Origin: a virus
Lineage: Duplodnaviria; Caudoviricetes
Virus record (IMG/VR): IMGVR_UViG_3300011334_000156
Location: 1 to 28,285 of that record
Direction: 5' to 3' (one strand)
Length of the DNA: 28,285 nucleotides
Below are positions 1-28,285 of this stretch, in pieces. The translations under genes and the position numbers were made by a program. The notes under the pieces are model-generated. The model made no database searches. It saw only the letters and a list, made by a program, of their open reading frames with translations, and was not told the origin of the DNA. Position 1 is the first letter of the stretch; every line of letters begins with the position of its first letter.

Positions 1-168
1 AAACAGAAACACTGATTTAGATTCAGCATTGACAATCTTATGTAGTGCTAAGGATATCACTACCATAACAGGCGTTTATAAACGCTTGTTTGACTATAAT
101 GTCACCATAGACAATGACAGAGTTGTCTATGAGGGCGAATATAGATTTTATAATTTAGCATAAGGAAA
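1..168 (+). repeat. Terminal direct repeat / assembly overlap, left copy (contains the 3' end of the 27888..28280 gene, stop at 161-163)
   Basis: Matches 28118-28285 with 3 mismatches (41 T vs 28158 G; 135 G vs 28252 T; 141 A vs 28258 C). Confidence 0.97.
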
Positions 169-175
169 AAATAAT

Positions 176-643
176 ATGGCATACATATTCCCAGCACCTG
201 GCGTAACTGGAGTCCAAATGACTCTAGCCGTTAAGGTCACAACGGATTCTGTTAGTTTAACTGTTCCAGCAATTCAAGACATCACCGTTAATAACGCTAA
301 CGATGTATTCACTTGGACACAGCTTGATCAAAGTTCAAAACTACAAGTTCCAACAACAGCAACAAATGATCTAAGTCTAAACTTAGTATTAGATCAAACA
401 GTATTCTTCGGCACTGGCACAGGCACTGATGTTGCAGTTAAGCAAGGTATCTTTGGATTAAGCAAGACTAAACAACTTGTTGAATTCACATTGTATCTAG
501 GCGATACAAACAGTGGCGGAGCAGGTAAGACATTACAAGGTAATGCTTATGTAACTGGCTTAGCCCCTACCGTTTCAGCCGATAGTCCTGTATGGGTTAG
601 CCCTGTAACTTTAACAGTTACTGGCGATTATACAGTTTCTTAA
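176..643 (+). CDS. Major tail (tube) protein
   Basis: 155 aa, beta-rich and Thr/Val-rich, ends GNAYVTGLAPTVSADSPVWVSPVTLTVTG; lies between the neck genes and tail chaperones; SD TAAGGA; followed by a terminator. Confidence 0.8.
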   Translation: MAYIFPAPGVTGVQMTLAVKVTTDSVSLTVPAIQDITVNNANDVFTWTQLDQSSKLQVPTTATNDLSLNLVLDQTVFFGTGTGTDVAVKQGIFGLSKTKQLVEFTLYLGDTNSGGAGKTLQGNAYVTGLAPTVSADSPVWVSPVTLTVTGDYTVS

Positions 644-662
644 TTTAATTAAGAATAACATT

Positions 663-683
663 AAGCACCTTCGGGTGCTTTTT
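663..683 (+). terminator. Rho-independent terminator with C(UUCG)G tetraloop
   Basis: AAGCACC-TTCG-GGTGCTT followed by a T-run directly after the tail tube gene. Confidence 0.9.
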
Positions 684-688
684 GTTTG

Positions 689-696
689 TATAAATA
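689..696 (+). promoter_or_regulatory. T4-type late promoter box TATAAATA
   Basis: Exact T4 gp55 consensus directly after the terminator and before the SD TAAGGAG of the 713 ORF; no -35 element visible. Confidence 0.7.
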
Positions 697-712
697 ACAG
701 TAAGGAGATTTT

Positions 713-886
713 ATGATATTTGATGATAAATCTGATGATGAGATATTTCGCAGTATAGAAGCAGAACTTGCCAAAGCATTAGCGGAATTAAGATGTGCCA
801 AAAAAGATTTGGAACAAGCAGAAGTTAGAATGAAGTTTGCACTAGCAACCGTTCATTACTTAAAACAACGATATGAAGGAAAATAA
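713..886 (+). CDS. Small helical/coiled-coil hypothetical protein (57 aa, MIFDDKSDDEIFRSIEAELAKALAEL...), absent from the ORF track
   Basis: Translated by hand: ATG 713 to TAA 886, strong SD TAAGGAG, fills the gap before 890. Confidence 0.8.
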   Translation: MIFDDKSDDEIFRSIEAELAKALAELRCAKKDLEQAEVRMKFALATVHYLKQRYEGK

Positions 887-889
887 GAT

Positions 890-1192
890 ATGGCGTTAAA
901 CTTAACACAACTGGCCAGCAAGCCGCAACTAATTAAAATTACTCTAGACACACCAGAGATCAAAGAAAAATATGGTGATGAACTAGAGTTTTGGATCATG
1001 GATAGACAACCCATTGAACAGTTTATCAAAATGGCAACATTAGGTGCAGATAACTATGGTGAAATGATTAAGATGGTCAATGACTTAGTGCTTGATGAGC
1101 AGGGTAATAAAGCAGTTAAAGAAGGCGAAGCATTACCCAATGATGTAATGATGACAGTTATAGGAGCGGTGGTAGAACGCTTGGGAAAGTAA
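890..1192 (+). CDS. Tail assembly chaperone (lambda gpG analogue)
   Basis: 100 aa between tail tube and tape measure genes; ends in the slippery heptamer GGGAAAG just before the stop. Confidence 0.8.
   Translation: MALNLTQLASKPQLIKITLDTPEIKEKYGDELEFWIMDRQPIEQFIKMATLGADNYGEMIKMVNDLVLDEQGNKAVKEGEALPNDVMMTVIGAVVERLGK
1183..1189 (+). promoter_or_regulatory. Programmed -1 ribosomal frameshift site G GGA AAG
   Basis: Identical to the lambda G-T slippery sequence and in the correct phase; the -1 frame is open (GTA ACA CAG GAA...) into the 1231..1449 ORF. Confidence 0.85.
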
Positions 1193-1449
1193 CACAGGAA
1201 GAAATTCCAGAAGGCAGCATAGAACTCAGTATGATTATGTTAATAGACACATTAAGCGAAAGATACGGTATGCTTCCTAGTGAAGTTATAGGCCGTGCCA
1301 ATACCTTTGATGTGTTTATTGCTGATACTGCCATAGGTTATAGAAATGCTGTGCAAGAGCGTAGCATGAATGGCGGTAAAGCACCTATTACCGAATACAA
1401 GCAAAGCGATTTGCAAAACATGTTGGATAAAGTCCGTGCCAAAAGTTGA
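1189..1449 (+). CDS. C-terminal part of the frameshifted tail chaperone (gpGT analogue; full product 890..1449)
   Basis: The -1 frame is continuous from the slippery site to the stop at 1449; LSERYGMLPSEV is typical of gpT-like segments; no good SD before ATG 1231. Confidence 0.78.
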   Translation, partial: VTQEEIPEGSIELSMIMLIDTLSERYGMLPSEVIGRANTFDVFIADTAIGYRNAVQERSMNGGKAPITEYKQSDLQNMLDKVRAKS

Positions 1450-1723
1450 TTTAACACAGTTTAATAGGCAGATGTCTAAAGCACTATTTGCATTAAACGA
1501 TTTGCCTGAGTTTGCTCAAGAATCAATGAAGTCTAATACTCCTATTCGCACAGGTAATGCTCGTAGAAATACTAATTTGCGTGGCAACAAAGTTGTTGCT
1601 GACTATGCTTATGCTCAAAGACTAGAAGATAACTGGAGTCCACAGACACGAGGTCAAGGTATCATTGCTCCAACAGAACAAGACATCCAAAAAGAAGTGG
1701 ATCGCAGATTAAAAGGAATCTAA
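1436..1723 (+). CDS. HK97 gp10-like tail completion/neck protein (probable GTG start at 1436; track start 1370)
   Basis: Motifs TPIRTGNARR and YAYAQRLE resemble the HK97-gp10-like family; the GTG start reduces the overlap with the upstream gene. Confidence 0.6.
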   Translation: MPKVDLTQFNRQMSKALFALNDLPEFAQESMKSNTPIRTGNARRNTNLRGNKVVADYAYAQRLEDNWSPQTRGQGIIAPTEQDIQKEVDRRLKGI

Positions 1724-1724
1724 T

Positions 1725-4289
1725 ATGGCTAGTAATATTCAAGTAGCAATCACAGTAGACAATAAACAATACATTGCCGGTGTCAATACCGCAAATAATG
1801 CTACGCAGACATTTAGTAAAAATGCTGTTAAATCATTAAACAATGTTAGTTTAGTCAGTGATAATTTAATATCTAGAATTGGAGGATTAAAAACTGCATT
1901 GTCAGGATTAGTCAGTGCCACTGCTGTTCAACAGGCTAATAATTTTGCCAATAATATTAAAGACATTGCTACCACAGCAGACTTAACTGTTGAAAGTGTA
2001 TTGTCATTGAGCAGAGCATTTGAAGTCAATGGCGGCAATGCCGAAGGTGCTCAAAATGCAATCTTAAAATTCAGCGAAACCATTGGTAACGCTATTGGAG
2101 GCAGTGATCAAGCACAAAAATCATTGAAAGATGTTGGTATCAGTCTTAAAGATATACAGAATCTAAGTCAGCAACAATTATTAGCACAAGCAATTAAAGG
2201 CATTGCTGGTTTAGAAAGTGCGGCAATGCGAGCCAGAGTCCAAACAGACTTATTTGGTAAAGCAGCCAAAGCAGTTAATTTTGGCGGCTTAACAGAACAA
2301 GCACCAGTAAATCCTGCTGTCACTGCCGCATTTGAAAGTGGATCCGCAGCCAGTGAGAATCTAAAAAAACAATTTGGACAATTAACTGATGCTATCTTAT
2401 TAGTTGCCAAACCGTTGAATGACATTGTTAAAAATATTAATATCACTGTCAGTGCATTTGAAAGTTTAATCAAAGCCATATTGTCCGCAGTGGCAGCATT
2501 TGCTTTATTCAAAGGTATTGGTTTAATTAACGGACTACTAGGTGGACTCAGTGTGGCTGCTACTGCCACAGGTGGTATTGTTGCTTGGTTTGGACTACAA
2601 TTTGCCATTGTTGCTAATAGTCTAAAATACTTTATTCTTAATCTAGGTCGTGCAATTGGTTTATTGCCCACAGCATTTGGCGGCATAGCCAGTGTGGGAT
2701 TTGCACTAGGAGCATTGGTCAAAGGCTTTTTACGCTTTGCAGGCGTTATTGGTATCATATACACATTAATAGAAGCCATAGATTTCTTGGGCAAACTTAT
2801 ATTCAATTTTAGTCCTGTGGATTTTTTAATTGATAAGTTTAATAAACTTGTTGATGTTGCCAAAGAATTCTTTAACATTAAACCCACAGCACCCAATGAA
2901 AGTGCCGCTGAAACGCAGAGATTGGCTAATCAAAATGCCATGCTAAAGAAAATAGAAGAAGAAAAGAAAGCCAGAGATGAAGCCGCTGCCAAAGCCAAAG
3001 AGTTTGCAGAACGACAAGCAAAAATTCGTGCTGAAGTTCAAAAGACTGGTGAAGCATTTAAGAAAAATAATCTAGAACTATTGCGTGGCATTGATTTTGA
3101 AACTGAAATGTTAAGCAAAACTAAAGAAGGCAGATACTTAACAGAAAATGAAGTAGAAGTATTGCGAGCACAAGATGCCGCATATAAGAGTCTGCGTGAT
3201 CAATTAGATTCATTAAATGAAAAGCGTAAAGAATTCAGCAGAGGCACAGAAGAACAACGAGCAAGTTTAGGCATCATTGATGCTGAAATTGAAAAAGTAA
3301 AACGACTAGGACAAGTTCAAATTGAAGCATTGCCTAAGTATATCAGTGATTTACAAAGTGCTAAACTATTAGAAAAAGATAGAGCAACTCAACTTGAAAA
3401 TATGACTCGTGCTATGGAGCAACAGTTAAAGATTCAAGAAGCATTAACTGGTGCAAGACTCAGCATTATCAGTCAAGGACAGGATGTTGCATTTGCTGGT
3501 AGTAAAATAGGCAAAGGCAGTTTACAACAACAATTCATGGACATTGCTGAGTCAAATCGCAAAGCAGGTTTAGAAGCAAGTCGTGCATTTGCTGCCGCAT
3601 TTGAAGATGGTGGTGATGGACTTACACCAGAGCGTGCCAAACAACTACAAGATGGACTAGATGCTATTGCAGTAGGTTATAGAAATATTAACCAAGCACA
3701 ACTTGATAATTTGAATCTAAGTCGTGAGTGGAGCACAGGTTGGACTGAAGCATTTCAAAATTATAGAGATTCTGCTCTTAACGCCGCTGAACAAAGTAAA
3801 ACATACTTTGATACATTTACAAAAGGTTTTGAAGATGCTTTTGTTAAAATGGTGCAAACTGGTAAACTAAGTTTCAAAGATCTTGCTAATAGTTTAATCG
3901 CCGACTTTGCTCGCATACAAGCAAAGAAAGCATTGTTGGGTATATTTGATATGGGCGGTGCAAACAGCAGTGGACAAGGATTTAGTTTTGGAACATTGTT
4001 TGGCAGCATAGGTAAAATATTTGGATTTGCCAATGGTGGTAATCCTCCAGTTAATCGTCCAAGCATTGTTGGCGAGCGTGGTCCAGAATTATTTGTTCCT
4101 AAATCAGCAGGCACAATAGTTCCCAACGGTGCTGGTATGGGTGGACAAGTTATCAATAACGCAGTTTCATACAACATCAGTGCAGTTGATGCACAGAGTT
4201 TCAAATCATTGTTAGCCCGTGATCCAGAGTTTATTCACAATGTAGCTGAACAAGGCAGACGACAATTACCAATAAGGAGCCGTAGATAA
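1725..4289 (+). CDS. Tail tape measure protein
   Basis: 854 aa, Ala-rich and helical, hydrophobic central segment, lambda gpH-like C-terminus (TGKLSFKDLANSLIAD, FANGG, VGERGPELFVP). Confidence 0.93.
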   Translation: MASNIQVAITVDNKQYIAGVNTANNATQTFSKNAVKSLNNVSLVSDNLISRIGGLKTALSGLVSATAVQQANNFANNIKDIATTADLTVESVLSLSRAFEVNGGNAEGAQNAILKFSETIGNAIGGSDQAQKSLKDVGISLKDIQNLSQQQLLAQAIKGIAGLESAAMRARVQTDLFGKAAKAVNFGGLTEQAPVNPAVTAAFESGSAASENLKKQFGQLTDAILLVAKPLNDIVKNINITVSAFESLIKAILSAVAAFALFKGIGLINGLLGGLSVAATATGGIVAWFGLQFAIVANSLKYFILNLGRAIGLLPTAFGGIASVGFALGALVKGFLRFAGVIGIIYTLIEAIDFLGKLIFNFSPVDFLIDKFNKLVDVAKEFFNIKPTAPNESAAETQRLANQNAMLKKIEEEKKARDEAAAKAKEFAERQAKIRAEVQKTGEAFKKNNLELLRGIDFETEMLSKTKEGRYLTENEVEVLRAQDAAYKSLRDQLDSLNEKRKEFSRGTEEQRASLGIIDAEIEKVKRLGQVQIEALPKYISDLQSAKLLEKDRATQLENMTRAMEQQLKIQEALTGARLSIISQGQDVAFAGSKIGKGSLQQQFMDIAESNRKAGLEASRAFAAAFEDGGDGLTPERAKQLQDGLDAIAVGYRNINQAQLDNLNLSREWSTGWTEAFQNYRDSALNAAEQSKTYFDTFTKGFEDAFVKMVQTGKLSFKDLANSLIADFARIQAKKALLGIFDMGGANSSGQGFSFGTLFGSIGKIFGFANGGNPPVNRPSIVGERGPELFVPKSAGTIVPNGAGMGGQVINNAVSYNISAVDAQSFKSLLARDPEFIHNVAEQGRRQLPIRSRR

Positions 4290-4966
4290 TGGCATTACAA
4301 GACATAATCAATACAGCGAGTAATATTGAAATTAACCGCAGTAAACTAATAGCACAAACAGTTAGTCGCAGTGGACGAATCAGTGTTGCTAGTCGCAACT
4401 GGGCTAACCCATTTAGGTTTGTTGTTACTCCTAAACCTGTTTGGACCTACACTGAATATAGAGCAATATTTGAACCAATATTTACAGCAGATAGATATAC
4501 CACACAGACAATAGCACTGACTAACTTTAACACATCCACTGGAGCACTAACGCAAACAGGCATGTTTTGGCTTACAGAATATCAAGGTGCTTTAGCAGGT
4601 TCCACAGATCAAATCTTAGATGATTATACAGCAACATCAATGACAGGCAACGCACTGACAATTACAAAAACAGGCACACCTGCTAACGGAATTTCTATAT
4701 TCAAAGCTGGAGATTATTTAAGAATTGTTGGCGGAGCCTATCCGTATATTGTCAGCAGTGATGTTGTAACAAGTGCAAGTGCTACAGCAGTTGTAACAGT
4801 TCATCGTGGTAAATTAGAAACATTTACTCCTGGAGCAAGCATCTATGTTGGACGCAGAGCCGCAGTGTTTAATGTCATAGTCAGCAAACTGCCACAGATT
4901 AGATTCTTACCTGGGCAGTTAGTAGAATTTACCAGCGACTTTGAAATGGTTGAGGAAATACTATGA
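4289..4966 (+). CDS. Putative distal tail protein
   Basis: Directly after the tape measure gene, translationally coupled (TAATG); beta-rich with FKAGDYL motif. Confidence 0.6.
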   Translation: MALQDIINTASNIEINRSKLIAQTVSRSGRISVASRNWANPFRFVVTPKPVWTYTEYRAIFEPIFTADRYTTQTIALTNFNTSTGALTQTGMFWLTEYQGALAGSTDQILDDYTATSMTGNALTITKTGTPANGISIFKAGDYLRIVGGAYPYIVSSDVVTSASATAVVTVHRGKLETFTPGASIYVGRRAAVFNVIVSKLPQIRFLPGQLVEFTSDFEMVEEIL

Positions 4967-5877
4967 CAACAGCAATTCCACAAGTTGATGTTAATAAGAT
5001 TGAATTTGGTGTTCTCATTGATTTAACACTGATAGCCATCAATCCTACAACAGGTGCAAGTGGCACAGGCTCAACAGCAACAATAACCTTTGCCACACAA
5101 GCAACAGCACCGTTTGGTGTAGGTGATACTATCACAGTCAGCAATGTAGTTCCTACAGCATACAATGGAACATTTGTAGTTACAGGTGCAACAACAAGTA
5201 GCGTAAGTTATGCCAGCACGGCAACAGGCAGTCAAACACAGGCAGGTGTTATTGGTTTAACTTATTACATTAGTAATTGTTATAAAGCAGTAAGTCATAA
5301 CAGCAAGGCTTATCAAGCATTGGCAGGATTCTTAACAGTCAGTGACATACAAAGTAATATTAGCAATGCCAATGACGAAATACAATTGACTTTAAGTGCT
5401 ATTCCCTCAGTTTATATTGCCGCAGTGTTAGGCACACAGATCAAAGGTGGTGAAATAAACATTTATCGTGCGTTCTTTGACTATACAACGCAAGAAGTTA
5501 TTTCAGGTGCAGTATATAAAAGATTTACCGGTGTTGTCAGCAATTTCAGTGTTCAAGAAGATGTAGATGTAAGTGATCAAGACCCCACTGTTACACATAC
5601 CATTACGCTTGTTGCAAGTAGCATCATGGGTGTGTTGGAAAATAAAGTAAGTGGTCGCAGAACAAACAAACAAGACTTTCAAATTGTTTACACCGAATTA
5701 GTAAACAGTGCCACTGATCCAAGTATGAACCGTGTTGAAGCATTGTTCAATAGTAGCTTTGACTTTGGTAAGCCGTATGTAGCTCAAGCAGCCAGCACAT
5801 CAAAAGGCAACAGCGGCAGCACTGACGCAGCCGGTGGCACTGTCAGTGAAAATCAAACTTCAGGCGAAAGATATTAA
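4963..5877 (+). CDS. Putative tail tip/baseplate hub protein (gpL-like position) with an inserted beta domain
   Basis: Position; YQALAGFL, IYRAFFD, RFTGVV, GRRTN and FDFGK motifs typical of minor tail proteins; Thr/Ser-rich insert near the N-terminus. Confidence 0.6.
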   Translation: MTTAIPQVDVNKIEFGVLIDLTLIAINPTTGASGTGSTATITFATQATAPFGVGDTITVSNVVPTAYNGTFVVTGATTSSVSYASTATGSQTQAGVIGLTYYISNCYKAVSHNSKAYQALAGFLTVSDIQSNISNANDEIQLTLSAIPSVYIAAVLGTQIKGGEINIYRAFFDYTTQEVISGAVYKRFTGVVSNFSVQEDVDVSDQDPTVTHTITLVASSIMGVLENKVSGRRTNKQDFQIVYTELVNSATDPSMNRVEALFNSSFDFGKPYVAQAASTSKGNSGSTDAAGGTVSENQTSGERY

Positions 5878-5879
5878 GC

Positions 5880-6302
5880 ATGATTAGCATAGCAGATATC
5901 AAAGAAGACAAAGAAATAAATGAAATTGTTTATAACTATTTTTCTAATCACTATAAGAATCAGCAACGAGCATTTGAAGAATTTAAGAAGTTAAATACTA
6001 AAATGAAACTTAGTCCAAACACCAAGTTAGTTAAGTTTGGAAACATAGTGTTTTTATTAAAGTTGGACGACGATGAGATTGAGTTTCACAGCATAGGCAA
6101 AGAGACATCAACCTTTGCTTACATAAAAGATTTACATGAACTTGTTGATTACGCAAAAAAGTTAAATGTCAAAGCAGTGTATTCATACAGCAATGACAGT
6201 GTATTTGAAATAATATTTCGTCGTATCAAATTGAATTTTACGCAGGATTTGAAAGTGGCTCCCGATGGGAACACTTATAACTATTATAGATTGGAGTTTT
6301 AA
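5880..6302 (+). CDS. Hypothetical protein in the tail module (possibly GNAT-like fold)
   Basis: 140 aa ORF packed tightly between tail genes; Lys/Phe-rich and more AT-rich than its neighbours; the fold guess is weak. Confidence 0.55.
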   Translation: MISIADIKEDKEINEIVYNYFSNHYKNQQRAFEEFKKLNTKMKLSPNTKLVKFGNIVFLLKLDDDEIEFHSIGKETSTFAYIKDLHELVDYAKKLNVKAVYSYSNDSVFEIIFRRIKLNFTQDLKVAPDGNTYNYYRLEF

Positions 6303-6304
6303 TT

Positions 6305-9300
6305 ATGCCGATTTTTGCCTATATAGGTGCCGCAGTTGCAGGATGGTTCTTTGCCGCAGGCACAGCAGCCTTTATTGCTACATCTTGGTTAGTGTCAACT
6401 GCGGCAGCATTCGTTACCAGCAGAATTATAAATGGTAATGCCAACAAAGGTAATAACTCAGCAGGCAATCAAGGTGGACGCATACAAGTTCCTCCAGCAA
6501 GCAACAATAAGATTCCTGTGGTTTATGGCAGTGCTTATGTAAATGGTGTTATCACAGATGCTAGATTGATAACCACAGATCAAAAGAAAAATGATACAAT
6601 GTTTTATTGTATTGTGTTAAGTGAAACAAGTAATAATATTCCAGTAGGAAGTCCTGTGTATGGCTTGGAAGGTGTTTATTGGAATGACCTAAGACTAACT
6701 CCTGATCCAACATACTTACATAAAGTTAAAGATGGTAGAAAAGTAGTTGATGGTGCAATCGTTACTGCTGGTGCATTCCTAACAAACAGCACTTATATTA
6801 TAAGAAGTATTGGCACTACAGACTTTACACTAATTGGAGCACAATCAAATAATCTTGGACAAATATTTACAGCAACAGGTCCTGGCACTGGCACTGGAAC
6901 AGCACAAATAGAAGATTGGAAAGATGAAAACTTTGTTGTTGATGGTAAAAATCTAGTTGAACTTAGAGTGTATGCTGGTGGTAGTGCGGCAACAGATCAA
7001 ATATATCCTCCACAATCATCCGGCCAAACACAGGCTGCCTATGACTTCTGGGGAGATAATGACAACAGTTGGACTACAGATTATGCCATGAAAGGTCTAG
7101 TGTTTGCCATAGTTAGACTAACTTACAATGGTGAAAAAGGTTTTACAAGTTTACCCAATGTCACATTCCAATTAGCCAACAATGTAGCAAATCCTGCTGA
7201 TGTTTGGTATGATTACATGACATCAAAGCGTTATGGTGCTGGTATTGATCCTGCTTATATTGATGAGCCAGCAAGACTTGCTTGGTATAATTACTGCGAA
7301 GAAGACATCAGTTACACCAATGCTGCCGGAAATACAAATCAAAGCACATTACGATATAACATCAATGGTGTCTTAGACACCAGCAATCAAGTCAAAACAA
7401 ACATAGACACTATTTTACAAAATGGTGGTGCTTGGATGAGCTATGATGTCAGCACAGGCCTATGGACACCTGTAATTAAGAAAGCCATTACTGCTGGAGA
7501 TCCCACAGACACAACTACACATTTTACAGCAAGTAGAAATGCCGGAAATGAATTAACTGTAACAGTATTTCCAGAAGGTAGAATTGAAACAGGACAACTT
7601 CTTTATAATAGTGCTGGCACGCTAATTGGCACTATCACAGGACAAGTTGCACCTACCGCAGGACAAACAGCAGGACAAATTGGAAAATACACAACATCAA
7701 CAAGTGGTGCAATATCATCAACAACCTTTTATACAACAGCACCCAACTTACTTGAGTTCAGTGATGACAACATTATATCTGGTATCAACATTAGTTCAAC
7801 AAGACTTGATGACTTATACAATAAATTAGAAGTAGAATTTTTTGATAGATATAACAAGGATCAAAAGGCATACTATAGAGTAGATTTACCCGAACTGCAA
7901 CGCAATCCCAACGAGCCAGACAATCAACTACGAATGAGTCTGGACTTGGTTAACAATTCAATGCAAAGTGATATATTGGGTCAAATAGAACTGCGTCAAA
8001 GTCGTGATGACTTAGTCATAGAATTTACCAGCAATCACTACGGCATACAAGCACAGGCAGGAGATGTTGTTGCTGTGACATCAGAACTATACGGATGGTA
8101 TCCAAAGTTATTCCGTGTCATGCGTGTCAAAGAACAAGAAACTGAAGATGGTGGATTGGTAGCACAGATACAGGGATTAGAATATAACGGTGACGCATAT
8201 ACAATAGAACCCATCACAGAATTTGCCACAGAAGCAAATGTTAAAATTGGTATTGGTGTATATGGAACAAGTCCAAATATGCCTTTACCACCAAGACTAG
8301 CCATTGTTAAAGTCAATGACACTGATCCTATTCCTAACTTTCAATTACAAGTAAAGATACCAACTGAAGGTGGTCCGTATGATGAAATAGAATTCTATGT
8401 CACAGAAGGTTGGGATCAAATGTCTGTTACTGGTAAAATTGTAGCAGGTCAAATTCCTGTAATAGGAGCATCAGGCACAGGTTCAGTGGCAACTCTTACA
8501 TTTACGCCAGCAAGTCCAGCATTTGTTTTTTATGAAATTGGTCAAGTTGTAACTATTGCTGGAATGACTCCTAGTGGATATAATGGCGTTAAAACTATTA
8601 CAGCGGCAACAAACAATAGTATATCATATGCCAGCACAGCAACAGGATTTACCACAGGCGGAACTATTACCAGTGAAGTTGGAGCAAGTCAAAGTATAAT
8701 GACTGTGACAAATGCACCGTTTGGAATAATTAATGTTGGAGACTATTTTGACTTAGGTGGTGTTACAGTTGTTAATCAACTTACAAATGATCCTGTGAGT
8801 AAAACATTTGTATCCGGTGGAGCATTTACTCCAGTGCCAGTGAATACTGTAACATTAAACAACACCACAGGACTACTAATTGGTAATACTTTAATAGGCA
8901 CTGGACTGCCAGCAGGTGGCGCACACATTACAGCAATAGCAGGCAATCAAGTTACATTGGATACATTCTTTACAGCACAGGCCGCAGGCACTTATACAGT
9001 CTTTGGTGGCTTAGGCACTTACACAGTTAGTTTGCCTATAACTACATCAGGCACAGATGACATCTTTGATTTGCCAATACCCAGTGATTATTATTTCTTT
9101 AAGAAAGCAACTCCACCAGGCAATAGCGCAACATTTACCAATGGCGAAACAATTACTGTAACAGTCACAGAATTGCCTGCTAATACACAGACATACCGTC
9201 GTTGGTTTATTATATCACGAATGGGCATTAAAAAGCGATTCGGTGCATTCAGCGAACCTAGCACAGTTGATAAAGATGGTAACTTTCAATATGAACCAGA

Positions 9301-9547
9301 TGCAGGTGGTAGCACTACAGATGTGTTAAATATAAAAGAAGCAATACTGAAATTAGATTTCGGTAATTTTGTTATACCTAATAATGGTTTTCTATTGTTT
9401 AGAACATTGAATCCTGTGGATTTTGGTAATGATCAAAACCTGGGCAGTAGTGCTCAATTAGATTTAGGCTTACTCAGTGTCACAGAAAACACTGTTACAG
9501 CCGGCACAGATGTAGAAACATTTGTATGGCAAGTTGACCCAATATAA
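6305..9547 (+). CDS. Tail tip attachment / central fibre protein (lambda J-like, host specificity)
   Basis: 1080 aa; hydrophobic N-terminus, IPVVYG motif, NPADVWYDYMTSKRYGAG, RYNINGVLDT, AGDVVAVT and FRVMRV segments typical of J-like tip proteins. Confidence 0.82.
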   Translation: MPIFAYIGAAVAGWFFAAGTAAFIATSWLVSTAAAFVTSRIINGNANKGNNSAGNQGGRIQVPPASNNKIPVVYGSAYVNGVITDARLITTDQKKNDTMFYCIVLSETSNNIPVGSPVYGLEGVYWNDLRLTPDPTYLHKVKDGRKVVDGAIVTAGAFLTNSTYIIRSIGTTDFTLIGAQSNNLGQIFTATGPGTGTGTAQIEDWKDENFVVDGKNLVELRVYAGGSAATDQIYPPQSSGQTQAAYDFWGDNDNSWTTDYAMKGLVFAIVRLTYNGEKGFTSLPNVTFQLANNVANPADVWYDYMTSKRYGAGIDPAYIDEPARLAWYNYCEEDISYTNAAGNTNQSTLRYNINGVLDTSNQVKTNIDTILQNGGAWMSYDVSTGLWTPVIKKAITAGDPTDTTTHFTASRNAGNELTVTVFPEGRIETGQLLYNSAGTLIGTITGQVAPTAGQTAGQIGKYTTSTSGAISSTTFYTTAPNLLEFSDDNIISGINISSTRLDDLYNKLEVEFFDRYNKDQKAYYRVDLPELQRNPNEPDNQLRMSLDLVNNSMQSDILGQIELRQSRDDLVIEFTSNHYGIQAQAGDVVAVTSELYGWYPKLFRVMRVKEQETEDGGLVAQIQGLEYNGDAYTIEPITEFATEANVKIGIGVYGTSPNMPLPPRLAIVKVNDTDPIPNFQLQVKIPTEGGPYDEIEFYVTEGWDQMSVTGKIVAGQIPVIGASGTGSVATLTFTPASPAFVFYEIGQVVTIAGMTPSGYNGVKTITAATNNSISYASTATGFTTGGTITSEVGASQSIMTVTNAPFGIINVGDYFDLGGVTVVNQLTNDPVSKTFVSGGAFTPVPVNTVTLNNTTGLLIGNTLIGTGLPAGGAHITAIAGNQVTLDTFFTAQAAGTYTVFGGLGTYTVSLPITTSGTDDIFDLPIPSDYYFFKKATPPGNSATFTNGETITVTVTELPANTQTYRRWFIISRMGIKKRFGAFSEPSTVDKDGNFQYEPDAGGSTTDVLNIKEAILKLDFGNFVIPNNGFLLFRTLNPVDFGNDQNLGSSAQLDLGLLSVTENTVTAGTDVETFVWQVDPI

Positions 9548-9560
9548 GGATTTTTAAGAT

Positions 9561-10934
9561 ATGGCATTACAATTAAGAAGAGGAACAAACGCACAGCGTT
9601 TGGCAATAACACCAGCAAATGGTGAATTAATATTTGTCACTGATTACACGAGTGCAAGTGTAACTCCGTTATGGGTAGGCGATGGCACAACTGCTGGCGG
9701 TGTCAGTGGTGATACTAATACAACTTACACTCAAAATATTAGTTCAGTCTCAGGTGGAGCAAACTTAAATTTAGTTGGCAGTGACAGCACAACAGACACA
9801 GTTAAATTTGCCTCTGGCACTGGTGTAACTGTGGCATTTACGGATGCAAGCACAGCCACTGTTAGTATTGGACAAAGTGTAGCAACTTCAGCAAGCCCAA
9901 CTTTTGCCGCAGGTTCGTTTAGCAGTTTAGTATTGCGTGGAAGCACCAGCGGAACAAATACATTTGTAAGCCCAGCAACAGCAGGCACACAAAGTTATAC
10001 ATTACCCACAGCATATCCTGCGGCAAATGGATATACATTACATTCAACTACAGCAGGTGTATTAAGTTGGGCAATAGATGATAGTGTAACTTATACTCAA
10101 AATATTAGTAGCACAACTGGCGGTGCAAATTTAAATTTAGTTGGCACTGATTCAACAACAGACACAGTTAAATTTGCCTCTGGCACTGGTGTAACTGTGG
10201 CATTTACAAATGCTTCAACTGCTACTATTACTAACACAGGTGTTACCAGTAATATAGCAGGCACAGGCATTAGTGTTAATAGTGCAACTGGTGCAGTTAC
10301 CATTAGCAACACAGGTGTTACTAGTTTAACAACTAGTTCAGGACTAAGCACTAACACAAATGCTACTGGTGCAGTTAGTATCACTAACACAGGTGTTGTC
10401 AGCAATTTTGCAGGCTCAGGTATTAGTGTTGATGCTAATACCGGTAATGTAACAATTACCAACACAGGTGTAACCAGTTTAGGTGCAGGAACAGGAGTTA
10501 CTTTATCAGGCTCTACTGGTGGTGTTACAGTTAGTATTGGACAAGATGTAGCAACTTCAGCAAATGTAACATTTAACAGTATTGCTTTTGGTGGCAATTT
10601 AATAACTCATGGCACTGGCATAAGAACATTTTCTGGCGGAGAATTTACACTGTTTAATTTTGATGGAGGAACTTATAGAAGTGCTAAAATACAAGTGAAT
10701 ATAGGTTACCCCAGCTTCTTTCAAGCTGTTGAACTTTTCGTATTAGCCGGAGATTCAGATGCGTTTATGACTGTGACTAATGACCTTAGAACTAGTATTA
10801 ATTTATCTGATTTCAGTGTAACACGCTCTGGAGGACTTATACTTGTAAAAGCCACTCCAAAATATAATCCAGGTGGGATTGACTTAGGAACACTATATAA
10901 GTATGTAGTAACATTCGCTGGCGATGTATCATAA
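9561..10934 (+). CDS. Tail fibre protein 1
   Basis: N-terminal LQLRRGT...GELIFVTD...LWVGDG (Mtd_N-like attachment domain), internal TNTGVTS repeats, C-terminal YRSAK-type beta domain. Confidence 0.8.
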   Translation: MALQLRRGTNAQRLAITPANGELIFVTDYTSASVTPLWVGDGTTAGGVSGDTNTTYTQNISSVSGGANLNLVGSDSTTDTVKFASGTGVTVAFTDASTATVSIGQSVATSASPTFAAGSFSSLVLRGSTSGTNTFVSPATAGTQSYTLPTAYPAANGYTLHSTTAGVLSWAIDDSVTYTQNISSTTGGANLNLVGTDSTTDTVKFASGTGVTVAFTNASTATITNTGVTSNIAGTGISVNSATGAVTISNTGVTSLTTSSGLSTNTNATGAVSITNTGVVSNFAGSGISVDANTGNVTITNTGVTSLGAGTGVTLSGSTGGVTVSIGQDVATSANVTFNSIAFGGNLITHGTGIRTFSGGEFTLFNFDGGTYRSAKIQVNIGYPSFFQAVELFVLAGDSDAFMTVTNDLRTSINLSDFSVTRSGGLILVKATPKYNPGGIDLGTLYKYVVTFAGDVS

Positions 10935-10970
10935 AACTACTGAGTAGTTTAATCATAAGGATAATGAATT

Positions 10971-12029
10971 ATGGCAAACAATAATTTTAAAGTAAGAAAC
11001 GGCATTGACATCGGTCCTGTCACAGGCGCAACCAACACTACAATAGATGGTGCAACAGGTGATGTCTCTACTATTGGACAATTTACCTCAACACAGGCAA
11101 ACGATGCCACAACAGGTCAAGCACAGATATATCTAAATGGTGCCACAGGTAATCGCATTGATTTTAATACAAACGGTCAAGGTATCCCAACTACAACTAC
11201 AAGAAGTGCTGGAACTAAAATAGTATTATTCCCATCAGTGAATGCTACTTTCGTTGATTATGCCATAGGTGCTGCAGCAAATGAAATATGGAGTAGTGTT
11301 AAAGAATATAGTGCTGGACAAACTTTCAAGTGGTATGGTGGCACAACAGAAATAGCCAACTTAAATGGCGTGGGTGACTTACAAATAGATGGTGACTTAA
11401 CCGTCACTGGCAATGACATCAAATCAAGCACTGCTACAGCAATTACATTAAGTGGTGCAGATGTTACTATTCTTGGTGACTTAACTGTAAGTGGCACAAC
11501 AACAACTATTGATACAGCAAATTTATTAGTAGAAGATAAGAACATTACTATTGGTAATGTAGCAAGTCCCACAGATACAACTGCCGCAGGTGGTGGTATT
11601 ACATTGTTAGGTGCAACTAATAAAACAATAACTTGGAATAACGCCACAGATGGTTGGGAATTTAATCAAGCCATTACAGCAACTGGTGGTGTTGGTGCAC
11701 CGTCATTTACTGTTGATAATAGAGCAAGTATTGACAGCTCAACACTAACTACTACATCCACTGCTACTGTAACATTAATAAATACTGGTAGAACAGCAAT
11801 GTCAGTAATGATTACAGCAGTTCAAGGTGCTAATGTGCATTGTGTAAATGCCACAGTATTAAAAACTGGTGCCAGCACAGCAATGCTGACAATATATGGT
11901 GAAATGTATAACACTAGTTCATTGGTAAGTTTTACCGCTGATGTCAGCGGTGGTATCACTAGATTATTAATTACCCCAACAAGTGCAACAAGCACAGTAT
12001 TCAATGCTGTAAGAACATCATTAGATTAA
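10971..12029 (+). CDS. Tail fibre protein 2
   Basis: Thr/Gly-rich, N-terminal FKVRNGI, GDLTVSGTTTTID...VEDKNITIG fibre motif; SD TAAGGA. Confidence 0.75.
   Translation: MANNNFKVRNGIDIGPVTGATNTTIDGATGDVSTIGQFTSTQANDATTGQAQIYLNGATGNRIDFNTNGQGIPTTTTRSAGTKIVLFPSVNATFVDYAIGAAANEIWSSVKEYSAGQTFKWYGGTTEIANLNGVGDLQIDGDLTVTGNDIKSSTATAITLSGADVTILGDLTVSGTTTTIDTANLLVEDKNITIGNVASPTDTTAAGGGITLLGATNKTITWNNATDGWEFNQAITATGGVGAPSFTVDNRASIDSSTLTTTSTATVTLINTGRTAMSVMITAVQGANVHCVNATVLKTGASTAMLTIYGEMYNTSSLVSFTADVSGGITRLLITPTSATSTVFNAVRTSLD
11187..11356 (+). repeat. 170-bp segment duplicated between fibre genes (second copy 12353-12522)
   Basis: Near-identical DNA encoding PTTTTRSAGTKIVL(F/Y)PSVNATFVDYAIGA...GQTFKWYGGTTEIA in both genes. 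Confidence 0.9.
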
Positions 12030-12049
12030 ACATAAGGATTGTGTGAATT

Positions 12050-14443
12050 ATGAGTAACGAAAAATTTAAAGTAAAATTTGGTCTCGCAGTAGGCGACACC
12101 GTGGCAACAATAGATGCCACAACAGGTAATATTGTTACCACAGGCACATTAGATGTGCAAGGTGGAACAATTACAGAATCAACAGGTGCACTAACCATTT
12201 CAACAGGTGCAAGCAATGGCGACATTACACTAACACCCAACGGCACTGGCAATGTTATTGTCAGCAGTGATTTAACAGTTAGTGGCGGTAATGTTAGTCT
12301 AAATAATGGCACTAGCAATATCATTGATTTTAATGGATTTGGACAAGGTGCTCCAACTACAACTACAAGAAGTGCAGGAACTAAAATAGTATTATATCCA
12401 TCAGTGAATGCTACTTTCGTTGATTATGCCATAGGTGCTACAGCAAATGAAATATGGAGTAGTGTTAAGTCCTTTGATGCTGGACAAACTTTCAAGTGGT
12501 ATGGCGGCACAACAGAAATAGCAAGTTTGGGTGGCACTGGTAATTTACAAATTGATGGTAATTTAGATGTTCAAGGTGGCACAATTACAGACAGCACTGG
12601 TGCACTACAGATTACTAGTGCAAGTAATGGTGATATAACATTAGCACCTAATGGTAGTGGCACAGTAATAGTAAGCAGTGATCTAGCAGTTAATGGTGCT
12701 ACCAGTGCAGATATTACAACAACTACAACAACAGCATCAGTGTTCAACACCACAGCAACAACATTAAACATTGGTGGTGCAACCACAACAACTAATATTG
12801 GTAAGAATACTGGTAGTAGTATTGTTAATGGTGTTAATAGATTTACCAGCCCAACTATTTACGGATTTACAGGTGGCGCATCAGCTCCAAGTCGTGGCTA
12901 TATGCAAAGCAATGGTAATACTGGTAGTTTTGCCACTGCAAGAAACAATATAGTAATGCGAACATTTCCCACTGCCACTGCTACCAGTGCCAGGGGTGGT
13001 TTAATATTTGAAAATGCCAGAGGCAATGAAACAACTCCTTCAGCAGTGGTCAGTGGTGATTTAATGGGCGAACTCAGTGCATTAGGCTATGCTACAAATG
13101 GATATACCAGTGATTATATTCTTGCTACTCCAGGCACAGCCTATTTTACACCCACTGAAACTTGGGCAAACACTGGAGGACCATATCCCACTGCTGGCAC
13201 AGTAACTAACGCTGGCACTGGATATATTTTAGCATTACAACCAACTGCTACAAATCTTGCCGCCAGCAATGCTGGTAGAATAAATGTATTGAATATCAAT
13301 CCACAGACATTTGCCAGTCGCAGTGACGCATTTACTTGGGCCAATGGTAAAACTGGCACAACACAGACTATGTCATTGGATGTCAGTGGTAATTTAATAT
13401 TGACTGGTGATTTGCGTGTAAATGGTAATGACATACAATCAAGCACAGGTGCTACAGCACTTAGTTTATCTGCGGCTAGTGTCAGCACGCCAGGTAATTT
13501 TACTGCAACAGGCACTGCAACTTTTGATAGTATTACTGCCATTGATGCTCAAAGTAATTTATTAAGCACAAATACTAATGCAGGCACCAGTGTTAATATT
13601 AAAACTAACTATAGAACAGGCAGTGGTGGCACATTGGTAGTGCCAAGTGCTAGTAATGCATTAGGTAACTTCCGTTTCCAAAGTTACAGTGACACAGCAG
13701 ACACTTATGTATTGGCTGGTAGTGTTCAAGTAACCGCCACAGAAAACTTTAGTCCAACTGCCAATGGCACTAAAGTTCTTTTCACTGCAAACAAACAAGG
13801 ACAGAATTGGAGCACAGGAAATATTGTAGTAGCAAGTGTTAGTCCAGAATTAGCAAGTATTAGCAGTGATGCTATTACATTAGAATCAAGCACAGGTGCT
13901 AACTATTTGGTATTAAATGGCACAACTGCCACATTGACCAACACAGCAGGTAATCCATTGCCTGGTGGCAATATTAGTTATGGTAGACAATACATTGAAG
14001 CATACAGCACAGTGGATCAAACCAATCCTACTGCCAACGCAGAAAACTTGATGTCATTTAATAATACAGGTATCAGCAATGGCATCAGTATTGTCACTAA
14101 TGGAACAGCACTTACTCGTATTACTTTTGCCAATGCAGGTGTATATAACTTACAATTCTCAGCACAGTTAAGTCAAACTTCAGGTGGTAGTGCTAATACA
14201 TTTATTTGGTTAAAGAAGAATGGTGCTAATGTTGCCAACACAGCAGGTGATACCAGAGTTGCTGGCAACGGTGATAGAATTATGGCAGCATGGAATTATG
14301 TGTTTTCAGCGGCTGCAGGAGATTACTATGAACTTGCTTGGGCTGCCAGTGATACTTCAGTGATATTAGATTACATTGCAGCCGCAGGTGTAGTGCCAGC
14401 AATTCCCAGTGTTATTTTAACAGTAGTGCCAGTAGGCGCATAA
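12050..14443 (+). CDS. Tail fibre protein 3 (long)
   Basis: 797 aa, Thr/Gly/Ser-rich; duplicated LDVQGGTIT...NGDITL.PNG.G unit; C-terminal C1q-like beta sandwich (AGVYNLQFSAQL, IWLKKNG, AGDYYEL). Confidence 0.8.
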   Translation: MSNEKFKVKFGLAVGDTVATIDATTGNIVTTGTLDVQGGTITESTGALTISTGASNGDITLTPNGTGNVIVSSDLTVSGGNVSLNNGTSNIIDFNGFGQGAPTTTTRSAGTKIVLYPSVNATFVDYAIGATANEIWSSVKSFDAGQTFKWYGGTTEIASLGGTGNLQIDGNLDVQGGTITDSTGALQITSASNGDITLAPNGSGTVIVSSDLAVNGATSADITTTTTTASVFNTTATTLNIGGATTTTNIGKNTGSSIVNGVNRFTSPTIYGFTGGASAPSRGYMQSNGNTGSFATARNNIVMRTFPTATATSARGGLIFENARGNETTPSAVVSGDLMGELSALGYATNGYTSDYILATPGTAYFTPTETWANTGGPYPTAGTVTNAGTGYILALQPTATNLAASNAGRINVLNINPQTFASRSDAFTWANGKTGTTQTMSLDVSGNLILTGDLRVNGNDIQSSTGATALSLSAASVSTPGNFTATGTATFDSITAIDAQSNLLSTNTNAGTSVNIKTNYRTGSGGTLVVPSASNALGNFRFQSYSDTADTYVLAGSVQVTATENFSPTANGTKVLFTANKQGQNWSTGNIVVASVSPELASISSDAITLESSTGANYLVLNGTTATLTNTAGNPLPGGNISYGRQYIEAYSTVDQTNPTANAENLMSFNNTGISNGISIVTNGTALTRITFANAGVYNLQFSAQLSQTSGGSANTFIWLKKNGANVANTAGDTRVAGNGDRIMAAWNYVFSAAAGDYYELAWAASDTSVILDYIAAAGVVPAIPSVILTVVPVGA

Positions 14444-14455
14444 AAGGAGCATAAC

Positions 14456-14527
14456 ATGAGACATTTACCAGAACGTGGAATGAGAACGAAAACTAATCGT
14501 AAGAAACCAAGACCAGGGAGAAAATAA
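14456..14527 (+). CDS. Very small basic peptide (23 aa, MRHLPERGMRTKTNRKKPRPGRK)
   Basis: Strong SD AAGGAG; stop overlaps the next ATG (TAATG); not in the ORF track. Confidence 0.6.
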   Translation: MRHLPERGMRTKTNRKKPRPGRK

Positions 14528-14682
14528 TGCCAGTACGAAAAGTCACAGGCCCTAGAGGCGGAACAGGATATAGATATGGATCAAGTGGACACTACTACCC
14601 AGGACCTGGGGGAAAAGCTAAGGCGCAAAAGCAAGGTGTGGCAATACGCCTCAGCGAACAGCGAGCAAAAAAGAAAAAGTAA
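14527..14682 (+). CDS. Small basic Gly-rich protein (51 aa, MPVRKVTGPRGGTGYRYGSSGHYYPGPGGKAKAQKQGVAIRL...)
   Basis: Translated by hand; SD GGGAG and TAATG coupling; resembles a recurrent small phage protein type (MPV.KV..GY.WG..GK.Y), recalled rather than searched. Confidence 0.7.
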   Translation: MPVRKVTGPRGGTGYRYGSSGHYYPGPGGKAKAQKQGVAIRLSEQRAKKKK

Positions 14683-14686
14683 AACT

Positions 14687-14959
14687 ATGAGTAAAGAAGA
14701 TAGTGATTTAGCCACTCACGTAGCCTTGTGCAGTGAGCGTTATCAAGGCATAGAGGATAAATTCCATGATGTTGAAAAACGACTTACAAAAATTGAAGGA
14801 GATGTCAATGACCTCAAAATTCAAACTGCGCAGGGCTTTAGCGATGTCAAGTTATTGTTGGAGCGTCAAAATTCCAGTAAACAGGTTCAGGTAATTGCAA
14901 CTTTCGGCACCATCATCACTGCTATACTGGCTTTTGTAGGATATCTAATTACAAAGTGA
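14687..14959 (+). CDS. Coiled-coil protein with C-terminal transmembrane helix (holin/XhlA-like candidate); true start probably 14687 rather than 14576
   Basis: MSKEDSDLATHVALCSERY..., heptad region, then hydrophobic VIATFGTIITAILAFVGYLI; the upstream extension overlaps the 14527 ORF. Confidence 0.65.
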   Translation: MSKEDSDLATHVALCSERYQGIEDKFHDVEKRLTKIEGDVNDLKIQTAQGFSDVKLLLERQNSSKQVQVIATFGTIITAILAFVGYLITK

Positions 14960-14967
14960 AAAGCATA

Positions 14968-14975
14968 TCTAAATA
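14968..14975 (+). promoter_or_regulatory. Late-promoter-like box TCTAAATA, 5 nt before ATG 14981
   Basis: CTAAATA variant in a 21-bp intergenic gap; no convincing SD, so possibly a leaderless mRNA. Confidence 0.45.
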
Positions 14976-14980
14976 GAGAT

Positions 14981-15736
14981 ATGACTACTAAAATTAGAAA
15001 AAAATGGATGGGTATTAGCCCACATCCTGAAGCACCTGACATCATGTTAAGCAGAGCAGTGAATTGGGCACCTGATTTTCAAAAGAAATACAGCACTATA
15101 AATGGTTATGAGCCCAATAACATCACAGCCGCAGTGGCTTGGACAAAGATACCCCAAGACTTAATTGCCAGTGATGCTTTCATTTATAAAGATAAATTAA
15201 CTGGCTTATGGGTGCAGGCAGTTGGTTATCCACTTATCACTAGAGAACAGGCGCAGTCTTGGATAGAACTACAGTTGTCCAATGGTGCACAAGGTTATTG
15301 GTATAACCAATACGCAGTGCCTCGCTTACCACAAAAGCCATATACACAACGAGAAGTTCCTGCCAAAACTATTGATCAAATCACTTACATTGAAATGATT
15401 GCACATCAAAACAAATTTATGGTCAATGGCATTAATTTATTGGATCTAAATCCTGTGGGTCGTCCCAAGGACATTGATGTATATGCTGAACCTAAAGAAC
15501 GAAAAATATATGAAAAGCGTGACCCCACAAAATTTCATATTAGAAGTAATAGCAAGTTCTTAATAACACCAAAAGGTGTTTATGCCAGTATTAGTAGTGC
15601 GGCTGCTGATATGGGCCTGAGTTTTTGCGGGCTTGCATATCATATGAAAAAAGGCACAAAGGGTTACACATATATCACTGCTGAAGAATACTTAATGCGA
15701 GTTGACAAGTTAAATACAAATAGCACTACAGAGTAG
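14981..15736 (+). CDS. Hypothetical protein with C-terminal NUMOD1-like DNA-binding domain
   Basis: C-terminus LITPKGVYASISSAA...GYTYITAEEYLM is paralogous to the C-termini of the 17749 and 18327 ORFs. Confidence 0.65.
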   Translation: MTTKIRKKWMGISPHPEAPDIMLSRAVNWAPDFQKKYSTINGYEPNNITAAVAWTKIPQDLIASDAFIYKDKLTGLWVQAVGYPLITREQAQSWIELQLSNGAQGYWYNQYAVPRLPQKPYTQREVPAKTIDQITYIEMIAHQNKFMVNGINLLDLNPVGRPKDIDVYAEPKERKIYEKRDPTKFHIRSNSKFLITPKGVYASISSAAADMGLSFCGLAYHMKKGTKGYTYITAEEYLMRVDKLNTNSTTE

Positions 15737-15813
15737 TGCAGATGATGTCTAATCAACATCATCGTTACTGCTAATAACTTTATCCCCGATTAGAAATAGT
15801 TGGGGATTTTTTT
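15722..15813 (+). ncRNA. Candidate small structured RNA (two hairpins plus terminator)
   Basis: TTAAATA box at 15710-15716, then hairpins 15723-15739 and 15741-15763, and terminator 15782-15813. Confidence 0.35.
15782..15813 (+). terminator. Rho-independent terminator closing the late region
   Basis: ATCCCCGATTA-GAAA-TAGTTGGGGAT stem with two G-U pairs and a GNRA loop, followed by a T-run. Confidence 0.88.
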
Positions 15814-15965
15814 ACGACTAAAGTATTAGAGTATATTTTAGTAGTATATCAACTGAAGTAGTATATAGACCAGTGAACCGTGTATTTTAGACTGAAATAA
15901 GGTTTTCGTGTTAAAAACAACACTTTTTTCGCTGTTTTCAATGCCTGTATGGCAGGATATTTTAA

Positions 15966-15994
15966 TTGGTGTAAATTAAATCCTGTGCTATACT
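15966..15994 (+). promoter_or_regulatory. sigma70-type early promoter with extended -10
   Basis: TG-C-TATACT at 15986-15994; weak -35 TTGGTG 17 bp upstream; SD GAGGAG before ATG 16031. Confidence 0.65.
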
Positions 15995-16030
15995 ATACAC
16001 TTATTAACAACGAAACGAGGAGTTTCAAAA

Positions 16031-16249
16031 ATGGCTACACTAGTATATCAACTTGCTTATGACGCAGACAGCGACTGCGAAACGGTAGTAGAGACGGGCT
16101 TGTTCGTTTGCTACACCAAAGATCCAAAAGAAATCGTTGCTCGTGCTAACGAACTTTGGGGCAAAGATTGGTTTGGTCTATGTTATCAAGATTGGGATTG
16201 TAATGATCTTGATGTTGAAAGCAAGACACTTTTCAACAAGTCAATTTAA
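16031..16249 (+). CDS. Small acidic early hypothetical protein
   Basis: 72 aa, strong SD and own promoter. Confidence 0.75.
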   Translation: MATLVYQLAYDADSDCETVVETGLFVCYTKDPKEIVARANELWGKDWFGLCYQDWDCNDLDVESKTLFNKSI

Positions 16250-16278
16250 TTGACACAAAATAAATAATCTGTTATAAT
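16250..16278 (+). promoter_or_regulatory. Consensus sigma70 early promoter
   Basis: TTGACA (16250-16255), 17 bp, TATAAT (16273-16278) with TGn extension; followed by leader hairpin ATGAACT...AGTTCAT (16285-16313). Confidence 0.9.
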
Positions 16279-16335
16279 AAACACATGAACTAAGCAATTC
16301 CGCATAAGTTCATAACTTAAAGAAAGAGGTCTACA

Positions 16336-16776
16336 ATGGCTCAAACACTAACTAGCAAGATTACTAAACTTGCTGAAATCTATAGCATTACTGCTATCAT
16401 TGATACTGCTAAACAAGTTCAAATTGAACAAGCAGATATCGCAGTCTGGGATGCAATGTCCACAGATGAGAAAACTGAATGGTTTTACAATCAATGTAAA
16501 AAATACGGTTTAACTACTAAAAAATTTGCTAACCAAATATCAGTTAATGAATTACTATGTAGTGGAAAACACGGTGGCACTAAAGCATATTTCTGCGTTT
16601 TTCTTCCACACCCAACTGACAACTTTCGTGGATCCGATCCTAGTGCGTGGCATTTAGAAATTGGTAGTGCTTATGCTAGTCCAAAACACGGAACTATTTG
16701 GCCTACTGCACGAGGCTTAAAAGGTAAAGAACTTCAAATTCAACAAGTAATTCGTTTACACAAGGAAGGCAAATAA
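16336..16776 (+). CDS. Early hypothetical protein
   Basis: 146 aa, SD GAGGT, first gene after the consensus promoter. Confidence 0.78.
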   Translation: MAQTLTSKITKLAEIYSITAIIDTAKQVQIEQADIAVWDAMSTDEKTEWFYNQCKKYGLTTKKFANQISVNELLCSGKHGGTKAYFCVFLPHPTDNFRGSDPSAWHLEIGSAYASPKHGTIWPTARGLKGKELQIQQVIRLHKEGK

Positions 16777-16777
16777 C

Positions 16778-17749
16778 ATGACAACACAAACTGAATTAGA
16801 AAAAGAATCATTGCTCAGCGACAATGATATTTTAGATATTGTTTTGGATGCAGAACAACAAGCAACCGAAGCAATGGAAGATACATTATCTGGATTGGTT
16901 AATCCATTGATTCTTCGTGGACCTCCAGGCACTGGTAAAAGCAAAATGATTGAGATTATTTCTCAAAAAATGAAAGTTCAAAGCACTGATATTATTAGTA
17001 GTGTTTGGACCAAACACAGCGATGATGATATTAAAGCAGGTATGACTAATTATCCATATCGTTGTGACCATCTTGTTAAAGTTGATGGTGCATTAGTTCG
17101 TGCCGGTGACTATAGTAAGTGGGCATTGGTAGCAGATCTTTATGCGAATAAAGACGGTGGTGCTCTTTGTTTAAGTGACAATGACAGTATTCTAAAAGAC
17201 AAAGATGCTGTTAGTATTATTATGAGTGCAACTGAACAAAATAAAAAGAAAATTATTAGTTATACAAAATCAAACAGCACTCACGAATTACAAATGATGG
17301 GTGTTGAACCTACATTTGAAGTTAATTGTCCAATTGTTATTATCACTAATATTGACATGGATTTGATGATTAAGGTAGCCGATGTTGAAAGTAAAAATCC
17401 TAAAAAACCAAAACCAAAACCTGAAATGATTACTCGTTGGGAAGCATTGATTAGCCGCGGCACTTACATTGATTTGAAAATGAATAGTCCTCGTAGTGTG
17501 CGAACATATTGTGAATACAAAATTAAGCAGGTTAATATGCTTACAGATAGTTCTTATCTTGAAAAGAATTTTGGTCGTAGTTTGACTACTGATGAAGCAG
17601 AATCTTGTATGAAATGGATTCGTCATAATCAAGGTAGTTTAGCACAGCCATTGGATCTTCGCACTTATAATACAGTAGCAGGTATTATGATTAATCGTAA
17701 AGATACTTGGGAAAAATCTAGTAAAGTTCGTTTCTTAAAAGGTGCATAA
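16778..17749 (+). CDS. AAA+-type P-loop ATPase
   Basis: Walker A LILRGPPGTGKS, atypical Walker B LCLSDND, sensor-1-like IVIITN, Arg-finger-like ALISRG, sensor-2-like LDLR. Confidence 0.85.
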   Translation: MTTQTELEKESLLSDNDILDIVLDAEQQATEAMEDTLSGLVNPLILRGPPGTGKSKMIEIISQKMKVQSTDIISSVWTKHSDDDIKAGMTNYPYRCDHLVKVDGALVRAGDYSKWALVADLYANKDGGALCLSDNDSILKDKDAVSIIMSATEQNKKKIISYTKSNSTHELQMMGVEPTFEVNCPIVIITNIDMDLMIKVADVESKNPKKPKPKPEMITRWEALISRGTYIDLKMNSPRSVRTYCEYKIKQVNMLTDSSYLEKNFGRSLTTDEAESCMKWIRHNQGSLAQPLDLRTYNTVAGIMINRKDTWEKSSKVRFLKGA

Positions 17750-18330
17750 TGGTTAATGTTAATGATCCAAAGTTGTGGAAGAACATTGATTGGGATGAAT
17801 CTGAAGTTCCAGAACTTCTTAAGAAAAGTGATACTCTTATAGAACAACAACAAAGAGGTAAAAGATTAAAAGATATTCGCGGAGAAAGTTGGAGACAGAA
17901 TAGTGCTAAAGGAAATAAAGAAAGATCACAAGATCCTGAGTGGCAAAAAAGCAATGATGCCGCTATGAAAAAATTAGCACAAGATCCAGAATGGTTAGAA
18001 ACTATTAGAAAAATTAGAATTGATCAGGCAAATGATCCAGATTCTAATTTTTCCAAAGCAGTAGCAGAAAGAACAGCCAGTGAAGACTGGCAAAATAAAA
18101 ACGCAATTAAAAATAGATTATTATCATCTAAACAATGTGTTACTCCATATGGTATTTTTTGGAGTCGTGCTGATGCGGCAAAATATATTTTTGAAAATAA
18201 TTTTTTACCAACAAGAAAAACAGAATCATCTGTAATGGCATTATTAGTATCTAAGTTTAAGAATAATACAAAAGAATACTATTATATCTCCAAAGAAGAA
18301 TATATTATGCTTACAGGTAAAGAAATATGA
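17749..18330 (+). CDS. NUMOD-type putative DNA-binding protein, tandem paralog 1
   Basis: DPEW-type helical repeats, then CVTPYGIFWSRADAA...YYYISKEEY; no nuclease motif seen. Confidence 0.7.
   Translation: MVNVNDPKLWKNIDWDESEVPELLKKSDTLIEQQQRGKRLKDIRGESWRQNSAKGNKERSQDPEWQKSNDAAMKKLAQDPEWLETIRKIRIDQANDPDSNFSKAVAERTASEDWQNKNAIKNRLLSSKQCVTPYGIFWSRADAAKYIFENNFLPTRKTESSVMALLVSKFKNNTKEYYYISKEEYIMLTGKEI
17759..17832 (+). repeat. 74-bp perfect direct repeat, copy 1 (copy 2 at 18337-18410)
   Basis: TTAATGATCCAAAG...AAGAAAAGTGAT is identical in the 5' ends of both paralogs. Confidence 0.97.
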
Positions 18331-18854
18331 TTAACATTAATGATCCAAAGTTGTGGAAGAACATTGATTGGGATGAATCTGAAGTTCCAGAACTTCTTAA
18401 GAAAAGTGATGCTACAGTTAATCGTAGTAGAAGTGCTTTCTTCAAAAAAGGCAACAAACAATTTAGTGAAACTATGAGCACGATTGCTAATACTAGAGAC
18501 GATGAATATAAACGTAATCATCAACAAGGTGTTAAACAACGAGATAATACTTATCAAGCCGAATGTAATGCTAGACCAGAAGTGCAAGCAAAAATTAGTG
18601 CTACTATGACTGGAAAAGAAAAAACACCAGAACATAATGCCAAAGTTGCCGCAAAGAATAAAGAACGCGGTATTCCTTGTATTACTCCTTTGGGTGTATT
18701 TCGCAGTGGTGTAGAAGCAGGATTAGCTTACAATAAACAACGTAGTGTTACCAATGGTAAAAATGCTGTAAATGGTGCTCTTAAAAAAGGTAAACCTGGA
18801 TACAAATATATCACCAAAGAAGAATACATTATGCTAACAGGCAAAGAAATCTAA
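18327..18854 (+). CDS. NUMOD-type putative DNA-binding protein, tandem paralog 2
   Basis: NUMOD3-like AKISATMTGKEKTPEHNAKVA, then CITPLGVFRSGVEAG...YKYITKEEY; no nuclease motif seen. Confidence 0.72.
   Translation: MININDPKLWKNIDWDESEVPELLKKSDATVNRSRSAFFKKGNKQFSETMSTIANTRDDEYKRNHQQGVKQRDNTYQAECNARPEVQAKISATMTGKEKTPEHNAKVAAKNKERGIPCITPLGVFRSGVEAGLAYNKQRSVTNGKNAVNGALKKGKPGYKYITKEEYIMLTGKEI
18337..18410 (+). repeat. 74-bp perfect direct repeat, copy 2
   Basis: Identical to 17759-17832. Confidence 0.97.
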
Positions 18855-18864
18855 GACAACGAAG

Positions 18865-18872
18865 TATAAATA
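18865..18872 (+). promoter_or_regulatory. T4-type late promoter box TATAAATA
   Basis: Exact consensus, intergenic, followed by a non-coding structured segment and terminator. Confidence 0.65.
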
Positions 18873-18876
18873 ACTC

Positions 18877-19013
18877 GTAGTAGGCAATTTCTTTCTTATA
18901 AAATAGACAGTTTCCTAATTTGTATTTGCCAAAGTTCCATTAGTCCTGTCCTACTACAGCGAAGTTGCAACGACCTAGCACTAAAAAGTCCAATTTATTT
19001 TGGACTTTTTTTT
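18877..19013 (+). ncRNA. Candidate late small RNA (about 135 nt), possibly an antisense regulator
   Basis: Bounded by the promoter box and terminator; closing stem GTAGTAGG (18877-18884)/CCTACTAC (18950-18957); pyrimidine-rich loop; no + strand ORF. Confidence 0.5.
18983..19013 (+). terminator. Rho-independent terminator (potentially bidirectional)
   Basis: AAAAAGTCCAA-TTTATT-TTGGACTTTTTTTT. Confidence 0.88.
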
Positions 19014-19029
19014 GGCTGAAATACTGCCA

Positions 19030-19063
19030 TTGACACATAAAACTGAATGTGTTATACTAAATA
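19030..19063 (+). promoter_or_regulatory. sigma70 promoter overlapped by a late-type box
   Basis: TTGACA (19030-19035), 17 bp, TATACT (19053-19058) with TGn extension; ACTAAATA at 19056-19063; ACACAT-N8-ATGTGT palindrome at 19033-19052. Confidence 0.85.
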
Positions 19064-19139
19064 CTGTTGATGAAGAGGGTATTGGCAAATACACACTCAA
19101 TGACTGTAGTCGTTGTTTTATTATTTTATAGGAGACATT

Positions 19140-19508
19140 ATGTCTAAAAATATCGCAAAAGGTCCATTCGTAGTCCTAGAAACATACGAACAAGAAAGTA
19201 AGTATGGTGGCAATATCTGTGTTGTCACAATAGCAAACAGTCACAGTGAAATTGCACACACTTACATAGATCCCTCAAATAAAAACTACGCATATTGGCG
19301 TGACATTATAAAATTACAAGATGCTGGTTATGGTGTAATTATTGATAACTTAAAGTATAAAGTTCGAGATGGTAGTGTGGTTAAGAAGTTTATCAAACAT
19401 TGGAATGTCAGTGAACCATTAATTAATGCTGACAGTAAACCTACTATTGTTATGACCACTGACAGTCAACAAGAAGTCTTAGATAGATTAGCAGAGGTTT
19501 TAGAATGA
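19140..19508 (+). CDS. Hypothetical protein (probable start ATG 19140; track start 19113)
   Basis: SD AGGAG precedes ATG 19140; coupled to the next gene by ATGA overlap. Confidence 0.75.
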   Translation: MSKNIAKGPFVVLETYEQESKYGGNICVVTIANSHSEIAHTYIDPSNKNYAYWRDIIKLQDAGYGVIIDNLKYKVRDGSVVKKFIKHWNVSEPLINADSKPTIVMTTDSQQEVLDRLAEVLE

Positions 19509-20254
19509 ACAGCAATGACATATTAGCCGCTATTAGACAGCGACAAGCACAAAAAGATGCTAAACTAACTGAAATTATCCCTGATGATCAGGCAGAAAAT
19601 AATATTAAATATTTCAATATATCAAATATAAAAGAAGTAATAACAAATAGAAATCTCTGTCCTAATGAGGACAAGCAGATTGACTCTTTGCCTTCAGCAC
19701 CTCTTGGGGAATCGCTACGCTCAGGGGAGAACGAGAGTTCCGTGCAGCCAGCCAAAAAGCCCAAACTGATTATGAACACACCTGACATAAACTATGCCAA
19801 AGTCAGTGTGCAAAAGCCCACAAAAGAAAATAGCAAAAGAAGAAAAATTAATCTTGATATCAATGTTAAAAACAACGGCGAGATTAAAAAACTTACATTT
19901 GCCAGTCAACCTGCACTATGGGAATATAAGCGAGATATTCAACGAGACTTTGACTGTGGTGATATTACAGAACACGAATACAATTGGTATATGGATAAAG
20001 CAAATATATTTGAAGAACTAAAAGCACTGGGACAGAGACCAATTATTGGTAAAGGTAATCGCAGAGGAGAAAAGAATACTATACGCTATACAACAGCAAT
20101 CTACTCAGGAGAACACGCACATGTTTGGCTGGGAGATTGGCACAACAAGTTTGAATTAGAAAGTCCCAGTAGTGTGAGAGCACAAAAGTATACAGACTTT
20201 ATTGGTGAATACCGAGATACAAGAAAACCCTATGTAGAAATGGACTGGTTATAA
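19505..20254 (+). CDS. Hypothetical protein, candidate replication initiator/adaptor
   Basis: 249 aa; N-terminal amphipathic helix NDILAAIRQRQ, low-complexity linker, basic C-terminal domain; function is inferred only. Confidence 0.5.
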   Translation: MNSNDILAAIRQRQAQKDAKLTEIIPDDQAENNIKYFNISNIKEVITNRNLCPNEDKQIDSLPSAPLGESLRSGENESSVQPAKKPKLIMNTPDINYAKVSVQKPTKENSKRRKINLDINVKNNGEIKKLTFASQPALWEYKRDIQRDFDCGDITEHEYNWYMDKANIFEELKALGQRPIIGKGNRRGEKNTIRYTTAIYSGEHAHVWLGDWHNKFELESPSSVRAQKYTDFIGEYRDTRKPYVEMDWL

Positions 20255-20255
20255 A

Positions 20256-20477
20256 ATGACAATACACAACAAAATAACACCTGATGAACAAAGAACACAG
20301 ACAAAATTAGTGAACTTGGCAAGAGAGAACTTACATAGGAATTGCACTACACAAATCAAATACACAGAACCTCATTGGGGAATATATTGCAGTAATCCAA
20401 AATGCCGTAAAACAGGTTCATGGATTAATTGGATTAAGAAAACAGATAACTACGCACATTTTAATAATAAAGACTAA
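20256..20477 (+). CDS. Small putative Zn-binding protein
   Basis: HxxC...HWGIYCxxxxC...WINW pattern, 73 aa. Confidence 0.6.
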   Translation: MTIHNKITPDEQRTQTKLVNLARENLHRNCTTQIKYTEPHWGIYCSNPKCRKTGSWINWIKKTDNYAHFNNKD

Positions 20478-20480
20478 ATA
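20473..20480 (+). promoter_or_regulatory. Late-promoter-like box ACTAAATA at the head of the operon leading to terminase
   Basis: CTAAATA variant overlapping a stop codon, just upstream of SD AAGGA and ATG 20499. Confidence 0.5.
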
Positions 20481-20498
20481 AAACAAAGGAACAAAGAT

Positions 20499-20786
20499 AT
20501 GCAGATTGAATTTATGAGCCAAATTTGGACTATTAGAGATGCCGAACCCCGAGAACTAGTTGACTGTTTAGGATTGTGTGATCCAAAAACAAATACAATT
20601 ATAATAGATCCAGAACTTCAAGGATGGGTTAGATTACAAACAATTTTTCACGAGATATTTCACATATGGGAAATGACTATGAATCAGTGTTTAACAGAAC
20701 AACAAGTAGACACAATGGCAGCGGCTTTAATTCACTGCTTAAAAGAAAACCCAGTGCTAATGCGTATGATTGAGGAGCAGGAATAA
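20499..20786 (+). CDS. Minimal HExxH Zn-metallopeptidase (IrrE/ImmA-like)
   Basis: LGLCDPKTNTIIID...QTIFHEIFH...EQQVD motif. Confidence 0.75.
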   Translation: MQIEFMSQIWTIRDAEPRELVDCLGLCDPKTNTIIIDPELQGWVRLQTIFHEIFHIWEMTMNQCLTEQQVDTMAAALIHCLKENPVLMRMIEEQE

Positions 20787-21139
20787 TGCCAGCAAGAGGA
20801 ACACATTACAATCTTAAACCCGGACATAAACAAGTAGGAGTTTGGGGTTGGAATGATACTAGACTATGGTCAAAGATTGATACTAAACCAGATAAAAATG
20901 GTTGCTTAAATTGGTTAGGATCAATGAGTCCAACAGGAGCACTTATGGGTGCTTGGAAAAAGATTCCAGATAGTGATGATAGTTATCAACAAATGACACA
21001 GGCAAGAAGATTAGTTTGGATGAGTGTTAACAATGAAGATGTAAGTCCATACAGCGTTACACTTACCTGCGCTAATCAAATGTGCTGTAATCCAGAACAT
21101 TTTGAACTTAAAAATACTAATAGGCCGGACAAACAATGA
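20786..21139 (+). CDS. Degenerate HNH-family (His-Me finger) protein
   Basis: GCLNWLG...ARRLVW...VTLTCANQMCCNPEH matches the phage HNH scaffold but lacks the usual His residues. Confidence 0.7.
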   Translation: MPARGTHYNLKPGHKQVGVWGWNDTRLWSKIDTKPDKNGCLNWLGSMSPTGALMGAWKKIPDSDDSYQQMTQARRLVWMSVNNEDVSPYSVTLTCANQMCCNPEHFELKNTNRPDKQ

Positions 21140-21336
21140 TAGAACGAAGAACTGACTTAATGCGACTGGCAAATATGACTGAAGAAGATGAAATAGCACT
21201 AAAACACTTGTGTAAAAAGTTTGCCACTACAATAACTTTTAACACTGACTTTGAATATTACAGTGTAACATTCACTGAGGAAAATTGGCTTTTAGCAATT
21301 ATAGAAGATCATAATATAGAAAGATACTTAAAATGA
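21136..21336 (+). CDS. Hypothetical protein
   Basis: 66 aa, ATGA overlaps at both ends. Confidence 0.7.
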   Translation: MIERRTDLMRLANMTEEDEIALKHLCKKFATTITFNTDFEYYSVTFTEENWLLAIIEDHNIERYLK

Positions 21337-21596
21337 GCAGACCCAGTGCAAAAATATTGTTAAGCACACAATTCTCTGATCATTTAAGTTTAGAAGTATT
21401 GGCAGCCACTGCGCTGTATGCTGTATTGTATAAATCACAGCCAATTAATCTAAAACAAAAATATTGGAATGCCAGTGGAGAACTGATAAAATATCCTAAA
21501 ACAGCATTTCCAAATCAAGCACCAGCAAATAACTTGGCAGCAAAGTTAAACAAAGAATTCTTTACAGAAGACTTTACTGTGGTTAAGATTTTATAA
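21333..21596 (+). CDS. Conserved phage hypothetical protein (MSRP...YAVLYK.QPINLK...KYPKTAFPN...ANNLAAKLN..F.TEDF.V)
   Basis: 87 aa, coupled ORF; resembles, from recall, a family found in large T4-like aquatic phages. Confidence 0.7.
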   Translation: MSRPSAKILLSTQFSDHLSLEVLAATALYAVLYKSQPINLKQKYWNASGELIKYPKTAFPNQAPANNLAAKLNKEFFTEDFTVVKIL

Positions 21597-21611
21597 AAAT
21601 AAGGTAAATAT

Positions 21612-21833
21612 ATGGCAACAAGACAAGGGCAGTTTATGATATACTCAACAGGTAAGCCCAAAGAAGATTTTACTATAATCAATAATGAAGATTATAAATT
21701 AAAAGTGCGTAAAGTATGGGTAGAAGCCAGCAAGTGTTGGCACATTGAATTTTACAGCCAAAGTGTTTTAGATACACGATATGAGTTATTTCTCACACAT
21801 GAAGAAATAGCTAAGTTAAAGGAAATATTATAA
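21612..21833 (+). CDS. Hypothetical protein
   Basis: 73 aa, SD TAAGGT. Confidence 0.7.
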   Translation: MATRQGQFMIYSTGKPKEDFTIINNEDYKLKVRKVWVEASKCWHIEFYSQSVLDTRYELFLTHEEIAKLKEIL

Positions 21834-21970
21834 TGTTATTAAATTTACAAGAACGAGTATTGGAACAACAACTAAGATTTTTCTTAATGGTTAATGGAAT
21901 ACTAGCAGTATCAGTATTTGCTGGTGCTGCCTATTTGCTGTATAAAGTATTGAAAGCGATATTTACATAA
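21833..21970 (+). CDS. Small single-pass membrane protein (45 aa), absent from the ORF track
   Basis: Translated by hand: MLLNLQERVLEQQLRFFLMVNGILAVSVFAGAAYLLYKVLKAIFT; TAATG coupling at both ends. Confidence 0.7.
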   Translation: MLLNLQERVLEQQLRFFLMVNGILAVSVFAGAAYLLYKVLKAIFT

Positions 21971-22401
21971 TGGCACAAGGTAAGGCTAATGCTTGGGGAG
22001 AAAAAACAGTTGAAGGCAAAATTATAGGCCGAAACAATGTTGTAGTTCCACCTGAAGAAGTTGAAGACTTGGCTGCATTAGGCTGCACTAATGTTGACAT
22101 TGCTAATTGGTTTGGTGTCACAGAACAAGCAATAAGATATAACTTCAGCGAAAATCTTACAAAGGGTCGTGAAACGCTGAAGATCAGTTTACGCAGAGCA
22201 ATGCTGAAAAATGCTTGTGTTAATCTAAATGCCGCTGTGCAAATCTTTTTAGCGAAAAATATGTTGGGAATGAGCGACAATGGTATGAGCAGTGACACTG
22301 CCAAAGTTCTACCATTTACAGATGATGAAGATGACAAACCCACTGATGAACAGATGGATGATATGCGTGAAGAATTAAAAGAGTTAGATGGCGTTAAGTA
22401 A
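21970..22401 (+). CDS. terS: Terminase small subunit
   Basis: HTH-like LAALGCTNVDIANWFGV, then LRRAM...IFLAKNMLG and an acidic tail; overlaps the start of terL. Confidence 0.82.
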   Translation: MAQGKANAWGEKTVEGKIIGRNNVVVPPEEVEDLAALGCTNVDIANWFGVTEQAIRYNFSENLTKGRETLKISLRRAMLKNACVNLNAAVQIFLAKNMLGMSDNGMSSDTAKVLPFTDDEDDKPTDEQMDDMREELKELDGVK

Positions 22402-23617
22402 AGCACAGCGCATGATTGCTGATGCGCCATTTAGATTCCGTGTTGCTGTTTGCGGACGACGCTTTGGAAAGACACATCTAGCACTTAGAGAGTTAGCCAA
22501 GTATGCAAGTAGGCCAGAACAGCGTGTGTGGTATGTTGCACCAACATATAGAATGGCAAAACAAATTCTCTGGAAGAAATTAAAAAAGAAACTTATTAGT
22601 TTAAACTGGGTAAAGAAAGTAAATGAACAAGATCTTACATTGGAGTTGGTCAATGGCAGTGAGATTAGTCTACGCGGTGCTGATAACTATGATAGTCTGC
22701 GTGGTGTGGGACTAAACTTTATCGTATTGGATGAAGCAGCCGACATAGATCAAGAAGCATGGTATGAAGTTCTAAGACCGACATTAGCAGACACAGGTGG
22801 ACATGCATTGTTCCTAGGCACGCCGAAAGGTATGAATTGGTTTAAAGACTTGTATGACAATCACACAAGATTAAGCAATTGGATGAGTTTTCAGTTTACA
22901 ACATTACAAGGCGGCAATGTGCCAGAAGATGAAGTTGCACAGGCTCGTATTGACTTAGATGCAAGAACATTTAGCCAAGAGTTCATGGCTACATTTGAAA
23001 ACTTTAGTGGCATTGTTGCTTATGCTTTTGGTCAACATAATATATTACAAGCAGAACAAGTAAATCCTAATGAAACGCTTATTATTGGAAACGATTTTAA
23101 TGTGAGCCCAATGGCCTGTTGCATAATGCGTCGCACCCGAGATGGCTTACATTGTATAGATGAGATTGTTCTCTATAGTAGTAATACTAATGAACTAGTT
23201 GATGAAATACGCAATAGATATCCAAAGAATCCTATACAAATATTTCCAGATCCTGCAGGCGTGCAACGCAAGACATCAGCAAATGGCAACACCGACATAA
23301 AAATATTAGAAAACGCAGGATTCACTGTGCGTTATCATAGACAGCATCCATTAGTTAAAGATAGGATAAATGCTGCCAATAGTTTGTTTTTCCAGCGTGA
23401 TGATAAAACAACTAGATTCTATGTAGATCCAAAGTGCAAACATACAATAAAAAGCCTACAGCAATTTTGCTATAAAGAAGGCACACAGATACCAGATAAG
23501 GACAGTGGCTTTGATCACATGTTTGACGCATTGACCTACGCAATACAATTCTTATTCCCTATAAACAAAGACTTAGAAACAGTTGCGCCGAAAAGATTCG
23601 GACATCAACTTGCATAA
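22388..23617 (+). CDS. terL: Terminase large subunit
   Basis: Walker A GRRFGKT, Walker B IVLDEAA, coupling motif GTPKG, RNase H-like nuclease residues (GNDFN, DPAG, DHMFDA). Confidence 0.96.
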   Translation: MALSKAQRMIADAPFRFRVAVCGRRFGKTHLALRELAKYASRPEQRVWYVAPTYRMAKQILWKKLKKKLISLNWVKKVNEQDLTLELVNGSEISLRGADNYDSLRGVGLNFIVLDEAADIDQEAWYEVLRPTLADTGGHALFLGTPKGMNWFKDLYDNHTRLSNWMSFQFTTLQGGNVPEDEVAQARIDLDARTFSQEFMATFENFSGIVAYAFGQHNILQAEQVNPNETLIIGNDFNVSPMACCIMRRTRDGLHCIDEIVLYSSNTNELVDEIRNRYPKNPIQIFPDPAGVQRKTSANGNTDIKILENAGFTVRYHRQHPLVKDRINAANSLFFQRDDKTTRFYVDPKCKHTIKSLQQFCYKEGTQIPDKDSGFDHMFDALTYAIQFLFPINKDLETVAPKRFGHQLA

Positions 23618-23620
23618 ATA
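23613..23620 (+). promoter_or_regulatory. Late-promoter-like box CATAAATA before the portal gene
   Basis: ATAAATA overlapping the terL stop, upstream of SD GGAG and ATG 23646. Confidence 0.55.
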
Positions 23621-23645
23621 CATTACTAATATTGGAGCCTAAAAC

Positions 23646-25418
23646 ATGGCAGAACTTCAGACATTTCAAAATGCCTATTTACAGGCAACAAGTGGTAACA
23701 CAACTTACAGCCGTAATCAACTGCGCTGGCAATTTTTACTTGCGAGCTTTACGGGCGGACAAGCATATCGTGAGGGTGCATATCTACAGCGTTATGCATT
23801 GGAAAGCGACACTGAATATGCCCAAAGATTAAACAATACACCATTAGATAATCAAGTAAGAAGTTTGATAAGTCTATATACAAGTTTCTTGTTTAGAACA
23901 GAACCAAGTAGAGACTTTGGCGTATTAGAAGATAACCCTACTATTGAAGACATTGAAGAAGATGCTGACTTAGATGGACGCAGTATGAATGCGTTCATGA
24001 AAGATGTAGCACAATGGGCCGCAGTATTCGGACATGTATGGATCTGTGTAGCAAAGCCTGATGTCGGCGCAGTTACACTGGCAGATGAAATGGCTTTGGG
24101 TGCAAGACCATATCTAAGTATGTTTAACCCCCTTAGTGTCACTGACTGGCGCTGGGCAAGACAGCCTAATGGCGGCTACGCATTAGATTATATCAAGTAT
24201 GTTGAAGAAGTCAACGGCACTGAAACCGTGGTCAAAGAATGGACAGCAGATAGCATTACAACTTATCGTGTTAACACACAACAAGAAACTGTTTTAGAAA
24301 TGATGCAAGAAATTAATGGTCTAGGTTATTTGCCATTTGTCTGTGCTTATGCTGAACGCAGTCCTGTTAGAGGATTGGGTAATAGTTTGGTAGATGACAT
24401 TGCCGATCAACAAAGATCAATATATAATGAACTAGCCGAAGTTTGGGACAGCACAAGACTTTCAACTCATCCCTCATTAGTTGCCACAGCAGGCACAAAC
24501 GCACAAGGGGCCGCAGCCGGACAAATTATTACCATGGAGGAGAATTTGGATCCTAACTTAAAGCCTTATGTTCTACAGTTTGATACTGGACAAATTGGAC
24601 ACATATATGATAGTATTAACAATCGTCGTAAAATGATTGATAGCATGGGTAATGTTGGTGCCGTAAGAGCAACAGAAACTAGAGAGATGTCAGGCCTGGC
24701 AATTCAAACAGAGTTCCAACTTTTAAATGCACGCCTGTCAAGCATAGCAGACAATTTGGAATTAGCAGAAGAACAAATCTGGCAAATCATATACACATAC
24801 ATGGGCTATGAGTGGGATGGTGAAATAGACTATCCAGATAACTTTGCATTACATAACACTGACAATGAGTTAGACCAATATGCTAAGATTAAAGCATTGA
24901 GTCCTCGTCCAGAAGTTCAAACAGCAATAGACAGTCGCATTGCCGAAATGCTGGACATTGAAATGTTAGAAGCAATGCTAGGCACAGAACAAATGTTAGA
25001 AGGCGAACAGCCTGAAATGGCTGTGCCAGGAGTAATGCCTGAAGATGGTTGTCCTATTGAAACGCAGGATATTGCTGCCAATCTAGCAAATAGACAAGAA
25101 GCAATTGATCTAGCCAATTATGGTCCATTAAACCCTGCGTTACCTAACACAGTATTTTGGGCTAAGAAAGCAGAAATGTGGAATGTTCCTGTTGCAGAAG
25201 CAAAAACAAGTTTATGTGCTAACTGTGCCGCATTCAATCAAACTTCAAAGATACTAAACTGTATTGATCAAGGATTGGCTGCTGGTGGTAGTGGAGAACA
25301 AGATGCTTGGGCTACAATACAAGCAGGTGATTTAGGTTACTGTGAAGCCTGGGACTTTAAGTGTGCCAGTTCTAGAACTTGTGATGCTTGGATCGCTGGT
25401 GGACCAATAGTAGATTAA
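23646..25418 (+). CDS. Portal protein with fused C-terminal Cys-rich domain
   Basis: Follows terL; YLQRYALESDTEYAQRL, DADLDGRS, NGLGYLPFV and SGLAIQTEFQLLNARL motifs typical of SPP1-like portals; about 120 extra residues from aa 469. Confidence 0.88.
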   Translation: MAELQTFQNAYLQATSGNTTYSRNQLRWQFLLASFTGGQAYREGAYLQRYALESDTEYAQRLNNTPLDNQVRSLISLYTSFLFRTEPSRDFGVLEDNPTIEDIEEDADLDGRSMNAFMKDVAQWAAVFGHVWICVAKPDVGAVTLADEMALGARPYLSMFNPLSVTDWRWARQPNGGYALDYIKYVEEVNGTETVVKEWTADSITTYRVNTQQETVLEMMQEINGLGYLPFVCAYAERSPVRGLGNSLVDDIADQQRSIYNELAEVWDSTRLSTHPSLVATAGTNAQGAAAGQIITMEENLDPNLKPYVLQFDTGQIGHIYDSINNRRKMIDSMGNVGAVRATETREMSGLAIQTEFQLLNARLSSIADNLELAEEQIWQIIYTYMGYEWDGEIDYPDNFALHNTDNELDQYAKIKALSPRPEVQTAIDSRIAEMLDIEMLEAMLGTEQMLEGEQPEMAVPGVMPEDGCPIETQDIAANLANRQEAIDLANYGPLNPALPNTVFWAKKAEMWNVPVAEAKTSLCANCAAFNQTSKILNCIDQGLAAGGSGEQDAWATIQAGDLGYCEAWDFKCASSRTCDAWIAGGPIVD

Positions 25419-25419
25419 T

Positions 25420-25722
25420 ATGGCAGAAACATATCGTCCCACAGCACAAATGGCAGCAGCCGCACGCCGAGGATTGAAAATGAGAAAATCCTCAGCAGCC
25501 AGCCGTCGTGGTGGAACTGCTGTAGGGCTTGCTAGAGCAAATCAATTTGCCAAAAGAGAAATGGTAAGTTTGGACATAGTTAAAAGAACTTATAGTTTTC
25601 TAAGTCGTGCGGCAACGTATTACAAGCCAGGAGAAAATACTCCAGGCACACAGGCATATTTGCTTTGGGGCGGTCCTGCTGGACTAACTTGGGCTAAAAA
25701 CATATTAGACAAAATTGAATAA
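25420..25722 (+). CDS. Conserved phage head-module hypothetical protein
   Basis: ARRGL..R...RRGGTAVGLARANQ...VKRTYSFLSR...AYLLWGGPAG.TWA pattern recurrent in phage head clusters (recalled). Confidence 0.7.
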   Translation: MAETYRPTAQMAAAARRGLKMRKSSAASRRGGTAVGLARANQFAKREMVSLDIVKRTYSFLSRAATYYKPGENTPGTQAYLLWGGPAGLTWAKNILDKIE

Positions 25723-25727
25723 ATTTA

Positions 25728-25735
25728 TATAAATA
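25728..25735 (+). promoter_or_regulatory. T4-type late promoter box TATAAATA for the scaffold-capsid operon
   Basis: Exact consensus, intergenic; followed by 5' hairpin GAACAGA-ATTA-TCTGTTC (25742-25759) and SD GAGG. Confidence 0.72.
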
Positions 25736-25793
25736 CACTACGAACAGAATTATCTGTTCAACAAACTTAACTCTAGAAAGAGGCGCAGATACA

Positions 25794-26468
25794 ATGACTG
25801 AACAAAACATTGGCGACACAGAAGGCACTGATACTTCTCAAAATAATAATCAGGCAACAGAGAAAACTTTTACGCAAGCAGAAGTAAACGCTATTCTAGC
25901 AAAGACTAAAACTCAGTTAGAAAAGAAGTATACCAGCAAGTATGAAGAACTTGGTGATCCAGAGCAACTACGAGAAATCGTTAGTCAGCATCAAAAGATT
26001 CAACAAGAACAACAACTCAAGCGTGGAGAGTTTGATCGTGTTATTCAAGAATTAGCATCTAAGAAAGATGCAGAAATTCAAAAGAGGGATAGAGTAATAG
26101 AAAGTTTCAAAGTGGAAACTCCTATTGTTGATGCCGCGGCACGTTATCGTGCTGTAAATCCTGAACAAGTTAAAGCATTGATTCGTAATCAAGTTAGACT
26201 TAGTCCAGAAGGCGATGTTGAAGTATTAGATGAAAAGGGTTCTGTTCGCTATGATGACAGCGGTAAACCCGTAAGTGTAGATAGTTTTGTTCAGTCATGG
26301 CTGCAAAGCAATCCACATTTTGTGTCGGCAGCACCTGCCACAACTAATACTAAAAGCAACGTATCAGGCAATCAAACAAAGAAGTTAGACATTAGTAAAC
26401 TGGATATGAAAAATCCTGAGCACAGAAAAATCTATGCTGATTATCGTAAGACAGCAGGATTAGCCTAA
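25794..26468 (+). CDS. Capsid scaffolding protein
   Basis: KTFTQAEVNAIL start, coiled-coil body, NPHFV motif; directly upstream of the capsid gene. Confidence 0.85.
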   Translation: MTEQNIGDTEGTDTSQNNNQATEKTFTQAEVNAILAKTKTQLEKKYTSKYEELGDPEQLREIVSQHQKIQQEQQLKRGEFDRVIQELASKKDAEIQKRDRVIESFKVETPIVDAAARYRAVNPEQVKALIRNQVRLSPEGDVEVLDEKGSVRYDDSGKPVSVDSFVQSWLQSNPHFVSAAPATTNTKSNVSGNQTKKLDISKLDMKNPEHRKIYADYRKTAGLA

Positions 26469-26491
26469 AATTCATTTAAGGAGAATTCAAA

Positions 26492-27352
26492 ATGGCAGGT
26501 TCAACCACAACAACACTAAACGACTTACTACCTGAAATTATTCAGGAAGCAATGTTCGTAGCATCAGAGCGCAGTATCATGCGTGGTCTGGTAAAGAATT
26601 ACACTTTGGCTCCAGGTCAAGGTAAAAATGTTAATGTTCCAATTTACCCAATCCAAACAGCAGCCGCTGTTACTGAAGGTGATGAAGTTACTAACACAGC
26701 AGTTTCAACAAACACAGCACAATTAGTTGTTAGCCCAGTTGCTATCCGCACATTGTTAACTGACTTGGCTCGCACTAGTGCTAGTTCCAATGTTGTTGCT
26801 GATCTAGGCAAACTATTCGGTGAAGCCATTGCTCGTAAGATTGACACAGACTTAACAGTATTGTTTAAATCTTTGAACGCTGGTGCTGGTGATTACACTG
26901 GTGCTATCACAGCCGCAGACATCTTTAGAATGGTTGCTAAGTTAAAGGCTGCCGCTGTTCCTACAGAAGGCATGGTCTGCGTATTGCACCCAGAAATTGC
27001 TTATGACTTGAAAGCAGCCTTAACAACTGCAGGTAACACACCTTTCACAGCAGGCGCTTACAGCGATGTTTCTAACGAAGCAATGCGTATGGGCTTTGTT
27101 GGTATGTTGGCTGGTATCCCTGTTTATGAAACAAGTAACATTGCCGCTAACATTAACGCTGGTGACTTCCCTGGTGCTGTATTCCATCGTGATGCATTTG
27201 GTCTTGGCTTAATTGGTGACATCAGCATTGAGACACAACGTCGTGCAAGTTTCTTGGGTGATGACATTGTATGTTCAGCATATTATGGCACAGGCATCCT
27301 ACAAAACAACTACGGTCGTTACTTGGCATTTGACTCAAGCATCAACCCTTAA
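26492..27352 (+). CDS. Major capsid protein (HK97 fold)
   Basis: LLPEII, GKNVNVP, EGDEV, GEAIARKID, VLHPEIAYDL and GMLAGIPVYETSN motifs; strong SD TAAGGAG. Confidence 0.92.
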   Translation: MAGSTTTTLNDLLPEIIQEAMFVASERSIMRGLVKNYTLAPGQGKNVNVPIYPIQTAAAVTEGDEVTNTAVSTNTAQLVVSPVAIRTLLTDLARTSASSNVVADLGKLFGEAIARKIDTDLTVLFKSLNAGAGDYTGAITAADIFRMVAKLKAAAVPTEGMVCVLHPEIAYDLKAALTTAGNTPFTAGAYSDVSNEAMRMGFVGMLAGIPVYETSNIAANINAGDFPGAVFHRDAFGLGLIGDISIETQRRASFLGDDIVCSAYYGTGILQNNYGRYLAFDSSINP

Positions 27353-27381
27353 TTGCTAAATTAATCTAAAGGACTATCACA

Positions 27382-27891
27382 ATGAGTAACCCAAATTTTG
27401 TATACAGTGGAGCAACTTTTTTGCGTTTCGCTACTTTTGCCGAACTACAGGCTCGTGATAGTCGTGTTTTTGAAGCAAATGAAGATCTTACACAAGCAGA
27501 AATTGAAAACTTTTTAAACATGGCCAGTCAGCGTATCCTAACACAAATTAGAAATACCAGTTGGTGGAGAGAATATCAGCGTAGAATGGCAAACATCATT
27601 GATCCAAACCTACTACCTGCTGTTAATCCAAATTATATCTTAGCAAGGACTCAGGAATTCAAGGATTTAAATATATATTTGGCATTGAACGAATATGCAT
27701 ATCCTAGTATTGCTGACTTTGGTAATCCTGATAGTGCAGAGATCGCAAAGATCAAGTTCTACAAGGACAGCTATAATGTATTGTTTGACGAAGTAATTGA
27801 AGCAGGCGATTGGTATGACTTCAGCGAAAACGCAACCATCGATACAGCAGACAAGATGGCTAGTTTTGTAAATAGGATTCGTGTAAGATGA
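27382..27891 (+). CDS. Putative head-tail connector/adaptor
   Basis: Helical 169 aa protein directly after the capsid gene; positional call. Confidence 0.6.
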   Translation: MSNPNFVYSGATFLRFATFAELQARDSRVFEANEDLTQAEIENFLNMASQRILTQIRNTSWWREYQRRMANIIDPNLLPAVNPNYILARTQEFKDLNIYLALNEYAYPSIADFGNPDSAEIAKIKFYKDSYNVLFDEVIEAGDWYDFSENATIDTADKMASFVNRIRVR

Positions 27892-28280
27892 GAACGCAAT
27901 TACTAACTTATTTGACGGCACAACTGACTGGTAGCATTAAGACCAGTCAAGAACTGCCTTTTCAAGAAGGAACTAATCCGTTATACATGAAGAATGCTCG
28001 CAGAGTATATCTTGATGAACCCTATACTGAGCAGAATGACTTGTTGCCTACATTGGGAAGTTTAATTATCAACGAAAGAATTACTATCGTAAGATGGTTC
28101 TTAACAGTTGATGCAAAAAACAGAAACACTGATTTAGATTCAGCATTGACAATCTTAGGTAGTGCTAAGGATATCACTACCATAACAGGCGTTTATAAAC
28201 GCTTGTTTGACTATAATGTCACCATAGACAATGACAGAGTTGTCTATGAGGTCGAATCTAGATTTTATAATTTAGCATAA
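27888..28280 (+). CDS. Putative tail terminator/completion protein
   Basis: 130 aa directly upstream of the tail tube gene on the circular map; positional call. Confidence 0.55.
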   Translation: MRTQLLTYLTAQLTGSIKTSQELPFQEGTNPLYMKNARRVYLDEPYTEQNDLLPTLGSLIINERITIVRWFLTVDAKNRNTDLDSALTILGSAKDITTITGVYKRLFDYNVTIDNDRVVYEVESRFYNLA

Positions 28281-28285
28281 GGAAA
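28118..28285 (+). repeat. Terminal direct repeat / assembly overlap, right copy
   Basis: 165 of 168 positions identical to 1-168. Confidence 0.97.

Follow-up and report, generated by a model that had tools for sequence, protein, structure and literature searches.

A candidate structured small RNA behind a T4-late-type promoter motif of a 28-kb phage and its predicted pairing with the leader of a replication-type operon

The window, i.e. the whole stretch of 28,285 bases analyzed here, is a complete ~28-kb siphophage genome, with a completeness rating of 99% for the virus record, a 168-base terminal repeat and a siphophage-type virion module including terminase, portal, capsid and tape measure genes (PHROGs). 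HTVC111P-type pelagiphages and phage DSL-LC06, which are similar in capsid and genome size, are its closest named capsid relatives (38-52% capsid identity). All recognized genes of the window lie on the plus strand. No sigma factor, polymerase or integrase was recognized among its proteins (38 searched against PHROGs, 27 against Pfam and 21 against NCBIfam), and a tRNA scan of the window returned none. At 17749-18854 there are two tandem paralogous genes, whose 87-base starts are 95% identical and whose ends are similar, with no family match. The locus under study lies downstream of them and contains the following features.

18865..18872, plus strand: TAAATA-type promoter motif with T4-late-like spacing, predicted start at 18877-18878; precedes 19 of 19 copies
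18877..19013, plus strand: predicted small RNA of ~137 nt; fold z -3.5, 19 full copies, no Rfam match
18877..18884, plus strand: 5' strand of closing stem P1, pairs with 18950-18957; pairing and covariation
18892..18905, plus strand: variable anti-ribosome-binding-site segment, 14 pairs with 19122-19135; cognate preference
18915..18943, plus strand: seed hairpin P3, nearly invariant at 18923-18934, loop 18928-18931; inner helix 97% paired
18950..18957, plus strand: 3' strand of closing stem P1, partner of 18877-18884
18959..18979, plus strand: small hairpin P4 with a GCAAN loop, an optional module in 15 of 19 copies including L205; pair probability 0.82
18983..19013, plus strand: intrinsic-terminator-like hairpin and U-tract, of differing sequence in all full copies
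19030..19063, plus strand: promoter of the target operon, sigma70-type (19030-19058) with an overlapping TAAATA (19058-19063); 11 of 12 consensus matches
19082..19093, plus strand: seed target in the leader; complement in 17 of 19 leaders
19098..19115, plus strand: leader hairpin followed by a U-rich tract, -5.8 kcal/mol; only in the long-leader relatives L001, L002 and L062
19122..19135, plus strand: ribosome-binding-site target, pairs with 18892-18905
19140..19508, plus strand: first target gene, 122 aa, predicted OB fold (SSB/PriB-like); model pLDDT 90.6
19505..20254, plus strand: second gene, 249 aa, in the replication-type slot of relatives; no family match (PHROGs, Pfam, NCBIfam, atlas)

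The initial annotation had placed a non-coding unit of roughly 135 nt at this locus, and its main features are all in place: the TATAAATA motif at 18865-18872, the closing stem, the terminator (11-bp arms at 18983-18993/19000-19010, U-tract to 19013) and the 12-nt inverted pair at 18921-18932/19082-19093. The unit at 18865-19013 thus comprises the TAAATA motif, the closing stem, the seed hairpin, a small GCAA hairpin and the terminator, and its fold is better than that of 200 out of 200 dinucleotide shuffles. A simple terminator scan of the window did not list the terminator at 18983..19013, and no second copy of the unit was found within the window. Searches with Rfam models gave no match at the gathering score, only four chance-level matches (up to E 10) far below it. 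We also considered whether the 5' GGCAA pairs internally with the seed and rejected this, the probability being ~0 in the window fold. The extra anti-Shine-Dalgarno tracts claimed for the loop found no support beyond the two leader sites. Of the complements named for them, AAGAAAGA and AGGACTA each occur near one start (16320 and 27370, respectively), TTAGGAAA and AGGACTAATGG are absent from the genome, and the CCATTAGTCCT tract of the loop is largely the 3' strand of an internal helix, where the sequence varies freely and is unconserved.

Eighteen other phage contigs carry the unit, giving 19 distinct full copies including that of the window; besides these, the copy in L066 is cut by the contig end and L003 is a leader-only contig. 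Copies were searched for with the downstream protein, RNA-derived patterns, an unrelated conserved gene and a motif from a different region. The RNA patterns required TAAATA, whereas the first nine copies came from the protein search. Among 39 loci picked by the unrelated conserved gene, 13 contain the RNA and 2 contain divergent units, while 3 end too early, 9 have another gene order and 12 have less than 2.1 kb upstream. The gene upstream of the unit varies from phage to phage, as does the first downstream gene in several of them, indicating that the unit is a passenger of neither neighbor. In all copies, the closing stem and the seed hairpin with its nearly invariant 12-base segment are present, together with a terminator of unrelated sequence. 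In prokaryote genomes, 92 pattern matches were obtained, two of which passed the closing-stem filter, neither with a terminator or leader. The sole match in a named phage collection is a 29-nt, terminator-like one, and the unit was not found in the two HTVC111P-type/DSL-LC06 records tested. A scan with a 17-nt seed yielded 37 matches, 35 of them due to chance, and L069 and L070 were likewise discarded as chance pattern matches. Non-homologous units with the same position and layout (promoter motif, closing stem, terminator, next promoter) are located at L166:6199-6436, L179:7916-8179 and L207:1614-1855, and those of L166 and L207 have the GCAA-loop hairpin at the 5' end, not the 3' end. Compared with shuffles, the divergent unit of L179 performs better (7 of 500 as good) but those of L166 (98 of 500) and L207 (196 of 500) do not.

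The closing stem is well supported by comparison. P1 is paired in 158 of 162 cells over 18 anchored copies, and its covariation, with two-sided changes, exceeds that of 500 out of 500 shuffles, with controls (shuffled and slid) that leave the relatedness of the copies in. As the copies are related, their counts overstate the number of independent events. In a structure-fitted alignment, 11 of 18 pairs show two-sided change, a level that none of 500 shuffles equals and that slid controls stay below, in an alignment that leans to structure and took in two chance rows and one cut-off copy. P1 tolerates G-U pairs, P3 has invariant ones, and GCAA is found both at the P1 junction and in the loop of P4.

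The number of TATAAATA motifs in the window is as expected (3 seen versus 2.97 expected), so that support for the motif comes from its position and conservation, the count giving none. All three copies are intergenic and on the coding strand. The core TAAATA occurs 17 times on the plus strand versus 6 times on the minus strand, including before the portal and scaffold genes, and this strand bias holds in 14 relatives tested, in contrast to HTVC111P (37 versus 42). TAAATA motifs precede late and other window genes at 691, 14970, 19058, 20475, 23615 and 25730. In orthologs of gene 14981, 13 of 14 have the motif (11 TAAATA, 2 TAAGTA) followed by exactly 5 bases and ATG, and the remaining one has 4 bases, so that the predicted start is set at six bases after the motif; gene 14981 (14970-14983 in the window) is predicted to be leaderless. 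Upstream of the 19 RNA copies, the sixth base after TAAATA is a purine in 12 and a purine lies within one base in the other 7, and by this spacing the RNA start is predicted on or beside the first purine of the closing stem in all 19. At the target-operon promoter, TAAATA is present in all 19 copies and a sigma70 pattern in 18 of them.

In the available text of PMC2988020, the T4 late promoter is described as a lone TATA box roughly one turn upstream of the start, without a -35 element, and TATAAATA is given as the T4 late promoter box in that of PMC3014915. The motif in the window resembles it in sequence geometry only, with a TATAAATA-like box, a start six bases downstream, and a location before structural genes on one strand. 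It differs in that the conserved core is TAAATA and in that no gp55, gp33 or clamp gene was recognized in the window. A search for a sigma-like protein found none; the model of gene 21333 was too poor for a fold search, and the atlas led to unnamed viral clusters only. TAAATA promoters without a recognizable sigma factor possibly point to helper dependence, and their reader could be the sigma factor of a helper or an unrecognized phage protein.

The model of the 122-aa product of the first target gene has its best structural match at Z 6.8 (rmsd 3.1, 87 aligned), level with OB folds other than SSBs. The best Foldseek E is 0.01; SSBs and PriB appear frequently among the top matches, and the viral proteins close to it in structure are unnamed. 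In relatives, the slot behind the first gene is occupied by primase/helicase-like genes in L061, a related domain in L058, and large proteins with shared motifs (aligned) in L001, L194, L196, L059 and L064. We read these motifs as family A DNA polymerase-like; HMM and PDB searches with the large proteins gave no match. Large motif-bearing proteins are encoded at L005:10557-12197, L194:908-2476, L196:7284-8852, L059:728-1840 and L064:6831-7907. From a middling fold match together with gene position, we infer that the operon at 19140 is a putative replication operon.

The seed faces the leader of this operon. None of 2000 loop shuffles reaches a perfect 12-nt complement with the leader, and 19082-19093 is the sole such site in the genome, apart from the opposite strand of the element itself. 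Conservation of this complementarity had been proposed as a check, and the seed complement is indeed kept in the next-operon leader in 17 of 19 copies (including L205), with a chance of ~0.02 per leader. No copy search asked for the seed complement, save one that returned only the already known L001. The target is found in the first ~22 bases after the predicted start (at ~+11 in L011), either right at the 5' end or in the loop of a small hairpin, and 7-14 contiguous seed pairs are formed between sequences of the same strand. In L176 and L194, G replaces A in the target and the seed duplex keeps a G-U wobble. The proposed covariation between RNA and target is borne out in part: positions 9-10 switch together between the window/L001 and L007-L010, but this fails in L059 and L064, and in L002 and L062 the seed duplex requires a bulge at these positions. 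When the loop was paired with its own leader, it beat dinucleotide shuffles in all 19 copies (14 of 14 at 15/500 or fewer, and 5 of 5 at 20/500 or fewer), although over the whole loop non-cognate loop/leader pairs often pair as well as cognate ones. We also considered whether the seed target might act as a -35 box and rejected this, because it is not followed by a usable -10 and the TT is missing in short-leader relatives; where TTGGCA precedes other promoters, it is just the -35 box there.

In L058 and L061, the seed is kept, yet the GGCAAAT leader is absent from the 7-12 kb fetched, so the leader target leaves part of the conservation unexplained and the retention of the seed suggests a further target. 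The window also has a candidate second target of the seed.

16768..16775, plus strand: candidate second target, a seed complement between the Shine-Dalgarno sequence and the start codon of an AAA-ATPase gene

The AAA-ATPase start carries the seed complement in all three genomes where the gene was seen (window, L009 and L011), and the AAA-ATPase proteins of the window and L009 are barely alignable.

The second pairing site covers the ribosome-binding site. The TATAAAATA/TATTTTATA match reported earlier proved to be longer, with 14 pairs, two of them G-U, across the Shine-Dalgarno sequence. With the seed removed, the rest of the loop prefers its own over foreign ribosome-binding sites (permutation p 0.00025, 14 copies), a preference that persists in eight spread copies hand-picked by eye from different clusters (p 0.005), while against shuffles the non-seed part alone reaches 25/500 or better in only 5 of 14 copies. 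In L058 and L061, where the seed target is missing, a 16-pair duplex spans the Shine-Dalgarno sequence and the AUG. When the RNA was compared with the start regions of the genome, the 19140 leader ranked first of 38, with a duplex energy of -33.0 versus -27.7 for the next; full co-folding gave it a small lead over the next start region (-14.3 versus -13.5 kcal/mol). The leader hairpin at 19098..19115 is a possible attenuator. A leader peptide was rejected, the short leader ORF being in differing reading frames in the window and L001.

Relatives without a large replication-type gene have a conserved non-coding region of 500-700 nt in the same slot, with the following coordinates.

L008:1229-1835, L009:2943-3497, L166:7196-7893 and L006:2757-3356: long non-coding region
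L007:10816-11366, L176:7766-8297, L195:7537-8089 and L011:10636-11242: long non-coding region
L179:8292-8864, L205:1554-2055 and L207:2793-3305: long non-coding region

The long region is absent from the window. It falls into at least three sequence types, mostly with a common 3' block, and had no match in Rfam, plasmids or named phages. In L006, L007, L008, L009, L010, L011, L012, L166, L176 and L195, it starts with TAAATA/TAAGTA, 7-8 bases and GGCAA. Of 149 non-coding TAARTA sites, 34 have GGCAAA at a distance of at most 26 bases, a count that includes the 5' end of the RNA itself and the leaders, versus 0-7 for seven control hexamers. L179, L205 and L207 have an ORF at the front of the region, suggesting that part of it may be a decayed gene. 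The region is a candidate origin, primer RNA or large non-coding RNA.

Taken together, the unit probably encodes a structured RNA of ~137 nt that would be transcribed from a TAAATA promoter of the T4 late type, pair in trans with the downstream operon mRNA and block translation of the predicted replication genes, a reading drawn from sequence comparison. The two complementarities are colinear and antiparallel, the seed hairpin facing the first bases of the leader and the variable 5' segment facing the ribosome-binding site. The seed loop would first touch the GGCAAA site, located right at the 5' terminus of the transcript or in the loop of a small hairpin, after which pairing would spread over the Shine-Dalgarno region and translation of the OB-fold gene would stop; through translational coupling, the overlapping second gene would also be silenced. 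Since the RNA and its target both carry TAAATA and the target also carries a sigma70-type promoter, the operon would be unopposed early and silenced once the TAAATA promoters switch on, so that replication would be wound down as packaging starts. Of the late-induced antisense RNA against early genes put forward in the initial annotation, the separate structured RNA with two leader sites is supported (conservation, covariation and G-U substitutions), and the target is narrowed from early genes in general to the replication-type operon at 19140. The word "late" reflects only the promoter type, and in the window early transcription from upstream probably also traverses the unit and ends at its terminator. 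The retention of the seed in L058 and L061 leaves room for a possible action on a helper phage. As the seed is common to the family, incoming relatives would be silenced by the RNA as well.

In an unlikely alternative, the antisense RNA is real but has its main job elsewhere or at another time, such as immunity to or exclusion of related phages, plasmid-like copy-number control, or silencing of host or helper messages. The seed is nearly invariant across the family with strong cross-pairing, L058 and L061 retain it in the absence of a local target, and no integrase was recognized among the 38 proteins; P4 CI RNA is an immunity factor according to the available text of PMC4825925. The unit also ends the upstream early operon of the window and could therefore be made early. 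However, the anti-ribosome-binding-site segment tracks the downstream gene of the phage's own genome, the promoter motif is the same as that before structural genes, and neither a helper nor a host was identified. A wider scheme, which we regard as rather unlikely, holds that a T4-type late sigma factor borrowed from a co-infecting large phage triggers the virion genes, an origin/primer RNA and the small RNA, which would time replication via the leader and the primer 5' end. If true, this would be a helper-triggered, RNA-controlled replicon in a phage with its own complete virion module. Control of a replication primer as the main role, with the RNA pairing with the 5' end of the long non-coding transcript in the manner of ColE1 RNA I/RNA II and leader pairing as a second layer, is quite improbable. 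The long region of relatives starts with the promoter motif and GGCAA at ten loci, and GGCAAA is enriched near TAARTA sites, but the window has no such region, the region matches nothing in plasmids, phages or Rfam, and the ORF at its front in three relatives means that part may be a decayed gene.

A role of the inverted motif as a protein-binding site on DNA (an operator pair or origin hairpins), without any RNA-RNA contact, is very improbable. The motif is often at operator-like positions +1 to +20, the product of the neighboring gene is predicted to bind single-stranded nucleic acid, and GCAA is repeated at the P1 junction and P4 loop. Against a DNA site, P1 tolerates G-U pairs, which are invariant in P3 and also occur in the seed duplex, the U-tract terminator is one-sided, the anti-ribosome-binding-site segment covaries with translation signals, and TTGGCA at other promoters is their -35 box. 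Least probable of all is that the unit is merely the 3' end of the upstream operon (stabilizing stems and a terminator), acting in cis on read-through, or that the complementarity arose by chance. A read-through transcript would form the same duplex intramolecularly, and the interval from 18854 to the unit showed no terminator; yet the unit keeps its own promoter motif in 19 of 19 copies, has no ORF directly upstream in L058 and L061, and is separated from its complementary half by a strong terminator and a separate target promoter. Chance is excluded by the shuffle, permutation and leader-background tests.

The predicted antisense RNA has counterparts among known systems. C4 of phage P1 is a multi-helix phage RNA that pairs in trans with a downstream message at two distinct positions, its target being an antirepressor operon. 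The unit is similar to P1/P7 C4 in being a multi-helix RNA with two predicted pairing sites in the downstream message, but its predicted target is a replication-type operon, and it has another promoter type and matches none of the C4, c4-2 and IsrK models. Plasmid copy-number RNAs are opposite-strand transcripts fully complementary to their targets. The unit would share loop-initiated pairing with them (I-complex Inc RNA/RNAI, pT181, ColE1 RNA I), but it is a same-strand RNA of partial complementarity, with a seed constant between relatives. For the I-complex Inc RNA/RNAI, the available text of PMC10724649 describes loop-initiated pairing that inhibits rep translation, and the target hexamer of the window is one base off a plasmid loop motif named in a reference title there. 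The P1/P7 C4 antisense RNA is catalogued as Rfam RF01695, as listed in the consulted part of PMC2864571. In the corresponding part of PMC4825925, P4 CI RNA pairs with sites up- and downstream (seqA/seqB/seqC) and blocks the P4 replication genes; like CI, the unit is a same-strand small RNA upstream of a complementary site that would control the replication genes of its own phage. CI, as described there, is processed from the leader of the operon that it controls and causes premature termination, whereas the unit has its own promoter motif and terminator, a separate target promoter (19 of 19 copies), and predicted pairing across the ribosome-binding site. P4 CI and the unit showed no match in sequence or to a model. 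The unit is best read as working like P4 CI and P1 C4 while belonging to neither family nor to the plasmid copy-number RNAs.

The available parts of papers on phage small RNAs (PMC12197685, PMC3014915, PMC5737381 and PMC2864571) do not describe the element, literature searches brought up no account of it, and a 2010 review states in the portion seen that no trans-acting small RNA had been characterized in T4 (PMC3014915). Four supplementary tables and documents of PMC10690425 gave no match; the alignments of that work lay outside the comparison, and the unit may be among its unnamed candidates. The unit thus appears to represent a conserved phage small-RNA family without an Rfam match, whose predicted target and both pairing sites are readable from the sequence, making it ready for a compensatory-mutation test. 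With late-type promoter wiring, the RNA would be a timer ending replication; known same-strand phage antisense RNAs guard the dormant state. The analysis also points to a group of ~28-kb phages using T4-late-type promoters without a recognizable sigma factor, and to an undescribed non-coding region of 500-700 nt replacing replication proteins in some relatives.

Nine further phages (L173, L174, L177, L183, L184, L186, L189, L190 and L199) have a different virion gene set and share the small conserved gene at window position 21612. The plus-strand TAAATA bias is found in the four of them tested, and the RNA was not seen in the parts fetched. In the window, an AT-rich non-coding stretch with short repeats (e.g. 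15840-15866) lies at 15737-16030, 3' of a terminator; similar stretches are found in L061, L166 and L167, and that of the window is a possible origin.
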